Shown: piece after piece, positions 1-64,000 of the stretch
Numbering within the stretch: the first letter of the stretch is position 1
Layout of the letters: every line of letters begins with the position of its first letter
DNA from: a virus
Length of the DNA: 64,000 nucleotides
IMG/VR virus record: IMGVR_UViG_3300003323_000257
Coordinates: 69,923 to 133,922 of that record
Reading direction: 5' to 3' (one strand)
Made by a program: the position numbers and the translations under genes
The notes under the pieces: generated by a model
Databases searched by the model: none
What the model was told of the DNA's origin: nothing
What the model saw: only the letters and a program-made list of their open reading frames with translations

Positions 1-354
1 AGCTTTATTTTGTACGAAGAAAATTGCTCAGAGGTTCATAGCAACGGTAGATTGGATTACGAAGCTGTGTCCTTATGTAGAAAGGGTAAAACAAGACATG
101 ACACGGAATTTATAGCACGACAATCGGCAACTATGACAGGTCGTAGGAAAGAGACACACGCAGGTCTTGCCATAATCTCAGATAAGAACAGTAAAAACTT
201 TCGGTTGGTATCGCCGAAAGGAAAAGTCTATACAGGAAGGAACTTAAAGGGGTTCGGCCTGAAGCATAAACTCAATCAGACAGGTCTATCCCGGCTGTGT
301 CGAGGTGTTCACGAATCTTATAAGGGTTGGACTGGAGAGTACATCGATGACTAA
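1..354 (+). CDS. C-terminal part of a homing endonuclease (NUMOD1-like DNA-binding tail), 5'-truncated by the window edge
   Basis: Frame open from base 1; ends in KNFRLVSPKGKVYTGRNLKGFGLKHKLNQTGLSRLCRGVHESYKGW, typical of HNH/GIY-YIG endonuclease C-termini; stop overlaps the terminase ATG (ATGACTAA). Catalytic domain not visible. Confidence 0.6.
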   Translation, partial: SFILYEENCSEVHSNGRLDYEAVSLCRKGKTRHDTEFIARQSATMTGRRKETHAGLAIISDKNSKNFRLVSPKGKVYTGRNLKGFGLKHKLNQTGLSRLCRGVHESYKGWTGEYIDD

Positions 355-2530
355 AGATAGCAAGGCAGAAAAGAAACGGATTCTGCTGCTGCACGAATTG
401 TTTCCCGAATTTACCACAGATGCTCAACGTGAATTAATCGAGAGTTGGGAAACTGACTCTAAGAAATCCCAAAAAGCCGGAAAGACCGACAACTACGTCG
501 AGTTGAAGAATGGTGATTTCGCTGATATCCCGGACTCCTTCGACATCAAGGCTTTGATGGACTTAGCCGAGGACCCTCTTACTGGCACTATGAGGAATCT
601 TCGTATTGATGACCGCGATCTTCCACATGCCAAAAACTATTGGGACTATTCAGCTCGCATCATCGGCAAGGATGCGAACATGCCGTGGGCAAAACAAATG
701 TGGACAGGTCTGATGTTGCACGGCGAGGTATGTACTGCGTGTACCAAATCAAAGTATCTGGACATTCATAACATACCTAAGGACTTTAACTCGCATGAAT
801 TTCCAAAGTTAATGACCTTGCTGGAGTATGGCATTTGTCCTAAGTGTAAGCGTCATAAGTGGGACCTGATAAAGAACCACAACATGATGAATTACCTGGA
901 GTTGGTGAATGTGCTGGGTCAGCGTTCAGGTAAGAGCTCCAGTTCTGCAGGCGGCTACGCTCCTTATGATGCACACTGTTGGATGAAGTTTCCGAGTCTG
1001 CCTACTCTGGCTCCTCAGTCCATGCAGGCTTCGACCGAGCTTACCACCACCTTTGTCTCACTCAACACGAGTAAAGCTATCGGTGTTATGTGGACTCCGT
1101 TCAAGCGCCATATCGAGGACTCCAAGTGGTGGCAGCAGTATTTTGCTATCCTCGATGAATCCAAGAAGAAATATGGAGTGGAGCTCTATAGGGCCTCGAC
1201 TCTGTACCTAAAGTTCTTCCATAAGAACATGCACTTCTATCCTACAGGTCCTAGGTCGTCTACACTTCGTGGTGATACTAGGAAAGGCGCACTGCTTGAC
1301 GAATTAGGCTTGTTCCCCTTGCCTCGAGGAGATCAAGAGGAGGATACGGAAAGCGAACGTGCCAACGCAGACGAGGCACATAAATCGCTTATGAACTCAC
1401 TGACCACTGTTCAAGGTATTCGCTGGAAGCTCCTTAAGCAAGGTTATAGCTCGGTTCCTTGGGCAGGCTTAATGTCGGTATCATCTCCGTTCAGCCTGCG
1501 AGATAAGGTAATGCGTTTGTATCGTCACTCCAAAACAGACGAAGGACGTAAAACAGTACTTGGTATTAATCTTCCTACCTGGGAGGTTAATCCAGATTTT
1601 GATCGAGACAACCCTATCATCGTGGCCGCGTACGCTGCAAACTTTGAAAAGGCGGAGCGAGATTATGGGGCCAATCCACCTGCTGTTCATTCACGCTATA
1701 TGCCAGTTTCGTCTTTTGAGAAGGCGTTTATGAATGGACAGAACTCGCACACCTTCGATTACTGCTTTGATCAACCGGAATACATATATGGAAAAATCCA
1801 CAAGATTAGGACATTCAGGTGGCCTTCCATAGTATCAATCGATGCCGGGTCAGTAGATAACTCGTTTACTGTCACAGGCATGCATTACGATTTTGATGCG
1901 AACAAGAGCGTGGTAACTACCGTTCTGGAATGCATGCCGCAGGAAGGGCGTCGAATAAACTTTAACATGCTGTATATTCACGTGATTCTGCCTTTGTTGA
2001 AGGATCTTAACGCCGTAGGATTGCTGGCAGACCAATGGCAGTCAATCGATATTCTGAATCGCGCCCAGGATGACATGGGAATGAATCCATTAGGTAAACC
2101 ACGCTGCAAGGCCAAGCAACATTCACCCAACCGTAAGGACTTTGATGCAGTGAGGGCAATGTTAGGTGCAGGTAACGTTCTGCTGCCTTCGATCAACGAA
2201 ATGGACGCCAAGAAGATTCTTGAAGGTGGGATTGCCTCATACAAACAGGAAATGGTGAATAAACCTGTTCAGCATCTAATGCTTCAAATGAGTACGGTTA
2301 AGGACATAGGTCCAGGAAGATGCCCGACCAAAGGGGACGACATGACTGACGATATCTTTAGGGCGATTGTCCTTGGCTTGGCAAAAATGCACCACCCTAA
2401 CGTAATGGAGGCCTTAAAAACTGCGTGCTCCTTTAACTACGGTAACAATGGTAATAGGGCACGGATGCCTACCCCTGGCTACGCCGGGCGTTCTGGAGGC
2501 CACGTCCATCGTTGGGCAGGTATACGATAA
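347..2530 (+). CDS. terL: Terminase large subunit
   Basis: Walker A GQRSGKS, Walker B ALLDELG, RNase H-like nuclease motif IVSIDAGS and C-terminal DDIFRA; start reassigned to ATG 347 (GGAG upstream); Cys pairs CTAC/CPKC in the N-terminal region. Confidence 0.92.
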   Translation: MTKDSKAEKKRILLLHELFPEFTTDAQRELIESWETDSKKSQKAGKTDNYVELKNGDFADIPDSFDIKALMDLAEDPLTGTMRNLRIDDRDLPHAKNYWDYSARIIGKDANMPWAKQMWTGLMLHGEVCTACTKSKYLDIHNIPKDFNSHEFPKLMTLLEYGICPKCKRHKWDLIKNHNMMNYLELVNVLGQRSGKSSSSAGGYAPYDAHCWMKFPSLPTLAPQSMQASTELTTTFVSLNTSKAIGVMWTPFKRHIEDSKWWQQYFAILDESKKKYGVELYRASTLYLKFFHKNMHFYPTGPRSSTLRGDTRKGALLDELGLFPLPRGDQEEDTESERANADEAHKSLMNSLTTVQGIRWKLLKQGYSSVPWAGLMSVSSPFSLRDKVMRLYRHSKTDEGRKTVLGINLPTWEVNPDFDRDNPIIVAAYAANFEKAERDYGANPPAVHSRYMPVSSFEKAFMNGQNSHTFDYCFDQPEYIYGKIHKIRTFRWPSIVSIDAGSVDNSFTVTGMHYDFDANKSVVTTVLECMPQEGRRINFNMLYIHVILPLLKDLNAVGLLADQWQSIDILNRAQDDMGMNPLGKPRCKAKQHSPNRKDFDAVRAMLGAGNVLLPSINEMDAKKILEGGIASYKQEMVNKPVQHLMLQMSTVKDIGPGRCPTKGDDMTDDIFRAIVLGLAKMHHPNVMEALKTACSFNYGNNGNRARMPTPGYAGRSGGHVHRWAGIR

Positions 2531-2565
2531 ATGCAAATTTCATGGGAAAGGAGGATATACCGAAG

Positions 2566-3171
2566 ATGGCGAAAAAGAAACAACGGAAACCAAACAAGAC
2601 GTACGTCCTCGTTCCCTGTAAACGCAGTCATGATTATCGTATTCTGGCGGCCGACCCTGGTACACGTAACTATGGAGTTGCCTGTGTTGGGACCAAAGGT
2701 GACAAGGTTGAGGTAGTTGCCAATTCTCTGTTAACCAATCCTATAACACAGCTCACTGCTGGTTACCAAAATCAGCGTTCTCTATTCCGCAATGAACTTA
2801 ATCAATGGTTTGATCTTTACGATCCTAACATTGTGATTGCGGAACGCTTCCAGACACGAGGTAATGGCGGACCGACCATTGAGTTGGTCTCCTCGATGAA
2901 TGCTCTTCTTGGTGTTATTCGAGCCAAGCTACCTGTGAAATATATTCCAGCTAGTCAATGGAAGGTCGCATTCAATCGACGTTGGGGCGACGACTACCTA
3001 AAAGGTATGTATGAGGATTGCTTGACTACCCCTCACCAACTGGATGCAGTTCTTATAGGTATCTATGGTCTGGAGTATGCCTTAAGACGGGAGCTAAAGT
3101 ACACGCCGGCCAAGATTATTGAAATGGTGGAGTCCACATCATGCCTAGAACTAAGGAAGCCAAGAAATTAA
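2566..3171 (+). CDS. ruvC: RuvC-like Holliday junction resolvase
   Basis: ILAADPGTRNYG, IVIAERFQ and HQLDAVLIG catalytic motifs; ATG 2566 with AGGAGG upstream. Confidence 0.85.
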   Translation: MAKKKQRKPNKTYVLVPCKRSHDYRILAADPGTRNYGVACVGTKGDKVEVVANSLLTNPITQLTAGYQNQRSLFRNELNQWFDLYDPNIVIAERFQTRGNGGPTIELVSSMNALLGVIRAKLPVKYIPASQWKVAFNRRWGDDYLKGMYEDCLTTPHQLDAVLIGIYGLEYALRRELKYTPAKIIEMVESTSCLELRKPRN

Positions 3172-3371
3172 CATGCGATTGTGCTGACTGTCTTTCAGGA
3201 AAATCAGTACCGATGGAAGAATGGTTGAAGAATCCGAAGCATCAACATATTTGGAACCAAGTCGCAGCAGGTTTAGACACCGGCCGCATCAAAGTACAAG
3301 GAGAAACTCATGAAACTACCCCAGGCGTGGAACCCCTCATCAAAGACAAAGACAACAGCAACCAAGGTTGA
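3141..3371 (+). CDS. Small Cys-containing hypothetical protein
   Basis: GGAG upstream of ATG 3141; CDCADC motif; overlaps both neighbours. Confidence 0.45.
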   Translation: MPRTKEAKKLTCDCADCLSGKSVPMEEWLKNPKHQHIWNQVAAGLDTGRIKVQGETHETTPGVEPLIKDKDNSNQG

Positions 3372-3576
3372 GGCGCGCATTGATATGAGTGCCGAGGTTG
3401 CAGGCGCAGGTTTATGTCCTGACTGCCGACAGCCTATGCAACCTATGACTGCAGGTCCTGTTGAAACTCTGACCTGTATGGGTTGTCGAATCAGTCTGCC
3501 AATTGCAGACCCGGAAAACACAGTCGAACCTCCGGTAGAGGCTGTACAAGGCCCGTCTACCTACTTAGATCAATAA
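3310..3576 (+). CDS. Zinc-ribbon hypothetical protein
   Basis: AAGGAG SD; CPDC...CMGC four-Cys ribbon. Confidence 0.65.
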   Translation: MKLPQAWNPSSKTKTTATKVEARIDMSAEVAGAGLCPDCRQPMQPMTAGPVETLTCMGCRISLPIADPENTVEPPVEAVQGPSTYLDQ

Positions 3577-3581
3577 TCGTA

Positions 3582-3616
3582 AGGGAGTCCCTAAGAAGGA
3601 CTCCCTGTTCGCTTTT
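3582..3616 (+). terminator. Intrinsic terminator
   Basis: AGGGAGTCC / GGACTCCCT 9-bp stem followed by GTTCGCTTTT. Confidence 0.55.
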
Positions 3617-4261
3617 ATGCCACTCGAAAAAAAGAAACTCAAAGCCCTTCCAGCTCCTGAAACTAAGAAAAAGAAATCTCTTGAGGCCTTAGACGTAAGT
3701 GCCAAGAAAAAGAAAAAGAAGCGCACTGAGATCGTGGAATATGAGGAAGAGCCTAAACGATTATCGAAGACGCGCACAAAGACCTTACTGAAAACACAGT
3801 TTGGTACTGGAGCTGAAAAGATTCTGCGCATGCTGGAGCAGGACGAAACTGATCCTGCTTTGGCATTGCTGCACAAACGATTACTCTCCGCAGTGGTGGA
3901 CGTACTGCCTTTGGCTGAGATGGGTATTAGGGCGTCAAAAGGCACCAGAGGGATCCACGGGTTCACAATGCTGACCTCTCAAATACGCGAGTTGATAGTC
4001 GATATTCAGGCTACTCAAGATCGTGGCATGATGGGTGAGACCTTGGTACAGCAGGTTATTCAACCTGCTTTCGGTGACCTCGCACAAGATACCGTTCAGG
4101 AGTTTTCTGTTATAGCTGCCGATGCTAAAGCCAACATGACGGAAGAGGAATATAAGTTATTTGCTCCTCTTCTACGTGACGCCCGAGCGCGTCTGGCCAA
4201 TCGCATGACCCATCATTATAATCAAATGAAGTCAGGTACCATTGATTTCTTACAACGCTAG
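3617..4261 (+). CDS. Hypothetical helical protein with Lys-rich N-terminus; possible small terminase subunit
   Basis: 214-aa ORF in the packaging module; mostly helical; small-terminase role inferred from position and size only. Confidence 0.55.
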   Translation: MPLEKKKLKALPAPETKKKKSLEALDVSAKKKKKKRTEIVEYEEEPKRLSKTRTKTLLKTQFGTGAEKILRMLEQDETDPALALLHKRLLSAVVDVLPLAEMGIRASKGTRGIHGFTMLTSQIRELIVDIQATQDRGMMGETLVQQVIQPAFGDLAQDTVQEFSVIAADAKANMTEEEYKLFAPLLRDARARLANRMTHHYNQMKSGTIDFLQR

Positions 4262-4263
4262 AT

Positions 4264-4809
4264 ATGGATGCCAATCATATTCGCCAATTAGTTGCCCACT
4301 ACTACGCACGTAAGAAATGGCAAGTCCATTTCGAATTAGGCTTGGTTAAGAAGGGACGATTAAGGGCCGACGTAGTTGCCATGACCATGGGCGGTTATTT
4401 GGTAATCGTGGAAGTCAAAAGTTCCGTTGCTGATTTCAAGACCGACAAGAAATGGCAAGGCTATCGTCAATTTTGCAACCAACTTTATTTCGCCATGGCA
4501 CCTGAGGTGTATGCGAAGGTAAAGGATTTGATACCTAAGGGAGTAGGCGTCTTCATTGCTCTACCAAACTCAGTTAAGGTCGTTCAGAAGGCTAAGCGGC
4601 AGGAACTGGATATCAAAATCCAACTAAACATTGCTATTCGCATGGGCTATCGTTCTGCTGACGTAACCAAATTCGAGCGTAAATCCAAAACAGCTGGGCG
4701 TAAATATTTGGCACTCAAAGTGGTAGACGTTATATCTGCCTTACCTAAACCTCGATCTCGTAAGACGGTACTGGCCGCCGCAGAGACTGCTCTCAAAGGA
4801 TTCGTATGA
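4264..4809 (+). CDS. mmcB: MmcB-family (PD-(D/E)XK) nuclease
   Basis: RADVVA...IVEVKSSVADFKTDKKWQGYRQFCNQLYFA matches the MmcB signature. Confidence 0.82.
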   Translation: MDANHIRQLVAHYYARKKWQVHFELGLVKKGRLRADVVAMTMGGYLVIVEVKSSVADFKTDKKWQGYRQFCNQLYFAMAPEVYAKVKDLIPKGVGVFIALPNSVKVVQKAKRQELDIKIQLNIAIRMGYRSADVTKFERKSKTAGRKYLALKVVDVISALPKPRSRKTVLAAAETALKGFV

Positions 4810-5396
4810 GCCATTTACTTAGTTTCGTTCAAAGATCGCGACTCCAAGCGGCTTTAAGGACTCAGGAAGAAGTTATCAGCAAAATCGGTGGACAGCCCTT
4901 AAGTGACTCATTCGGCCGGGAACAGATGAAGAAGTTTACTCGGGTGATTCAGACTAAACCTAAATTGGTTAAGAAAGACCTAGGGACCTCCAAAGGTTTA
5001 ACCATGAATATGTTGGACGATACAACAGATCATGTGGTAACCCTTTACGACGATGACCTACAGAAAGTGGTGGCCTACGGTAAGTTGGAAGACTCTCCTT
5101 ACTCCAATCGGTATCGCATGTACAACCTGTATGTTGACAAGGATTGGCGAGGTAAAGGACTGGCCACGGTTTTGCATTTGGGAGCCTTACACGTACTCAA
5201 GCATCTTGAGTCAGATACCACTATGGCTGTAGGTGCTTTGAAAGCCTTCAAGTCCTTGGAGAAATTTGGCTATAAGGTCAAAATGTTTGATACCGATACA
5301 GGAAAGACTGTACCTTTTACCTGGGGACCTTCTGACGTTCCAGTGGTTAATGGCCACTCAATAGAGGACGAGGAACACTATGCCTTATACGTGTGA
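4806..5396 (+). CDS. GNAT-family acetyltransferase
   Basis: NLYVDKDWRGKGLATVL acetyl-CoA-binding motif A. Confidence 0.72.
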   Translation: MSHLLSFVQRSRLQAALRTQEEVISKIGGQPLSDSFGREQMKKFTRVIQTKPKLVKKDLGTSKGLTMNMLDDTTDHVVTLYDDDLQKVVAYGKLEDSPYSNRYRMYNLYVDKDWRGKGLATVLHLGALHVLKHLESDTTMAVGALKAFKSLEKFGYKVKMFDTDTGKTVPFTWGPSDVPVVNGHSIEDEEHYALYV

Positions 5397-5399
5397 ACG

Positions 5400-5410
5400 C
5401 AAATTTAATG
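5400..5410 (+). promoter_or_regulatory. Class-1 (late-type) motif CAAATTTAATG upstream of the portal
   Basis: Member of the recurrent intergenic AATTT(A/T)A motif. Confidence 0.55.
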
Positions 5411-5435
5411 GTAAGGAAGATACCAAGGAGGTAAC

Positions 5436-7271
5436 GTGTTTCCACGCAACAAAATTCTAGGCGTTCACAATGGACGCATCAAAACAGACATAGGCGGTGC
5501 CTCTCCTATGGCGGCGTACGCCTCTAAGCGATCCTACTCCGAATCTCAAACAAAAGTTACAGCAGCCCTCGGTGGTAATCTGGGTGTAGCAGGTGGAGCA
5601 AATTCGGTTTCTATGAATTCGTTCTGGAACTCGCAGTATCAATATTGGTTCACTGGATTGATTCCTGCCGAGCCAATGTATTCTCAGTCAGCTCAACTGG
5701 CTTTGTTTTATCGGGACATTTACCTCAACGATAGCGTTGGGGGAACGGTAGTCGATTTGCAGTCGAGTTTTCCTTTCTCGGATTTTGATCTCCGAGGTGT
5801 GGATGAACGCGCTACCATCATTTATAATGATGCCATGGAGCAGCTTGATATCCAGCGAATGCTGCCTATCATTAGTACAGCATACCTGGCCGATGGCTTC
5901 TTTGCAGGGTCCTTAATCTTTGATCCAAGAACCAAGCGTTTCGTTGACACGTTGGTTCATGATGCACTCCAATGTGCTATTATTCCAGGCCCGTTCTTTA
6001 ACCTTATGCCTCAGGTTAATGTGCAGACTTCCAGCAGCACTGTTAATCTGCTGGGATCGGATAGTCCTTACGCCAGAGAGTATGTCAATTCTCTACCTCG
6101 TGAGTTCGTGCACCTAATGAATCAAGGTCAGTACACTTTGAGTCCAATCAGCACCTTGTTCGTGGCACGTAAAACTCTGACCGATAGAGCATACGTTTCG
6201 TATCTGCACCGTCTGCTGCCAATGTATCTGATTGAGAAGACGATGTACAGGGGGACTTTAGTAGAGGCGTCTCGCAGGCAAAGGGCGACCACTCATATTA
6301 CGGCAGGTGATGATGTCTGGACCCCAACTGGAGAGGAATTGGCGGCGCTGGTCTCGCAATTCCAACAAGCAGAATTCGATCCATTAGGTGGTTGGGTATC
6401 AACTCGTAACGCAGTTCAGTTGACTGATGTACGACCTGGCGGTGACTTCTGGCGTTGGGATCAAACAGATTTGACTCCATATAAGCTCCGTGCTCTTGGT
6501 GTGTCAGAGTCCTTCCTGAGCGGTGAGACTTCTTACGCAGCTATGGAATCTGCTTACTCCCTGTTCTTGGAATCGCAGAACGTGTATCGAAATCATTTGA
6601 CGAATGCGATTTTCTACTCGACCTTGTTCCCTTTGATTGCGGTTTCCAACGGTTTGTACAAACCAGGCACACCTGAAAGTGCTAAGCTTCGTAACAGCCA
6701 GATCAGCAAATTCTTGATGCACTCCAATAATAAAGCTAATCTACTGATTCCTAAAATCATGTGGCACAAGTCTCTGGAGGCCAAGCACGAGGAATCAACC
6801 TTTGACATGCTGGAGCAGGTGTCCGAAAAAGGCGTTCCTATTCCACTTAAGCAATGGATGGCCGCAGCCGGTCTGGACAAAGATACACTGTTGAAGGATC
6901 TCAAGGAAGACCAGGAGTTACGTAAGCTTCTTAATCGCTATACTGGTAAGGACACCACGCACGAAGGCGAAGACGAAATTGGGGACCAAAAGGAAGAATA
7001 CGCAGGTTTGAAAGTTCCTACTGCACAGTCTATCAAGAAAGGTGTCACTGGTCGACGCTCTATCCTAGGACGTAAATGGGATGATCCTCAGGACTACTCG
7101 ATCGGTAAGACTGGCAAGAAGCAGTATGTTTTCAATTCTCGTTTAAAGGTACGTGATCAGAACGCGCAACTGGCAAAGATTTCGGCAAAAATGAACATCG
7201 ATGCTCACTATCGCCTTCAAGTGGCGAAGCGTAATGAACAAACACTTGGTCAATCCAAATTGGAGATTTAA
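5436..7271 (+). CDS. Portal protein
   Basis: 611 aa, GTG start with AAGGAGG; position after the terminase module; portal-like helical segments (LRALGVSESFLSG, DGFFAGSLIFD). Family call from recall. Confidence 0.75.
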   Translation: MFPRNKILGVHNGRIKTDIGGASPMAAYASKRSYSESQTKVTAALGGNLGVAGGANSVSMNSFWNSQYQYWFTGLIPAEPMYSQSAQLALFYRDIYLNDSVGGTVVDLQSSFPFSDFDLRGVDERATIIYNDAMEQLDIQRMLPIISTAYLADGFFAGSLIFDPRTKRFVDTLVHDALQCAIIPGPFFNLMPQVNVQTSSSTVNLLGSDSPYAREYVNSLPREFVHLMNQGQYTLSPISTLFVARKTLTDRAYVSYLHRLLPMYLIEKTMYRGTLVEASRRQRATTHITAGDDVWTPTGEELAALVSQFQQAEFDPLGGWVSTRNAVQLTDVRPGGDFWRWDQTDLTPYKLRALGVSESFLSGETSYAAMESAYSLFLESQNVYRNHLTNAIFYSTLFPLIAVSNGLYKPGTPESAKLRNSQISKFLMHSNNKANLLIPKIMWHKSLEAKHEESTFDMLEQVSEKGVPIPLKQWMAAAGLDKDTLLKDLKEDQELRKLLNRYTGKDTTHEGEDEIGDQKEEYAGLKVPTAQSIKKGVTGRRSILGRKWDDPQDYSIGKTGKKQYVFNSRLKVRDQNAQLAKISAKMNIDAHYRLQVAKRNEQTLGQSKLEI

Positions 7272-7532
7272 ATGTACTCCTGTTTAGTAGAGTCGCGCAT
7301 TAAGGGTGAGGACGAGTACGAATGGTTTCGCTATCTAGGTAAGCCCATTGAAATCCCTTTCAGGGGAATTACCCGTACGTTGGAAACCGATCAAAAGATT
7401 GGAGTTAGGAAGTCTTCCAATGGAAAACAAATTCGTATGGTCTTCGATGGAGATATCAACAGAGTAATGACCTTGGATTTGGCATTGGCCAAAAAGATTG
7501 CTTCCAAAGTTAAACCAGTTAAAGGACGTTAA
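7272..7532 (+). CDS. Hypothetical (probable virion) protein
   Basis: ATG directly after the portal stop; SH3-like beta content. Confidence 0.65.
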   Translation: MYSCLVESRIKGEDEYEWFRYLGKPIEIPFRGITRTLETDQKIGVRKSSNGKQIRMVFDGDINRVMTLDLALAKKIASKVKPVKGR

Positions 7533-7533
7533 T

Positions 7534-7983
7534 ATGGAACGCCATCCTTATGTGATGGGTCTGATCTGGGATCATTTTACTCCACAGGTGCAGGCCCAGG
7601 TTGTAAAGGATTTGATAGCTATCCAGAACCAACCAAACGGCCGAAATCTGATGGTCTATTATGATGCTGATGTTCCTGAACTAGCCGGACTCTTGAACTC
7701 CATGCAGATTAAAAGGACTCCAGCCAAAGTCTTGGCCAAACTATGGGTCCTTTATCAGACAGGTCCAGAACAGCTTGAAGCCCCAGAGCATGCTGCTGAG
7801 GTGGTAGAGCGTGATATGCAAATCGGTGTTAAGGATCCTGCGATCTTGAATACGGATGAGCAGTCAGGCTTCTATTTGGCTCCTCAGGGGCGTAACATAT
7901 CCCCTACTCTGGATTTAAATCGTCCTATGCCAGGTTGGTATCCAGGTGGCCCTACCGCAGATTTGGTCTGGCTATGGGGATAA
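7534..7983 (+). CDS. Hypothetical protein
   Basis: TAA-T-ATG coupling to the previous gene, AAAGGA upstream; start reassigned to 7534. Confidence 0.65.
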   Translation: MERHPYVMGLIWDHFTPQVQAQVVKDLIAIQNQPNGRNLMVYYDADVPELAGLLNSMQIKRTPAKVLAKLWVLYQTGPEQLEAPEHAAEVVERDMQIGVKDPAILNTDEQSGFYLAPQGRNISPTLDLNRPMPGWYPGGPTADLVWLWG

Positions 7984-7985
7984 CA

Positions 7986-7995
7986 CAATTTAATG
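7986..7995 (+). promoter_or_regulatory. Class-1 motif CAATTTAATG
   Basis: CAATTTAATGACTG identical to 19128-19141; upstream of the baseplate operon. Confidence 0.6.
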
Positions 7996-8181
7996 ACTGT
8001 AGCCTACACGAGGAACTGGGTTTCGTAAGAAACCGACTCGCGGAAGGGTGCAGTCTCTTCGTTTTAGGGGACGGTTAGGTCTGTAGGCCCTCACAACCGT
8101 CCTCTCTTTTTACCCATGGGCGTAGCTGACTCATGAGGATCTTCTCTCCGGCTATTCCCAAGGGTCCTTTTAAAGAGGACC
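7995..8181 (+). ncRNA. Candidate structured RNA element A (four consecutive stem-loops) / structured leader
   Basis: Stems 7995-8005/8045-8055, GGTTTC-GTAA-GAAACC, 8067-8076/8095-8104, 8118-8128/8149-8159, 8163-8169/8175-8181; begins at the end of a CAATTTAATG motif. Confidence 0.55.
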
Positions 8182-8185
8182 ATTC

Positions 8186-9151
8186 ATGGCATCTCTCAAT
8201 GATCTACTTGCAAAGGCACGTTTGACTCCGCCTTCAGCTATTCTGAGTCCTGATGTTCGAAATAATGCGGTTACTCAGTTTAGGTCCACTACCAACCAAA
8301 TTCGAAATATACCGGCATCCATTTTAGATGCTTCTGCTGCAAAGCTTCAAGGTGCTGTTGGTAATGCTGTACAGACTGGATTGTCTGACGTTCGTGGTGC
8401 AGTCGTCCAAGCTTTGAGCGGCGATTTCAGCGGTGCTCTAACAACCATAGCACAGGGCCCTCAGGATGTTCTGGGGATGATTGAAGCATCATTTGGGTCC
8501 AATACCAGCGGTACTCCAAATCCATTCCTAGCTAATGGCGCACCAGTGAACACGCTGCAAGGAGCATTAGGTAGAAGCGATCCACTCATGAGCTTCCAAT
8601 GGTATTGCGATCTGCCGACTGTTACTCCTATCGGAGGCGCCCCTGCAAATCTCTCCTGGGAATATGTGGAGGAAGCAACTCCAAACTTTAGGGTGTTCGA
8701 AGTTCAGTCCATGCACTTTCAAGGCCGCAATCGTAATATTGTAGGCAAGTATTCGGTGGACCCTTTGCGCTTGAATTTCTACGCCGATGTATCGAACACT
8801 GCACTCCTGTATCTGCAGGCATGGAACGGTGCGGTACTTCGTCCGTTTGACGAATCCCAGGCTTCTTCTATGGGCGGTGGCTTCGGAAGACCATCGGACT
8901 ATATGAAGCCCATTAATCTGTACCTGTTTGACCCAACCAAGGCCTTAGTGTTTAACCTTAGCTATACCGAGTGCTGGCCTACTTCCACAGAAGGTTTACA
9001 CCTAGATAGCGGATCATCTACGCGATTGACCTTCAATGTTTCCTTTAGTGTAGGCGATGTTTTCATTCAGGCCCTCAAGATCAATAACAATCTTAGCGGG
9101 CAGTTTTTGCTCAACACCATAACCAATAATCTGCTTTCTGGCATACTCTAA
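8186..9151 (+). CDS. Tail tube-fold baseplate/tube initiator protein (T4 gp48/gp54-like)
   Basis: C-terminal tube-like region (LRLNFYAD...YLQAW...LSYTECWPTS...FNVSFS); first gene of the baseplate operon. Confidence 0.55.
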   Translation: MASLNDLLAKARLTPPSAILSPDVRNNAVTQFRSTTNQIRNIPASILDASAAKLQGAVGNAVQTGLSDVRGAVVQALSGDFSGALTTIAQGPQDVLGMIEASFGSNTSGTPNPFLANGAPVNTLQGALGRSDPLMSFQWYCDLPTVTPIGGAPANLSWEYVEEATPNFRVFEVQSMHFQGRNRNIVGKYSVDPLRLNFYADVSNTALLYLQAWNGAVLRPFDESQASSMGGGFGRPSDYMKPINLYLFDPTKALVFNLSYTECWPTSTEGLHLDSGSSTRLTFNVSFSVGDVFIQALKINNNLSGQFLLNTITNNLLSGIL

Positions 9152-9165
9152 TAAAGGAGTCCATC

Positions 9166-10239
9166 ATGGACCAACCAACAGAACAATTCGTACCCTTCCC
9201 AGCCGAAAAACGTCAGCAACTGGAATCCAAAGTAAAGCCTGGAACTATTCACAATCCGCATCACCCGAACAACCGCCAGCCAGCTCAAAACATTCAGATG
9301 GCTGGTGGACCTCGTGTAATTCAAGGTAATCCGCCCGGTGTAGCTGCATATCGTGAATCTGCTAATGCAGGACCGATACCGGGTACACTTGCCTACAATA
9401 GGCAGCCGATACCTATGGCTGCTCCTATTCCTGAGCCACAACCTTATGTTCATGTAACTCCGAACTCTGAGGATGAGGCAGTTTCGTTTGAGCTGCCTTC
9501 CAATTTCCTGTTCTATGATTTCAAAGACTTGTATATCAAACCGTTTAAAGGACGTCAGTTCTCCAAACTGCACCGTGCGCGTGAGGAAGAGTCCTTGCTT
9601 CATGTGGTAGAAGCGGTAAGTGCTGTCATTAGCACTGCTACTATCAAGGAAGGCCTAGGCTTCTGGCTTACACTTCCAGACTTCTATGCTTGTTTGTATT
9701 GGCTGAGGATGCACTCGTTCCTTAAGCACGGATTCACACATCAGACTATTTGCAGGTCTAAGAAGCACCACGAGTGGGTAGAGAAAGGTCGCCTGGCTGA
9801 GAATGGTGAGACTCGTATTCCTGTGGCTGCAGATACGCTTAAGCACGCAGAGATCATCAATAAGGCTTCGTTGAAGACCAGAAATCTTACAGAGCTTCCG
9901 AATCTTGAAGATTTCCAACTTTCCTATCCAGGACTGAAGTTGGTGCCGGTACTGATGCGCGATGTTCTGGAAATCACCATGAACGAATCTACTGATCGAT
10001 TTGCTGCGCGTACAGCTTCGTCATTCCAGTTTGAGGATCGTTTTGCTACCCTTCAAGAGCGTATGGCAATTGTCGATGATCTTTCAGGTGATGACATCGC
10101 TACTATTGCCGCCTGGGAGAAGGCTTGTTCCAATTACGGCGTAGAGGAATCCATCAAATGGACTTGCAAAACATGCGGTCACATTCATACCGATGAACTC
10201 CAGATAGAGGCCCACAGTTTTTTCCCATCGGCAGCATGA
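9166..10239 (+). CDS. Tail/baseplate-hub assembly chaperone (T4 gp26/gp51-like)
   Basis: C-terminal WTCKTCGHIH zinc knuckle followed by HSFF; Pro-rich N-terminus; upstream of tape-measure-like genes. Confidence 0.6.
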   Translation: MDQPTEQFVPFPAEKRQQLESKVKPGTIHNPHHPNNRQPAQNIQMAGGPRVIQGNPPGVAAYRESANAGPIPGTLAYNRQPIPMAAPIPEPQPYVHVTPNSEDEAVSFELPSNFLFYDFKDLYIKPFKGRQFSKLHRAREEESLLHVVEAVSAVISTATIKEGLGFWLTLPDFYACLYWLRMHSFLKHGFTHQTICRSKKHHEWVEKGRLAENGETRIPVAADTLKHAEIINKASLKTRNLTELPNLEDFQLSYPGLKLVPVLMRDVLEITMNESTDRFAARTASSFQFEDRFATLQERMAIVDDLSGDDIATIAAWEKACSNYGVEESIKWTCKTCGHIHTDELQIEAHSFFPSAA

Positions 10240-10400
10240 AGTCCTATCTTGAACTACATGGATTGATTGCTGCGGAGTATCACATAACACTGCCTGATAC
10301 CACGCCGTTGTATCAGATTCAGTATATGGCATCTCTGGCTGAGAATCGACGTAATGACAGATTAAAAGCCGCGCAAGAGGGGAAAGTGTGGGTTGGATAA
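10236..10400 (+). CDS. 54-aa ORF in the -1 frame of the chaperone (not in the ORF track)
   Basis: ATGA overlap; MKSYLELHGLIAAEYHITLPDTTPLYQIQYMASLAENRRNDRLKAAQEGKVWVG; fills the gap before 10412. Confidence 0.6.
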   Translation: MKSYLELHGLIAAEYHITLPDTTPLYQIQYMASLAENRRNDRLKAAQEGKVWVG

Positions 10401-10411
10401 AAGGATAAGTA

Positions 10412-12010
10412 ATGACACTCAACACACGAAACCAGTCCAAATGGGATAGTTTGCAGGACCAAGGCCAGCATACGATAGACAAGGTGCTGGCCGGTAAGGC
10501 TACTGAAGCTGATCTGTCCCAACTGTCTAAATTGCTCACCGAACAGCACGAATTGGCAGGTAAGATTTTTGACCAAGGAGTGGAAGACGCTAAGCTTACG
10601 GCAGATACCATAGTCGATAAGTTGAACAAGGAGCGTATCGAGTCTGGTAAGAGATCATTAACTCAGAAGGCTTTCAATCGGATTTTCCAGACGACCTTCC
10701 AACAAGTCATGAGTCAGGCCATAGAGGATATTCTAGGTCAGGTGCATGATGAGTTTGAATCTCAGTCTGAGGAAATCAAGACCAAAATCGATAAAGCCCT
10801 AGAAGGTATCAGAGGCTTTCATGCGCCTACTGAAGCACCGCGAACTCCAACGGATCGTCTTCTAGGTAAGAAACCTGAAAAGGAAGCGCATCTAGCTGAA
10901 ACCGCGCCTTCTGAGAAGTCCTTGATGGATCGTGTTTTGAGTCGCCAGGACAAGGCAGATCAACAGCGTACCGAAGTCATGCAAATGATACGTGACACTG
11001 CGGCGTCTGTGAAGGATAAGGTTACCAGTTTGTACGACCGATTCACCAAGCGTAACGAAGATGACGAAGAGGAGAAGAAGGCGTCTATTTGGATGCGTAA
11101 GCTCCGTAGCATTTTTCAGCCATTTAAATCAGCATGGTCAAAGGGTAAAGCAGCCAAGAATAAGGTTCAAAGTCTTTTGGAGATGATAGGTAAGCCTTTG
11201 CTCTTGGCTGTTATGAACCCTGCCTTGATAAAAAGCATTACCGATGAGGTGTCACAGTATTTGAACTTTGATACCATTTCCAAGTTTATGTCCGATATGT
11301 GGGATGACGCAAAGAAGGTAGGTTCAGATTCCATAGATTGGATTATTGACAAGGTAAAGACATTCTTTGGATTCGGTAAAAAGGAAAAGCCGAACGTAAA
11401 GCCTAAGGTTGACACGATTGCACAAGCGGCAGCAGGTACAACTCAAACGCTTCCTTCCTCTATAACACCGGCGCAGGCGGCATCAGAAATACCTAAAGCT
11501 CAAAATGGGCTAGAACAGGCGCAAAAGACGTTGGCGGATGCACAGGCTCGGTACAAGGCACAGCCTACACCTGCCAATAAGAAGGCAGTCGACTCTGCTC
11601 AGATGACGCTGAACTATTGGCAAAATCGCGTTACGATGTACACGCAGCGCGCTAGTCAGTCCAAGCTGGCTGGTCAGAGTGTGGACCAAGCACAGATCAT
11701 TGTAACTCCGACGCAGCCGATAGCAGGTCCTGCTTCTACTGAAGTTGCTGCATCACAAACTACAGTAACCCAAGGTGCTCCAGCTGCTGTACTGAATCAA
11801 TCTTCAGTTGCAGCACCACGTACCGAGGTTATTATGGACATGCCAAAAATGACACCAGGTAAAGCTTTTGTTCCACCAGAAGCTGCCGCAGAGGAGAAGG
11901 CTCAAGCAGATCAGAAGAATGCTGCAATCTCTCAGATCGGTATAGGGTCCTTTGGCTTCGACTCAGGTGACGCGGCTCTTAATATCCTGAACTTAGGCAT
12001 GTTAACTTAA
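10412..12010 (+). CDS. Tape-measure-like / baseplate hub helical protein
   Basis: 532-aa Ala/Gln/Lys-rich helical protein after the chaperone pair. Confidence 0.5.
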   Translation: MTLNTRNQSKWDSLQDQGQHTIDKVLAGKATEADLSQLSKLLTEQHELAGKIFDQGVEDAKLTADTIVDKLNKERIESGKRSLTQKAFNRIFQTTFQQVMSQAIEDILGQVHDEFESQSEEIKTKIDKALEGIRGFHAPTEAPRTPTDRLLGKKPEKEAHLAETAPSEKSLMDRVLSRQDKADQQRTEVMQMIRDTAASVKDKVTSLYDRFTKRNEDDEEEKKASIWMRKLRSIFQPFKSAWSKGKAAKNKVQSLLEMIGKPLLLAVMNPALIKSITDEVSQYLNFDTISKFMSDMWDDAKKVGSDSIDWIIDKVKTFFGFGKKEKPNVKPKVDTIAQAAAGTTQTLPSSITPAQAASEIPKAQNGLEQAQKTLADAQARYKAQPTPANKKAVDSAQMTLNYWQNRVTMYTQRASQSKLAGQSVDQAQIIVTPTQPIAGPASTEVAASQTTVTQGAPAAVLNQSSVAAPRTEVIMDMPKMTPGKAFVPPEAAAEEKAQADQKNAAISQIGIGSFGFDSGDAALNILNLGMLT

Positions 12011-12018
12011 ACCTAGGA

Positions 12019-13491
12019 ATGGAAATGAACTATACGCTTGATAGATTTCCTGCTAAAGAAGACGTTCCTGTTTTGGAAGCTTTCGAAGGTCTCAAGACCT
12101 TATCAGTTATGGCAGGTAACTTGGAACGTCTTCTTGAAAACTTAGGAACGCGCAGGCGTGATCGCAAACAAGCAGCAAAAGCCATGCAGGCAGTCATTAA
12201 GATGGCAGAGAAGGTGGAAGCGTCCACCACAGAAGAAAGCAGCACCGATTTACTTGGCAGCCTTCTCGGCAAGGTTTTAAAGTTCATCGGAAAGAAGATC
12301 ATTAAGGCTATCGTTCGACCTATTCTTCGCTTCGCAGCAGAGACTGCAATGAATATGGTACGAATAGCTGCGCGAACTGTTATGCGGTTTGTGTTGGTCC
12401 CAATATTTGAGGCCGTAGTTGGATTTGCTGTGGCCAACCCCGTTACAGCTGCAATTCTTGGTGTAGGTGCATTAGCTGCTGGTGGATATGCACTGTACAA
12501 AAAGTATTTTGCTGCGCCTGAGGTAGAGGAAGTCGAGGTTACTCCAACTGCTGCTGTAGTTGAAGGTGCTCCTGCGGAGACCCTACCAGAACAGCCCCAA
12601 GCTAAAACTCCTGAGAACAAAGTAGAAGAGGTTGTTTCCAAGGTAAGGGAGAGTGAACCTATAAAAGCAGTGGAGAGGTTTATTTCTCAACCAAAGATTT
12701 ACAAGGAGAAGCCTCGAACTGGTAAATTCAAGGGCTTTGGTAGTGACGTGGATCAATACATCAGAGAGGCCTCTGCTCGTTATCCTATATTACCTATTGA
12801 TGTTTTGCGGGGCTTTGTGAAGATGGAAGCCGGCTGGACTGGCGCGATGTCTCCTACTGGTGCTATCGGCACAGGACAGTTCACTGCAGGTCCTTGGAAT
12901 GCGCTGATTAGTCAAGGCGGTTCTGAAATAGGTATGACACCTATTACTGGTATATATGGAGAGGAAAAGGATAAACACGGTAAGCCAATTAGGCCACACG
13001 TGCAGCCTAATCCTAAAGGTAACTTTAGAACCGAGAACGATCCACGTTTTGATAAACGCATCAACACGTTGGCTACTGCATTACTAGCCTCAAAGAATGC
13101 TGAAATGTTGAAGCGGGCAGGTCTACCTGTAACTGGAGCTAATCTGTATATGATGCACAATATTGGACCTGGCATTATACCTGTAATGAAAGGAGCGCCT
13201 GCTTCTGCGGCTACATTGAAAGCAATGAGGCAGAACGGTATGGTGTCCGACATGACTGATAGAGAGTTCCTGGAGTTTCAGAAGAAACGGTTCGAGAGCG
13301 CCTACCAAGAATCTAACACTTCGACGGAGCTGGTATCGGACCAACCTAGAATGGCTGCAGCTCTGACCACTGAGCCTAAACCCCGAACTCCTACTAAGGC
13401 AGGCCCTACTGCGACTCCAGGCCCCTTGGCACAGACTAACTCTACATCGAACCTAATTAAAGGTGTAGGGAATTCCATAGTGAGAATCTAA
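12019..13491 (+). CDS. Tail-associated lytic transglycosylase-domain protein
   Basis: Lysozyme-fold motifs VLRGFVKMEAG (catalytic Glu) and GTGQFTAGPW; hydrophobic tape-measure-like N-terminal half. Confidence 0.65.
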   Translation: MEMNYTLDRFPAKEDVPVLEAFEGLKTLSVMAGNLERLLENLGTRRRDRKQAAKAMQAVIKMAEKVEASTTEESSTDLLGSLLGKVLKFIGKKIIKAIVRPILRFAAETAMNMVRIAARTVMRFVLVPIFEAVVGFAVANPVTAAILGVGALAAGGYALYKKYFAAPEVEEVEVTPTAAVVEGAPAETLPEQPQAKTPENKVEEVVSKVRESEPIKAVERFISQPKIYKEKPRTGKFKGFGSDVDQYIREASARYPILPIDVLRGFVKMEAGWTGAMSPTGAIGTGQFTAGPWNALISQGGSEIGMTPITGIYGEEKDKHGKPIRPHVQPNPKGNFRTENDPRFDKRINTLATALLASKNAEMLKRAGLPVTGANLYMMHNIGPGIIPVMKGAPASAATLKAMRQNGMVSDMTDREFLEFQKKRFESAYQESNTSTELVSDQPRMAAALTTEPKPRTPTKAGPTATPGPLAQTNSTSNLIKGVGNSIVRI

Positions 13492-14313
13492 ATGCGCCTG
13501 AACAATCCAGATTATTTGGTGATAATCAAACAAGTGGCAGACCCGGCTAATCCTGCAGCAGGTGGGGCTACTGTAATAGCCCCGCTGCCTGAGTCGTTTG
13601 CCTATGACACCTCCAGTAATTACGAGGCCCCATTTGCTCAAGGTATGTTAGGTGGAGGCACTGCGGCGACTACGTTAGCAGCCTACGGCATTCGATTGAC
13701 CACCCAGGCGATGACTGCTCAGCTTTGGCAAGGTTCAAATGACAGCAATCTTACTCTTGATCTTGAGTTTCAAACTTTCGACGATCCAGACAAAGACGTA
13801 AGGACTCCAGTACTGACATTAAAAAAGATGGCGGCTCCTTCAATCAATGCAGCAGGACTACTTCAAAGCCCAGGGCCGCGTATTAGCTTAGAGGATACCG
13901 GTAAGCTTATATCGTCTTCTGGAAGCACAGTATTCAATGAGGCCAAACAGGTCGCTAACAGTATAGCTTCGACTGTAGGTATTCCAGGTCGCTTGGACGT
14001 AAGCAAATCACTGACTGGTCAAAACGACAATCTAAACTCCAATCAGAAGGCTAACGCTCCTCCGCAAGTGGAGAATGGGTTAGGAGGTGCGCAGTTCTGG
14101 AAGAACGTAATTCGTAACCAGATTAGCATTCAAATCGGCAGCTACGCCTTCTTTGATTCTGTGGTGATATTCAACGCGCAGGAGACTTGGAGCAATCAGA
14201 TTGACGCACGTACTGGATTACCTTTGCATGCAAAGGTTACCATAAACTTTAAGCCTTTATTCTTGGTCACTCAACAAGACCTTGATAACATTTTCAAACG
14301 GAGACCTCGATGA
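13492..14313 (+). CDS. Baseplate/tube-junction protein
   Basis: Position; PESFAYD..., LDLEF and PLHAKVTINF pattern of gp48-like proteins. Confidence 0.5.
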   Translation: MRLNNPDYLVIIKQVADPANPAAGGATVIAPLPESFAYDTSSNYEAPFAQGMLGGGTAATTLAAYGIRLTTQAMTAQLWQGSNDSNLTLDLEFQTFDDPDKDVRTPVLTLKKMAAPSINAAGLLQSPGPRISLEDTGKLISSSGSTVFNEAKQVANSIASTVGIPGRLDVSKSLTGQNDNLNSNQKANAPPQVENGLGGAQFWKNVIRNQISIQIGSYAFFDSVVIFNAQETWSNQIDARTGLPLHAKVTINFKPLFLVTQQDLDNIFKRRPR

Positions 14314-14645
14314 GTCAAGATTTCGACTATTCAAAGTTTACTCCTCTTGATAATACACTCCAACAGTACAACATATTCCGTTCGGCCTACAAGAATATAC
14401 GATTTGCGCTTCCTGTAAATGAAACCATTACAGTTAAGGAGCACGACATAGGAAATCTTGCAGGACTGGCGTTCAAGTCCTATGGAGACGTGAGTATGTG
14501 GCGTGTAATTCAAGAGTACAACGGAATCCAGGACCCTATTCAGGATATGTGGGCAGGGCAGATTCTCAAACTACCTTTAAAGTCTGCAGTCATTCAGTAT
14601 ATGAACGATCAACTGCACTCCAAATCACAGACCTTCATTATCTAG
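14310..14645 (+). CDS. LysM-like baseplate wedge protein (T4 gp53 / P2 gpX-like)
   Basis: LAGLAFKSYGDVSMWRVIQEYNGIQDP...GQILKLP. Confidence 0.72.
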   Translation: MSQDFDYSKFTPLDNTLQQYNIFRSAYKNIRFALPVNETITVKEHDIGNLAGLAFKSYGDVSMWRVIQEYNGIQDPIQDMWAGQILKLPLKSAVIQYMNDQLHSKSQTFII

Positions 14646-14653
14646 GTTACGCT

Positions 14654-15781
14654 ATGAGCTATTTGGTTAATGATCGCCTTGAGGTATCAGTCTATGTTGC
14701 GGACATCGAGTACCCCTTACAGGCGATCAATCTGTTGAACTGGCTTCATATAGCCACTACAGTGCGAATTGGCTTACCTACTTTGGGTATGCAGATCAAG
14801 GATGTTCAGCACGTCTTCGATAAAATAGGTCTTCTGGATGGTACCCCTATTCGAGTGGTCATTAAAGCCTTAGGCAAGGACAGCAAGACCTACGTCTTTA
14901 GAAAGTTTAATCACAAGCGTGTGCTAACAGGTGACGCTTATACGTGGACTATCTTTGGTTACTGGGATGCCCCGCTCTATTGGGCTGCCTCCTCTGTCGA
15001 GGCTCTTGAAGGTACTGCTGATAACGTACTCCAGCAAATCGCGTCCACCTGTGGCTTAAAGTACGATGGTACTCCTACCAATGATAGCCAGATATGGGTC
15101 CCGCGCAACCGTACCTATAGAGCATGGGCAAAAGACATAGCAGACCATGCTTGGGTTAACGACACTTCCTGCATGATTCTAGGTATTGACCTTGACGGCA
15201 CCTTACGCTTCAAGGACGTGAATAACCTACCAGACGCGCAAATCAAAATCATCGGCTATACCTACGCTTCGGACGCGCTTACGGCCACCGATCTCGAGGT
15301 TAACGCAGCCTCCGGCTTGAACAACGTGCTTTCTGGCTACCAAAACATGAGGGTATCTCAATCGCAGATTACTGACGACACACACACCGTCATAAAGGAT
15401 TTGGCGTTCACTCCTGACGTAAAAACCCCTCACTATAATGACGCTTTGAAACAAACATTGAATCGCGGGGCAGTTCGATTCTCTCCAATTGACGCAGGTA
15501 ACGTTCATGATAATTATGAAAAAGCCTCTTACCAAAATTTGCGATATCGTAACCTGCTTAGCTTCGGTCTGGATGCTCTTATGGTGGATGCCACTGATGT
15601 TCCGTTAATTGCGCGTGTTAATCTAGGGCTCCAAGTAGAAGGCTCTGCGCAGGACACATCAAACTCAGGTAATTACACCACTACCGGACATGCAATCTAC
15701 GTCCAAGGGGCTAATTATTCGGAGAAAATAGGCATGTGCCGACACGGCACCAACGAGATTGCCAACGGTACACAGAACTAG
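14654..15781 (+). CDS. Baseplate hub protein (gp27/gpD-like)
   Basis: Between the LysM gene and the spike; start reassigned to ATG 14654. Confidence 0.55.
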   Translation: MSYLVNDRLEVSVYVADIEYPLQAINLLNWLHIATTVRIGLPTLGMQIKDVQHVFDKIGLLDGTPIRVVIKALGKDSKTYVFRKFNHKRVLTGDAYTWTIFGYWDAPLYWAASSVEALEGTADNVLQQIASTCGLKYDGTPTNDSQIWVPRNRTYRAWAKDIADHAWVNDTSCMILGIDLDGTLRFKDVNNLPDAQIKIIGYTYASDALTATDLEVNAASGLNNVLSGYQNMRVSQSQITDDTHTVIKDLAFTPDVKTPHYNDALKQTLNRGAVRFSPIDAGNVHDNYEKASYQNLRYRNLLSFGLDALMVDATDVPLIARVNLGLQVEGSAQDTSNSGNYTTTGHAIYVQGANYSEKIGMCRHGTNEIANGTQN

Positions 15782-15790
15782 GAGTAGTCC

Positions 15791-16477
15791 ATGTCAATGA
15801 ATTCAGTTAATGATCGTCTTGAAGAGGCAATCGAGGACGCCAAATACGAAGGCTACGTGGTGGGATTCGTTACAGAAAATAACGATCCAAAGGGCGTAGC
15901 ACGAGTCAAGGTGAAAATCCCGCAGGTACTTGATACTGACCAGGGTCCTGTACCCTGGTGCTTGCCTTCTAAGAAGTCTCCTTTTGGCCAAGGGATGGGC
16001 TACGGAGTATATGGTTCACCAAAGATCGGAAGTCCTGTTCGGATTACCTTTCAAAATGGAGATCCTCATTATCCAGTTTATGAGTGTGATGAGTATTTGG
16101 CAACGCACGCTAATCCAAAGTTCCAAGATCCTAACACCTGGGGATATAAAGATCCTGGCGGATCGGAATTGTTCGTCAACATGACAACTGGAGCATGGGA
16201 ATGGACTCACCAAACCGGATCATTATTCAAATACGATGGACAAGGTAATCTGACCGTCCATAACGTTAAGAACGAAACTACTCAGGTTGATGGTAACTCT
16301 CAGAAAACCATCAACGGAACTCTGAATTTCACTGTAATAGGAAATGCTACTTTTGATGTTCAAGGTTCTTTGCAGGCCACTGTAGGCGGCGGAGCCACCA
16401 TGAACGTTACAGGCGACACCAATCTGACTTCGAGTGGTGCCGTGAATATATCCGGCTCTACCATCAACCTGAACTGA
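15791..16477 (+). CDS. Baseplate central spike (gp5/gpV OB-fold plus beta-helix)
   Basis: VTENNDPKGVARVKVKIP...PKIGSPVRITFQNGDPHYPVY and C-terminal V-x-G beta-helix repeats ending GSTINLN. Confidence 0.87.
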   Translation: MSMNSVNDRLEEAIEDAKYEGYVVGFVTENNDPKGVARVKVKIPQVLDTDQGPVPWCLPSKKSPFGQGMGYGVYGSPKIGSPVRITFQNGDPHYPVYECDEYLATHANPKFQDPNTWGYKDPGGSELFVNMTTGAWEWTHQTGSLFKYDGQGNLTVHNVKNETTQVDGNSQKTINGTLNFTVIGNATFDVQGSLQATVGGGATMNVTGDTNLTSSGAVNISGSTINLN

Positions 16478-16485
16478 GGCCTTTA

Positions 16486-16743
16486 ATGTCAGCTGTATCT
16501 AGATTAGGTGACTCGTCAACACACGGTGGCTCCATAATTTCAGCATCCACAAATAAGAAGGCAAACAGTAAAGGCATTGCTAGACAAGGAGATCAGTTTC
16601 AATGTCCTACGCACGGTCTTCAAACACTGAATGCTATAACCACTAAGACCTTTGTAGATGGTAGGTTAGTAATAACTGTAGGGGCTCATGTTACCTGCGG
16701 TGCTACCATCACTCAAGGCAGCCCAAACGTAAATGCGGAGTAA
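16486..16743 (+). CDS. PAAR spike-tip protein
   Basis: SRLGDSSTHGG...IARQGDQFQCPTHG...CGATITQGSPNVNAE. Confidence 0.9.
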   Translation: MSAVSRLGDSSTHGGSIISASTNKKANSKGIARQGDQFQCPTHGLQTLNAITTKTFVDGRLVITVGAHVTCGATITQGSPNVNAE

Positions 16744-16746
16744 ACA

Positions 16747-17160
16747 ATGGCGACCGCCTACCAGCTGAGTCTTGCCGATGCTTCGTGGATCGATGTCAAT
16801 ACCGATTTCACGTTAAACAATCTGCCTGACCGAATACCAGACGATCTGTCAATCGTCTATGCCTCTTTGATCAATCTATTCAGGTGTCCAATAGGAGCAA
16901 GGGGAAAAATCTTCCAACCAGAATACGGATCAGAGTGGTATCAATTCCTGCAAGAACCTATAGATCAAGTCACAGCGGCCAAGATGCAAATCGCAATGAT
17001 ACAGGCTATTGCCCGATGGGAACCTCGGATCCAACTTGACTACTCAAAAACCTCAATCACGGCAAACACCTTGATACCGGGCTACGAGGTCCGCATTGTA
17101 GGTGTAGATACATTAACCAAAGGCGTCATTGCGCTTTCATTCCAAGAACAGGCAGGCTAA
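16747..17160 (+). CDS. gp25-like baseplate wedge / sheath initiator
   Basis: GARGKIFQPEYGS...AIARWEPRI. Confidence 0.88.
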   Translation: MATAYQLSLADASWIDVNTDFTLNNLPDRIPDDLSIVYASLINLFRCPIGARGKIFQPEYGSEWYQFLQEPIDQVTAAKMQIAMIQAIARWEPRIQLDYSKTSITANTLIPGYEVRIVGVDTLTKGVIALSFQEQAG

Positions 17161-17161
17161 G

Positions 17162-18919
17162 ATGGCTCAAGACCTCGTAATTCCGGATACCGCTACCGAT
17201 TTCACCGATTTTGTCAACACGTTCCAAGACTATTTGTCCACAAAAGACGTTTGGCGCGGCACACTGACTACGATGACCTCGCAGACCTTGATTGAGCTTG
17301 TGGCTGCGGTAGGTACTTTCATGGAAGCTCGCAATATCCGCGTTGCTGAAGATGCTTTTGCAGAGACCGCTCAATCGGATGATTCTATCCGATCGATCAC
17401 TCAAATGCAAGGTCTACGTATGACCCGCAAACTGCCTGCGGGTCTGGAAGTTACAATGACTTCTACAATTACGCAGACTATCAATCCGATGACACAGTTC
17501 CTGTGTGCAGGTCAGTACTACTTCAACAGGGAGCAGTTATTCTTCCAAGCCGGTGTGGCTCAAAGTATTACATTGTTCCAAGGGCAGGTGTTTGCCTTTG
17601 CAATGAATGGCTTAGGTAGCCCCCGTCAAACCTTCCTGTCAGACGAGGATGCCTTCGCAGTGTCTGACCAAGACGTGAGGGTATACATCAATAGCACTCT
17701 GATTCCAAAAACATTCGGTACTCTCTGGAATTACAGAGACCTGCCGGCGTACGGTGATCTCACAACCTCAGATGGTCGTCTATTGATCGTGTTTGGCTCC
17801 GAACAATTTGGCTATACTCCATTAGTGGCCGATACAGTAGTGATTCAATACGCCATAACACAAGGTGCTGATGGCTCCAATCAAACACTACAAGGTAAGC
17901 CTGTAACAGTCGACGGCCATCCTGAAATCACAGGGAACGCTACAGCGAATCCTACGGGTGGTGGTGATGAACAGCCGGTGCAGACTTATAAGAACCTGAG
18001 TTCTGGTGCATTTGGTACATACTCTTCGGCTGTGACCAAATCGCAATATCTGGCAACCATCGGTACATATCCAGGTGTAATCGATTCGGTGACTCAAGCA
18101 CAACGCGACATCAACCCAATGGCTTTGGAATGGATGAATGTCATTCGTATTTCTGCACTGACTACCACCCAATGGACGCAGCAACAGCAGCAGGACTACA
18201 TAAAATACCTGCAGACTGTAACGATGTATGCACCTCGATTCGTATGGCAGGATCCTGTTCCAGTGCTTCAAACAATCGAGGTCACGGTCTATTGCTTTAA
18301 CACTGCTATTCTCTCCAAGGTGCAGGCAGACTGTGAGGCCAAAATTGAGCAATTGTTTGCTCCGCGCAGTGGCTTGTTGATGACCAACTTCTATAACTAC
18401 GATTTGGAGAACGCTTGTCGTATTGCAGGAGCTGGTGCTGTTTCGTACGTAAAGGTTACCAAACCTGTCGATCCAATGATTGTGACTGCCCCTCCTAGCC
18501 CTTCTGTTGAATACGAAATCATCACGGGTGCAGGTACACTTACCCCTCTGGTGTATGCGTATGGTATATCTGCTGTTAATGCTGATGGAGAAGAAGGCCC
18601 GCCGGCTAACTGGGTGTTCCCGCAAATCACCAAAGTGATGGGTAACTCAAACTCAGTTAAGCTAACGTGGCTCCCTTTAGAAATTGCAGTGTCCTACAAG
18701 GTATATGGACGTAAGGCAGGTTCTGTTGGATTGCTGGCCACCATACCAGCTACGAATCCTCTAACTTTCACAGACGATGGCAGCATTACTCCTGGTGTCG
18801 CCCCTCCAGGAACAGCCAATGTACCAATTCGCTACAACAAGATCCAGCAGTTGACCGTCAACGTGGTGTTTGCAGAACGTCAGCAGCGCATTCAAGACAC
18901 TCCAACTAGGCTAGCATAA
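17162..18919 (+). CDS. Baseplate wedge protein (T4 gp6 / P2 gpJ-like)
   Basis: EDAFAETAQ, QYAITQGADG, GGGDEQ...AVTKSQY motifs; start reassigned to ATG 17162; FnIII-like C-terminal extension. Confidence 0.85.
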   Translation: MAQDLVIPDTATDFTDFVNTFQDYLSTKDVWRGTLTTMTSQTLIELVAAVGTFMEARNIRVAEDAFAETAQSDDSIRSITQMQGLRMTRKLPAGLEVTMTSTITQTINPMTQFLCAGQYYFNREQLFFQAGVAQSITLFQGQVFAFAMNGLGSPRQTFLSDEDAFAVSDQDVRVYINSTLIPKTFGTLWNYRDLPAYGDLTTSDGRLLIVFGSEQFGYTPLVADTVVIQYAITQGADGSNQTLQGKPVTVDGHPEITGNATANPTGGGDEQPVQTYKNLSSGAFGTYSSAVTKSQYLATIGTYPGVIDSVTQAQRDINPMALEWMNVIRISALTTTQWTQQQQQDYIKYLQTVTMYAPRFVWQDPVPVLQTIEVTVYCFNTAILSKVQADCEAKIEQLFAPRSGLLMTNFYNYDLENACRIAGAGAVSYVKVTKPVDPMIVTAPPSPSVEYEIITGAGTLTPLVYAYGISAVNADGEEGPPANWVFPQITKVMGNSNSVKLTWLPLEIAVSYKVYGRKAGSVGLLATIPATNPLTFTDDGSITPGVAPPGTANVPIRYNKIQQLTVNVVFAERQQRIQDTPTRLA

Positions 18920-18920
18920 T

Positions 18921-19118
18921 ATGGTCTATATGTACAAGCATGGCAATCGTTACTTCGTTGCCGAAGGCTCTTCACTGGAAGAGGCTGTAATCAAGTTCTT
19001 TAACATGATTCTCAGTACTCCTAGTTCTAAAACGTTTGAAGTTGGAGGTATAACAGTGACTGAATGTCCTGAACGAATGGTCTCAACACCTGAACTACGA
19101 GAGGTCATGTATAGGTGA
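18921..19118 (+). CDS. Small hypothetical protein in the homing-endonuclease cassette
   Basis: 65 aa, TAA-T-ATG coupled to the gp6-like gene. Confidence 0.5.
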   Translation: MVYMYKHGNRYFVAEGSSLEEAVIKFFNMILSTPSSKTFEVGGITVTECPERMVSTPELREVMYR

Positions 19119-19127
19119 TAACTCCGA

Positions 19128-19137
19128 CAATTTAATG
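19128..19137 (+). promoter_or_regulatory. Class-1 motif CAATTTAATG
   Basis: Upstream of element B and the GIY-YIG gene. Confidence 0.6.
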
Positions 19138-19229
19138 ACTGAACGCGTGAGGGAAAAGGCCGGCCAGCCCTGCGATGCCGCAATCATCGCTACCTCTCGT
19201 GGTTCAGTCACCTAACTATTGCGGAGTTA
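19136..19229 (+). ncRNA. Candidate structured RNA element B (multi-way junction with kissing loop) in front of the GIY-YIG gene
   Basis: P1 TGACTGAAC/GTTCAGTCA, GCGTGAGG/CCTCTCGT, GGC/GCC, GCGATG/CATCGC, TAACT/AGTTA; loop CCGCAAT exactly complementary to loop ATTGCGG. Confidence 0.65.
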
Positions 19230-19233
19230 TCAG

Positions 19234-20239
19234 ATGTCTCGTTCAGAACGAATGGCACCTTTAGCTGCCATTATCAATTCCTATAAGACCAATACTCAGC
19301 CATATACCAACTACCTACACAACTTAGCTGCATTAGCTATCCAACTCAAGAGCCTCAAAGATGACCGATGGATTCTAGAAGAGGAGCTATGCGAGCACTA
19401 CGTTTACGTGTACCTAGATCAACGTAAACCACATGGAAAATACAAATATGTTTGTCCAAGTGGTAGGATTGTAGCGTTCCCACATCCACCTTTCTATGTT
19501 GGCAAGGGAAAACACGGAAGAGTGGATGCTCATCTAAGTGAAGCAGAAAAGCGCAAAGGAAAACCTGGCCAACACGGACATAAACTAAATACTATCTGGG
19601 CCATTCAAGATGAACTTGGTGTCGATCCAATTAGGATAGTTACAGCTTCATTGCAAACAGATTGGATGGCACAAGCCTTAGAGATAGACCTCATAGCTGG
19701 AATAGGAAGAAAAAATCTCAAACTAGGACCTTTAACCAATCTAACAAATGGTGGAGACGGAAGTAGTGGAAACGTACCGACTGTAGAGGCTAGATTAAAA
19801 GCTAGTGAATCTAATAAAGGTATGAAGTTTTCCAGTGTTTCTGTGAGAAAGCGGGTAAAAACCAGAACACTACGCGGTAGGTACGCTGTTCCTCTTGAGC
19901 GTCGCAAAAAGATAGGTAACAAGCTAACAGGTCGTAAGAATGGACCACCTTCTGAGGAAACTCGTAAAAAGATAAGTGTGTCCAACACAGGAAAAATAAT
20001 CTCAGAGGAAACAAGGAGAAGACAGCGTGAGGCAAAGCTAGGTGGTTCTCTATCAAAAAAATCATAGAAAACATATAAGTGAATCTATGAAAAATTATAA
20101 AATGACAGACGAACACAGAAAAAATCTAAGTAAGAGTGCACAAAATCAACCTATTGCCAGATGTCCGCACTGCCCTATGTCAGGTAAACTAGGTGCCATG
20201 ACGCGCTGGCATTTTAATAATTGTAGACACCGAACATAA
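19234..20239 (+). mobile_element. Free-standing GIY-YIG (LEM-3-like) homing endonuclease with NUMOD3 repeats, split by a frameshift at an A7 run
   Basis: YVYVYLD...FYVGKG...R...E...LTNLTNGGDG; SEETRKKIS repeats; the second frame (to 20239) carries the usual CPHC...MTRWHFNNC end. Confidence 0.85.
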
Positions 20240-20240
20240 T

Positions 20241-21437
20241 ATGGAAACTGCTAAAGAGCGACAGCGTTTAGGAATTACAGTTCCTCGTAGTACATTACTC
20301 CCTCCTTATCTGGCGTCGAATGACTATTTTATTGAATACTGCAATGCAATGGACACTATATACGGTCCTACCATTGACTCCCAATTGAATGTACTTAAAA
20401 ACATAAGAAACGTTTGGCCACAGAGCCCTCAAACAGAAACCTATGTAGATTCCAATCAGATAATTCCAAGTGAAGCCTGGCCTAGGTTTAGTAGAGATTT
20501 AATTGTTAAAATCACCAACAGCCTCGGAATGAAGCTCCAATCGGCAGGTGTGGTATCTGACGATGCATACCAAACGATCAGTAGATTTGTAGGCATGTAT
20601 TGGTTCGGGAAGGGTACTGGGGCTTTTATAGAATTCATCAACTACTGTTTGTCTTCGGATTTTCAAGTGTTCAACCTGTGGACAACAGACTACGTGAACT
20701 TTGTTCCAGAGGGGGACTCCTCTATAGGTACACCAATATGGGATGGGGGCCCCTGGTATCCAACAACTCATGTGCTAATAGAAGCGCACGGAGGTCTGCA
20801 AGGCATTGATATTCTGACCCTTCAGCAATTTTTCTACGAAATTGCAAACTACAATTTGGTGCTACAGGCCATCGATGCTTCATTTGATATGTACATTGTG
20901 CCAGATAACACTCCTGACGGAAAGACCGCAGACATAGTTGCTATGGGGCTGGCTAATGATTTCCAAGTTGTGCTATCCAACTTCGTTAATCGCGGCGCGG
21001 CACCTCCTCCGATGTTTGCGACCGAGCAGTTACCATCTACCTATTACGCTATGGGCGGAGTGGATGCAGACTTCTCTACGGCCTTCCTGTTGGCACAACC
21101 TACCGGATGGACGTACATAGACGACGCGCTGACCATGAAGGTGCCGGTGTACAATACGCATGCTCAATTGGTAACCGATGAGGCTGACATTGGAGTAAAG
21201 CTTGTAGGTAATAATGGACCACAGTTTAATCTCCTGTATGGACCAGTTCAATGGATGAAGGTACCTGGCTCTTCAAGCTCGAATGCACGCATTCCATACT
21301 TCACTACTGGAAGTTCCACTATCAAAGATGGTGTTCAGGTTTCAGCACGTGCTGTAGGTATGCAGCGCACACAATTACTGGTTAATCCAACAGGTTTCTT
21401 CCAATTGGCCCCAGGACAATATGTCCCATACTGGTAA
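20241..21437 (+). CDS. Baseplate wedge protein (gp7/gpI-like)
   Basis: Follows the gp6-like gene; LLPPYL and YWFGKGT...FINYCL...WYPTTHV pattern. Confidence 0.6.
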   Translation: METAKERQRLGITVPRSTLLPPYLASNDYFIEYCNAMDTIYGPTIDSQLNVLKNIRNVWPQSPQTETYVDSNQIIPSEAWPRFSRDLIVKITNSLGMKLQSAGVVSDDAYQTISRFVGMYWFGKGTGAFIEFINYCLSSDFQVFNLWTTDYVNFVPEGDSSIGTPIWDGGPWYPTTHVLIEAHGGLQGIDILTLQQFFYEIANYNLVLQAIDASFDMYIVPDNTPDGKTADIVAMGLANDFQVVLSNFVNRGAAPPPMFATEQLPSTYYAMGGVDADFSTAFLLAQPTGWTYIDDALTMKVPVYNTHAQLVTDEADIGVKLVGNNGPQFNLLYGPVQWMKVPGSSSSNARIPYFTTGSSTIKDGVQVSARAVGMQRTQLLVNPTGFFQLAPGQYVPYW

Positions 21438-21449
21438 ACGAAAGACATC

Positions 21450-22556
21450 ATGACGATCTCCTACTACAAAGCAGTTATTTATAAGAACTCAACTCATCAA
21501 CCTCTTGGAACAGGCGACAAGCTGACTGCGGACTCCATTCCTGTCTCTGCATTACCTGGTAACGGCATTCGTGCTGTCTCCGATGGGCTCTATGTAGGTG
21601 GAGCTACTCCTCAAGTATATTATGTCAGTACTTCGTTAGGTAACGATGTGCCGACCGCAGGATCCAAAGCTGCCCCTTACAAAACATTGTCCTATGCACT
21701 GGATCAGATTATTGCCAATTACGATTTGAATAATCCTGGATCTACTCAGAATATTCTAGGCAATGTTACGGTTGCTTTGAAGGCAGGTGAAACTTTCCCT
21801 TTAGATAAATCATACGAGATTTATGGTTATTTGCGTCTTACATTCTGGGGTGATCCACAATACGGAGATTTTAATGGACCAACCGTAGGACTAGCGCAGG
21901 CAGCTTTCTTGAGTGATCTGCAGCGCCCTATAATAGCTCCTGCAATCCAGCCGTCTACTGTTAATGGTGTAAACCATTTTCAAGCTCACGACGCCTCACC
22001 TCCGGCCACGTTAAATCTCTTTGGAGTTCGCGTTGATCTCCCAGCAGGTGCGGCCAGCAATTCTGATTACTGCTCCTTCTTTAACACAGCATATTCAGAA
22101 GGTGGACGCCTTCAGCTATGGGGTTCCATTATCAACAGACTGGATACTACAAGCTCATACGGTGCTTTCGGAGTTCACGCACGTTCACATAATGCAATCC
22201 TGGAACAGTATTGCAGCCAATTTTGGATTCAAGGGCAACCTATAGTTCCCGTAACTGGAGGCTTTCAACCAACTAATGATCAACTATTAGCACGTAAATG
22301 GTTTATCATTTTCTATCCTGACTTACACGGCAACAACCAATCAGGTGGTCAACTTTTAGACGGCCCAGCTCCGAGTGGATTGATGCAACTTATCTGGAGT
22401 GTGGTGCCGAACGAACCTGTTCCTGTAGGAAAAACCAATTTGGCTACCTTCCCAGTATTGAACGATCAATCTTTTGGGATCGCAAATTATTTCTTCAATC
22501 TGACTCGTGACAATCAGAGTAGGCCGCTGAACTGCCAGAGTGCCCAACTCTTCTAA
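21450..22556 (+). CDS. Tail-fibre-associated protein with probable beta-helix
   Basis: YYVSTSLGND...GSKAAPYKTLSYAL motif typical of beta-helix/pectin-lyase-like domains. Confidence 0.55.
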   Translation: MTISYYKAVIYKNSTHQPLGTGDKLTADSIPVSALPGNGIRAVSDGLYVGGATPQVYYVSTSLGNDVPTAGSKAAPYKTLSYALDQIIANYDLNNPGSTQNILGNVTVALKAGETFPLDKSYEIYGYLRLTFWGDPQYGDFNGPTVGLAQAAFLSDLQRPIIAPAIQPSTVNGVNHFQAHDASPPATLNLFGVRVDLPAGAASNSDYCSFFNTAYSEGGRLQLWGSIINRLDTTSSYGAFGVHARSHNAILEQYCSQFWIQGQPIVPVTGGFQPTNDQLLARKWFIIFYPDLHGNNQSGGQLLDGPAPSGLMQLIWSVVPNEPVPVGKTNLATFPVLNDQSFGIANYFFNLTRDNQSRPLNCQSAQLF

Positions 22557-22568
22557 AGGAACTACACA

Positions 22569-24236
22569 ATGCCTACCTTTCAAACACCTCAGCTTATCAT
22601 TACCACAGCGGGACTGGCGGCCGCCTCGGTAGCAACTCCAACAGGACCGTTCATTGAGATCGATAAATTCCAGATCGGTTCGGCCTACGGATACACACCT
22701 CAAAAAACCGACACCTCGATTAATGGTGATCTGCTGTTCGAAGGCGCTCCGCTTACCTACAAATATGTAGGTGATAACACTCTGGATATCGTGTGTCGTC
22801 TGCCTGTGGACGCTGGTCCTTTCCAATTCGGCGAGGTAGCACTGTTTCTCACAGGCGGCGTAATGTTTGCCAAGGCAGCATTTGCTGATCCGCAAATTAA
22901 GTACTCCAGTTTGGGTACCAATGTGTTGTCCACGTACACCTTCAACTGCCTGCTGAAACTAGATCAATCGGTAGCAGTGTTTAAGATCAACACGAATTGT
23001 TTGCCTCCAGATATCTGGGAAGTTGATTTGTGGTCTGATGTTTATCCATCTGGCATTTCGGCGAACCCTGATATCCCAGCCATTCTGGTACGCGAACCTG
23101 ATGTCTATGGAAACTCTACTCTGATTACCAAAGCATCGGACGTACACTGGTCAATGGCCGGTAATTATCGTGCAGTGAATCAAGGTACAGTGGTAGCCTC
23201 CACAACTACCTCGATTGATTTTGCTCAGTCAGAGCTGATTAATGTGAACCCAGGCACGCTAGCCAATGAGTACGTGATTGAGACCGCGGATGGATACTTG
23301 CGTGCGTGTTCCAGTGAGGTGTTTGTAGGATCAAACATTCGGTTCAATCTGACCGCACCCCTTCCGGTAGCACCACCAGTTGGATCCAAAATTATATTGA
23401 ACTCGATGCTTACGAATCAGACTCGTTTGATCATAGAGGGTTCTGCATCAGGTAGTGCAATCATAAAAGGCAGTAGTGTTCACATGAATCTGGCAATTAC
23501 GCCAGGTGCTGCACTGGCACGATCACAGACGTGGAAGACTGCAGGTATCTATCAATTCACTGTACCTGATGATGTACATTTCCTGTATCTGGATGGCGGC
23601 GGTGCAGGTGCTGGTGGCGGGGGTGCAGGCGGGGGTTGGCCGACCTCAGATTGGCCCTACACCTCAGAACCTGGATGGACCAACGCTCAAGCATATTTGG
23701 CTGGTGGCGGTGGCGGTGGCGGTGGTGCAGGTCACAGTGAAACCTCCCTGGTAATTCCTGTTAATCCAGGGGAGATCGTCACAATCGTAATTGGTGCTAA
23801 GGGTTTAGGTGGTGCTGGTGGCGCACCAGGTAACAACGGTATTGATGGCACAGATGGTGGCGCAACTACCATCAGCGGCTCCTTCGGAACAATTACTCTT
23901 CCAGGTGGTACAGGTGGTGGTGCGGGTGCAGGTTATGGATTACCGTCTGGTCAAACTGGTGCAGGCGGCCCTCCAGGGTTGCCAGGCGGTTTCTTTGGCA
24001 TTGACGGCCACGTTGGTTGCGCAGGGGGCAACGGTGGCACTTCTCCATTTGGTGCTGGTGGTCCAGGTGGTCGCGGTGCTACTGCAGGCCCAGGCAATAA
24101 AGGTGCCGACGGTGGCGATGGTAGTGACAATTCTTCTGGTGGTGGCGGTGGTGGTGCGGTATATATCGCTACCTCGACCAATACTGGTGGGGATGGCGGT
24201 GATGGTACTGACGGATTTGCGAATCTGCGTTGGTAA
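22569..24236 (+). CDS. Baseplate-docking tail fibre with Gly-rich C-terminal domain
   Basis: N-terminal IITTAGLAAA...FQIG...FQFGEVALF (P2 gpH-like baseplate anchor); long Gly-rich C-terminus. Confidence 0.75.
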   Translation: MPTFQTPQLIITTAGLAAASVATPTGPFIEIDKFQIGSAYGYTPQKTDTSINGDLLFEGAPLTYKYVGDNTLDIVCRLPVDAGPFQFGEVALFLTGGVMFAKAAFADPQIKYSSLGTNVLSTYTFNCLLKLDQSVAVFKINTNCLPPDIWEVDLWSDVYPSGISANPDIPAILVREPDVYGNSTLITKASDVHWSMAGNYRAVNQGTVVASTTTSIDFAQSELINVNPGTLANEYVIETADGYLRACSSEVFVGSNIRFNLTAPLPVAPPVGSKIILNSMLTNQTRLIIEGSASGSAIIKGSSVHMNLAITPGAALARSQTWKTAGIYQFTVPDDVHFLYLDGGGAGAGGGGAGGGWPTSDWPYTSEPGWTNAQAYLAGGGGGGGGAGHSETSLVIPVNPGEIVTIVIGAKGLGGAGGAPGNNGIDGTDGGATTISGSFGTITLPGGTGGGAGAGYGLPSGQTGAGGPPGLPGGFFGIDGHVGCAGGNGGTSPFGAGGPGGRGATAGPGNKGADGGDGSDNSSGGGGGGAVYIATSTNTGGDGGDGTDGFANLRW

Positions 24237-24240
24237 ATAA

Positions 24241-24276
24241 AAGAGGGAGCTTCCTTTTGATAGGAAGCTCCCTCTT
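24241..24276. terminator. Bidirectional intrinsic terminator
   Basis: 15-bp perfect stem AAGAGGGAGCTTCCT/AGGAAGCTCCCTCTT between convergent genes. Confidence 0.85.
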
Positions 24277-24278
24277 TC

Positions 24279-24665
24279 TCATTGTGCTGTCGTCACGTAA
24301 TGTAGATTTGCTCGTACAGTTTCCGTATTGATGTTGGTCAACTTGAACGTTCGAAACTCGGTATCTAAAACCATCATTCGATTGACCGGCAGTTTAACCG
24401 TAGTGTTGTCAGGCTGTATGCCTTCGAATATCAGGTTGCCTGAACAGGAGATCACTATGCGTTGAAACGTCTCCTGTGGATTCGATTGCCATATCTTTAA
24501 CTCCTGGAGTTCAATATAGGAGTCTTGAATATTGGCACCGTCCGCAAAGTATAGAGCAGAATAGTTCCCTACCTGCCGTTGGACTTGATTACGTCCCACA
24601 TTCACCTGTAGCTGCAAACCTAGGCTTTGAGGTGGGGTCAAGCCTTGACTAACTATGGCCACCAT
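24279..24665 (-). CDS. Hypothetical protein
   Basis: 128-aa beta-rich ORF, last gene of the - strand operon. Confidence 0.65.
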   Translation of the reverse strand: MVAIVSQGLTPPQSLGLQLQVNVGRNQVQRQVGNYSALYFADGANIQDSYIELQELKIWQSNPQETFQRIVISCSGNLIFEGIQPDNTTVKLPVNRMMVLDTEFRTFKLTNINTETVRANLHYVTTAQ

Positions 24666-24867
24666 TCTTTCTCCTCCTTAAGAAATCGTATTCGTCCCTA
24701 CATTCAGGACTACAGAACACCTTTGGATATTCAAGGTCGTCCTCACATTTTGGATTTTGGCAGCTTCCATTTGGGGTCATACGAGTCGATAAATTCCTGC
24801 GCTCTCTGTCAATAGCGGCTGCTGTAACGAGTTCAGTCATTTCTGAGCTAATGTCTGCAAAGTCCAT
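24649..24867 (-). CDS. Small zinc-finger protein, TraR/DksA-like
   Basis: MDFAD acidic start, N-terminal helix, then CQNPKC...FCSPEC. Confidence 0.55.
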   Translation of the reverse strand: MDFADISSEMTELVTAAAIDRERRNLSTRMTPNGSCQNPKCEDDLEYPKVFCSPECRDEYDFLRRRKNGGHS

Positions 24868-24868
24868 A

Positions 24869-25579
24869 TTAATTCTCCAACAGCAGTTTTGGTGTCTCCA
24901 GTTCTTGGATAACTTTATTCATTGTTTGCTCCGGAGCCACCAGTTGCCCCCTTGTGTCTCGCGCTCCTATCAAGGCAATCTTATCATGCATAATCTGAAT
25001 ATAAGGAGCAATCTCGTCCTTGAATTTTGGATGCAATCGCATCGTATCAAAATGATCGTGAGGAATTGTACCTGCAGTGATCAAAAAGTTTTCAGTACGT
25101 CGCTTTAGCTCTCCCAACCATTCATCTTCCTGTGATGCTTCCGACATTTCCAAGATAGGTAGATGGGCATGTTTGCAGTTTGGCTTGATCTCTAACATCA
25201 GGGCTTCGATATCGGCCAACTCCTGTTTTGCCGCCTCAAAATTCATATCCCATACAGGAATGTCAGCTTCAACTTCCAGGCGTTCTGCTTCAGCTTCCAG
25301 TAGGTCAGCCTCTGCTTTCAGAATTACGTGAAGTAGGCCAGTGCCTTCATTATTCTTAGCAGCGTCCAACACATGCTGAGCTTCTGCTTGTTTTGCTTCA
25401 GCCGCCTTAAGGCGCGCCTGCCGCTTTTTAAGTTGCGACTCTGCGTGCCGTAACTTACCTTGCATATCAATCAGTTGACCATACATCAGTACGTAGGCGC
25501 CATCTGGGGTGGAACACGATCCAGCTAGAAAATGGCGAAGTTGGAACCTACTATTTTGGCGATGCGGTTTTGAATTCAA
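24869..25579 (-). CDS. Coiled-coil hypothetical protein
   Basis: TTG start with GGAG SD; long heptad region. Confidence 0.7.
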   Translation of the reverse strand: MNSKPHRQNSRFQLRHFLAGSCSTPDGAYVLMYGQLIDMQGKLRHAESQLKKRQARLKAAEAKQAEAQHVLDAAKNNEGTGLLHVILKAEADLLEAEAERLEVEADIPVWDMNFEAAKQELADIEALMLEIKPNCKHAHLPILEMSEASQEDEWLGELKRRTENFLITAGTIPHDHFDTMRLHPKFKDEIAPYIQIMHDKIALIGARDTRGQLVAPEQTMNKVIQELETPKLLLEN

Positions 25580-25627
25580 AATTATACTCCTTTAGCGGAA
25601 GGGTTGTGTTCTCTTAATGGAACCGAT

Positions 25628-25636
25628 CTAAAATTG
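25628..25636 (-). promoter_or_regulatory. Class-1 motif CAATTTTAG
   Basis: Directly after a terminator, before a new operon. Confidence 0.55.
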
Positions 25637-25637
25637 T

Positions 25638-25668
25638 AAAAGAGGACTGCCCGTTAAGACAGTCCTCT
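25638..25668 (-). terminator. Intrinsic terminator after the LamG gene
   Basis: AGAGGACTG/CAGTCCTCT 9-bp stem followed by TTTT on the - strand. Confidence 0.7.
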
Positions 25669-25674
25669 CTAACA

Positions 25675-26388
25675 TTACACCAGTGGGAACGGAGTATTGA
25701 AGATAGGATAATTAGCGGTGTACCTGCAAACACCTTTCGTTACCCGAATGTCCTTCATGTATCCGGTGAGCGGTCCTGCTGGGGCTAGCGTTGCGCCCAA
25801 TGCACAGCTACCATCAGATGCGTTAATAGCCGCTCCTGTTACAGAACCTTGCAATTTACCGTCGAGGAACAGACGCATGGTGTCATTAGAAGCATCATGA
25901 GCCAAGCATACTTGGTGCCATGTACCAGTAGTGAAGCCAGTTCCTGATGGAGCAATGAACTGGTTGGTATACGTCGATGCTGCTAACTTACCAGTGGTCT
26001 GACCTAACTGCAAGATCACCCCGCTGTTTGAGCCTACATTACAGAAGGACAGCAGGTCAACCAAAGAGGCCAAGCTTGTTGCATTGACCCAGCACTCGAT
26101 GGTAAACGCGCCTGTACCGAACTGGAAGTTTGCCCCTGTCGGCGCCGTAATGTAACTACTGCTACCCAACTTGATAGCAGTAGTACCGAACGGCATGGAA
26201 ACATCATTAGCATATTGAGCGGCACTACCGTGTGTCGTCAGCGTATTTTTACCACTGTCGTCAGTAAAAGTAGTGCCACCTACCGTACCCTCCCCTGTGA
26301 TCCTCAGAGTAACGCTAGAAAGAAAAGGATCAGAAAGAGGAGGGAAAAAGTGTTGGCCTTGAAAGCCACGGCTACCCGATGTAAACAT
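25675..26388 (-). CDS. LamG/concanavalin A-like lectin domain protein (putative fibre-tip adhesin)
   Basis: FGTGAFTIECWV, WHQVCL...MRLFLDGKLQG, GYMKDIRVTKG. Confidence 0.85.
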   Translation of the reverse strand: MFTSGSRGFQGQHFFPPLSDPFLSSVTLRITGEGTVGGTTFTDDSGKNTLTTHGSAAQYANDVSMPFGTTAIKLGSSSYITAPTGANFQFGTGAFTIECWVNATSLASLVDLLSFCNVGSNSGVILQLGQTTGKLAASTYTNQFIAPSGTGFTTGTWHQVCLAHDASNDTMRLFLDGKLQGSVTGAAINASDGSCALGATLAPAGPLTGYMKDIRVTKGVCRYTANYPIFNTPFPLV

Positions 26389-29300
26389 TAGTAGTTCCTT
26401 CCGCCATCGTTACCGAGCCAAGCAGTACCAGCTCGATTGGATTTGAAGATATACACGTCTGCCTTACCGTTGGTTGACGTTGCTGTCGGAACAGTACCGT
26501 TGGCCCAACGTACGGTGCCACCTGCAAACGTCAGCGTGTGTGCACCGCCGTAGTTGATGGTCAAAGTAAAGCTCTTACCAGCAGCTGGCGTAGGCAACGT
26601 TGCAGTGAAGTTTGCGTTGGTCGTGAATTCCCAATCAGTACCTTGCGTAAGGTCAACCGTACCAGCCGAACCTGCTGCTGGCGAGCTACCACTTTCTGTG
26701 AAGTTGGTGATAGTCGGATTGGTCAGGGTAGCACCACTGGAGTTACCTGACACCGCTTGACCATTAGCCTTCGTATAGAAGTCACAACGCCAGTTACCAG
26801 AACCCAGCGAGGTAAACTGCGCAACGTCACCTGCTGCAGTAGTGATGTTTGCAGCTCCAGGCAGAATCAACGATGTACCGTTATGAGTCAGCGTCAGTGC
26901 ACCTTGGAACGTCAACTTACGGCGTGCACCACTTGCAATGGTGTCGAATGCAGTAATCGTCGTCGTACCTGAGATACTGATATCGTTGGCAGCAGCTGCA
27001 CCAATATTCACAGTAGCAGCAGAGGCCAACGTTGCGATCGGAGCATTGTTAAGCGCACCGCTCATGGTACCACCAGCCAATGGCAGTTTGGTAGCATCCG
27101 GTGTTCCAACAAATGCCTGACCGTTAGCTCGCGAGTATGCGATACATACCCACACACCACTACCTTTCGACACAAATGTTGCTTGGTCGTTTGTTGCCGT
27201 CTGAATGTTGGCCGCACCAGGCAAGAGCAAGGTACTTGCATTGTAAGTCAACAGCGGGGCACCAATAAAGTTCAAGGTCTTCACTGCACCGTCAGGAGCA
27301 GTATCGAACGCTGTTATCGTGGTCGAACCAGTGATATTGATAACGTTGGAGTTAGCTGCACCGATGTTAGTCGTTGCGGCCGCACCTACGTTGATCGTTG
27401 CTGCCCAATTCAAGTTACCCGACATCGAGTCACCTGCCTTGTTCACTGGTGTGTAACCCAAGGCAGTAGTCACATCACCGGAGGCCAGATTAGCACCTAC
27501 CGTCACACGGCCTTTTGCGTCCACTGTTACTTTAGTGTAAGTACCGGCAGTAACTCCTGAGGCAGCCAGAGTAGTTGCACTGGAACCTGAAGTAGTAACA
27601 TCACCACTCAGGTTAGGCACTGCACCTGTTTGACCAAACACCGAAGTCACCGCAGACGAGCTGACGACAGCCTGGCCATTGGCCTTGGTATAGAACTCAC
27701 AACGCCAGTTACCACCACCTAACGATACGAACTGAGCCACATCCCCTGCGGCAGTGGTAATGCTAGCTCCACCTGGCAGAATCAGCGAAGTCGCATTATG
27801 GGTGAGAGTAAGTGCTCCGTTGAACGTCAGAGTCCTTACTGCACCACTTGCGATGGTATCAAACGCAGTAATGGTAGTAGTACCAGTGATGGTGATCTCA
27901 TTGGCTGCCGCTGCTCCGATGTTCACAGTAGCTGCCGACGCCAACGTTACAGCGGCAGCACCATTAACTGCACCACTGAAGGTATCACCTGCCTTATTAG
28001 CTGGTGTGTAACCCAGGGCAGTAGTCACGTCTGACGAACCAATATTCGCACCTACTGTTACCTGGCCCTGTGCATTCACAGTCACCTTGCTGAACGTACC
28101 AGTGGACACGCCAGTGTTGGTGATCGAGAATTGGTTACTGCTCAAGGTCAGACCAGTGCCGGCAGTGTACGGAGTGCTACCTACTACAGCTTGACCGTTG
28201 GCCTTTGTGTAGTAATCACATACCCAGTTGCCTGAGCCTTTCGAAGTGAACTGCGCAACGTCACCTGCTGCAGTAGTGATGTTTGCTGCACCTGGAAGTA
28301 TCAGCGAAGTAGCGTTGTGGGTTAAGGTCAGCGCACCAGCAAATACCAGTGTACGGACGGCCCCTGAAGCAATGGAGTCAAACGCAGTAATGGTAGTAGT
28401 GCCTGTAATGCTGATATCGTTGGCTGCCGCTGCTCCGATATTTACGGTCGATGCCGAAGCGAGAGTTACCGTAGGTGCGTTGTTGATAGCACCACTCATC
28501 GTGCCACCAGCCAACGGCAATTTGGTAGCGTCAGGAGCACCAACCAACGCCTGACCACTTGCTGAATTGTAGCTTATGCATTTCCAGTTACCGCTACCTA
28601 AGGACACAAACTCGGCAACGTCTCCAGCCGCCGTCTGAATGTTGGCACCAGTTGGCAGAATCAGCGAAGTTGCGTTGTGAGTCAACGTCAAGGAAGCCGC
28701 AAAGATCAGAGTACGGTAAGCACCCCCAGCAATGGTATCGAATGCTGTGATGGTCGTCGTACCCAGCACATTAACCGTATTGGTGGTTGCTGCGCCAATC
28801 GGTGTCGTAGCTGCGGCGGTTACGTTGGCCAACGGAGCAAGATTAACTGCACCGCTGAAGGTATCACCAGCTTTGTTAGCTGGAGTGTAGCCTAATGCCG
28901 TAGTCACATCACCGGAGGCCAGATTTGCACCTACCGTCACACGACCTTTGGCATCAACAGTTACTTTTGTATAGGTACCAGCCGACACACCGCTGTTGGC
29001 TAATGCTACAGTGATAGCAGTGCTGCCGCTGCCAGTAGCGTCTCCGCTCAGTGTGATCGTCTGGTTTGCAGAGATATAACCGCTCGGATTCGCTGCGTCG
29101 TAAGGAGTAAAGCCTAACGCCGTAGTTACGTCTGAAGATGCAATGTTCGCACCAACAGTTACGCGGCCCTTCGCGTCTACCGTGACCTTGGTGTAAGTAC
29201 CGGCAGTTACGCCAGAAGCCGCCAGCGTAGTGGTAATAGAGCCAGTGCCAGAACCAGTGACATCACCAGTCAGAGTAGTGGAGCCAGAAGCACCACTGGT

Positions 29301-32300
29301 TTGTGCGTACGTTACCCCAGTAGTACCTACAGTAATCGTACCTGTATTGGTGTTCAGCCACTGTGTATGAGCATTTGCAGTACCGTTCAGAACCATTACG
29401 ATCTGATTCAGCAGTTGTGCTCCTGTAGCTGCGTCGGTTGCACGAGTCCAGGCGCCTGAAGCCACTACATAGATACCATTCTGGGCCGAAGTACTTTGAT
29501 CCTTGGCAAGTACGCGATCTCCAACCTGAGCGGCATAACCGTCGATTGTTTGCGTGCCGCTCAGAGTCAGGTCCGCTGTAGACGCTACTTGCACCACTTG
29601 TTTCCAAGATACTGCATTCAACGTAGCAGTGTCGCCTGCGTCCGTGTACGACTTATTAGACACATCAGTGTTACCTGAAGGATTTGGCACGCCTGTCACG
29701 GTAGCGCCACCAGTCATGACGATATTACCGGTCATTGTGCCGCCAGCCAGTGCCAGGGCGTCAGTGATGCCGAAGCCAGCTAACGTCGTTGGATTCGTAC
29801 CGTTGGTAACACGACCTTTAGCATCTACGGTTACAGACTTGTAAGTACCTGCAGTCACTCCAGAAGCTGCCAGAGTCAGAGCAATAGCAGTAGTACCGCT
29901 ACCTGTAGCATCTCCGGAAACAGTGATGTTCTGGTTAGCCGAGATATAACCACTCGGGTTAGTTGCATTGTATGGAGTGAATCCCAATGCAGTAGTAACA
30001 TCCGACGAATTCAGGGACGCACCAGTGGTTACTTGGCCTTGAGCATTTACAGTCACCTTGGTGTAGGTACCAGTTGTAACGCCGGTGTTGGTGATCGAGA
30101 ACTGATTTGAGGTCAGAGTCAGACCGGTACCAGCGGTATAAGGAGTGCTTGCGCCCTGCAATTCAGTGTAGGAGATTGGATCGGTATCTACAACAGGCTG
30201 AGTCGAATTGGTGTTCACCCACTGCGTCAGTTGCTGAGTTGTTCCGTTAAGCACCAGAATTGCCATGCCTTGGATTTCTACACCAGTATCAACATCAGTG
30301 GCTCGCGACCACGCACCTGCAGCCGCAACATAAACACCGTTTTCAACAGGGTTTGTCTGATTCTTCACCAGAACACGATCACCTGATTGTACAGCATAAC
30401 CATCAATGGTTTGCAGGCCACTCAGAGTAATATCTGCCGTAGTTGCAACCTGGGCGTTAGCTTTCCACGAAATGCCATTCGACAGACTTGCGATTTGCGA
30501 CTGTACCCACGACATTGAGGCGGCATCTCCTGGATTAACCGGAGTAGGAACACCTGTAACAGTAGCACCGCTGGTCAGTGTGATATTGCCTGATACCGAA
30601 CCGCCTGTATTAGCCAGAGCATTGGTGATGCCATAACCGGCCAGTGTAGTGGGGTTAGCACCTGTAGTCACTCGGCCTTTGGCATCCACAGTAACCTGCG
30701 TATAAGTACCTGCAGAAACGCCACTGTTGGCCAGCGTAAGGGCAATCGAGGTCGAACCTGTGCCAGAAGCATCACCAGAAACAGTGATCACTTGGTTGGC
30801 AGTAAGGAAGCCGTTAGGATTGGTGCCACCGTTATACGGAGTGTATCCCAGAGCAGTGGTAACGTCCGAGGAATTCAGTGATGCACCTACAGTCACACGG
30901 CCTTTGGTGTCCACCGTTACTTTGGTGTATGTGCCTGCAGAAACGCCACTGTTGGCCAGCGTCAACGCGATAGCTGTGGTGCCACTACCTGAGGCGTCAC
31001 CAGATACCGTAATGTTTTGGTTACCTGAGATAAAGCCGCTTGGATTGGTGCCGCCATTATAAGGGATATATCCCAAGGCAGTAGTCACATCACCGGAGGC
31101 CAGAGAAGCTCCAACAGTTACACGCCCCTTCGCATCTACTGTTACTTTGGTGTAGGTACCAGCAGTCACGCCTGTGTTGGAAAGCGTAGTCGCAATGGAG
31201 CCTGTACCTGATCCGATAACATCACCAGTCAAGGTAGTGGAACCTGCCGTTGCCGACAGTATGCCAGAACCGTCTATGGAAAGGCCACTACCAACTCGAA
31301 TCACACCCAGAGTCGATGCCGACGCAATCGGTGAGCTACCTGCAGTGGCTGCAATAGTCAGAGTACCGTTGCCGTCATCGGTAATAGTAACGTTGGTGCC
31401 TGCTGCAATGTCTTTCAGTTGAGCGGCACTACCTACCTGCTGACGATACAACGAGGTAGCTACGCCTGAACCCTCAACCGATTGCAGTGCGCTGTTGATG
31501 GTGTTCATCACAGCAGTTTTGATGTCGATGTTACCATTCACATCCACTGAAATATTGGATGCGTTAGGCACAATTACACCGCCCAAACCTGTCGAAGTGG
31601 CTGGGGTCAACGGCATGTCGGCTGATGCGATGGTTACTGTGCCTAATCCATCGTCAGTAAGCGTAACATTGGTACCAGCCTTGATGGACTTCAGATTCAG
31701 AACACCGCCACCTTGGTTATTAACCAGAGAGGTACCAGTTCCTGCCGAGGTAGCTGCGCCAAATTTACCATTTATGGTAGTGATCAAGGCTGCCTTAATA
31801 TCGACATTACCCTGCACATCAACAACCAGATTCGAAGCACTAGGAACAATCACACCACCTAATACAGTAGTAGTGGCAATTGGCAGAACGTAAGGAGCCG
31901 GGGCGCCGATCAGATCCGAATATTGACCTGTCTTACCAACAGTCGATATACCGCCGATGTTGGCTGCAGTCAGCAGAACATTGCCACTGCCGTCTGGCAT
32001 CTGGCCGTTTACTGAAGTCACAGTGCCAGAACCGCCACCGCCGCCTGCAGGTGGAGTACGTACAGCGTATACGGCGTTGCCATGAACAACATTCAGGCCG
32101 CCTTGTTGTACACCATTTTTGAAGACTGTCGAACCTGTAGGTGCAGTCACATCATCGGTATGGTTACTATAAACGTTGATGGTGTCGCCTCGGATTACCG
32201 AATAGCAGACATCAGGATACGGCATGGCAAACTGCCAGTGCGTACCCAGGAAGACGTAAAGACCTTGCTTCAAATCACCAACATCGTTGAGCAGAATCGT

Positions 32301-32414
32301 TACCTCATTGTCAGGTTCCAGTGGAAGAGTGTGCACAACCTGCGCAACGTCTGGGCTGCTGGCAGAGTCCTGGTGCACTGTAACTGGATAGTAAAACACT
32401 GATTGGGTTGTCAT
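26388..32414 (-). CDS. Giant repeat-rich fibre protein (2008 aa)
   Basis: Nine GVxAGTYTKVTVDAKGRV-type repeats, two TLSGLQTIDG...GDRVL modules, five ~100-aa IGAA...TAFD...GNW modules, C-terminal adhesin-binding-type domain. Confidence 0.88.
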   Translation of the reverse strand: MTTQSVFYYPVTVHQDSASSPDVAQVVHTLPLEPDNEVTILLNDVGDLKQGLYVFLGTHWQFAMPYPDVCYSVIRGDTINVYSNHTDDVTAPTGSTVFKNGVQQGGLNVVHGNAVYAVRTPPAGGGGGSGTVTSVNGQMPDGSGNVLLTAANIGGISTVGKTGQYSDLIGAPAPYVLPIATTTVLGGVIVPSASNLVVDVQGNVDIKAALITTINGKFGAATSAGTGTSLVNNQGGGVLNLKSIKAGTNVTLTDDGLGTVTIASADMPLTPATSTGLGGVIVPNASNISVDVNGNIDIKTAVMNTINSALQSVEGSGVATSLYRQQVGSAAQLKDIAAGTNVTITDDGNGTLTIAATAGSSPIASASTLGVIRVGSGLSIDGSGILSATAGSTTLTGDVIGSGTGSIATTLSNTGVTAGTYTKVTVDAKGRVTVGASLASGDVTTALGYIPYNGGTNPSGFISGNQNITVSGDASGSGTTAIALTLANSGVSAGTYTKVTVDTKGRVTVGASLNSSDVTTALGYTPYNGGTNPNGFLTANQVITVSGDASGTGSTSIALTLANSGVSAGTYTQVTVDAKGRVTTGANPTTLAGYGITNALANTGGSVSGNITLTSGATVTGVPTPVNPGDAASMSWVQSQIASLSNGISWKANAQVATTADITLSGLQTIDGYAVQSGDRVLVKNQTNPVENGVYVAAAGAWSRATDVDTGVEIQGMAILVLNGTTQQLTQWVNTNSTQPVVDTDPISYTELQGASTPYTAGTGLTLTSNQFSITNTGVTTGTYTKVTVNAQGQVTTGASLNSSDVTTALGFTPYNATNPSGYISANQNITVSGDATGSGTTAIALTLAASGVTAGTYKSVTVDAKGRVTNGTNPTTLAGFGITDALALAGGTMTGNIVMTGGATVTGVPNPSGNTDVSNKSYTDAGDTATLNAVSWKQVVQVASTADLTLSGTQTIDGYAAQVGDRVLAKDQSTSAQNGIYVVASGAWTRATDAATGAQLLNQIVMVLNGTANAHTQWLNTNTGTITVGTTGVTYAQTSGASGSTTLTGDVTGSGTGSITTTLAASGVTAGTYTKVTVDAKGRVTVGANIASSDVTTALGFTPYDAANPSGYISANQTITLSGDATGSGSTAITVALANSGVSAGTYTKVTVDAKGRVTVGANLASGDVTTALGYTPANKAGDTFSGAVNLAPLANVTAAATTPIGAATTNTVNVLGTTTITAFDTIAGGAYRTLIFAASLTLTHNATSLILPTGANIQTAAGDVAEFVSLGSGNWKCISYNSASGQALVGAPDATKLPLAGGTMSGAINNAPTVTLASASTVNIGAAAANDISITGTTTITAFDSIASGAVRTLVFAGALTLTHNATSLILPGAANITTAAGDVAQFTSKGSGNWVCDYYTKANGQAVVGSTPYTAGTGLTLSSNQFSITNTGVSTGTFSKVTVNAQGQVTVGANIGSSDVTTALGYTPANKAGDTFSGAVNGAAAVTLASAATVNIGAAAANEITITGTTTITAFDTIASGAVRTLTFNGALTLTHNATSLILPGGASITTAAGDVAQFVSLGGGNWRCEFYTKANGQAVVSSSAVTSVFGQTGAVPNLSGDVTTSGSSATTLAASGVTAGTYTKVTVDAKGRVTVGANLASGDVTTALGYTPVNKAGDSMSGNLNWAATINVGAAATTNIGAANSNVINITGSTTITAFDTAPDGAVKTLNFIGAPLLTYNASTLLLPGAANIQTATNDQATFVSKGSGVWVCIAYSRANGQAFVGTPDATKLPLAGGTMSGALNNAPIATLASAATVNIGAAAANDISISGTTTITAFDTIASGARRKLTFQGALTLTHNGTSLILPGAANITTAAGDVAQFTSLGSGNWRCDFYTKANGQAVSGNSSGATLTNPTITNFTESGSSPAAGSAGTVDLTQGTDWEFTTNANFTATLPTPAAGKSFTLTINYGGAHTLTFAGGTVRWANGTVPTATSTNGKADVYIFKSNRAGTAWLGNDGGRNY

Positions 32415-32446
32415 AACTGGACCTTTACTCTAAAAAGGATTGAAAA

Positions 32447-32455
32447 CTAAAATTG
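32447..32455 (-). promoter_or_regulatory. Class-1 motif CAATTTTAG
   Basis: Upstream of the 2008-aa fibre. Confidence 0.55.
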
Positions 32456-32464
32456 ATCATTTTG

Positions 32465-33349
32465 CTAGATCGTAACCCCAGTAATGCCATTAGAAACACC
32501 GACGCCGCTGCCAATGTTCGTGGCAAAGGTTGCAGAGCCACCTGTTATGGCATCATTGGAATACTGGTAGACATTGGTTGCCGTTCCCACGGTGAATACG
32601 CCTACTGTGTCGTTGCCGCATCCACACCCACCTGTGTTACTGAGGGCCAAACCGGAAACTATTGCTGTTGTTTCTCCGGCATATACATATTTCTGCATCA
32701 AGTTTGTACCGGTGCTGGACTGAGCAAATACTCCAAGATTTGCGTTACCTGCACTCATACCGATGGAATAAAATCCAGTTTGTGTTTGGAACGAAGTTCC
32801 TGCAGTTACCGAACCGCCTGACCATGTGTACTTGTTAGTGGTCTTAGTACCATTACCTACACCTACGATTGCATAGGTTGTATTAGCTGTGGTACCGCCT
32901 CGGAGTTCATTATTTATGACCGAAACTACTGATGAAGTCGAGGATGCATGTGTATATATTATGGCGTTTGGTGTATTACCTCCGCACATTATCAAACCTG
33001 TGGCAGCAGTACTAGCTCCTGCGCTGCTGTTAACCACCGTAGACGCCAAAGCAGCTCCTGCTATGGACGTAGACGAAGGGAACTGCCATTTGGAACTATT
33101 GGCAGTACTGGCTGCCAGTGCAATAACACCAGTACTTGAATTAGATAAACCTGCACCGTATGAACCAAGTTGAGATGACAGATTACTGGAAGTAGCAACT
33201 GCATTGTTTGAAAAATTGTAGAGTACAGTGGTGGTTGTGGCTGCGGGTTTGGCAAACAAACCTTGCGTTCCTACTGGAAGCTTTGTTGCCTTTAAGAACT
33301 GACCAAAACCCGTGGCACTCATTATGCCTCGTGACGCTATGATTGGCAT
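32465..33349 (-). CDS. Putative fibre-tip adhesin, beta-propeller-like repeats
   Basis: N-terminal MPIIASRGIMSATGFG; ~45-aa KYxY...G repeats; paralog of 41996-42877. Confidence 0.6.
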   Translation of the reverse strand: MPIIASRGIMSATGFGQFLKATKLPVGTQGLFAKPAATTTTVLYNFSNNAVATSSNLSSQLGSYGAGLSNSSTGVIALAASTANSSKWQFPSSTSIAGAALASTVVNSSAGASTAATGLIMCGGNTPNAIIYTHASSTSSVVSVINNELRGGTTANTTYAIVGVGNGTKTTNKYTWSGGSVTAGTSFQTQTGFYSIGMSAGNANLGVFAQSSTGTNLMQKYVYAGETTAIVSGLALSNTGGCGCGNDTVGVFTVGTATNVYQYSNDAITGGSATFATNIGSGVGVSNGITGVTI

Positions 33350-33395
33350 CTTGATTCCTTTGTGAAGGGAGGGTCTCCGAAAAGACCCTTTACGC

Positions 33396-36300
33396 TTATT
33401 TGTACTGAGACTGAGCAGCCAATACGGTGTAGGTACCTGACGCTGTTTTGATTATGGTGTAGGTATACGCATCGATACTATTCGCGTTGCCTGCTGCAGG
33501 AGCTCCGTTACCACCTAACCACCTTTGGGCTACCGCTGATCCGTCAATCTGGAAAGAGGTAGGAGCAAATGGTGTTCCGCCCTGTGTAGCTGCGATTACG
33601 ACTGTCAAGGCGTCTCCAATCGACATAATGCTATTCAGAGTTACCCCTGCAGCCCATTGAATGTTAGGCACCCAGTTAGCAGTAGCTGCGCCAGTGTACA
33701 ATGTGACAGCACCGCTTGATACGTTAATGGTAGCCGCAGCAGGAACACCGCTACCAACCACATTCACTAACTCTGCTACATCAGTGAACTTAGCAGCTAT
33801 TGCTCCGGTGGAGCCATTGAATATCTGAGTTGTGGTAAACGGAGAACCAGTGGAAAGAGCGCTGCCATTAGCACGCTGATACCACAGGCACCGCCAGTTA
33901 CCGCTGCCAAGGGATTCGAATTCAGCTGAATCTCCAACGGCTGCATTGATGGATGCTGATGTTGGCAGAATCAGAGCAGTCGGGTTGTACTGCAGCGTCA
34001 GACTACTTCCAAATACCACAGTACGGCAGGTACCTGCTGCCACGCTATCGAATGCTGTGATAGTGCCGGCACCTGAGATCGTGACATTATTGGAATTGGC
34101 AGCTCCAATGTTTACCGTACTTGCGGTAGTTAAAGCAACAGCGGCAGCAAAGTTCACTGCACCTGTCATCGTGCCACCAGCCAACGGCAGCTTGGTAGCG
34201 TCTGGAACTGCTACCAATGGTTGACCTGTTGCCCTCGTGTAGAAGTCGCAACGCCAGTTGTTCGAACCTAGCGAAGTGAATTCTGCCACGTCTCCTGCAG
34301 CTGTGGTAATGTTGGCCCCAGTTGGCAGGATCAGATTGCTGCTGTTGGTCAATGTCAACGCACCAGCAAATGTTAGTTTACGAACTGCACCAGCAGCGAT
34401 GGTATCAAATGCATTAATGGTTGTTGTGCCAAGAATCGTCAGATCGTTGGCATTGGCCGCGCCAATTGGCGTGGTTGCAGCAGCCGTCAGAATAACTTGA
34501 GGAGCACCGTTGATAGCACCGCTCATCGTACCACCTGCCAACGGCAGTTTGGTGTTATCCGTTGCTGGCGCCAAAGGTTGACCATTAGCTCGCTGGTAGC
34601 TTATGCAACGCCAATTGCCTCCACCTAAGGATTCAAACGTTGCTGTATCACCTGCTGCCGTGGTGATATTAGCTGCAGTAGGCAGAATCAGAGAGGTTGC
34701 GTTGTAGGTCAGTGTCAACACACCGTTAAATGTTACATCACGAGTCGCACCGCTTGCAATGGTGTCGAACGCTGTGATGGTGGTTGTACCAGAGATGATA
34801 ACTGCATTCGAACCGGCTGCACCAATTGGCGTGGTTGCTGCTGAGGACACAGTAACAAGAGGTGCCCAATTAAGCGCACCAGCCATTGTGTCTCCAGCCT
34901 TGTTCACAGGAGTGAACCCGAGTGCAGACAGAATCTGTGCTTGAGAAATCGAACCGCCTACAGTTACACGGCCTTTAGCATCCACCGTCACGGAGGTGTA
35001 AGTACCAGCAGTAACTCCACTATTGGCCAGCGTTAAAGCTATGGAACCACTTGCGCCAGATACAACTGCGGTGCCTGTTGCATCTCCAGTTGCGGTCAAT
35101 CCACCGATGAATCCGCTTGGGTTGGTAGTACCGTTATACGGCGTGTAGCCTAACGCCGTATTTATGTCTGAGGCGCTAAGGTTGGTGCCTGCAATTACCT
35201 GACCCTGTGCATTCACAGTCACCTTGGTGTAAGTGCCTGCGGCAACTCCAGTATTAGCAATGCTAACAGTTAGGCCAGAAATCTGGATACCTGCACCTGC
35301 CGTGTACACGTTTGCTGCCCCGCGGAGCTGGCCCCATGTAATAGGATCGGTACCAACAACCGGCTGAGTCGAATTGGTGTTGGTCCATTGTTCCAGTGCT
35401 TGCGTAGTTCCGTTGAGAATCAACACTGCGGCATGGAAGATTTCAGCACCAGTGTCGGTGTCAGTGGCACGAGTCCACGAACTGGACGATGCTACGTACA
35501 CACCGTTTTCAATCGGATTGGTTTGGTTTTTAACCAGAACGCGATCACCTGATTGCACGGCATAGCCATCAGTGGTTTGAAGTCCGGAGAGCGTCACGTT
35601 CGCAGTAGTCGCTGCCTGGACAGAAGTCTTCCAGAATACACCATTGGCTGCTGCTGCAAGTGCGGCGTCCAGGCTTTGTTTGTTCACCGAATCCAACGGA
35701 TTAACCGGATCAGGAATACCAGTCACGGTGGAGCCTGAAGACATCGTGATGTTGCCGGTCATTGTACCGCCAACCAAAGGCAGTGCATCGGTAATGCCAA
35801 ATCCTGCCAACGTTGTTGGATTTGTTCCTGCGGTCACACGACCTTTGGTGTCCACCGTCACTGATTTGTAAGTGCCCGGAGTTACTCCTGTAGCAGACAA
35901 CACAGTAGGAACGGTACCTGTGCCACTACCAGTAACATCTCCTGTCAGTGTAACTGTTCCACTACCACCTCCAGTGGAAGCGATCACCAGTCCGTTGTTA
36001 CCATCGTCAGAAATCATGATGTTAGTGCCGGCTACCAGTGAACGCATATTTGCGTTACCACCGCCTTGCGAGGCAATCAGTGAAGAGCCAACACCGAGAG
36101 AAGTTAAAGTTCCGATCTTACCATTGATCAGCCCCATGGTGGCCGAACTTAAATCAATATTACCTTGGCCATCTACGGAAATGTGTGAGGTAAGAGGCAC
36201 CATAACTCCACCCAACACGGTTGCCGTAGCAATTGGCAACACGTAAGGATCGGGAGCACCAATCAGATCAGAGTACAGGCCAGTCTTACCAACAGTCGAT

Positions 36301-36758
36301 ATACCTGGTATATCATTGGCTGTCAGCGCGATGTTACCATTCACGTCAGGACCGATATTGTTGACGAACTTGACCTCGCTTAAAGCCGCCCCAGAAGGAT
36401 AGCGTACAGCATAAACCGCTGCAGCCGGTTCGATGTCATGACCAACCTGCAGCTGGCCATTGCGATAAACAATAGACGTTGGTCCTAGTGTTTGAGACCC
36501 GGTAATGTTTATGTAGACTGCACTGGTGTCACCACCAACAACGATGGCACTCACTGCCTCTATAGGCATGGCATAGCGCCACGTCTGAGTGTCATCATAT
36601 ACATACATACCGGCCACGAACGTACCTACTGGAGCATCCAGAATTACAGCACGGCTGGATGTAGGCACTATAGGCAGTGCGTCTACGTAAGGAATGAGAA
36701 TAGGTCCGGAGTTTGGACCATCGTACAGAGTTGACTGTATGAAGAGAGGAGTAGCCAT
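33396..36758 (-). CDS. Second repeat-rich fibre protein (1120 aa)
   Basis: Same module types as the 2008-aa fibre (3 + 1 + 3 copies) and a homologous N-terminal domain. Confidence 0.85.
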   Translation of the reverse strand: MATPLFIQSTLYDGPNSGPILIPYVDALPIVPTSSRAVILDAPVGTFVAGMYVYDDTQTWRYAMPIEAVSAIVVGGDTSAVYINITGSQTLGPTSIVYRNGQLQVGHDIEPAAAVYAVRYPSGAALSEVKFVNNIGPDVNGNIALTANDIPGISTVGKTGLYSDLIGAPDPYVLPIATATVLGGVMVPLTSHISVDGQGNIDLSSATMGLINGKIGTLTSLGVGSSLIASQGGGNANMRSLVAGTNIMISDDGNNGLVIASTGGGSGTVTLTGDVTGSGTGTVPTVLSATGVTPGTYKSVTVDTKGRVTAGTNPTTLAGFGITDALPLVGGTMTGNITMSSGSTVTGIPDPVNPLDSVNKQSLDAALAAAANGVFWKTSVQAATTANVTLSGLQTTDGYAVQSGDRVLVKNQTNPIENGVYVASSSSWTRATDTDTGAEIFHAAVLILNGTTQALEQWTNTNSTQPVVGTDPITWGQLRGAANVYTAGAGIQISGLTVSIANTGVAAGTYTKVTVNAQGQVIAGTNLSASDINTALGYTPYNGTTNPSGFIGGLTATGDATGTAVVSGASGSIALTLANSGVTAGTYTSVTVDAKGRVTVGGSISQAQILSALGFTPVNKAGDTMAGALNWAPLVTVSSAATTPIGAAGSNAVIISGTTTITAFDTIASGATRDVTFNGVLTLTYNATSLILPTAANITTAAGDTATFESLGGGNWRCISYQRANGQPLAPATDNTKLPLAGGTMSGAINGAPQVILTAAATTPIGAANANDLTILGTTTINAFDTIAAGAVRKLTFAGALTLTNSSNLILPTGANITTAAGDVAEFTSLGSNNWRCDFYTRATGQPLVAVPDATKLPLAGGTMTGAVNFAAAVALTTASTVNIGAANSNNVTISGAGTITAFDSVAAGTCRTVVFGSSLTLQYNPTALILPTSASINAAVGDSAEFESLGSGNWRCLWYQRANGSALSTGSPFTTTQIFNGSTGAIAAKFTDVAELVNVVGSGVPAAATINVSSGAVTLYTGAATANWVPNIQWAAGVTLNSIMSIGDALTVVIAATQGGTPFAPTSFQIDGSAVAQRWLGGNGAPAAGNANSIDAYTYTIIKTASGTYTVLAAQSQYK

Positions 36759-36769
36759 GATTTCCTTTG

Positions 36770-37144
36770 TTAGCTGACGAACCAGCGAGTTTGCGAATGA
36801 ATATACTGTATGGTTATAGATTGGTTTGCTACAAGCGAATTAGGCAAACCTGTTACTGTGGCCCCGCTACTAGACCATGTAACCGCCGCTCTATTTGTTG
36901 TAGAAGAAAACGTAAGCAATAATCCGTCTATTGATGCAGATGCAGCAGGCAGCGTTACAGCTAAACCTGCTCCAGACGTTCCATTAAGGAAGTGATACCG
37001 AGTTGATGCTGTTACTGCGGTAACAGTACCAGTAAAAACTGTTCTTGATAGATTGGATATCATACCTTCTATCAAATAGTCGGTGAGCGAATTTTCCGTT
37101 ATAGTGCCACTCACATTCACTAAAGGGCGTCGTGGTGCTACCAT
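36770..37144 (-). CDS. Small virion-associated protein, tandem paralog 1
   Basis: RRPLVNVSG...LP...ANQS.TI.Y.HSQTRWFVS shared with the next gene. Confidence 0.75.
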   Translation of the reverse strand: MVAPRRPLVNVSGTITENSLTDYLIEGMISNLSRTVFTGTVTAVTASTRYHFLNGTSGAGLAVTLPAASASIDGLLLTFSSTTNRAAVTWSSSGATVTGLPNSLVANQSITIQYIHSQTRWFVS

Positions 37145-37162
37145 TTTTTTGATTTTGATGAA

Positions 37163-37540
37163 TTAACTAACGAACCATCTTGTTTGTGAATGCACGTATT
37201 TTATGGTGACTGATTGGTTTGCAGTTAACGACCCAGGAAGCCCGGTCACCGTACCTCCGCTTGAAGACCACGATGTTAATGCTCTGCCAGCAGTAGAGGT
37301 AATGGTCATAAGTTGACCATCTATTGAATCTGAAGCGGCAGGAAGAGTGATGGCTAAGCTCAGTCCTGCCGTACCAGTCATAAACGTGTAACGCGTTGTT
37401 AGTGTTATGGCTGTTACGCCGTTGGCTGTATTAATCGTATCGGATAAATTGGACTCCATTCCTTTGGTTACATTGTCCGTGAGCGCAACCTCTGTAATAA
37501 CGCCGCTCACGTTGACTAAAGGGCGGCGTTGTTGTCCCAT
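37163..37540 (-). CDS. Small virion-associated protein, tandem paralog 2
   Basis: Clear paralog of 36770-37144. Confidence 0.75.
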   Translation of the reverse strand: MGQQRRPLVNVSGVITEVALTDNVTKGMESNLSDTINTANGVTAITLTTRYTFMTGTAGLSLAITLPAASDSIDGQLMTITSTAGRALTSWSSSGGTVTGLPGSLTANQSVTIKYVHSQTRWFVS

Positions 37541-37543
37541 GAT

Positions 37544-38152
37544 TTACGCCAACACGATTGTTTGGAACGGTGCGAACTTGATTGAGGTGGAGCTGGTAGC
37601 TACACCAACTTGCTGCACAACTTGACCACTTCCAGAAGGAGCTGTTCCCTGCGTACCGCCAGGAGTGGTTACACTCAGATAACGATCACCTGCAGTCAGA
37701 CCAGTTAAGTGGGTATTGGAGCCTTCCAGATAGACCAGAGCAGTACCTGCGGAGGCCACCGCAGCCAGAACGAAACCGTGTGCTTCTTTGCCAGTTACGG
37801 AAGCATCAGCTTTCCGCACATTAGGAGTACCTGCGTTATTCCAGATGTTTACGAAATCACCGTCGGCAAGTGCTTCGGAAGCCACTACCGAAGCAGTCTC
37901 AGGAACTACGCCTACTGGCATCGTCGATTGATCGAGGCGGCCGGTACCATCCAGAATCGGAGTCTGACCTGCAGATGGATTGCCAGTAGAAACCACAGTA
38001 CCATTCAGAATCGTGGTATCCAGAACGCCGGAAGCATTTAACGCCGGAATCTTATTAGCATCCGCTGAACCTGCAGTTGTGGTTAGTGCGGCTTCTTCAG
38101 TCAAAGTTCCGCTAACTTGTTTGATGAACTTTTTGGTCGACAAAGTGCCCAT
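37544..38152 (-). CDS. Virion protein with capsid-cement/decoration-like (DUF2190-like) C-terminal domain
   Basis: ASEALADGDFV...VRKADA...AHGFV...GLTAGDRYL...VQQVGVA pattern; GGAG SD. Confidence 0.55.
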   Translation of the reverse strand: MGTLSTKKFIKQVSGTLTEEAALTTTAGSADANKIPALNASGVLDTTILNGTVVSTGNPSAGQTPILDGTGRLDQSTMPVGVVPETASVVASEALADGDFVNIWNNAGTPNVRKADASVTGKEAHGFVLAAVASAGTALVYLEGSNTHLTGLTAGDRYLSVTTPGGTQGTAPSGSGQVVQQVGVATSSTSIKFAPFQTIVLA

Positions 38153-38161
38153 TTAATTCTC

Positions 38162-38881
38162 CTAGGTAAGAATGATTGGTTGCTTCAATAAAATCAAGAT
38201 AGTCGTCGCATCTATAGCTATGCCAACTATCAAGCTATATCCTGCTGAGGGTTCGGTTTGTGTTAGCAAACCATTGATTCCATTGAACACGGGACCCTCT
38301 ACCCAGTTCCAACTCGGCTCGGTTATTTCGCCTTCCGCTTGAATCTTAATCGGTTGACCTTGTGCAGCAGCGCCAACGGTTAAACCTACTACTGTATTGG
38401 CGTCTGCTGCATTATCTGAAGAAGCATAGTCCGCTCCACCAAACACTGCTTTGACAACTCGATGACCGCTAAGGTCCCTTAAAGCAGGGAGCCATATTGA
38501 TGTACCGCCCTGCGATTGTGGTTCGATCACGCAGAATATTGATCGTCCTTCTAGCAGGATACTGTTGAATAAAATTCCGTTTTTGAAAACAGTTGCGGTT
38601 GGACTTACGTCAATCGGCGTGTCTAGTCCAAGATAGATATCAACTGTTGCCCCCTTTATTAGGATCTCTGTTAAGATAGGCTGGGGCATAGCGAATCGCC
38701 AGCAAAGACCATCCAACACGTAGAGGCCTTGCTTGAGAGATCCTAAAGTGGCAATCTGAACATACGCTCCGAGTCCTATATCTATGGACGGGCTAACTGG
38801 TAGCATTGGGGCGTACGTCAGATTCTCCACCTCACCTTTGTGTATGTTGACTGGCAAATACAGAAGTGATTCGGGAGCCAT
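38162..38881 (-). CDS. Adaptor-like protein: fibre N-terminal domain fused to a cement-like domain
   Basis: N-terminal 120 aa align with the N-termini of both large fibres (GxLKQGLYV...WxFAMP...TVFKNG); C-terminal half resembles the C-terminus of 37544-38152. Confidence 0.6.
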   Translation of the reverse strand: MAPESLLYLPVNIHKGEVENLTYAPMLPVSPSIDIGLGAYVQIATLGSLKQGLYVLDGLCWRFAMPQPILTEILIKGATVDIYLGLDTPIDVSPTATVFKNGILFNSILLEGRSIFCVIEPQSQGGTSIWLPALRDLSGHRVVKAVFGGADYASSDNAADANTVVGLTVGAAAQGQPIKIQAEGEITEPSWNWVEGPVFNGINGLLTQTEPSAGYSLIVGIAIDATTILILLKQPIILT

Positions 38882-38890
38882 TGTGCCTCC

Positions 38891-39523
38891 CTAGAATACT
38901 TGGTTGGCTTTATTCAGCACTTGTAGGCGAGCAGGAACTGTTGCGGCTGAACCATTAACGACTTCTGTGATTTTGGTCAGCATATCGGCATCGGCCAATT
39001 CATTGAGCCTATGAACGCCCCAGAACCAACCTGCACTCATCATGGCATCTGCCGGCTGGCCCACCATATCAGGATTCTCAACACACCGATCATCACCGTA
39101 CACGTCTTTAGAGTACTGCAGGTAATTATCGAGGAATGTCAGGTGGAAGCCACCTCGTCCTCTAAAGTTCCATCCGTCTCCTGACGCGACGTCACCATTT
39201 CCGTTTCGATTGGCATAAACGAGACTTGCTAATTTCTGAGGACTCTTTATGTAATCTGGAGCGTAAACCATCGTTGAGGAACAACTTGCTTTATCGCAGG
39301 TGAATCGATGAGGCCATACAGCTACCAAACGTTCCGGCGTCGAGTAATAAAGATTCTCTTCGAACTTGGTGAACGATTGGGTTTCAAAGCAGGCCTGCGT
39401 CATGAAGTGATTAATGCGCCTTGAGGTATTGATTTCATATCGTTGCATTACTGCGTTTATCGCGTCTACCAAATCTTGATTTTTGATGTTGGCAAACCGA
39501 TTGAGTTGGTCTATTGTAATCAT
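38891..39523 (-). CDS. Endolysin, glycoside hydrolase family 19
   Basis: HFMTQACFET...FEENL, ANRNGNG...GDGWNFRGRG, SAGWFW...ITEVVNG. Confidence 0.9.
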   Translation of the reverse strand: MITIDQLNRFANIKNQDLVDAINAVMQRYEINTSRRINHFMTQACFETQSFTKFEENLYYSTPERLVAVWPHRFTCDKASCSSTMVYAPDYIKSPQKLASLVYANRNGNGDVASGDGWNFRGRGGFHLTFLDNYLQYSKDVYGDDRCVENPDMVGQPADAMMSAGWFWGVHRLNELADADMLTKITEVVNGSAATVPARLQVLNKANQVF

Positions 39524-39921
39524 GGATTCTCCACGTAGATTATTGCCAGCGGGAGTTCTAGTTCACTAGATCGTATTGGATTCAGCTGGTACCCAATGAT
39601 CACATGAGCTTCATAGCGACCCTTTGTAAGTTGGCTATAGGTAACGAACTCATACCGGATGTTCGGATCGTATTGCACCGTGTCTGTTTCTTTGACCACA
39701 GCACCAAATTTATTCTTAACTTGAGTCTTCATCGTGAAGTCGCTTAATGCTTCAGCGTAGTTTTCAGCTGGCACATCAATTGATATGCTGTCACCTTCCT
39801 TCTGACTCACTATCACAACTTTGTTGGGTTTGACCCATACATCCGACTCCGTAAGCCAGTATACTGTTATGACTACAACGCATACCAGAGTCAGCACCAC
39901 TACCAACTTCAAGATTTTCAT
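39520..39921 (-). CDS. Membrane-anchored lysis-cassette protein (paralog 1)
   Basis: N-terminal hydrophobic anchor; C-terminal GRYEAHVIIGYQLNPIR. Confidence 0.65.
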   Translation of the reverse strand: MKILKLVVVLTLVCVVVITVYWLTESDVWVKPNKVVIVSQKEGDSISIDVPAENYAEALSDFTMKTQVKNKFGAVVKETDTVQYDPNIRYEFVTYSQLTKGRYEAHVIIGYQLNPIRSSELELPLAIIYVENP

Positions 39922-39922
39922 T

Positions 39923-40366
39923 TTAGTCCACTTGTATTGAGGCCACCTGCACTGTTTGGTCTACGTACTTGAGTGGGTTAATCACGTAATGAACCTGCGC
40001 TCTAAGTTGATACTCTCCTGGTTTCACCGATTTAGGTATCGGCAACATCACGTTGTCCAAACGTGGAGTACCAGAACTTTCCACCTGTGGAAAAGCAACG
40101 ATATCACCTGTCACTGGGTTTACCAGCTCCAAGTGATATCGCACCTTTAAAGGTTCCTGTGTAAACTGTAGGTCGCCTTTTAACTCATGGCCACCTACAG
40201 TTTTGAAAGCGTGTAGCGAGGAGTGAACACTACCTGGGTGTTCGAATACCCATGCAAGTGGTGCCACTGCTATTGTCGGCACCACCACAAGAGAACTAAT
40301 GGCAAAGATACCATCCCAAAGTGATTTATAACTTTTAATCCACACCACTGCTGTCTCTATATTCAT
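39923..40366 (-). CDS. Membrane-anchored lysis-cassette protein (paralog 2)
   Basis: ATG 40366 overlaps the holin stop (ATGA); one TM segment; C-terminal GEYQLRAQVHYVINPLK. Confidence 0.65.
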   Translation of the reverse strand: MNIETAVVWIKSYKSLWDGIFAISSLVVVPTIAVAPLAWVFEHPGSVHSSLHAFKTVGGHELKGDLQFTQEPLKVRYHLELVNPVTGDIVAFPQVESSGTPRLDNVMLPIPKSVKPGEYQLRAQVHYVINPLKYVDQTVQVASIQVD

Positions 40367-40707
40367 TTTGGTTCCTCGTCTTCGTTCTTTAAGCCGAATT
40401 TGATTCGCCAGATATTCTCCAGTTCGGTCCACGCTTTATTCCCCATTGCACCTGTGACTGCGATCAGCACTGCACTCATCGGCCCGTGAATGTCTCGGGC
40501 TTCACACAGCCAGAACGTAATGACCCCGGTAAATCCTGCAGTCATCATATCGAGAATGAACATGCCTATCCTGAAGCGCTTCATTGCCTTAAAGTGTTTT
40601 ATCACGCCAGCAACACACGCGATAAAGATCACCCATAAGTATGTGGTCCAGGGATATCCCAAAGGGTCTTTCCATGCAGAGATGGACTCAATAATTTTCG
40701 GATCCAT
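40363..40707 (-). CDS. Holin
   Basis: 114 aa, about three TM segments, charged C-terminus, first gene of the cassette containing the endolysin. Confidence 0.75.
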   Translation of the reverse strand: MDPKIIESISAWKDPLGYPWTTYLWVIFIACVAGVIKHFKAMKRFRIGMFILDMMTAGFTGVITFWLCEARDIHGPMSAVLIAVTGAMGNKAWTELENIWRIKFGLKNEDEEPK

Positions 40708-40731
40708 GGTACCCTTTTAATTTAAAAGTAT

Positions 40732-40743
40732 GTCATAAAATTG
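40732..40743 (-). promoter_or_regulatory. Class-1 motif CAATTTTATGAC
   Basis: Upstream of the holin, in the divergent intergenic region. Confidence 0.6.
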
Positions 40744-40769
40744 AGGCCCTTATTGAGGCACTCAAGTTA

Positions 40770-40780
40770 GTAAATATTAG
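40770..40780 (+). promoter_or_regulatory. Class-2 motif GTAAATATTAG
   Basis: Fully non-coding; heads the replication arm. Confidence 0.5.
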
Positions 40781-40796
40781 GCAAAGGAGGATAACT

Positions 40797-41078
40797 ATGA
40801 GCTGCGTTGGAATACTAATCGAACCTTACACCTGCAGGGCAGTATTCAATCCTGAACTAGCCATCGCTCAAGGTAATCACATAATCACTAACAGTCGTAA
40901 CGACATCGATCCGCAGATATTACGTGCCAAGGTAGAGGCCAAGGTGCGTAGAAGCTGCCCTCATGTTACATTGAAGTTCATGGACTTCTGTGACGAACTG
41001 GAAGTCGAGACACCAAATGGAGATTACCTTCTGGTGATCTGCCAGGAGTCACCAATGTATTCAGGGAGTATGCACTAA
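40797..41078 (+). CDS. Hypothetical protein
   Basis: AAAGGAGG SD; TAATG coupling to the exonuclease. Confidence 0.65.
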   Translation: MSCVGILIEPYTCRAVFNPELAIAQGNHIITNSRNDIDPQILRAKVEAKVRRSCPHVTLKFMDFCDELEVETPNGDYLLVICQESPMYSGSMH

Positions 41079-41953
41079 TGGCAAAAGGACGTATTTTTGT
41101 GGTTGATGGAAATTGGTACCTACATCGTTGTTGGCATACCGTCAAATCCAGCAGACCAATGCCGGAGGTCTTACCACAGGCCGTTGTAACCTTGATCCTG
41201 AAGGACGCGGTGTCCACAAAATGTACTCATGTCCTGGTTGCTTTTGATGGATCAAAAGTGTTTCGTTATGATGTGTACCCGAATTACAAGGCAGGTCGAT
41301 CTGAGAAGAAGGCAAGTTCAGTACCAGAGGATGCTGAAGAAGATCGCGGCGATGTTTATGACTCTCTACCTAATCTGCGTAAGCTGCTGACCGATCTTGG
41401 TCTTGTGTACGTACAGCAGAAGAAGTACGAGGCCGATGACGTGTGGGCGTCTGCCGCCGAGCAGTATTCCGAGGTGGGCTACGATGTTATCGGTGGATGC
41501 AAAGACAAGGACGGATATCAAGCGTTGAAGAACGGTGTTCGCATGTACGACTCTTCGTTCAAACCTGAGCCTCGCTACATTGACGCCAAATTGGCAGAGA
41601 AGTTGAAGGGCGTATCGGTGTCGAAGATGATCATGCTTCAGACGCTACTCGGAGACGCTATCGATGATGTACCTTCAATCCTGAGTCCTGCAAAAGCCAA
41701 GAAGGTATGTCAGCAGCACAAGTCGATCAAAGCGTGGTTTGAGGCTTCTGATAAGGCGACCAAGAAGTTTATTCGAACAAAGCAATCGCAGATGATGATC
41801 AACAAGGAGTTGGTCACTTTAAGAACTGATCTGGCACTACCGGAACCACATACCTTGAAGCCGGATAAGCGGAGAGTAGAAGGGATGTCGAAGTGGTGGT
41901 ACGCCCACCAGGATCTGTGCTATCCGAAATCTAAAGGACTGTTCAGAAAATAA
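41078..41953 (+). CDS. 5'-3' exonuclease / flap endonuclease (T4 RNase H, PolA N-terminal-like)
   Basis: VVDGNWYLHR, VAFDG, YKAGR, EADDV, DKD, GDAIDDVP. Confidence 0.92.
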   Translation: MAKGRIFVVDGNWYLHRCWHTVKSSRPMPEVLPQAVVTLILKDAVSTKCTHVLVAFDGSKVFRYDVYPNYKAGRSEKKASSVPEDAEEDRGDVYDSLPNLRKLLTDLGLVYVQQKKYEADDVWASAAEQYSEVGYDVIGGCKDKDGYQALKNGVRMYDSSFKPEPRYIDAKLAEKLKGVSVSKMIMLQTLLGDAIDDVPSILSPAKAKKVCQQHKSIKAWFEASDKATKKFIRTKQSQMMINKELVTLRTDLALPEPHTLKPDKRRVEGMSKWWYAHQDLCYPKSKGLFRK

Positions 41954-41992
41954 AAGAAGGAGCCACCTGTTGCCGGGTAGCTCCTTCTTTTT
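41952..41992. terminator. Bidirectional intrinsic terminator
   Basis: AAAAGAAGGAGC...GCTCCTTCTTTT between convergent genes. Confidence 0.8.
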
Positions 41993-41995
41993 CGT

Positions 41996-42877
41996 TTATG
42001 CGCTTACTCCACTTACGCCATTCGATGCACCACCTGCACCTGACAAACTTGGCTGATTAATTCCCAGCGTTGTACCATCAAGTACGGTATCTCCAGCATA
42101 GATATACTTTGCAGTGTCCACATTGCTGCTGGTATTGGCGAACAGTGCGTACGTTGCATTACCGGCCCCTGCACCGGCACCTGTTGAGAGCACTGTTGTT
42201 GCTGCCGCAGTATCCCCGGCAAAGGTGTATTTGTTGGTTATCGTACCACTACTAGTGTTGTTGTGAATGATGCCGAACGCACTGATGGACGCGCCATAAG
42301 TGTTCACGCAGGTGACTGTAAGATTACCCCCTACTGTCGAGATGTCCGACGCATAATCGTACTTCATCGTGCCGTTGGTGGGGTTGGCCGCCACATCAGC
42401 CTTGGGGAATACACCGGTTGTACTATTTCCAATGGACTGACGAGCACACGAACTAAAGTTCTGACTGCCTGACGCCATGTTGCCACCGGCCGTTACTATG
42501 TCACCTGCATACTTGTATTTCGAGGTTTGAATTGGAACTGCACCGGTACCAACCATGAATACGGCGGTGGTGCTGTTAGTAGTAGCTCCTGTAGGAAACG
42601 CAATAGCCGTCAAAGAAGTTCCTGAACTAGTAATAGTGGTAGGAAAATTGTACTTGTAGGTCGTTGCCGTAGGCTGTGACTTCGCTGTTACCATAGTTGA
42701 AGGAATCCCAACTGCAGTTGGATTCGATGTAGTGGCAGGCAGCGAAGTTGTTGGTGAGACTACGTCCGATCCAAAGTCGTAGATCGTCATAGCGAGACCA
42801 CTATTCTTGATGAAGATGCCTTGGGTCCCATTTGGCAACTTAACGGGACCGCTGGAGAAGAATTTCGTCTTGAGCAT
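41996..42877 (-). CDS. Putative fibre-tip adhesin, paralog of 32465-33349
   Basis: TAATG coupling to the upstream fibre; KYxYAGD repeats. Confidence 0.65.
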   Translation of the reverse strand: MLKTKFFSSGPVKLPNGTQGIFIKNSGLAMTIYDFGSDVVSPTTSLPATTSNPTAVGIPSTMVTAKSQPTATTYKYNFPTTITSSGTSLTAIAFPTGATTNSTTAVFMVGTGAVPIQTSKYKYAGDIVTAGGNMASGSQNFSSCARQSIGNSTTGVFPKADVAANPTNGTMKYDYASDISTVGGNLTVTCVNTYGASISAFGIIHNNTSSGTITNKYTFAGDTAAATTVLSTGAGAGAGNATYALFANTSSNVDTAKYIYAGDTVLDGTTLGINQPSLSGAGGASNGVSGVSA

Positions 42878-45126
42878 TACATCACCTTGCAATAGACAGT
42901 AGTACCATTATCATCAGTGAAGAAGACGACAAAATCAGGACCTGATGTTTGGAAGTTTGTGGTACCTCGTTGATTGCTGAGTACTGTTGCGAGGCTAGTA
43001 GTGAGCGAGCCATCTGGATTGATAAACTTCACTGCAGGTGGGAACGTGTGAGTGGCCAGTCCACCATTGACAAGTTTGAACTGAACCTCTGAATAACCAG
43101 CACCAGGCCACGTGAAAGTCCATGTCACTGTACCGCCAGTGAACGTAGCTATCTGAACGTTTGCCGAGGCTGCGCCCACACCGACAATACTACCACTTGC
43201 TTTAGTTCCCAAGTTCAAGAGGGTCCAGCTCATGCCAGTGGCAACACCATTCACCTTGTCCAGCTTAGTGGAATCAGAAGCCACTGCGATGTTACCACTC
43301 AGGTCCGGCGATTGACCGTTCACTGTCAGTAGCTGGGTTTTCAAAATACCGGAGCCATCGATGGTTAAGCCTGCACCTATACGTACACCTCCTAAAGTAC
43401 CAGCCGACGCTGTAGGCAATACGTAAGGTGTAGCTGTTGCAGACAGCGTTCCATCCCCTGCGATGGCCAGTCCGCTTCCCACCTTGATACCACCCAGAAC
43501 GGTTGCTGAAGCAATAGGCAATGCCGTTCCATTCCATGACAATGTGCCGTCCCCTGCGACTGATAGTCCACTACCAACCTTCACCACACCCAAGCTGGAG
43601 GTCGTGGCAATAGCAGGACTACTCACCTCAATCCAAGAACTCCACACACCTGTGGTGCTCATGCGCCACCAGATTTGCGTAGCATTGGTCCAGCGTTGAA
43701 TGGAGTCACCTGTACCTAAAACTGTTAATGGTACTACCTCAAGAGTTGCCGCACCTGTAGCAACTGGAGCGTTGGACAAAGAAGGAGTTACTGCTGCCGA
43801 AACAGTAAATAGACCGGTGGTTTGCATTCCATTCAGGTCTGTCCCATTTGCTACAGCTACCGGATTGATCAGCCCTATATCTGTGGTTACCACAGTGATG
43901 TTGCCATTCACGTCAGGGCCTACATTGTTGACGGTCTTTACTGGAGAAAATCCAAGATCGATTACTCCTGAGCCACTGATAGTGAGATTACCGCTGGTAG
44001 GGGCCTTGACTCCACCTAATGTAGACAGAGACGCAGTTGGCAGCACGTAAGGCGTTGGTTTATTGATCAAGTCGTTATAGTCGCCTGTAGTCGCCACAGT
44101 TGCGAGCCACGGAAAGTCTGAGGCAACCAAGGTCACTGCCCCGCCAGTTCCTGCCCCAGTTTTGCCATTGACTGACGTAACCGCATTTAAGGTCGTGGTA
44201 TCAACCGAACATACTCCGTCAAGTGTTACCTTCAGGCCCGAACCAATCTTGATGGCCCCTAACACTGAGGCGGTGGCTATAGGGATTACCAGTTCTGCCG
44301 ACAAAGCTACGCGGGTAAAGACCAGAACTTTGTCCCCAACCGCAGGAACCACTGCCATAGGTGTTTGGAACCCTAAGGTTACTGTGGAACCGGATTGAAT
44401 AGCGCTTTGAACATAACGGCAGATCGAATACAACTGACCTGTGGTAAACTCTAAAGCCACTTGACCAAAGTATGTAGGATTCATATTGGTTGAGTAGTCG
44501 CTCAACGCAATGGTGACGCTCTGATTGTCTGCGTGAACCACCGAGGCAGGCATCCCAGTAGAGAACTGGTAGGCGTCGAAATTCCACAGGCCAGTGCGAT
44601 CAGTGTACGCCAGGAAGGAGCTTTGGTTGGATTCAGCGGCGCTAATTATATAAGTGTTGGGAGTGGTTTGGTTTGATGGTGGGAGTTGATCGATGGTAGA
44701 CAGCGATGCCGTCTGGAAAAGATTCGACGAGTCAGCTTGATCCATGATCATGTTGTAGTTAGTGCCAACCACAGTCAGGAAGGCATCCAGACGCACCATG
44801 TTCCCTTGATCGATTCCTATTTTCTTCTTTGTCTGCAGGCTGTTCGAAACAGCGAGGGCAAACAGCTGACCTTGGTAGAACAAACCGACCTCGCCCCAAT
44901 CGAAATCACCAACCGAGGTGTCCATTGAAATCGTGTACTTCACTACGTTCGCATTTATGACCACAGGCGGAGCAATCACACCAGAGAACTTCAGAGTTCC
45001 GTGAATGTCTGTATCGGTAGGAAGCGGCACATAGTTTACGGCCGAGCCGATTTTGAAAACATCGAGAGTTGGTGTAGGGTTTGTACCTAACACACCAACC
45101 GCGTAATTGGTTAATTGCAGGATCAC
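42877..45126 (-). CDS. Second baseplate-docking tail fibre
   Basis: N-terminus paralogous to 22569-24236 (FKIGSA...FDWGEVGLF); five LPxAxxxxLGGxKVG repeats; start reassigned to GTG 45126 behind AAGGAG. Confidence 0.8.
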   Translation of the reverse strand: MILQLTNYAVGVLGTNPTPTLDVFKIGSAVNYVPLPTDTDIHGTLKFSGVIAPPVVINANVVKYTISMDTSVGDFDWGEVGLFYQGQLFALAVSNSLQTKKKIGIDQGNMVRLDAFLTVVGTNYNMIMDQADSSNLFQTASLSTIDQLPPSNQTTPNTYIISAAESNQSSFLAYTDRTGLWNFDAYQFSTGMPASVVHADNQSVTIALSDYSTNMNPTYFGQVALEFTTGQLYSICRYVQSAIQSGSTVTLGFQTPMAVVPAVGDKVLVFTRVALSAELVIPIATASVLGAIKIGSGLKVTLDGVCSVDTTTLNAVTSVNGKTGAGTGGAVTLVASDFPWLATVATTGDYNDLINKPTPYVLPTASLSTLGGVKAPTSGNLTISGSGVIDLGFSPVKTVNNVGPDVNGNITVVTTDIGLINPVAVANGTDLNGMQTTGLFTVSAAVTPSLSNAPVATGAATLEVVPLTVLGTGDSIQRWTNATQIWWRMSTTGVWSSWIEVSSPAIATTSSLGVVKVGSGLSVAGDGTLSWNGTALPIASATVLGGIKVGSGLAIAGDGTLSATATPYVLPTASAGTLGGVRIGAGLTIDGSGILKTQLLTVNGQSPDLSGNIAVASDSTKLDKVNGVATGMSWTLLNLGTKASGSIVGVGAASANVQIATFTGGTVTWTFTWPGAGYSEVQFKLVNGGLATHTFPPAVKFINPDGSLTTSLATVLSNQRGTTNFQTSGPDFVVFFTDDNGTTVYCKVM

Positions 45127-45153
45127 CGTAAGCTCCTTATTATAAGGCGAAAT

Positions 45154-45163
45154 ATTAAAATTG
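45154..45163 (-). promoter_or_regulatory. Class-1 motif CAATTTTAAT
   Basis: Upstream of the SD and GTG of the inverted fibre cassette. Confidence 0.55.
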
Positions 45164-46018
45164 ACTAAGCTCATTAAAAAGCAGGTGGTGTCAGAACTCT
45201 TGGGAACCTATTTGGAGGCCCAGGACGTGGTAGTGGCTTCCAAACGTGACGCTTCCCGAATCAAATTCCTACGGCCGTCCCAGATGCCATTCTGCCCAGT
45301 TGGATTCTTTGTCCAACACGCCACTCAAGGCATGGTGTCCACTTTAGATATGTTAGGGTCTTTCTACACCTCTGTAGGAACAACAGTTCATGAGGTAGTG
45401 CAGCGCCACCTAAGCCCCACTGGGAAATTTCTAGCCGACTGGAAGTGTCCAATCTGTAATAGGTGGCGCAGAATGTCCACCAAAAGTGAGTGCTGCGATT
45501 TCACAATGGACTACCATGAGATTCAAATCTCGCACAAAGGAGTTGTAGGTCACATCGATGCTGTATTCAAGGACCGAAAAGGTCGCTATTGGATTCTGGA
45601 TTTCAAAACCTGTACATTGAGCGGCTCCGAGTACAAACATAAGAGTCCAGGGCCGGCCTACATCGAACAGGTGGAGACCTACGCACTCATGTTGTACCTT
45701 CAGTACGGTATCAAGGTCGAAGGTGTCATGTTGATGTTCATTCCGCGTGACGATCCAACTAAACCAAAAGTATGGATTCGTTTATTGGACAGCGCCGATT
45801 TCAAACGAATCAAGGCCCGCATCAAGTCCTATAAGAAGCAACACAAGGAAGCTCTTAATGCGTTCACACTGGAAGAAGCGTTGGCCTTATCGCAGTACGG
45901 TCGCTGCAAAAGCGATTGGTGTAAAACATGCAAGAGTTCACTGTCACTGAAAACACAGCTTAGGTCAGCCTTTAAAACCGGCCAGAAGCTAAAGCATCTA
46001 CCACTCATCAATCTATAG
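45161..46018 (+). CDS. Solo Cas4-like PD-(D/E)XK exonuclease
   Basis: RPSQMPFCP, GHIDAV...ILDFKT, QVETY, C-terminal C..C..C cluster; start codon uncertain. Confidence 0.8.
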   Translation: MTKLIKKQVVSELLGTYLEAQDVVVASKRDASRIKFLRPSQMPFCPVGFFVQHATQGMVSTLDMLGSFYTSVGTTVHEVVQRHLSPTGKFLADWKCPICNRWRRMSTKSECCDFTMDYHEIQISHKGVVGHIDAVFKDRKGRYWILDFKTCTLSGSEYKHKSPGPAYIEQVETYALMLYLQYGIKVEGVMLMFIPRDDPTKPKVWIRLLDSADFKRIKARIKSYKKQHKEALNAFTLEEALALSQYGRCKSDWCKTCKSSLSLKTQLRSAFKTGQKLKHLPLINL

Positions 46019-46028
46019 TAAATAAAAG
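46018..46028 (+). promoter_or_regulatory. Class-2 motif GTAAATAAAAG
   Basis: Upstream of the clamp loader operon. Confidence 0.45.
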
Positions 46029-46036
46029 GGGTCCAC

Positions 46037-46249
46037 ATGAAACGCAAAACCATATCCGTAACGATCACTAAGACCAAACAGGTCGTCCAATTTGAGCCTC
46101 TAACCGTTACCGTGACTGAGGTGGCTGAACTAGAAGAAGGTGACAAAGCTTCAGACGCTAAGGCCAAGCTCTACGAATCAGTTTCGAAGTCCGTGAAGCA
46201 GTTTATGGAAGAGGAGACAACAAAATGGAAAAAGCGAGCAAAGGATTGA
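46037..46249 (+). CDS. Hypothetical protein
   Basis: AGGGG SD; 70 aa. Confidence 0.7.
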   Translation: MKRKTISVTITKTKQVVQFEPLTVTVTEVAELEEGDKASDAKAKLYESVSKSVKQFMEEETTKWKKRAKD

Positions 46250-46545
46250 GGCAATGGATGTGTAGGATGCTCAAGTGCGAGGATCCTCAGCCGACGATCA
46301 CCAAAATCGGAAACAACTTAGAGGTCTTCGAATACGATGGATACCATATCGAGGTCTCCCTACACGCTGATTATTTGAATGTTGATGTGTACCTAAAAGG
46401 TCTTCCAGTAATGGGTGGACGTAGCAGCAGATCAGGATTCACATGGGAGCATGGACCTTCCATAGTCCGGCCTAACTACAAGGTAAGAGCGTACCTCCGC
46501 GAGTACGCAATGAAAAGATTAACTGAACTAAAGGCAAAGAAATGA
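46225..46545 (+). CDS. Hypothetical protein
   Basis: GAGGAG SD; ATGA overlap with the clamp loader gene. Confidence 0.6.
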   Translation: MEKASKGLRQWMCRMLKCEDPQPTITKIGNNLEVFEYDGYHIEVSLHADYLNVDVYLKGLPVMGGRSSRSGFTWEHGPSIVRPNYKVRAYLREYAMKRLTELKAKK

Positions 46546-47633
46546 CAGATGCATTCCACTTAAAATATCGGCCAAAAAATCTTAGCCGCGTAATTGGTCA
46601 CGAGGCTGTAGTTACACGCCTCAAGGGCATGGTTGAATCCGGTAAGACGCCTTCTGCTTTGGCGTTCTTCGGATCCAGCAGTACAGGCAAGACTACCTTG
46701 GCTCGTGCGTTGGCTGCTGATTTGAATGGATTAAAATCCATTGGCGAATCGCGCGATTATGTTGAAGTCAATGCGTCGGCGAACAAGACGATGGAAGACG
46801 TTGCAAAGTGGAAGCAGACTGCGAGGTTTAAGCCGCAACACAAAAAGAGGGTAATGGTCTTCGACGAGTTCCAAGGCATATTGAGCAATGGTCAGGCAGC
46901 CAACGCTTTCCTCAAAGATTTGGAAGAGCCTCCTTCTTCAACTTTGTTGGTCATCTGCTCAATGGAACCAGCCAAGTTCCAGGCCACTGAAACAGGTCGT
47001 GCAATCCTGTTTCGCTGCAATCAATTTGTTCTGCAGGAGCACACCACCAATGATCTGTATAAGCAAGGCTTAAGGATTGCTAAGGCCGAAGAGATGGCCT
47101 ACGTCATGCACGATGATAACGCCCTCATCAAGGCAGTGGCGAAGTCAGTTACCGACATGCGCTCGCTGGCAAACACGATGGAGGCCTTGCAGCAATACTA
47201 CAATGGCCTGGACAAAAAGCCAAAACGCCTAACCGAGGAACACATTACTCAGGTGTTGAAATCGTCTGAATCGTCGGATGATGAATTGGCCTACAAGACC
47301 ATGTTAGCTGTCTACCAAAAGCAATTCAAGCAAGTAATGCGCTGCCTGCTGGATGTTCAAGACGACTACCATTTCGTTACCAAGCTGCATTGGATGAACT
47401 CCGCAGTTCTTAACAACACTGTGCTGGAAGGCGCACGCCATCGTAAAGGTTGGACCAACAAATATGGTCAGCAACTGATCAAAGATGCTGCTAAATTGAA
47501 AATCACCTTAGGTACATTGGCGGCCGTCAACGCAACTATCATTGAAGCAAAGGCGCAGGCTGCTACGTTCCAAATGCCTGCAACTGATTTGCTGTCGGCA
47601 AAGCTGTATCGCGTAATCAAGGACATGCAATGA
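46542..47633 (+). CDS. dnaX: Clamp loader AAA+ subunit (DNA Pol III gamma/tau-like)
   Basis: KYRPKNLSRVIGHE, GSSSTGKTT, VFDEFQ, LEEPP. Confidence 0.85.
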   Translation: MTDAFHLKYRPKNLSRVIGHEAVVTRLKGMVESGKTPSALAFFGSSSTGKTTLARALAADLNGLKSIGESRDYVEVNASANKTMEDVAKWKQTARFKPQHKKRVMVFDEFQGILSNGQAANAFLKDLEEPPSSTLLVICSMEPAKFQATETGRAILFRCNQFVLQEHTTNDLYKQGLRIAKAEEMAYVMHDDNALIKAVAKSVTDMRSLANTMEALQQYYNGLDKKPKRLTEEHITQVLKSSESSDDELAYKTMLAVYQKQFKQVMRCLLDVQDDYHFVTKLHWMNSAVLNNTVLEGARHRKGWTNKYGQQLIKDAAKLKITLGTLAAVNATIIEAKAQAATFQMPATDLLSAKLYRVIKDMQ

Positions 47634-47971
47634 CTACCTACTCTCGTGTTTGGTCTTTCGAATATGACACCAGGTATAAAAGTAGTCCAGTAGAACTTCC
47701 TATAGGAACAACTATTTTAGGTGCTCAATGGGCTGGTCCAGATAAACCTGGAGTAGTGGAAGTTCATGTAATGAGTAATCAGGAAATGGCATCTTTCAAT
47801 AGCTCCATTCGAGAACCTAAAGTTAAGAAGACTCATTCGTCTGTTTGGCTTAACGTAACTCGTGTAGGAGATGTTCTTCCAGTGGGTTTAGCCTGGTGTG
47901 TTAACCCGGTTCGTATCGACAGCGAGCACTACCTTTTCTCGGCACACAGGTTTGACAAGGAACCTAAATGA
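47630..47971 (+). CDS. Hypothetical protein
   Basis: ATGA overlap chain. Confidence 0.65.
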   Translation: MTTYSRVWSFEYDTRYKSSPVELPIGTTILGAQWAGPDKPGVVEVHVMSNQEMASFNSSIREPKVKKTHSSVWLNVTRVGDVLPVGLAWCVNPVRIDSEHYLFSAHRFDKEPK

Positions 47972-48372
47972 ATAATTTTGCTTCCGAAACATATCGCATA
48001 TCAAGCGCTCTTGATCAGGTGAATACAGCGCACCTTATTAGTATGATTAAGAAAAAGCTTGAAGACGAAGTTCTTGACCGCTTTGAATCTGGAGAAGACA
48101 ATGTCCCTTCATTTAACATCAATACTCCTTACGCCCAGATAATAAGTTCTGGGATGATCGCCAGTTTCAAGGTTACCAAACGTGGCGATGTAGTATTCTA
48201 TGCCTCAGATGGTAAGATTGTACCCAGTAAGAATTCAACTCGTTATAGATCACGTCGAACCTTACGTAAATGGGCTAAATCAAAAGTTGGCCTCATGATA
48301 GCAGACGTTCTGTTAAAACCGTTGATGCCTGTGGAGTTTATTAGTCTCAATATAAAGTTGGATACCAAATGA
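47968..48372 (+). CDS. Hypothetical protein
   Basis: ATGA overlap chain, AAGGA SD. Confidence 0.65.
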   Translation: MNNFASETYRISSALDQVNTAHLISMIKKKLEDEVLDRFESGEDNVPSFNINTPYAQIISSGMIASFKVTKRGDVVFYASDGKIVPSKNSTRYRSRRTLRKWAKSKVGLMIADVLLKPLMPVEFISLNIKLDTK

Positions 48373-48611
48373 AAACTTTAGAGGAAGTTCTTGAGCCGTT
48401 TGATGGAAAGCCGATGACAGAGGAAACCCAGCAACAGTTATTTAAGGCGCTAGATGATTGGAGAGACGAAACGGGTTATCACGTCTGGGCCGAAACGTTT
48501 ATAGACGAGACCGTAAAGACAAAAGAAGATCAAGCAGTAACACTCTCAATAACGTTCAAGTACGCACCTAAGCGGGACAACAATGCAACACATCCATTCG
48601 TTTTGGCTTAA
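48369..48611 (+). CDS. Hypothetical protein
   Basis: ATGA overlap chain. Confidence 0.6.
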   Translation: MKTLEEVLEPFDGKPMTEETQQQLFKALDDWRDETGYHVWAETFIDETVKTKEDQAVTLSITFKYAPKRDNNATHPFVLA

Positions 48612-50820
48612 GGATACACTACTATTCAAGGACCTGAAGTTTGAGATTCCTAAAGGGATCAGCGTCATATATGGTTTGAATCGCACCAACGGTCGAAAGT
48701 CGATGCAAGCCAACGGTGCAGGCAAATCATCTGCGTTCGCCTCTATCGGAGAGATACTTTACGAAGAACCAATCGTTGGCCTTAAAGAGGACACTGTTAA
48801 GCAAGGCACTCGTGGTGTGCGGTTAATGCTCAACAAGAAGCAGGTTGACGTTGTAAGGAAGAACAGCAAGCTGGAAATCCTGATCAACGGAAAACCCAAG
48901 GAGTTCCGTAAAAAGTCAGATGGACGAGAATGGTTGAAGCGTAATCTTCCGATCTCGCAAACGGAATTCAATACCTATGGCTTCCTGGATGCTCGGGTTC
49001 CTCACCCATTGGTGATGGGTTCTTCGACAGAACGAAAACGCTTCTTTACCGAAGCGTTTGGACTCGATAAGATTGATATTGAGCGCCGTTTGTTTGAAGC
49101 CGAGTTGGCCAAACTCAAGCGGGTAAGAGCTGCCTACAAAGAACTGAAGGCAGTATTTGATGCCGACCGTGAAAAGGCACTGTCCAAGGAGAAGAGGTTA
49201 AGCCTCGAACAGCGAGTACGAGAATACGAAGAGGAACTCAAGGACCTCAATGATAAGAACACCAGGCTCCAGGTTATCTCCCAATTGATGGCCTTTGAGC
49301 AATCCGCTATAAAGCAAATTAAAGCCTTCGATACGCTGTGTCCGAATTTGGAAGAATTCAGCTCTCTCCAAGAAGAAATAGAGAAGAACCTGAGGGACAA
49401 CAAGGTCAAGCTTCGTGATGCGCACGCCTGGGCTGATTACCAGCGAGATAGCCGCAAGTATACCAAAGCGATTGCGGCTCTTTCGGATGACGCTAGTTCT
49501 TTAATCAAAAAACTAGGACTGAAGAAGGCCATCAAGAAATGCCGAGAAGCAGCTGATGAATTGGATGAACTGAAGTCCAAGCTCGACAGACACCAATACC
49601 TTAAGGACAATGAGGTCTCAAAGCCTATCGAATTAGAAGGTCGTCCACCAAAGGTCGGCAGGAAAGAATTGCAAGCCCAGCTGGAATCTCTTGAACACCG
49701 CTTGGAGCACGCACAGAAATTCAATACTGGAACTTGTGATTCGTGCGGCCAAGAAGTCAAGGTCAAAGATCCTAAGAAAATCAAAGCCAAGATCGCTGAT
49801 GTTGAGCGAGCATTAGATGATTGGGCACAGATTGCTGATTACGAGGAGCAATCTGAACGCTACAAGGAATGGCGTAAGGAGTTCAAACCTTTAAACGCCG
49901 AGATCGAGGACATCAAGCAACACCTGACTAAGGCAAAGCTCCACAAGACAATCGGTAAAGAACTGCGAAATCTACCAGAAGAGCCGGAACCTTTCGAGGG
50001 CCGTAAACTTGAGGTCGAAGTCTGTGAACGAATGGTTGAGGAAGACAAACAGCAACTCCAGCTGTTGGACTTCATGCAACCGAATCTTGACACTGTAGCG
50101 TCCTTGCGCAAACTGACCGATAAACAGCGCAACGCGGCAGCTGTTGCTCCGCGCCTTCAGCAGCGTATCAATGACGTCCATGAAAAGCTGTCCAAGCTCA
50201 AGGCCCGTCTTGAAGTGAATGAGATGGTGTGCTCCTCGTTAAGGAGTCATAGAACCAGACTGGAAGAAATGAAAGCCGAACTGGTTCATGAGGAGCACCT
50301 AAAACTTCTGGTTGAAGCTTACTCCGATAAATCGATGAAGCGCATGGCCATTAAGGCCGTCAGCCGACGCCTTATGGCTGAGGTCAATAAATACGCCAAG
50401 GCCATCTTCCCGGAAGACTACGATTTTGGATTCAGCTGGGAATCGTCAAAGATTAGTCTGACAGTAACGCGCAAGTATCGACAAGGTAAGAAAGTCAAGG
50501 TGCTGACCTCTGATGTGCGTAAGCTCTCTGGTGCTGAGTCAAAGCTCTACACCTTCATCTTGGTGTTGGCCCATTTGACGTTTGTTCCTTCGAGGAAGCG
50601 TAGCAACGTGCTGATCCTCGATGAGCCAAGCGCCAACTTCAGTGCAGAAACTACAGAGTCCTTCCGCAAGCTCCTACCAATTCTAAATAAAATCATTCCA
50701 TCGATTGTCGTTATTACTCCACGTACTGACGAACGATACGAGAATGCACAGGAGTTTACAGTCTTGAAAGAGAAAGGAGAGGCCAAGATTGTTAGAGGCC
50801 ATCCACAATCAATAAAATGA
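48583..50820 (+). CDS. sbcC: SbcC/Rad50 (T4 gp46-like) ATPase
   Basis: Walker A NGAGKSS, coiled coils around a CDSC zinc hook, signature LSGAE, Walker B LILDEP. Confidence 0.9.
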   Translation: MQHIHSFWLKDTLLFKDLKFEIPKGISVIYGLNRTNGRKSMQANGAGKSSAFASIGEILYEEPIVGLKEDTVKQGTRGVRLMLNKKQVDVVRKNSKLEILINGKPKEFRKKSDGREWLKRNLPISQTEFNTYGFLDARVPHPLVMGSSTERKRFFTEAFGLDKIDIERRLFEAELAKLKRVRAAYKELKAVFDADREKALSKEKRLSLEQRVREYEEELKDLNDKNTRLQVISQLMAFEQSAIKQIKAFDTLCPNLEEFSSLQEEIEKNLRDNKVKLRDAHAWADYQRDSRKYTKAIAALSDDASSLIKKLGLKKAIKKCREAADELDELKSKLDRHQYLKDNEVSKPIELEGRPPKVGRKELQAQLESLEHRLEHAQKFNTGTCDSCGQEVKVKDPKKIKAKIADVERALDDWAQIADYEEQSERYKEWRKEFKPLNAEIEDIKQHLTKAKLHKTIGKELRNLPEEPEPFEGRKLEVEVCERMVEEDKQQLQLLDFMQPNLDTVASLRKLTDKQRNAAAVAPRLQQRINDVHEKLSKLKARLEVNEMVCSSLRSHRTRLEEMKAELVHEEHLKLLVEAYSDKSMKRMAIKAVSRRLMAEVNKYAKAIFPEDYDFGFSWESSKISLTVTRKYRQGKKVKVLTSDVRKLSGAESKLYTFILVLAHLTFVPSRKRSNVLILDEPSANFSAETTESFRKLLPILNKIIPSIVVITPRTDERYENAQEFTVLKEKGEAKIVRGHPQSIK

Positions 50821-51524
50821 AGAACGTAATCCATGCCTACGGGGTGTTGGCATCCCCTTTGCAGTTAAGCGCTGCTCTTTCTGGCTTAGGTATCTCGCAT
50901 GTGATAATCGATAGTTCGCTGCAGGCCCGACCTACCGTGAAGGATTTGGCGACCAAACAGCCTGCCTGGCCTGTCATTGTGCCTTCACTGAAGGCTTTAG
51001 GCCGTCATTGGCTGCCTTACCAACGTCAGATCCTTTATGTATGTGGTTCAGCAGGTGAGCTGAAGACTTCAAATCTGAAGGTCATAAAGGATTGGCGACT
51101 CCATCTTCAGATGAGCCTAAAGCACGCATTGGTGAACGAATTCCCTAAAGATTGGCAGCTGGTAATCGATGAGCCTACCATGGAGGATTTTGTTCATGTG
51201 GCAACCAAACCTTCGTTCCTTAATCACGTACAGGCAGAAATATACAAACTTACTCCGTACGATCTACGGAAGACTACTCAGTCCCTGGTAGTTGGATACC
51301 TGGCTGGCCTTGAGCCCTTAACCAAACTGAGACAGAAGCTTAACTCCTCGTACAAGCTGGAGCGTCTCAAGACTCTGATGGCTGATCCAAAATGTCAGGT
51401 ACTAAGGCAGGCAGTAGCGGACTATCGACGTAATCAAGACGAAGTGCAGGTGGCAAAATTTCATGGAGTGGAGCCGTTTGAAATCATGTATCTGGTCAAG
51501 TCAACAGCCAAAAAGTCAATTTAA
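50817..51524 (+). CDS. Hypothetical protein
   Basis: 235-aa ORF coupled to sbcC. Confidence 0.7.
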   Translation: MKNVIHAYGVLASPLQLSAALSGLGISHVIIDSSLQARPTVKDLATKQPAWPVIVPSLKALGRHWLPYQRQILYVCGSAGELKTSNLKVIKDWRLHLQMSLKHALVNEFPKDWQLVIDEPTMEDFVHVATKPSFLNHVQAEIYKLTPYDLRKTTQSLVVGYLAGLEPLTKLRQKLNSSYKLERLKTLMADPKCQVLRQAVADYRRNQDEVQVAKFHGVEPFEIMYLVKSTAKKSI

Positions 51525-51527
51525 TAG
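51517..51527 (+). promoter_or_regulatory. Class-1 motif CAATTTAATAG
   Basis: Upstream of a three-gene unit ending in a virion-like gene and a terminator. Confidence 0.5.
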
Positions 51528-51535
51528 GACAAACG

Positions 51536-51886
51536 ATGATCATTACAGTGCTTCTACCTTCAGGCGCACAAGCGACATTAGGTGTAGCCGAAAACACGTT
51601 GGTCTTCAACGGACAGGACTTTGTCACACCAGAAGACCTTCAATACGCAGAGCTTTACACTGTACCTGTCCAGGCTTTATCAATGCCATACAGACAGCTT
51701 AGTTCCTTGATGTTGAGCACCATGGTAAAGATCAAGGCCCTCGTGACCGCAAAAGATCCTACTGTGGTTCCAACAACCGACACTCAATTGGTTGCCGCCG
51801 ACGATCCTACTTTAGGGCAGTGTCTGTGTGGATTAACTTGCAGTGGAGTTGACCTGCGTTTTGTTACTGTATCTGTGGAGAGCTAA
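51536..51886 (+). CDS. Hypothetical protein
   Basis: AGGA SD, preceded by CAATTTAATAG. Confidence 0.65.
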   Translation: MIITVLLPSGAQATLGVAENTLVFNGQDFVTPEDLQYAELYTVPVQALSMPYRQLSSLMLSTMVKIKALVTAKDPTVVPTTDTQLVAADDPTLGQCLCGLTCSGVDLRFVTVSVES

Positions 51887-52126
51887 ATGAAGCATGCACG
51901 TGAAGATTACAATCGTATTCAAGACCCGGAGAACAAAATCGGAGAAGATGAACCTGTGTTCCTTCTAAGGGCTCAGGACGTAAGTGCACCAGATACTCTA
52001 CGCTTTTGGGCGGAGGAAAATAAACGTCGAGGTGGAGACCCGGCGTTATCTGCTATGGCGCACGTTCACGCAAACGAAATGGCTTTATGGCAAATCCAAA
52101 ATGGATTCAAACCCGCTGACTTATAA
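51887..52126 (+). CDS. Conserved phage hypothetical protein
   Basis: DEPVFLLRAQD motif familiar from phage hypotheticals. Confidence 0.65.
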   Translation: MKHAREDYNRIQDPENKIGEDEPVFLLRAQDVSAPDTLRFWAEENKRRGGDPALSAMAHVHANEMALWQIQNGFKPADL

Positions 52127-52134
52127 GGACAATC

Positions 52135-52932
52135 ATGAAACAACCTTTTGCAACCGACAATAAAATCGGTCTTCCTTTGGAAGCGCCTTCTACTCAAACT
52201 ATCCTACCAGTTATCTGTGGAGGTAACGGCAACATTCGTGGCTGGCTGTCTATCGCGTCCACAACCTTCAACGGGACTGAAACAGAATACACCACATCTG
52301 ACGGTCCTATTCCTGTGAGTTCGGTAACCTTACCAACAAAGTTAGATAACGGGTTGGGCTACAGGGTACCACAATACATGGCGGCTTACTTCCCAGACAC
52401 AGAGCAATCGGCACAACCCTGGCTAGGTTATTCTGCATTCATTGATATCAATGAGAGCCAGTACGCTGCACGCTGGGTCAACGCAACCGAAGGCGGTAGT
52501 CGTCTGATTCTCAATCGAGGACCGTTGGTTACCAATCTGACGGTGTCTATGGACACAGATGCAGGTACGATTCCACCTCTCCCACCAGGACCTAACGTGA
52601 GCAACGGAACATTGCGCTGGGCAGCAGCGATGACGATGAACGATCTCCAACAGGAATGCGGCTTCATCGATTTCAACTGGGTTCAGTTGTTCCAAGCGCA
52701 GTCTCAAAATCAACCGCTGAGAATCGAGATCGTAAGTAATCCAGTTAGCGGTGAGTTCAAGACCACAATCGTACCGTTCCCTACTGTACAGATGACTGGT
52801 GGAGTTGAGTTCAATACGCTGAGGATCATCAAGCTCAAACCAGTAACTCCAGGGTCCTACGTTTTTAATTACAACGTGGTGGACCAGGCTAATCAAAAGA
52901 CTCCTGTGGTGTTCACTCTTACTGTTGTATAA
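52135..52932 (+). CDS. Probable virion structural protein with C-terminal Ig-like domain
   Basis: Beta-rich; ends PGSYVFNYNVVDQ...FTLTVV. Confidence 0.55.
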   Translation: MKQPFATDNKIGLPLEAPSTQTILPVICGGNGNIRGWLSIASTTFNGTETEYTTSDGPIPVSSVTLPTKLDNGLGYRVPQYMAAYFPDTEQSAQPWLGYSAFIDINESQYAARWVNATEGGSRLILNRGPLVTNLTVSMDTDAGTIPPLPPGPNVSNGTLRWAAAMTMNDLQQECGFIDFNWVQLFQAQSQNQPLRIEIVSNPVSGEFKTTIVPFPTVQMTGGVEFNTLRIIKLKPVTPGSYVFNYNVVDQANQKTPVVFTLTVV

Positions 52933-52938
52933 CCAATC

Positions 52939-52967
52939 GACCTGCGGACTTATTCGCAGGTCTTTTT
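52939..52967 (+). terminator. Intrinsic terminator
   Basis: GACCTGCG/CGCAGGTC stem then TTTTT. Confidence 0.85.
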
Positions 52968-53015
52968 GACCTCGTAGGGGTCCGAGTTCCGCATTGATCC
53001 CTCAACTTAGAGACC

Positions 53016-53189
53016 ATGATGAAAATATTCCTCACTGTCCTACTTTGGATCACCACATACGCCGTATTCAAAATAACACCACATGCTTGGACCACAATAG
53101 ACCTCAAGGTCGTGTTAATCCTCTCTTGGTTATTAGTTGGTGCAATGTGGATTGGTTGGTGGCACCTGCTCTGCGACGACAGTAAATAA
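53016..53189 (+). CDS. 57-aa two-TM membrane protein (not in the ORF track)
   Basis: MMKIFLTVLLWITTYAVFKITPHAWTTIDLKVVLILSWLLVGAMWIGWWHLLCDDSK fills the intergenic gap. Confidence 0.6.
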   Translation: MMKIFLTVLLWITTYAVFKITPHAWTTIDLKVVLILSWLLVGAMWIGWWHLLCDDSK

Positions 53190-53192
53190 TAG
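53182..53192 (+). promoter_or_regulatory. Class-2 motif GTAAATAATAG
   Basis: Upstream of the beta-clamp operon; overlaps a Lys-stop. Confidence 0.45.
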
Positions 53193-53208
53193 ATTTGCAA
53201 GGAACAAT

Positions 53209-54276
53209 ATGAACTTCAAAATAGAAGCCGCAGCCATTCAAGAAGCCCTCCGCGTCATTGGACGTCTGGCCCCACCAGATTCAGGCAACGTAACCATCAG
53301 CTCAACTGGTAAGAAGATTTTTGTCCACTCCTCATCAGAGACCTCTCGTTGTCAAGTCAACGTACCTGCATCCGTCGAAGGTAAGGCTAGTTCGTTTGCT
53401 ATCCCAATGGTTGCCCTCCGCGACGCCACAAAGGGTCGTAAGGAACTGGAAATCGAATTCTCCAAAGCAATGTGCAAGATTAAAAGTGGTTCGTACCGTG
53501 CAGAACTGGCTACGGTCGACGCGCTGGAATTGGATGCTAACGAATCGGAAAAAGGTACAGTGATTGAGTTCACTGCCGAACAAGCAAGTTGGCTGACCTC
53601 TGCGGTCAACACAGTGGCCCTAAAGCCTACTGCGTTGCTGTCATCCTTCATGCCGTTGGCCGTTAAGTTGACCTCCAAAGGTGCGTTCGTTGCCTGCTAC
53701 GATGTGAACCATATGGCCTATTTGAATTCCGACGAGGCCAAAGGTGATATGGAGCTCAAGCTTCCACTCGATACCTTGACTGCTGTGTTGGACGCGTTCA
53801 AAGCCTCTGCATTCACATTGGAGCTAGGTAAAGCCTCCGTTAATGTGGCGAATAAATTGGTGAAGGTTAATCTGAGCCTACCTCAGGAGGAAGAAGGTGA
53901 GCTACAATTAGCCGACGTAATCGAAATGGTAAAGTCGTCTAAGAAGGCTGACGGCCAATCCTTGGTTGTGAAGAAAGAGGAAGTGCTGGCATTCCTAGAC
54001 AACGCAAGGGCTATCGCAACCAAAGAGCGTTCCGAAGTTAAGGTCTCTGTTTCTGATGGTAAGCTCAAGATGGAGGTCGTTACCGTCCAAGGTTCCGCCA
54101 AGGCCATGATGAAGGTCAAATCGAAGAACTGCGAGTTCGCCATTGACTTCGAATATCTGGACGAGGCAGTTCGAAAGGCTTCCGATAACGTGGAGATGAA
54201 ACTCGTGAAAGACGAATTCCTTTCAGTCCATCTGAAGAACTCGACAATCCTGCTGTCACTGAACCAAGAACAATGA
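53209..54276 (+). CDS. dnaN: Sliding clamp (DNA Pol III beta-like)
   Basis: About 355 aa with three-domain beta-clamp pattern (FKIEAAAIQEAL..., FAIDFEYLDEAV); start reassigned to ATG 53209. Confidence 0.75.
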   Translation: MNFKIEAAAIQEALRVIGRLAPPDSGNVTISSTGKKIFVHSSSETSRCQVNVPASVEGKASSFAIPMVALRDATKGRKELEIEFSKAMCKIKSGSYRAELATVDALELDANESEKGTVIEFTAEQASWLTSAVNTVALKPTALLSSFMPLAVKLTSKGAFVACYDVNHMAYLNSDEAKGDMELKLPLDTLTAVLDAFKASAFTLELGKASVNVANKLVKVNLSLPQEEEGELQLADVIEMVKSSKKADGQSLVVKKEEVLAFLDNARAIATKERSEVKVSVSDGKLKMEVVTVQGSAKAMMKVKSKNCEFAIDFEYLDEAVRKASDNVEMKLVKDEFLSVHLKNSTILLSLNQEQ

Positions 54277-54644
54277 AATCCCTTATAGACCTGTGCGTTG
54301 GAGTCTTTCACGAGATTTCAGGCCACTACCTAATACTTGTTCACGAACTTAAAGCACAAACAGAAATCACTATCGGGCCACGTTTACCTGTCACCTGCAT
54401 GTTCGATATCAACTATGCGATGGTTGATGGTCAACGTGCAGGCTTTCTTTTCACCTCCCGTTTTGAAACCGTTAATGGTGGTTCGTATCTAATGACCTAC
54501 CTACATAACAAGGGAGCGGCCACTGAATCGGAGACCTTGATTAAGGACGAACATCTGGTAGTATTCCACTACCCCAACAAAGGTACGTTGGCCATAAGTC
54601 CCCTGGTGAATCCAGAGTTAGATATCGTCTTCCAGGAGCAGTAG
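54273..54644 (+). CDS. Hypothetical protein
   Basis: ATGA overlap. Confidence 0.65.
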   Translation: MKSLIDLCVGVFHEISGHYLILVHELKAQTEITIGPRLPVTCMFDINYAMVDGQRAGFLFTSRFETVNGGSYLMTYLHNKGAATESETLIKDEHLVVFHYPNKGTLAISPLVNPELDIVFQEQ

Positions 54645-55169
54645 ATGGGAATCAAAGCTGACATCCGCGAATCGTCGGACTACAAAAAATTCCGCAAGAT
54701 CGTTCAGAAGGTACAGGCTGCGCTTCACATTGATAAGGATCGTGAAGAGGCGCTGTCCATGCATGCCGGTAGGACATCACGCAAGCTCTATGGTGAACGC
54801 AAATACTCTCCGAAGGCTTTGCTTGATGCCTCCATGAATGACATGGCGGTAAGGTCCCGCTTGGTAGAAATTCGTGTGAAGTGTTCGAACCAGATTGACA
54901 TCCTGCACGAAGCTTGTAAGGCAATGAAGCATTCGATGTCCACAAACTTCAGTGAGGAAATCAACAAGCGATTTAAAACCGTAGGTGAGCGCAATTCATT
55001 TATGGAAACTATGATTGCGTCCTCGTTGGAAATCGAACACGAAGGTCATGCGCTGATCAAACTTTTGGATGACCTGGTTACTGACATCGATAAATCATCG
55101 TTCCATCTTCGGCACATGATTGACTCCTTACAACTTCTTGAAGGCTCTAAGGGAGGTAAAGTAATATGA
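54645..55169 (+). CDS. Hypothetical helical protein (possibly UvsY-like)
   Basis: All-helical 174 aa upstream of the SF2 helicase; function by synteny only. Confidence 0.6.
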   Translation: MGIKADIRESSDYKKFRKIVQKVQAALHIDKDREEALSMHAGRTSRKLYGERKYSPKALLDASMNDMAVRSRLVEIRVKCSNQIDILHEACKAMKHSMSTNFSEEINKRFKTVGERNSFMETMIASSLEIEHEGHALIKLLDDLVTDIDKSSFHLRHMIDSLQLLEGSKGGKVI

Positions 55170-55438
55170 CCACCATTGCTTCGTATCAGCAACGCGTCGG
55201 CAACCATTGGGAAGTAACCTTTGGTGATTTCCATATGGACGAAGTGCCATATTTGGTTGATGGTGTGGTGCAGGATTACGTTGAAAACAATATGTTTCAG
55301 CTGGACATACTGAACTGGAACGAGACAGTGGAAGCCTTAGTTACTGCCATGATTCATCGAGGATTCATTCTGAGTACCCAACGCGGCGACAAGGGTGAAG
55401 TGATTCAACGATACGTGTGGAAACGCAATGGGTACTGA
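55166..55438 (+). CDS. Hypothetical protein
   Basis: GGAGG SD, ATGA overlap. Confidence 0.65.
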   Translation: MTTIASYQQRVGNHWEVTFGDFHMDEVPYLVDGVVQDYVENNMFQLDILNWNETVEALVTAMIHRGFILSTQRGDKGEVIQRYVWKRNGY

Positions 55439-56978
55439 ACTGAAGGTAGTGGCGCGCGAAGCATTCTTTATCCGCAAAAAAGATATCAAGCCTACAGATG
55501 TGGACGCGCTGGTAAAACGCCACACTCACCTGTTCTTCGAGAAGGACGGGAAGATATGCGAGGACTGCGAGTTCAATGAGGAACGGATGGCTTCCGATAC
55601 TGGACTGAGTGATCAGTGCCCGAACTGTGCAGCCTTCAAAGGTGGGGTCTCTCTGGTTAAGGACGTCAAGATCGGAGACAATAAGTATCTTAGTATTCCT
55701 GCAGGTGATCGCAAGGGACTCAAGGAACTGTTGAAGCACCGTGAGCTGGTCTTCAAGTCGCGCCGTCCTAAAACGGTGATGAAACGTAGAATCAAGTTTA
55801 CTGGTGAGCTGCGTGATTATCAACGTGACGCAGTGGACTCCATAAAGGCCACGAAGTACGGTATTGTTAAAGCACCGCCGCGTTCAGGTAAAACCGTTTT
55901 GAGCACGGCTGCTGTTTGTGAGATCAATGGTAAGACCATGATCCTGGCGGCCCAAAAAGAATGGCTTGATGGCTTCTATGAGACGTTCTGTGGCTCCTCA
56001 ACTCAGAAACCTCTGACCAACGCAAAGAAATCGCAAGTTGGTTACTGCCGAACCTTGGCCGACTTTGAGAAATACGATGTATGCTTGGTAACTGCCGCGA
56101 CGTTCCGCAGCGAGAAAGGTCAGAAGCTTCTGAGGAAGATTCGTGATTGGTTCCAAGTTCTGATTGTGGACGAAGTGCACATGGCAGCGGCGAACAAATA
56201 CGCCATTGCAGTAGCTAAACTGAATACTCGTTACAAGATTGGGCTAAGCGGTACGCCGTCGCGTAAGGACGGACGCTTTGTTATTGCTGCTGCCTTATTT
56301 GGGCCTATTCTGTTTGAAGCAAAAGTGGAACAGTTAAGACCACGAGTGCAACTGGTTCGTACAAGTTACTCGCGTCCTAAATCTAAAGGCCGCGGTCCTC
56401 AATGGGCGACCATAGTTAAGAGCCTAGAAAGCGATCCTAAACGCCTGAAGCTCATCGCGCAATGGGCAATCAAGGACGCGAAGGCTGGTCACATGGTGTT
56501 GATTCCGTTGGCACAGGTCGCACCAATCAAGGCCTTAGCGATGGCTATCAATAGGTTGGCAGGCAAGCGTATGGCGCACCCATTTTGGGGAGGCCTACAA
56601 AAGGATAAGCGCAAGCAACTTATTCAGGATGCACGTAACTACAAAGCTCGCATCGTTGTCGGTAACTCCAAGCTTGTGTCAGTGGGTACCAATATCCCAA
56701 GGGCCTCGGCAATCTATTACGTGAGCCTCAGCTCCAATAAAGAGAACGCCGAACAACGTATAGCTAGGGTGTTGACTCCGTATGCGGATAAGCCTACACC
56801 TCTTCTTCGTATATTCTTGGATGATTGTGATATAGCTAGAAGCTGTTTAAGAAATGAGTGGACAACAGCTATTAAACCCAAGTTCAATCCTATTATCTCC
56901 GAAATAGATAAAAAGGTATTAAATGCACACATTTTCAAAAAGAGAGGCGACGAAGGAGTTGCCAGCTGGCAACTCTGA
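55428..56978 (+). CDS. Superfamily 2 DNA helicase (UvsW-like)
   Basis: LRDYQ, APPRSGKT, IVDEVH, GLSGTPSRKDG, GTNIP, EQRIARVL. Confidence 0.9.
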   Translation: MGTELKVVAREAFFIRKKDIKPTDVDALVKRHTHLFFEKDGKICEDCEFNEERMASDTGLSDQCPNCAAFKGGVSLVKDVKIGDNKYLSIPAGDRKGLKELLKHRELVFKSRRPKTVMKRRIKFTGELRDYQRDAVDSIKATKYGIVKAPPRSGKTVLSTAAVCEINGKTMILAAQKEWLDGFYETFCGSSTQKPLTNAKKSQVGYCRTLADFEKYDVCLVTAATFRSEKGQKLLRKIRDWFQVLIVDEVHMAAANKYAIAVAKLNTRYKIGLSGTPSRKDGRFVIAAALFGPILFEAKVEQLRPRVQLVRTSYSRPKSKGRGPQWATIVKSLESDPKRLKLIAQWAIKDAKAGHMVLIPLAQVAPIKALAMAINRLAGKRMAHPFWGGLQKDKRKQLIQDARNYKARIVVGNSKLVSVGTNIPRASAIYYVSLSSNKENAEQRIARVLTPYADKPTPLLRIFLDDCDIARSCLRNEWTTAIKPKFNPIISEIDKKVLNAHIFKKRGDEGVASWQL

Positions 56979-56999
56979 TCGTAACATACTTTAGGAGCT

Positions 57000-57317
57000 G
57001 TGATGACATTCGATGAATGGTTTGCCACAACACGCTATGCCGAGTGCCATAAGGAGTTGATTAGATTAGGGTGGGCAGGCGCAGTCAAGACTCTTACGGC
57101 CAAGCCTAAATCTGTGCCTCCAGAACCTCAGGTAGGTGATCACTGGGTAATCAGAGTTAAGGGCGGACGTTTGACCTCACGCATTGAGGTGGTCCATATT
57201 GATGAACATGAGATATGGATTAAAGATGCCTGGCGTCCTCATAAGTATTCGGCCAATCAGAGAAAGCGTCGCCTGGAAGACCTGGAGTTTATGACTCTGC
57301 TTCATCGCAGTAAATAA
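57000..57317 (+). CDS. Hypothetical protein
   Basis: AGGAG SD. Confidence 0.65.
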   Translation: MMTFDEWFATTRYAECHKELIRLGWAGAVKTLTAKPKSVPPEPQVGDHWVIRVKGGRLTSRIEVVHIDEHEIWIKDAWRPHKYSANQRKRRLEDLEFMTLLHRSK

Positions 57318-57320
57318 TGG
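57310..57320 (+). promoter_or_regulatory. Class-2 motif GTAAATAATGG
   Basis: Upstream of the loader/DnaB pair; overlaps a Lys-stop. Confidence 0.45.
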
Positions 57321-57333
57321 CACAGGAGGTATA

Positions 57334-58005
57334 ATGGATTTTATTCAAGGCGGTAAGAGTAAGCCTGCACGTAAGGCCGCACCAAAAGTAAAACAAGTAA
57401 CTGCCAAACCTGTAGACGAATCAGAACTTCCAGTGCGTATCGAGGTCGCTCGGAAAGGTTCAGTCAACACAATAATACCTGGTGCTGTTTGGAGGCAACC
57501 TCCATTTAAATGGGACCCTAAACCATTTGCCACAACAAGCGATGAACTAAACGAGAAGTTTATCGAACCATCAGTTCAGGATCAGTCTCTCGCTCAATTC
57601 CTGAAAAAACCCTCGACCCCTATGATATACGGAGTGTCTGGCAATCCTGATGACACCAAGGCCAAACTGTTCGCTGCCTATTTGATGGACGCGCACTGTC
57701 GAAGATACGGCACTGATGCAAATCCTTGGTGGATAAATCTTGTAGGTGGCTTCGAAAACAAATGGTTGGACACCGATCGAGTAAGACCTTCGATGATTGT
57801 CTTGACCAACCTGACTCCACAATCAACAAACCAGAAGCTTGAAAAAGCCCGAGATATAATCGAGTCCTATCCAGACGTGCCTCGCATTGTAGTGGTGGCA
57901 GGCATGGACCCTATCTCATTCCTGGCCACAAGGCTACACATCCCAATCCATGGCCTAGCCTATTTCCGGGAAACTCTGGTACGAGTTACATCAGAAGTGG
58001 TTTAA
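57334..58005 (+). CDS. Hypothetical protein, possible degenerate P-loop helicase loader
   Basis: AGGAGG SD; directly upstream of the DnaB-like gene; YGVSGNPDDTKAK and MIVLTNL at Walker-like positions without canonical residues. Confidence 0.55.
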   Translation: MDFIQGGKSKPARKAAPKVKQVTAKPVDESELPVRIEVARKGSVNTIIPGAVWRQPPFKWDPKPFATTSDELNEKFIEPSVQDQSLAQFLKKPSTPMIYGVSGNPDDTKAKLFAAYLMDAHCRRYGTDANPWWINLVGGFENKWLDTDRVRPSMIVLTNLTPQSTNQKLEKARDIIESYPDVPRIVVVAGMDPISFLATRLHIPIHGLAYFRETLVRVTSEVV

Positions 58006-58011
58006 CAAAAA

Positions 58012-59355
58012 ATGAGTAATCTGAAACTAGCAAGTCCAAAAGCTGAGTTGGCTGTATTAAGGGGCATGTGCAGCCGAGACAAAAAGATTGCAGGTTCACT
58101 GCTAGCAGGTGCTGACGAATCGTATTTCTTTAGTCCGGAGTCTGTAGAGGTCTATCAGACCATTAAGAAGATAATGGCCGAAACAGGAGAGTCTCCTTCC
58201 TATAGGCTATTAATCGAAGATCCTGACCTGTCAAAGGATGCACGCGCTCATTTCAGGGAATCTCAACCCACGGTGCAATCTCCTGCTGACGCCAAGAAAG
58301 CAGTCAGCAATCTAGAGAAGTACCGTAAGCGCCGAGGCATCTACAATCTTGCAGTGGATTTAGGTCATCAATTGAAGGCCTCCAAGGTTGATGTGGATGA
58401 ACTACTCCATCGGGCATCTAATGCAATATCGGTTATCAGGGCCCGTAAGGCAACTGATGATTCGTTCCTGCATTTTGGTCGCAACAACAACTCGATGAAA
58501 GTCGTCGACTCCATTCTCTATGAGGATAATTCGGTCGACGTTATCCCCACAGGACTGGAGTGCGTTGATTCGGTGATCGGCGGTGTATATCGAGGAGCGT
58601 TGTTTACCATCGGTGCAAACTCTGGTGGCGGTAAATCGATCATGGCCACCGTGTTGGCCAAGAACTTTGCTACCTTAGGATACAAGGTTGTACTAGTACC
58701 CCTGGAGATGTCCAAGAAGGAGATGACGACTCGTCTGATGGCCTCAGTTACTGGAACAGATTTTAGTGATCTGTGGCTGCAGAGACTTTCCACTGGCGAC
58801 CGAGATCGAGTACGTAAGAAATTTAGGAAGTGGTTGAAGAAGGTCAAGGAGGCAGGAGGTCGTTTAACGATCTACAAACCTGAGGCGGATGAAACCATTG
58901 AAGAGGTGTACGCAGCTACAGCGGCCTATGAGGCTGATGTAAATATCCTGGACTATATCGGACTTCTTAAAGGGGTAGATGGAGATGACCAGGTGCGAGC
59001 ATTAGGACAGGTTGCACGATACGGTAAGATCAATGCAGAGAATACCGGCAGGGCTAACATTATGTTATGCCAGTTAACTGATGAAGGCAAGATCAAATAC
59101 AGTCGAGCAATCACCGAACACAGCTCCTTGAGTTGGACATGGATGGCCACCGCTGAATCGAAAGAAACAGGTGTGACCAAGATCGATCAACCTAAATCGC
59201 GTAACTCGCTGAGCTACCCGTTCTATGTAAAGTTCAATTACAGCACCATGCAGATCGAATCGATGGACATGAATGCTGTGGAAGACGATTCGTTAGGCTC
59301 TATAGAAGGCAAGAAGAAAAACAAGGAGCTAAAGAATTTAGCTTCCGATGTTTAA
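58012..59355 (+). CDS. dnaB: DnaB-like replicative helicase
   Basis: SPKAELAVL N-terminus, GANSGGGKS, PLEMS, ILDYIGLL, LCQL. Confidence 0.88.
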   Translation: MSNLKLASPKAELAVLRGMCSRDKKIAGSLLAGADESYFFSPESVEVYQTIKKIMAETGESPSYRLLIEDPDLSKDARAHFRESQPTVQSPADAKKAVSNLEKYRKRRGIYNLAVDLGHQLKASKVDVDELLHRASNAISVIRARKATDDSFLHFGRNNNSMKVVDSILYEDNSVDVIPTGLECVDSVIGGVYRGALFTIGANSGGGKSIMATVLAKNFATLGYKVVLVPLEMSKKEMTTRLMASVTGTDFSDLWLQRLSTGDRDRVRKKFRKWLKKVKEAGGRLTIYKPEADETIEEVYAATAAYEADVNILDYIGLLKGVDGDDQVRALGQVARYGKINAENTGRANIMLCQLTDEGKIKYSRAITEHSSLSWTWMATAESKETGVTKIDQPKSRNSLSYPFYVKFNYSTMQIESMDMNAVEDDSLGSIEGKKKNKELKNLASDV

Positions 59356-59401
59356 AGATTTTTACCCACCGCGGCACGGCCGTAACTAAGAAAGGAAGAC
59401 C

Positions 59402-59779
59402 ATGCAAGACCAACCAAGCCCAACTGAAGTACCTCAAACTCAACAGGTGCAAATCGGTTTCGAGAAAGCACTGACCATGATGAATCCTGAATGGCGTGCT
59501 CAGTTCACCAAGGAACAGGTGAATCAATTCCGCCATTTCTACCATCAAGGTATCCAGGATGTCTATTTCCTGGTTCGTCTGCAAAACGAACAGATGGCTC
59601 AAAACTTCCAAAGTGTTCTGAACACCGTTGTGGTAACTGGAAACGAAGAAGAAATCGCTGCTGCGCAAGCTGAAGCCCAGAAAGCAATCAACGAGGATTC
59701 ACCGATGCAAACGGAAACCAAGAAGGATCAGGCAAAACCAAAGGCGGCTAAGAAAGCAGTAAAGAAGGGCCGTAAATAA
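59402..59779 (+). CDS. Hypothetical protein
   Basis: AAAGGA SD; Lys/Ala-rich tail. Confidence 0.7.
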   Translation: MQDQPSPTEVPQTQQVQIGFEKALTMMNPEWRAQFTKEQVNQFRHFYHQGIQDVYFLVRLQNEQMAQNFQSVLNTVVVTGNEEEIAAAQAEAQKAINEDSPMQTETKKDQAKPKAAKKAVKKGRK

Positions 59780-59782
59780 TAG
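59772..59782 (+). promoter_or_regulatory. Class-2 motif GTAAATAATAG
   Basis: Upstream of candidate RNA D; overlaps a Lys-stop. Confidence 0.4.
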
Positions 59783-59901
59783 GTCATAGCGCTCGTTTTC
59801 TATGTGGTTTTTCATAGTGCGACGGAGCTAAAATGACGCTTACTGTGCAAGGTACATGAAACGACAGAAGGGAGCTAAATCATTGCGATTTAGCTCCCTT
59901 C
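59783..59901 (+). ncRNA. Candidate small RNA D between a GTAAATAATAG motif and a 15-bp hairpin
   Basis: Irregular hairpin 59783-59837 begins right after the motif; no ORF longer than 9 codons before the terminator-like stem. Confidence 0.4.
59867..59901. terminator. Strong hairpin between convergent units
   Basis: GAAGGGAGCTAAATC-ATTGC-GATTTAGCTCCCTTC, 15 perfect bp; weak U-tracts. Confidence 0.75.
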
Positions 59902-59933
59902 CTATTTTACTGCTTCGACTTTATGTCTATACT

Positions 59934-60437
59934 TTAAAGTCGTTTGGGTTTCCGTGTAAACTTTGTACGACTCTTTGGTGTCACTTTATCCATATCCTTT
60001 TGGATTTGGGCAACGGCAGCACTGAAACGTTTCACCCAGTCTCGGGACTTCTCCATGTTCTCCAAATACTGCTGAGCTTCTTTGACGTAATTGTCAAACT
60101 CTTTGCAGAACTTATTGACTTCCTTAGGGCTTACTTCGCTGTTCAATCTGATCACCGAACGAGGCTTACCCATCTCGATACCGAATTGGAGTAGTCCGTC
60201 GATAATATGGATCGCGATACTGTTACCTCCTGTCAGCATGATATCAACTTCGATGCTTTCCAGTGGCCCATTAAAAACCACATGAAGCCAATCTTCATCT
60301 TCTGCATCGATGGCTTTACAGTCCAGTGAGTACTCCTTGAACACATCTTTGAGGTACTTGATTGCACCTGCAAGATCAGTGGCTGCGTTCACTTCACGAG
60401 TTTTAAGCCGCTCGGCGGCTTTGATAGCGGTGCTCAT
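59934..60437 (-). CDS. Hypothetical protein, putative internal head protein
   Basis: N-terminal IKAAERLK motif shared with 61294-61599. Confidence 0.65.
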   Translation of the reverse strand: MSTAIKAAERLKTREVNAATDLAGAIKYLKDVFKEYSLDCKAIDAEDEDWLHVVFNGPLESIEVDIMLTGGNSIAIHIIDGLLQFGIEMGKPRSVIRLNSEVSPKEVNKFCKEFDNYVKEAQQYLENMEKSRDWVKRFSAAVAQIQKDMDKVTPKSRTKFTRKPKRL

Positions 60438-61219
60438 CACATTGCCGCTGTTTCTTCGACCATCTTTTTGATCTCAGCCAGATACTGTGGGGCGTAACCG
60501 TACAAGCGGCTGTAGTACTCGATCTGCTGGTTCACGTCGTCGCGGCTGATGCCAGAAGCCAGAACCTTTTGGTGAGCGTCACGAGGAATAGCAACAGCGT
60601 TGGCAGGCAGAACCGACGCGACCTGGGTGGCCTTGATAACCTCGGCACGTCCGGTGGTCGACGAAACGATCTGCAACTTGGTACCGTCCTTGGAAGCCTT
60701 CACACAGAATCCATAATCCATATCACCGCTATCCGATGCGTAGGCTACGAATTCACGCGAAGCCGCAACATGGCTGGCAGTGATCTGATGAATCTTAGGA
60801 ACGTCTTGGCGACGATTCACCGTAGCATTCACCAGCTCGCTCAGGTCCTCTTGACCTTGGCGGGCCAGGAACATACCAGAAGCGCCTTTTTTGACCTCCC
60901 ACAGGGTGCGATCATCATTCGACATAAGAATGTTGTTGGCCACAACCTTGTAAGAAGCACGAATTTCCTTTTCGTCTGTTGGACGCAGCTCCTGATTGGC
61001 ACGCACATATCCAACCATAACATTGGCTTTCAACATGCGGAAGCTGTTTTCCACAGGCGTTGCCATGTACTTCATTTGCTTGGCCAATGTCTCTACAACA
61101 TCGGCCTTGGTCTGTTTGCCAGTATAGGCAACGATGACACGAGCCAATTTCGAGGAAATCATTTCGTAGTCGGTGATCGAAGCAGTGCAAACGTTGATAC
61201 CTTGAGTATTGATATTCAT
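60437..61219 (-). CDS. Probable head/core structural protein
   Basis: GGAG SD at reassigned ATG 61219; highly expressed-type codon usage; repeated (I/V)xAS motifs. Confidence 0.65.
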   Translation of the reverse strand: MNINTQGINVCTASITDYEMISSKLARVIVAYTGKQTKADVVETLAKQMKYMATPVENSFRMLKANVMVGYVRANQELRPTDEKEIRASYKVVANNILMSNDDRTLWEVKKGASGMFLARQGQEDLSELVNATVNRRQDVPKIHQITASHVAASREFVAYASDSGDMDYGFCVKASKDGTKLQIVSSTTGRAEVIKATQVASVLPANAVAIPRDAHQKVLASGISRDDVNQQIEYYSRLYGYAPQYLAEIKKMVEETAAM

Positions 61220-61293
61220 TTTAAAACTCTCCATAAGTGACGCTTTACAGCGAACGGATTGAAAAATGCCCACTCAGCGTGGTGCTAGAAAAC

Positions 61294-61599
61294 TTAATCG
61301 TCACGGTCTACTAGAGACAGCATAGCTGGCCATTGGCCGTGACTGCGCAGCAATACGATATATCGCTCTGCATTAATGGTAAAGATTAATCCAGTCTTAG
61401 GCATATTGGGCTTGCCGTGTCCGAATTTCTTGGTCAGCACCGCCTCTGCTTTATCATCAGTCGCAAAGGATACCGACAAATGAGTGGTTTCTTCGTGCTT
61501 ACCTACGTGAAGCCCTAACGAGTTCAAGTACTCCTTCGCCTGATCTTCACGCACACCTGCCATCACCTTCAATCGTGCGGCTGCATTTACTTGAATCAT
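61294..61599 (-). CDS. Hypothetical protein, putative internal head protein
   Basis: ATG 61599 overlaps the upstream stop (ATGA); begins MIQVNAAARLK. Confidence 0.65.
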   Translation of the reverse strand: MIQVNAAARLKVMAGVREDQAKEYLNSLGLHVGKHEETTHLSVSFATDDKAEAVLTKKFGHGKPNMPKTGLIFTINAERYIVLLRSHGQWPAMLSLVDRDD

Positions 61600-62003
61600 G
61601 ATTGGATCTTTCTTAAGAAGGATGAATGCCATCGACCTTTAGGCTCGGCCAACATTGTGCCGTCAGGGTGTGGATCAAAGAAAGGCACACCGTTCTTGCC
61701 AACTACAGCATGACCAATGTTGGGATTCCTTGGAGACGGACCACTCATGAAGTGATACACATCAGGCATACCTGGACGCCAGTAGTAAACCAGCGAAGTT
61801 TGCCAGGCGATCTCGTATCCGTGTTTAAGCAGGAACTCCTCGACTGCATTATAGCATTCGTAGGCACGACCTTCAGCTTGTTCAAGGAAGTGCGGAACTT
61901 CCTGAATCGGAAGATCAAGAAGAGATGCAAACACGGCACGCATGCAATCACCGTATATCCTTGGCTCTTCCTGATAGAACTGTGTTTGATATTGCGGAGT
62001 CAT
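61596..62003 (-). CDS. Papain-like (peptidase C39-like) fold protein
   Basis: GDCMRA (Cys), GHAVV (His), FDPHP (Asp); start reassigned to ATG 62003. Confidence 0.55.
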   Translation of the reverse strand: MTPQYQTQFYQEEPRIYGDCMRAVFASLLDLPIQEVPHFLEQAEGRAYECYNAVEEFLLKHGYEIAWQTSLVYYWRPGMPDVYHFMSGPSPRNPNIGHAVVGKNGVPFFDPHPDGTMLAEPKGRWHSSFLRKIQS

Positions 62004-62004
62004 T

Positions 62005-62077
62005 CTATCCTCTATAGGATAGCCGAGTCTCAAAGCTTCCTCGGCGTGAGGGCTGGCTCAATTGCTAAGAGACTCGG
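62005..62077 (-). ncRNA. Candidate structured leader element C
   Basis: CCGAGTCTC/GAGACTCGG 9-bp stem enclosing 37 nt, then a CTATCCT-ATAG-AGGATAG hairpin covering the SD; downstream of CAATTTAACC. Confidence 0.55.
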
Positions 62078-62081
62078 ACAC

Positions 62082-62091
62082 GGTTAAATTG
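62082..62091 (-). promoter_or_regulatory. Class-1 motif CAATTTAACC
   Basis: Upstream of element C and the head-protein operon. Confidence 0.5.
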
Positions 62092-62136
62092 AGGACTTCT
62101 ACGCCTAGGTCGTCAACTATTCTACCAATATTCTAA

Positions 62137-62643
62137 TTAGACGTCGACCCAGTCCGTGTATTTGAAGGTGCACGACAGAGTAACCAGATTGGAAGCTCCG
62201 CCATCCAACGCTACTTCATTGAACGTCTCCAGATACAAACCGTACAGATTGGTAGTCCGCACAACAGCTGGAATGTCGTTGTAAACAACGATTTGTGAAT
62301 CCACTTTGTACGCTGCTGCCAACGCACCGCTGTTGTTACGCCACGAACGGATGAATTCGTTCCAACGTTTAAACTTCTCACGGGTAGACCAATCGGCAGT
62401 CTCCAGGAACGTTGCGTTCAGGGTGTGAGTGTAAATCTTACGCCCGGCAAAGGGAATGTTCACACCATGAAGCGCCACGTCCACTGGATCAACTGCTGCG
62501 CCAGGCAGATCGGTGGTCATACACTTGAACGTCAGATCACGTGTATCCGAAGAGCCTGGAATGTTAGGCAAGAACAAATCGAAGTTGTAGCCCATTGCTG
62601 GGTCTTGCAAGCTCAATACGTCTTGAAGGCTGGTACGTGCCAT
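62137..62643 (-). CDS. Tail tube protein (T4 gp19-like)
   Basis: LPGAAVDPV...FAGRKIYTHTLNATFLE...KRW...LSCTFKY; follows the sheath gene. Confidence 0.88.
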   Translation of the reverse strand: MARTSLQDVLSLQDPAMGYNFDLFLPNIPGSSDTRDLTFKCMTTDLPGAAVDPVDVALHGVNIPFAGRKIYTHTLNATFLETADWSTREKFKRWNEFIRSWRNNSGALAAAYKVDSQIVVYNDIPAVVRTTNLYGLYLETFNEVALDGGASNLVTLSCTFKYTDWVDV

Positions 62644-64000
62644 TATTGACCTCCTACTTGGCTAAGCGCCTCTTGGAAACTTACGCCCTGCTTGCTGATA
62701 ACCATCTGCAGTTGGATTTCATGAATCGGAATCACTGGAACGATGATCACTGTAACTACACGAACACCGCTGTTCAGCATTGCCGCAGAGTTATTGGAAG
62801 CATCAGAGACAACCGAGAACGAGCTAATGCCGCGAGCGTCCTGAATCGATTGCAGATATTGGTTACATGCACCAACAATCTGACGACCAGTAAACGGATC
62901 GTTAGGCTCCTGCAGCGAATACAACAGGAACTGGTACATCGCGGTCTTCATCGTGTTGACGATTCGACGTACGCTCAACCAGCTCAGAGCACTCTGTTTG
63001 GCTTGAAGGGTCTGTTGCTCCCACAACGCGATACCTTGGCCAACGAAGGTCCTGGTGTAGTTCACTTGGGCCTTGAACAGCTCGGAAGCCTCGCCATCAT
63101 CGTAGGTTTCACGTGTCTTCAACACGTTTACCAGGCCACGGTTCAGACCTGCAATCGAGAACGATGGATTTGCCACCCTATCTGTACGTGCGCACAATGC
63201 AGCTGCCCATCCAGAGAATGGAACATACTGTTGCTTGCCGTTGATCAGGTCGGCTTCCAGCACGTCCGGGCAGAACAAGGCCGAATATGAACTATTCAGG
63301 TTCAACGACAGTTTGCGATAGTTGATAGCCGCCTGGAACTTCTGTTGCGATGAAGGAACGTCCAACATCGCCACCGAATCCCAACGCTTCACTGCCAGCG
63401 CATCCATCGCTTTCTGCACCGTCGGAGTTGAATGGCCACCGTTAATCAGAGTGTTGATCTGATACAGCTGCTTGTTCTTGAAGATGTCGTAGGCTGCTGC
63501 AACGTCGAACTCTGTAGGAGCCGTACCTGAATTACCACCAGCCAGTTTGGTAGGCAGCACCGTAGTCACTGTAGGTACAGTCAGGAGAGCCAGCGTATTA
63601 TTGGTAACCTGAATGTACTGAGAATACGGATTAATACGTTCTTCCAACTCGGTAGAGATACCAGAGGAATCGATGTTTGGGGCCAGCGTGCAAACAAACT
63701 GCTCCACTGGATTATCAATCGACTGATTCAGATCGAACACGGAGACTGTGAACGAAGGGTCAGGCGGTGGCAAATTCGCAGGCGAAGTAATCGGTTGATG
63801 ATTGACGTCAGGAGTGATCAGGCCAGTATCGATGAAGGTCGTGATGCCCTTACCGATGATAGCTAATTCTCCTATGGCGCTTGGAACATTGGTGCGTCCA
63901 TAGATCACGTAACCATCAGCAAGAGCCACTGGATCCCAAGTCAGAGTAACTTGATTGGTGGTCGATGCACCTGCGATGTTAATCACGAACGGCGTGGATG
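62643..64000 (-). CDS. Tail sheath protein (C-terminal part; runs off the window)
   Basis: LAGGNSG, PFSGWAAAL..RTD...SIAGLNRG, EQQTLQ...LSVRR, FLLYSLQEPND; frame open at base 64000. Confidence 0.92.
   Translation of the reverse strand, partial: STPFVINIAGASTTNQVTLTWDPVALADGYVIYGRTNVPSAIGELAIIGKGITTFIDTGLITPDVNHQPITSPANLPPPDPSFTVSVFDLNQSIDNPVEQFVCTLAPNIDSSGISTELEERINPYSQYIQVTNNTLALLTVPTVTTVLPTKLAGGNSGTAPTEFDVAAAYDIFKNKQLYQINTLINGGHSTPTVQKAMDALAVKRWDSVAMLDVPSSQQKFQAAINYRKLSLNLNSSYSALFCPDVLEADLINGKQQYVPFSGWAAALCARTDRVANPSFSIAGLNRGLVNVLKTRETYDDGEASELFKAQVNYTRTFVGQGIALWEQQTLQAKQSALSWLSVRRIVNTMKTAMYQFLLYSLQEPNDPFTGRQIVGACNQYLQSIQDARGISSFSVVSDASNNSAAMLNSGVRVVTVIIVPVIPIHEIQLQMVISKQGVSFQEALSQVGGQ

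Follow-up and report, generated by a model that had tools for sequence, protein, structure and literature searches.

A conserved folded RNA leader with alternative covarying pairings ahead of the baseplate genes of phiRSL1-like jumbo phages

The gap of about 200 bases before the baseplate genes in the window (the whole 64,000-nt stretch of viral DNA that we analysed) encodes a conserved folded RNA leader. The leader region (7984-8185, + strand, as are all its parts described below) lies between the stop codon of a 161-aa ORF (at 7983) and an ATG at 8186. The 161-aa ORF (7498..7983), for which no family match was found, closes the portal-side block and keeps its syntenic position in every relative. 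The gene on the other side (8186..9151, 321 aa) belongs to PHROG tail-tube families and opens the baseplate block; its homologues are annotated as 'tail tube initiator' in BcepSauron and as 'baseplate protein' in Motura. Genes further downstream match Phage_base_V/gp5 and baseplate wedge; a T4_baseplate match among them is weak, under Pfam's cut-off.

We observed the element, with its parts in the same order, in seven uncultured phiRSL1-like jumbo phages whose tube-initiator proteins are merely 42-60% identical. Diverged versions occupy the same syntenic spot in Ralstonia phage phiRSL1, Achromobacter phage Motura and Burkholderia phages BCSR5 and BcepSauron. Models built from the element recovered the homologous site of BCSR5 in a search of its whole genome (E = 1e-5) and that of L096 (E = 2e-6 and 2e-16); their matches at the Motura and BcepSauron sites were weak. 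Each genome has one copy, always ahead of the tube-initiator block. Nucleotide identity is 69.5% within the element versus 53-61% in the coding DNA of the flanking genes.

The predicted fold of the region has an energy of -76.9 kcal/mol (z = -3.64), and none of 200 shuffled sequences folded as well. G-U pairs, together with model scores of at most 21 bits on the minus strand versus 88-95 bits, indicate an RNA read from the + strand and speak against a minus-strand RNA. Protein coding was rejected as well, as ORFs across the region are not conserved among relatives. A mini-ORF of 6 codons (8116-8136) is present in the six close relatives (with a GUG start in L067) and absent from BCSR5 and BcepSauron; it is a consequence of the CAUG palindromes.

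The element represents a new structured-RNA family, without an entry in Rfam. A search of the whole window against Rfam 15 gave no matches at gathering thresholds; with E-values up to 10, the sole match in 7950-8230 was a chance one to snoU54 (17.5 bits versus a threshold of 35). Nothing further was found by blastn against GenBank phages, and single-protein scans of viral and metagenome contigs added no members. A 15-mer scan of viral contigs produced 54 matches, two of them real, from contigs already known; a gapped pattern had no matches in GTDB genomes, and scans with domain-2 patterns gave chance matches only. The element was not described in the literature that we searched.

At its 5′ end the region carries a promoter-like motif, CAATTTAAT (7986..7994; family consensus CAATTTHAY), which recurs before other genes of this genome, co-oriented and 10-40 nt ahead of start codons. 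In the L003 phage, five of six motif sites have this same orientation and distance; in Motura, 11 motif matches compare with none for a reversed control. The motif follows a separate terminator in L002 and L065, and its spacing to the conserved core of the element is fixed at 39-44 nt. Judged from the sequence, the transcript would start within the motif (7986-7994) or a few nucleotides downstream. The exact start site is uncertain since several motif sites have a Shine-Dalgarno (SD) sequence just 1-4 nt downstream.

The same motif accounts for a likeness to a second leader in the window, element B (19128-19236). The sequence-only reading had noticed that the two begin with the same 14 nt; the identity holds and in fact extends over 15 nt (ACAATTTAATGACTG), due to the recurring CAATTTHAY motif. 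Element B, like the leader described here, is a long structured leader with a hairpin at the ribosome site. It differs in that just the promoter-like motif and five further nucleotides are shared, and models R1 and R2 found no second copy of the element in the genome.

The first domain of the leader is built on two helices and a hairpin with a terminator-like appearance. The conserved fold includes P1a (8008-8014/8056-8062), P1b (8016-8018/8051-8053) and the P2 hairpin (8019-8034); the 5′ strand of P1 (8008..8018) thus ends in the P1b triplet CUG, and the 3′ strand (8051..8062) begins with CAG. In covariation counts based on 6-8 sequences, here and below with alignments fitted to the models (except for one helix of the second domain), P1 has 91.5% of alignment cells paired with compensatory changes in 3 pairs, and P2, variable in sequence and loop, has 96.9% paired with 2 compensatory pairs. 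For domain 1 overall the figures are 95.4% and 11 of 26 pairs, versus 42-51% paired in controls with partners slid by 1-3 columns. Domain 1 has, therefore, what is seen in riboswitches and attenuators: a conserved sensor-type fold with covariation support.

Between P2 and the 3′ strand of P1 runs a conserved purine-rich strand (8035..8050). The 17-nt block CUCGCGGAAGGGUGCAG (8037-8053) is invariant across the six close relatives; its core GGAAGRGU is present in phiRSL1, Motura and BCSR5, and GAGAAGGGUG is found in L096.

Some of the pairings proposed earlier for this part are specific to the window. The first stem as drawn in the sequence-only reading (GACTGTA...TGCAGTC) forms in this window alone and not in relatives, and its GNRA cap is not conserved, the P2 loops of relatives being GUAA, GAAA, UUCG, CUUG, AUU and UCAG. 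The proposed complementarity of the 5′ tail GCCUACA (8002..8008) with UGUAGGC (8082-8088) in the loop of the next hairpin fared better: the complement is exact and is kept in five of the six close relatives, with modest statistical support. Different complementary tail and loop sequences occur in phiRSL1, BCSR5, Motura and L096 (combined p about 0.03). Such a tail/loop pseudoknot is plausible on these complementarities.

The hairpin concerned, P3 (8066..8105), has an 11-bp stem and an 18-nt loop in which a mini-hairpin presents UGUAG. It is directly adjoined by a CUUUUU tract (8106..8111). With its G+C-rich stem followed by C and then U5, the sequence at 8066-8105 has the features of an intrinsic terminator. 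P3 has 98.3% of cells paired and compensatory changes in 6 of 10 pairs; a hairpin followed by at least four U was present in all 11 sequences read, and corresponding hairpin energies in eight relatives range from -13 to -32 kcal/mol. A simple terminator scan did not list P3 because the loop, 12-35 nt, exceeds the 3-8 nt that the scan allows.

A conserved antiterminator pairing exclusive with P3 was not found on inspection of the alignments by hand, so termination at P3 may be constitutive rather than regulated. The sole candidate, pairing of the P2 3′ arm with the P3 5′ arm, works in the window and fails in L003, L066 and L002. The pseudoknot switch suggested at this place is not supported: of its two pseudoknots, CCTCA (8089-8093) with TGAGG (8134-8138) can form in the window and is absent from all relatives, while the tail/loop pairing does not compete with the terminator stem. 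The related suggestion of either a stable small RNA of ~115 nt or an attenuator is partly supported, in that a promoter-like motif, some 110 nt of structure and a terminator-like hairpin do precede the baseplate genes; these two options still lead among the readings. From this layout a separate sRNA of ~110 nt is possible.

The second half of the region contains a well-supported switch that the sequence-only reading had missed. Strand X (CAUGGG, 8115..8120) pairs with either of two partners. Its proximal partner is X'1 (CUCAUG, 8130..8135); the S2 5′ strand (UAGCUG, 8123..8128; 97.9% of cells paired) sits within the loop closed by X:X'1 and pairs with the S2 3′ strand (CGGCUA, 8149..8154), so X:X'1 plus S2 make an H-type pseudoknot. 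The distal partner is X'2 (CCCAAGG, 8157..8163), and X:X'2 (8115-8120/8157-8162) forms the outer stem of a long hairpin. Both alternatives covary. X:X'1, a helix outside the model that built the alignment, has 100% of 48 cells paired and compensatory changes in 3 pairs; X:X'2 has 96.4% of cells paired, also with compensatory changes in 3 pairs. Taken with S2, the two states have 99.0% (X:X'1) and 97.1% (X:X'2) of cells paired and 4 compensatory pairs each, versus 22-52% in slid controls. Hence, as in operators of the rpsO type, two mutually exclusive folds, X:X'1 and X:X'2, appear to be under selection.

Within this domain the 10-nt sequence CAUGAGGAUC (8132..8141), an SD-like single strand containing GGA, is invariant; GAGGAUC recurs in L096 and BcepSauron, GAGGUUC in BCSR5. 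A decoy role for AGGAUC, by pairing with the anti-SD arm of the next hairpin, was considered and rejected: this pairing can form in the window, is weak in L003 and fails in BCSR5.

The last hairpin, P5 (GGUCCU/AGGACC, 8163..8181), holds the Shine-Dalgarno sequence AGAGGA (8174-8179) in its 3′ arm. Of 11 sequences, 8 have a hairpin at the P5 position (-7 to -11.3 kcal/mol), and a C-G to U-A change between relatives was found. Covariation in homologous regions, named beforehand as a check, thus bears out the remaining stems of the sequence-only reading: its stem 2 (8066-8105), stem 3 (8113-8164) and stem 4 (8163-8181) are present and kept by compensatory changes among relatives. Occlusion of the SD as an unusual property was rejected; nested thermodynamic modelling gave an unpaired probability of 0.31-0.55 for the SD region versus a median of 0.49 for the genes of this genome, so its predicted accessibility is ordinary. 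The long hairpin overlaps P5 in L003 and L066 and hardly at all in the window, which leaves the X switch weakly connected to translation.

Taken together, the region most likely controls, as far as its sequence and folds indicate, both the amount of baseplate message and its translation. The specific scheme that we prefer, and to which we give an even chance, is a two-domain cis-acting leader of the baseplate operon on the + strand that combines attenuation with a translational switch. Transcription would start at or just after CAATTTAAT. The first ~110 nt would fold into P1-P2, the conserved purine-rich strand (GGAAGGGUG) and the P3 hairpin, and the 5′ end of the RNA would probably pair with the P3 loop. 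P3 and its U-run would act as an intrinsic terminator; if P3 terminates, a part of the transcripts should stop near 8111 as a short RNA, and the baseplate genes would be reached by read-through transcripts only, which amounts to attenuation. Read-through transcripts would carry the bistable element, with X paired either to X'1 (compact H-type pseudoknot) or to X'2 (long hairpin), directly upstream of the hairpin that holds the SD. The balance of the two folds may tune translation initiation of the tube-initiator gene, and this balance could be set by a putative protein that binds the invariant single strands.

The first alternative takes domain 1 as a free-standing sRNA gene, with promoter, ~110 nt of structure and terminator, whose product acts in trans via CUCGCGGAAGGGUGCAG on RNAs or proteins of the host or the phage, and takes domain 2 as a separate, ordinary leader. 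The architecture of a classical sRNA gene speaks for it, as does the fact that the longest of the invariant blocks falls where the RNA is predicted to be unpaired: as sequence features only, domain 1 has a promoter-like motif of its own, a terminator-like hairpin and a conserved seed in a predicted single strand. If the 5′ end pairs with the terminator loop, the RNA would moreover be closed and nuclease-resistant. Yet domain 1 was never found apart from domain 2 or away from the tube-initiator gene, and a search of the 134-kb contig for targets of the invariant strands gave nothing above chance: one 10/11 match to the complement of the invariant strand, unconvincing against about two expected by chance. 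We regard the free-standing gene as rather unlikely. An sRNA can coexist with attenuation, as is the case with StxS, which Shiga-toxin phages make when transcription from their late promoter terminates early (PMC7547250). Read-through of P3 is needed in any case since the downstream operon lacks a promoter-like motif of its own; inspection of the sequence between P3 and the ATG at 8186 revealed none.

The architecture could also be passive, with P3 ending head-gene transcripts, the rest stabilizing or insulating the 5′ end of the baseplate mRNA, and nothing sensed. A terminator at a gene-module boundary and the failure to find an antiterminator alternative agree with such a role. Baseplate-initiator proteins (gp48 and gp54 in T4) are required in few copies, and a weak, hairpinned ribosome site would keep a low-copy baseplate protein scarce. 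However, invariant single strands of 17 and 10 nt and two exclusive covarying helices exceed what stability or insulation needs, and in L002 and L065 the upstream genes are already served by a terminator of their own. A purely passive leader is, in our judgement, unlikely.

A further possibility, of similarly low probability, is that domain 1 with its terminator and tail/loop pairing is a new sensor RNA, similar to riboswitches or to put RNAs, and that domain 2 is an independent translational switch. If this were true, the sensor would couple transcription of the baseplate and tail operon to a late protein, RNA polymerase or a small molecule, and the leader would control virion assembly genes at two RNA checkpoints, an arrangement for which no counterpart has been described.

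Two narrower versions of domain 1 are less probable. A cis-acting RNA that modifies the polymerase for terminator read-through in the baseplate/tail operon, like the put RNAs of HK022, would fit a conserved RNA of two bulged helices that lies close to the promoter-like motif and opens an operon of >10 kb, in a clade where the antiterminator family of the lambda Q type was not found in the genomes searched; still, the element ends in its own terminator-like hairpin and resembles no described RNA in sequence or in model searches, so that we consider this reading very unlikely. A metabolite riboswitch, with a three-way junction closed by the tail-to-loop pseudoknot as aptamer and P3 as expression platform, fits the layout of conserved junction, pseudoknot and terminator but is highly improbable, as Rfam riboswitches have no match even at E = 10, no alternative pairing joins a ligand pocket to P3, and the regulated genes are structural rather than metabolic.

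To our knowledge, almost nothing is known about late-gene control in phiRSL1-like jumbo phages, which infect Ralstonia, Burkholderia and Achromobacter. The element offers a concrete, testable candidate for an RNA regulator in this clade. Its parts include a candidate late promoter motif, a predicted terminator close to that motif and a pseudoknot/hairpin switch with covariation for either fold, and cultured phages that carry it are available for direct study. Bistable RNAs with a covariation signal from both states are uncommon, as far as we know, and are useful models.

Among the closest known systems are the lambdoid PR'-tR' regions with 6S RNA and StxS (PMC7547250), where, as proposed here, a promoter followed immediately by a short RNA and an intrinsic terminator heads a long late operon. 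The short lambdoid RNAs (6S, StxS) can be products in their own right. In contrast to lambdoid leaders, the RNA described here has a conserved, covarying fold and is followed by a second, putatively translational domain. The phages differ as well: these are virulent-type jumbo myoviruses, and no antiterminator family of the Q type was found in the clade. Searches with PF03589 and PF06530, which would miss very divergent Q proteins, gave no match in the contig, in the complete genomes of phiRSL1, BcepSauron, Motura and BCSR5 or in the incomplete L003 record.

Attenuators and riboswitches likewise have a conserved structured RNA between a promoter and a terminator before the regulated genes, whereas here no mutually exclusive antiterminator and no Rfam family match were found. 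For the second domain, the E. coli rpsO/S15 operator and the leader pseudoknot of T4 gene 32 offer a parallel, as translational operators with alternative pseudoknot and hairpin folds. They share no sequence similarity with the element, and its SD lies in a separate neighbouring hairpin, not inside the pseudoknot; in both these operators and the present leader, an H-type pseudoknot competes with a hairpin fold just upstream of the ribosome-binding site.

We found that a structured RNA, probably a leader (7984-8185, plus strand), is encoded in the gap that separates a 161-aa ORF (stop at 7983) from a tail tube initiator/baseplate gene of 321 aa (start at 8186). The window is the final 64 kb of a linear 133,922-bp IMG/VR phage contig (completeness estimate 57%), whose portal protein has 51% identity to its counterpart in Ralstonia jumbo phage phiRSL1; next nearest by portal are Burkholderia phages BCSR5 and BcepSauron and Achromobacter phage Motura. 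That the region heads a baseplate block, as the sequence-only reading had it, is borne out by tail-tube PHROG matches of the 321-aa gene, by annotation of its homologues ('tail tube initiator' in BcepSauron, 'baseplate protein' in Motura) and by matches of the genes 3′ of it (gpV/gp5 spike, baseplate wedge and a weak, sub-threshold T4_baseplate-like match). Gene order is the same in the four cultured relatives, with a gap of 170-235 nt at the homologous spot. In BcepSauron (L072, 1376-2348) the leader precedes an additional 245-aa gene, gp254, which overlaps the tube-initiator gene; the element thus marks the start of the operon, not that single gene.

The element is a real structured-RNA family, present in phiRSL1-like jumbo phages at the head of their baseplate operon. 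No prior description was found in Rfam or in the literature searched: no Rfam family was matched over the window at gathering thresholds, and none on the region at E up to 10. The fold energy of a 207-nt segment is −76.9 kcal/mol (z = −3.64 versus shuffles). The nearest homologues of the downstream protein have only about 60% identity; the upstream non-coding region is recognisably alike in every relative retrieved (L002 and L003 from IMG/VR; L065, L066 and L067 from JGI metagenomes; and L096, whose downstream protein is 42% identical). Mean column identity among six close copies is 75%; with gaps counted as mismatches, identity is 69.5% in the element versus 53-61% in coding flanks. Covariation was judged on 6-8 aligned sequences, with four more inspected visually.

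Two covariance models were trained on the six close copies: R1 covers domain 1 with its terminator, R2 covers domain 2. L096 scored E = 2e-6 (R1) and E = 2e-16 (R2), and the homologous site was the sole R2 match (E = 1e-5) in the 227-kb genome of BCSR5. With filters off, weak matches were seen at the homologous place in Motura (E = 0.05) and BcepSauron (E = 0.005). The phage's own contig has one copy, as does the L003 phage. Read by eye, the gaps of the cultured relatives are laid out alike. Each has a motif of the CCAATTT type (in BCSR5 a degenerate form, CCCAATCGG), a hairpin with GGAAGRGU immediately 5′ of its closing strand (GGAAGRGU is absent from BcepSauron) and a strong hairpin with a U-run after it. 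The second domain is recognisable in BcepSauron and BCSR5, with GAGGAUC or GAGGUUC.

The earlier observation of a structured region was largely right, its structural details partly wrong. In domain 1 (8002-8111) the long stem proposed first, closed by GACUGUA (7995-8001) and UGCAGUC (8049-8055), forms in this phage only; the conserved fold comprises P1a, P1b and P2. Helix P1a (8008-8014/8056-8062) has compensatory variants among relatives (ACGAGGA/UCUUCGU, ACGCGGAG/CUCCGCGU, ACGUGGGG/CCCCACGU, ACGUAGAGU/ACUCUGCGU), P1b (CUG/CAG) is invariant, and hairpin P2 varies in sequence, length and loop. A 16-nt strand between P2 and the P1 3′ strand is invariant together with P1b (CUCGCGGAAGGGUGCAG, 8037-8053). 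In P3 (8066-8105), followed directly by a C and the U-run, 6 of 10 pairs covary. The model-based alignment of domain 1 has 95.4% of cells paired and compensatory changes in 11 of 26 pairs, against 42-51% of cells paired when partners were slid by 1-3 columns. The minimum-energy fold from just past the motif reproduced the conserved structure in all six copies.

The 5′ tail GCCUACA could pair with UGUAGGC of the P3 loop, a complementarity that persists in all but one of the six close copies. Other complementary pairs stand at the same two places in phiRSL1 (UGAGCG/CGCUCA), BCSR5 (UCGGCG/CGCCGA), Motura (GUCAC/GUGAC) and L096 (UCCUG/CAGGA). Duplex energies gain modestly over shuffled loops in each lineage (p = 0.03-0.76; combined p 0.03); the proposed pseudoknot is likely but not established. 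Its pairing leaves the P3 stem uncontested and so does not by itself make a terminator switch, and no conserved antiterminator pairing turned up when one was sought.

Domain 2 (8112-8185) contains a strand, X (8115-8120), complementary to both X′1 (8130-8135) and X′2 (8157-8162). Over eight sequences X:X′1 is paired in 100% of cells and X:X′2 in 96.4%, each with three positions changed on both sides; X:X′1 lies outside the alignment model, so its count is free of fitting bias. The three strands have changed in concert in BCSR5, where CGGGAG is matched by both UUCCCG and CUCCCG. Helix S2 (8123-8128/8149-8154) fits either fold: with X:X′1 it is predicted to form an H-type pseudoknot of ordinary steric geometry, whose loops measure 2, 1 and 13 nt, and with X:X′2 a long hairpin, favoured by nearest-neighbour folding. 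The invariant CAUGAGGAUC occupies loop 3 of the pseudoknot, equivalent to the apical loop of the long hairpin. BcepSauron keeps X:X′1 (CGGUG/CACCG) and S2 (GCUGGCA/UGCCAGC) and lacks the middle of X:X′2. Two mutually exclusive helices, both covarying, are the signature of a conformational switch, which domain 2 would be on this comparative evidence. Immediately 3′ comes hairpin P5 (8163-8181), whose 3′ arm contains the SD. P5 covaries (GGUCCU/AGGACC to GGUUCC/GGAACC), and 8 of the 11 sequences have a hairpin of −7 to −11 kcal/mol at its position. By prediction, the SD is about as accessible as is usual in this genome. The long hairpin overlaps P5 in L003 and L066, and barely in the window. A mini-ORF (AUG NGC GUA GCU GRC NCA UGA, 8116-8136) spans exactly the X to X′1 hairpin and is kept in six close relatives (GUG start in L067); BCSR5 and BcepSauron lack it, so it probably just reflects the CAUG palindromes.

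The 14 nt at 7986, CAATTTAATGACTG, do recur at 19128 in element B, the leader of a homing-endonuclease gene. The core AATTT[ACT]A[TC] is found co-oriented 10-30 nt 5′ of start codons at several further genome sites. Plus-strand (C)AATTT[ACT]AT sites precede start codons of structural genes at 2536, 5402 (the portal gene), 7986, 19128 and 51518; a minus-strand site (40742) heads a structural operon. CAATTTHAY precedes SD and start codon at five of six sites in the L003 phage, and Motura has 11 matches versus 0 for the reversed control. L002 (2756-2790) and L065 (1668-1712) have a separate hairpin-plus-U terminator after the upstream gene and ahead of the CAATTTCAT motif; no such terminator is present in the window or in L003, where the motif begins 1-3 nt past the stop codon. 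Because of its recurrence before starts and its position after the terminator, we infer a promoter or start-site motif of structural genes, a candidate for the clade's late promoter. At some sites the SD is only 1-4 nt 3′ of the motif, so initiation must fall within or very close to it. Element B (15 nt in common) opens with GACUG too, there forming the 5′ side of a long hairpin (19137-19144); sequence exchange between leader and endonuclease cassette is possible. A second motif, TAGTAAATA, lies just 5′ of ribosome sites of many genes, mostly of replication and nucleotide metabolism (40768 and 46016, plus strand, and nine more sites in the contig upstream of the window); it is a distinct promoter class, similar to the T4 late promoter.

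The order is thus the start motif, the conserved fold (~110 nt), the terminator, the bistable element, the SD hairpin and the first baseplate gene. No other promoter-like motif intervenes, so transcripts to the baseplate genes must cross P3, with a short RNA ending at ~8111 as the expected by-product. The two functions proposed earlier, small RNA and attenuator, are still leading. The simplest interpretation is a leader acting in cis that would have two checkpoints, one transcriptional and one translational. Its invariant purine-rich single strands (GGAAGGGUG and GAGGAUC), both SD-like and both with GGA, may be protein recognition sites; candidate binders, we speculate, are host CsrA/RsmA-type proteins or the 30S subunit. 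AACCCTTCCGC (25595-25605, minus strand), immediately ahead of a minus-strand gene's SD, matches the complement of the invariant strand at 10 of 11 positions; chance alone would give about two matches of this quality. No lambda-type Q protein was found in the four complete clade genomes, so the element falls outside that system, however similar its mode of action might be. The same facts fit domain 1 as a free-standing small RNA in the manner of StxS (PMC7547250), a role compatible with the cis-acting leader.

Follow-up and report, generated by a model that had tools for sequence, protein, structure and literature searches.

The gene for a GIY-YIG homing endonuclease in the window, i.e. the whole stretch of 64,000 nucleotides analysed here (positions 69,923 to 133,922 of the IMG/VR virus record IMGVR_UViG_3300003323_000257), is preceded by a structured leader RNA, a cassette-borne member of a widespread uncatalogued family, that is probably a cis-acting translational lock on this selfish nuclease gene. 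Leaders of this family are roughly 100 nt long, share a covarying three-way junction, travel with the gene that they precede and are associated with unrelated nuclease families. Most likely, the leader would keep nuclease production low; we infer this repression from geometry and from nearest-neighbour energies, which do not model kissing loops.

The source is a viral record of 134 kb, about 57% complete, from a jumbo myovirus whose relatives include Ralstonia phage phiRSL1 and Burkholderia phage BCSR5 (portal proteins 49-51% identical), and the leader is located in its baseplate and tail module. The gene behind the leader (19234..20067, + strand) has a reading frame of 277 aa and was identified as a GIY-YIG homing endonuclease gene with a NUMOD3 motif by Pfam (PF22945 and PF07460), by a PHROG of homing endonucleases and by its homologues. 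A C-terminal zinc-finger part (CPHC...WHFNNC) is encoded in the +1 frame (20042..20239, + strand) and matches the in-frame C terminus of the homologue P0007 (E = 2e-10). The two nuclease frames are split at a run of seven A (20055-20061) and removing one A would fuse them; the split could reflect a sequencing error in the homopolymer, a genuine frameshift or slippage during transcription.

The gene and its leader form a free-standing cassette of 1.1 kb (~19119-20240). In eight related contigs with baseplate proteins 66-79% identical to those of the window, there is no nuclease between the baseplate gene and the next tail gene, and in five of the eight the 65-aa gene is kept and followed directly by the next tail gene. 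The whole 1.1-kb cassette is absent from these relatives (L008-L014 among them), and we therefore conclude that leader and gene arrived together. In the cassette-free L008, the next tail gene begins with a TTG codon that is overlapped by the 65-aa gene (6960-6985). In the window, the cassette sits exactly between the 65-aa gene (stop codon at 19116-19118) and the next tail gene, the ATG of which (20241) lies one base after the stop of the nuclease tail and has no visible Shine-Dalgarno (SD) sequence; this tail gene may rely on translational coupling with the nuclease frame.

In the leader RNA (19119-19236, all features on the + strand), the gap of 115 nt in front of the GIY-YIG gene adopts a three-way junction (P1, P2 and P3) with the SD hairpin P4 behind it. 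The sequence-only reading had described an almost complete fold of this gap, and all elements that it listed are present. The 5' strand of P1 (19136..19152) contributes nine outer pairs and eight inner positions and covaries across 16 leaders. The outer stem (19136-19144/19202-19210) consists of nine exact pairs read from the sequence. The inner stem, which had been proposed as an extension of the outer one, is real, but its 3' strand had been placed off by one (19194-19201): it lies at 19193-19200 and forms seven pairs (one G-U) and one U-U mismatch with 19145-19152, leaving G19201 as an unpaired bulge between the two stems. The junction core (19153..19171) is composed of J1/2 (GAAAA, 19153-19157), the P2 hairpin (three pairs, 19158-19160/19167-19169, with a 6-nt loop at 19161-19166) and J2/3 (CU). 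The P3 hairpin (19172-19177/19185-19190) exposes the 7-nt loop CCGCAAT (19178-19184), which is the anti-SD kissing loop, and J3/1 (UA, 19191-19192) leads into the 3' strand of P1, the two together spanning 19191..19210. Separated from P1 by a linker of 2 nt, P4 (19213-19217/19225-19229) has the 7-nt loop ATTGCGG (19218-19224); the SD sequence GGAG (19223-19226) spans this loop and the 3' side of the stem, and the start codon ATG of the nuclease (19234-19236) lies downstream of P4.

The P3 loop is the reverse complement of the P4 loop at seven of seven positions. We estimate that a 7-nt complement anywhere within 115 nt is not rare (~0.3 to 0.4 expected); the kiss between P3 and P4 is regarded as beyond chance because the loops covary in homologues, and not because of this single match. 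The region 19119-19240 has a folding energy of -45.4 kcal/mol (z = -4.7), and 0 of 200 shuffles were as good. The SD region has a third possible partner beyond P4 and the kiss, i.e. the 5' segment 19119-19130, and in the minimum-energy fold the SD is paired in an outer stem (19119-19130/19219-19229) that replaces P4 and encloses the entire region, so that P4 and the kiss are alternative pairings. By itself, P4 of the window leader has an energy of only -0.5 kcal/mol and the loop-loop duplex one of about -9.9 kcal/mol, while P4 alone ranges from 0 to -4.3 kcal/mol and the duplex from about -5.5 to -10 kcal/mol in the family, all being nearest-neighbour values in which kissing loops are not modelled. 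P4 is marginal on these values and the kiss supplies most of the stability; therefore, it would be the kiss that hides the SD.

The nine closest homologues of the nuclease (39-56% identity) were located on contigs via the protein alone, a collection unbiased for the RNA, and all nine carry the same leader 107-167 nt upstream. The genomic sites of their cassettes differ, and both orientations relative to the neighbouring genes occur, some cassettes being divergent from both neighbours. The junction core is letter-for-letter identical in these nine leaders while the flanking stems and loops vary. Further members came from pattern scans, two covariance models and one blastn search, resulting in a total of 41 distinct leaders from phage contigs and from two cultured jumbo phages, Burkholderia phage BCSR5 (MW460245.1, 149338-149435) and Erwinia phage pEa_SNUABM_22 (MZ443785.1, 106262-106368), in both of which the leader region is unannotated intergenic sequence. 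The covariance-model scores of the window leader are 103.7 bits (R1) and 96.8 bits (R2). J1/2 is GAAAA in 40 of the 41 leaders and CUG (J2/3 and the first base of P3) follows P2 in 39, but 24 of the 41 were found with a pattern demanding the core letters and the invariance of the core is overstated in that set. The P2 loops are of four types. In total, about 20 near-invariant nucleotides in the junction and P2 stand beside freely varying stems and loops.

Searches in other collections added few members. When the cassette DNA, the window's own leader and two other leader variants were compared with the phage GenBank collection, only the window's own leader gave matches, to BCSR5 and pEa_SNUABM_22; two other member contigs had no match among cultured phages by megablast, an exact scan of viral contigs for the P3 hairpin gave nothing, and no second copy of the leader was found in the 134-kb record. 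Exact scans of metagenome and genome collections with the 20-nt core returned mostly coding-sequence coincidences in G+C-rich bacteria, with L134 and L140 as the only true new members; all 14 genome matches were rejected as false. Two contigs of a related phage from one sample, L119 and L017, break inside the leader with the 5' half on one and the 3' half on the other, which would be expected if several leader copies confuse assembly. Another element of the window, 61990-62052 (element C), was considered as a relative of the leader (element B): it shares an 11-mer and a 9-mer with the leader, probably by chance, and has neither the junction core nor a match to the covariance model. By our estimate, a query of 118 nt should have some three 11-mer matches on the two strands of 64 kb by chance.

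In a search with Rfam 15, nothing reached the gathering score in the window and nothing overlapped the leader at E up to 10 in 18800-20400; similarly, five other member leaders gave nothing at E up to 1. Moreover, full-text literature searching found no description of the leader motif. The earlier suggestion that this is an undescribed structured RNA agrees with these results and with the conservation of the leader.

Covariation was analysed in 16 leaders for the junction. Here, 97.9% of the cells are in standard pairs, in a covariance-model alignment that leans towards the modelled structure, and compensatory changes are present at 13 of the 18 pairs; 0 of 500 shuffles reached any of five measures, and pairing dropped to 20-49% when partners were slid. 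P3 has compensatory changes at five of its six stem pairs. By contrast, P2 is nearly invariant (one C-G to U-G change) and is supported by conservation only.

P4 and the loops stayed out of register in the covariance-model realignment, and kiss and P4 were for this reason counted by custom scripts. The first 16 leaders have 12 distinct loop sequences, and the complement of each loop to its own partner averages 6.3 nt, i.e. approximately the whole loop, compared with 3.3 nt for a loop against the SD region of another leader. Without hand-picked loops, a complement of at least 6 nt is present in 40 of the 41 leaders as opposed to 11% of mismatched pairs, and complementarity is maintained through more than 20 different sequences. 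The exception is L109, which has a ParB-like gene and a kiss of only four contiguous pairs. In the 16 leaders, a P4 stem of 3-6 pairs with compensatory changes directly flanks the kissing partner (mean 4.3 pairs versus 0.56 when slid), and the kissing pairing always covers the SD purines. Because P4 directly flanks the partner, this is a true loop-loop kiss that leaves no loop nucleotide unpaired. In total, P1, P3, P4 and the kiss all covary in homologues, so that the exact 7-nt kiss noticed in the single sequence is real and the check for loop-loop compensation that was to accompany it came out positive.

The genes behind the leaders encode GIY-YIG nucleases with or without an N-terminal helical segment, HNH nucleases, endonuclease VII-type nucleases, other proteins of homing-endonuclease PHROGs or DUF7487, and in one case a ParB-like protein. 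We conclude from the unrelated nuclease families behind the leader that it is a portable module and not the partner of one protein domain. Occurrence is sporadic in diverse phages, and the cassettes contain no gene besides the one behind the leader. A set of 80 more distant GIY-YIG loci yielded no more than two complete leaders and a third truncated at a contig end, and there is one leader in BCSR5 and none in its relatives phiRSL1, BcepSauron and Motura. In L110 (2560-5860), a leader with a weaker kiss precedes a ParB-like gene, which is followed by genes for a helicase and a Toprim primase; a sigma-70-like promoter immediately precedes this leader, and 11 contigs contain the same sequence.

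Transcripts containing the leader could arise in two ways. A promoter-like motif, CAATTTAAT (19128..19136, + strand), is a putative late-type promoter. Its core, AATTT[AT]AT, occurs seven times in the 134-kb record. Six of these copies lie between genes and share the orientation of the gene that follows, namely those in the window at 5402, 7987, 19129 and 51518 (+ strand) and 40735 (- strand) and one 4203 nt before the window (- strand); the portal gene and the tail tube gene each have such a copy in front of them. Most homologous leaders are preceded by this motif as well. AATTT[AT]AT is probably a late promoter of the phage group to which the window belongs; a scan for sigma-70 promoters and terminators gave nothing near the window leader. 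The ~190-nt structured gap before the tail tube gene (element A, 7985-8186) starts with the same 15 nt as the leader, i.e. the promoter motif and GACTG.

The motif at 19128-19136 lies between the arms of an outer anti-SD stem, the 5' segment of which (19119..19131, + strand) starts directly behind the stop of the 65-aa gene and has 19218-19229 as its partner. In L107, this segment has changed together with the P4 loop, and it is also present in L102 and L105. If transcription starts ~7 nt after the motif, the outer nine P1 pairs would be missing from promoter-made transcripts. In L015 (100-170), from a related phage with a 34%-identical nuclease, there is the motif, an overlapping 5' anti-SD segment and an SD, and no three-way junction.

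These features are consistent with the following mechanism. The three-way junction would position P3 such that its whole 6-7-nt loop pairs with the whole P4 loop; by geometry, the junction presumably turns P3 back along P1, and P3, the kiss and P4 could then form about 17-18 stacked pairs beside P1. P3 is transcribed before P4 and the kiss could form once the SD emerges. Together with the weak P4 stem, the kiss would conceal the ribosome-binding site and result in low translation of a potentially toxic nuclease. In read-through transcripts from the baseplate genes, pairing of 19119-19131 with the SD region may provide a second lock, and the kiss would be an additional lock that persists in transcripts made from the promoter. 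The lock may be constitutive or relieved by a signal. The ~20 near-invariant junction and P2 nucleotides seem to exceed what a plain SD trap needs, which is a hint of a ligand, a protein or a tertiary contact.

This apparent surplus bears on a reading in which the leader is a sensor, i.e. a universal ligand of the junction, either a small molecule or a host factor (for example a ribosomal protein or an RNase), toggles the kiss on binding, making nuclease translation conditional rather than simply low. We regard this reading, which refines the lock and does not exclude it, as possible but rather unlikely. Near-invariant junction strands and P2 beside variable stems and loops are also seen in riboswitch aptamers, and the kiss with the SD is an expression platform joined to the junction; moreover, from cassettes without a second gene that occur sporadically in diverse phages, it follows that any effector acting in trans must be universal. 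However, no Rfam riboswitch matches, the association with nuclease genes only points to no metabolite, and no covariation in support of a separate ON-state fold was seen. We are equally tentative about a new class of RNA switch in which the junction and P2 would sense a universal molecule or factor, or a second copy of the RNA, to gate the kiss. If leader copies dimerised via the P2 loop, repression would depend on RNA concentration. A palindrome of 4 or 6 nt is found in three of the four P2 loop types (29 of the 41 leaders), that of the window loop (19161-19166) among them, but the second commonest type (12 of 41) has no palindrome of at least 4 nt and self-complementarity is not a rule of the family; as a GGCC core of 4 nt, in a loop of 6 nt on a stem of three pairs, is also a weak interface, dimerisation appears improbable.

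Three further readings concern functions other than SD pairing, and each is less probable still. The sequence-only reading had named a ribozyme and a nuclease-associated RNA among its options. An RNA that processes the nuclease mRNA at its 5' end, by self-cleavage or some other catalysis, would fit the compactness of the three-way junction, its invariant nucleotides and the placement of the leader at the 5' edge of cassettes that have entered operons. This option does not hold up well: Rfam contains no ribozyme model that matches, even at E up to 10, the strand lengths of the junction (5, 2 and 2 nt) do not suit a hammerhead core, and the SD purines are always part of the conserved tertiary pairing, for which a ribozyme acting in processing would have no use, making catalysis very improbable. 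A CUGAUGA stretch in one subtype was considered as part of a hammerhead and rejected; it belongs to P1, which there has a 3x3 internal loop flanked by covarying pairs. The N-terminal helical segment of the nuclease had also been put forward as a partner of the RNA, and autoregulation by binding of the leader through this segment would be in line with its conservation in the GIY-YIG subfamily of the window and with the leader in all nine closest homologues. Here the evidence points the other way, as the leader also precedes nucleases of unrelated folds and GIY-YIG genes without the segment (L117, L134, L140 and L042), while L016, a homologue of 45% identity, has the segment and no leader; we consider autoregulation of this kind highly improbable. 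The same low probability is given to a conserved sequence that acts as DNA, i.e. as an operator or a site of cassette recombination, with the RNA fold being incidental. The core is better conserved than the proteins, and I-TevI represses its own promoter by operator binding (PMC2988022); against this, the compensatory changes in P1, P3, P4 and the kiss preserve pairs and not sequence, one operator could not serve unrelated nuclease families, and orientation and distance to the start codon are fixed.

A translational lock has precedents. In phage T4, homing-endonuclease genes have RNA structures that sequester the ribosome-binding site and embed late promoters, and a late promoter inside such a structure gives rise to transcripts without the inhibitory 5' arm (PMC2988022). 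As in I-TevI, I-TevII, I-TevIII, segB and Aeh1 mobE, the mRNA structure described here conceals the SD of a homing endonuclease, and the outer stem (19119-19131/19218-19229) with the promoter-like motif between its arms follows the T4-like plan, as does L015. Each of the T4 structures is one local hairpin, and their sequences are not conserved from gene to gene, whereas here a conserved three-way junction offers a second anti-SD in a hairpin loop, the kiss would lock the SD, and one module is common to unrelated nuclease families in many phages; the early impression that the leader is more elaborate than a single T4-type SD hairpin was correct. Thus, SD occlusion of homing-endonuclease mRNA is known, and the conserved junction-plus-kiss module across nuclease families is new.

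Parallels also exist outside homing-endonuclease mRNAs. The loops of ColE1 RNA I/RNA II and HIV TAR-TAR* are fully complementary over 6-7 nt and can stack quasi-continuously; these complexes are intermolecular, whereas the kiss in the leader is intramolecular, is scaffolded by a junction and has the SD in one of its loops. Loop-loop or loop-SD pairing is present in the purine (L2-L3), guanidine-II, preQ1-II/III and SAM-II riboswitches and leaders, which resemble the leader in having conserved junction nucleotides, variable stems and a tertiary pairing that governs access to the SD, and differ from it in that they control metabolic genes rather than nuclease genes; their Rfam models give no match. 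Structured RNA immediately 5' of a mobile nuclease gene is likewise known from the HEARO/omega RNA of IscB, a guide-RNA scaffold of several hundred nt, and from the lariat-capping ribozyme before I-DirI, an intron-borne fold of ~190 nt derived from group I that processes the 5' end of the mRNA upstream of homing-endonuclease genes in twin-ribozyme introns. Unlike the leader, neither of these pairs with an SD.

Homing endonucleases must be made in tiny, well-timed amounts, and the controls known so far are gene-specific hairpins in T4-like phages. To these, the leader adds a conserved modular RNA device that has been adopted by unrelated nuclease families and travels between phages. As natural evidence for a kissing complex that is both intramolecular and fully paired, it is unusually clean, and it offers a test case of the way in which a long-range loop-loop contact is steered by a three-way junction; moreover, it is a ready candidate for Rfam and a compact natural part for tight translational control. 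BCSR5 and pEa_SNUABM_22 carry the leader, making direct testing possible in cultured phages. If the leader does prove to be a switch, the selfish nucleases of many phage lineages would share a portable sensor that times their expression.
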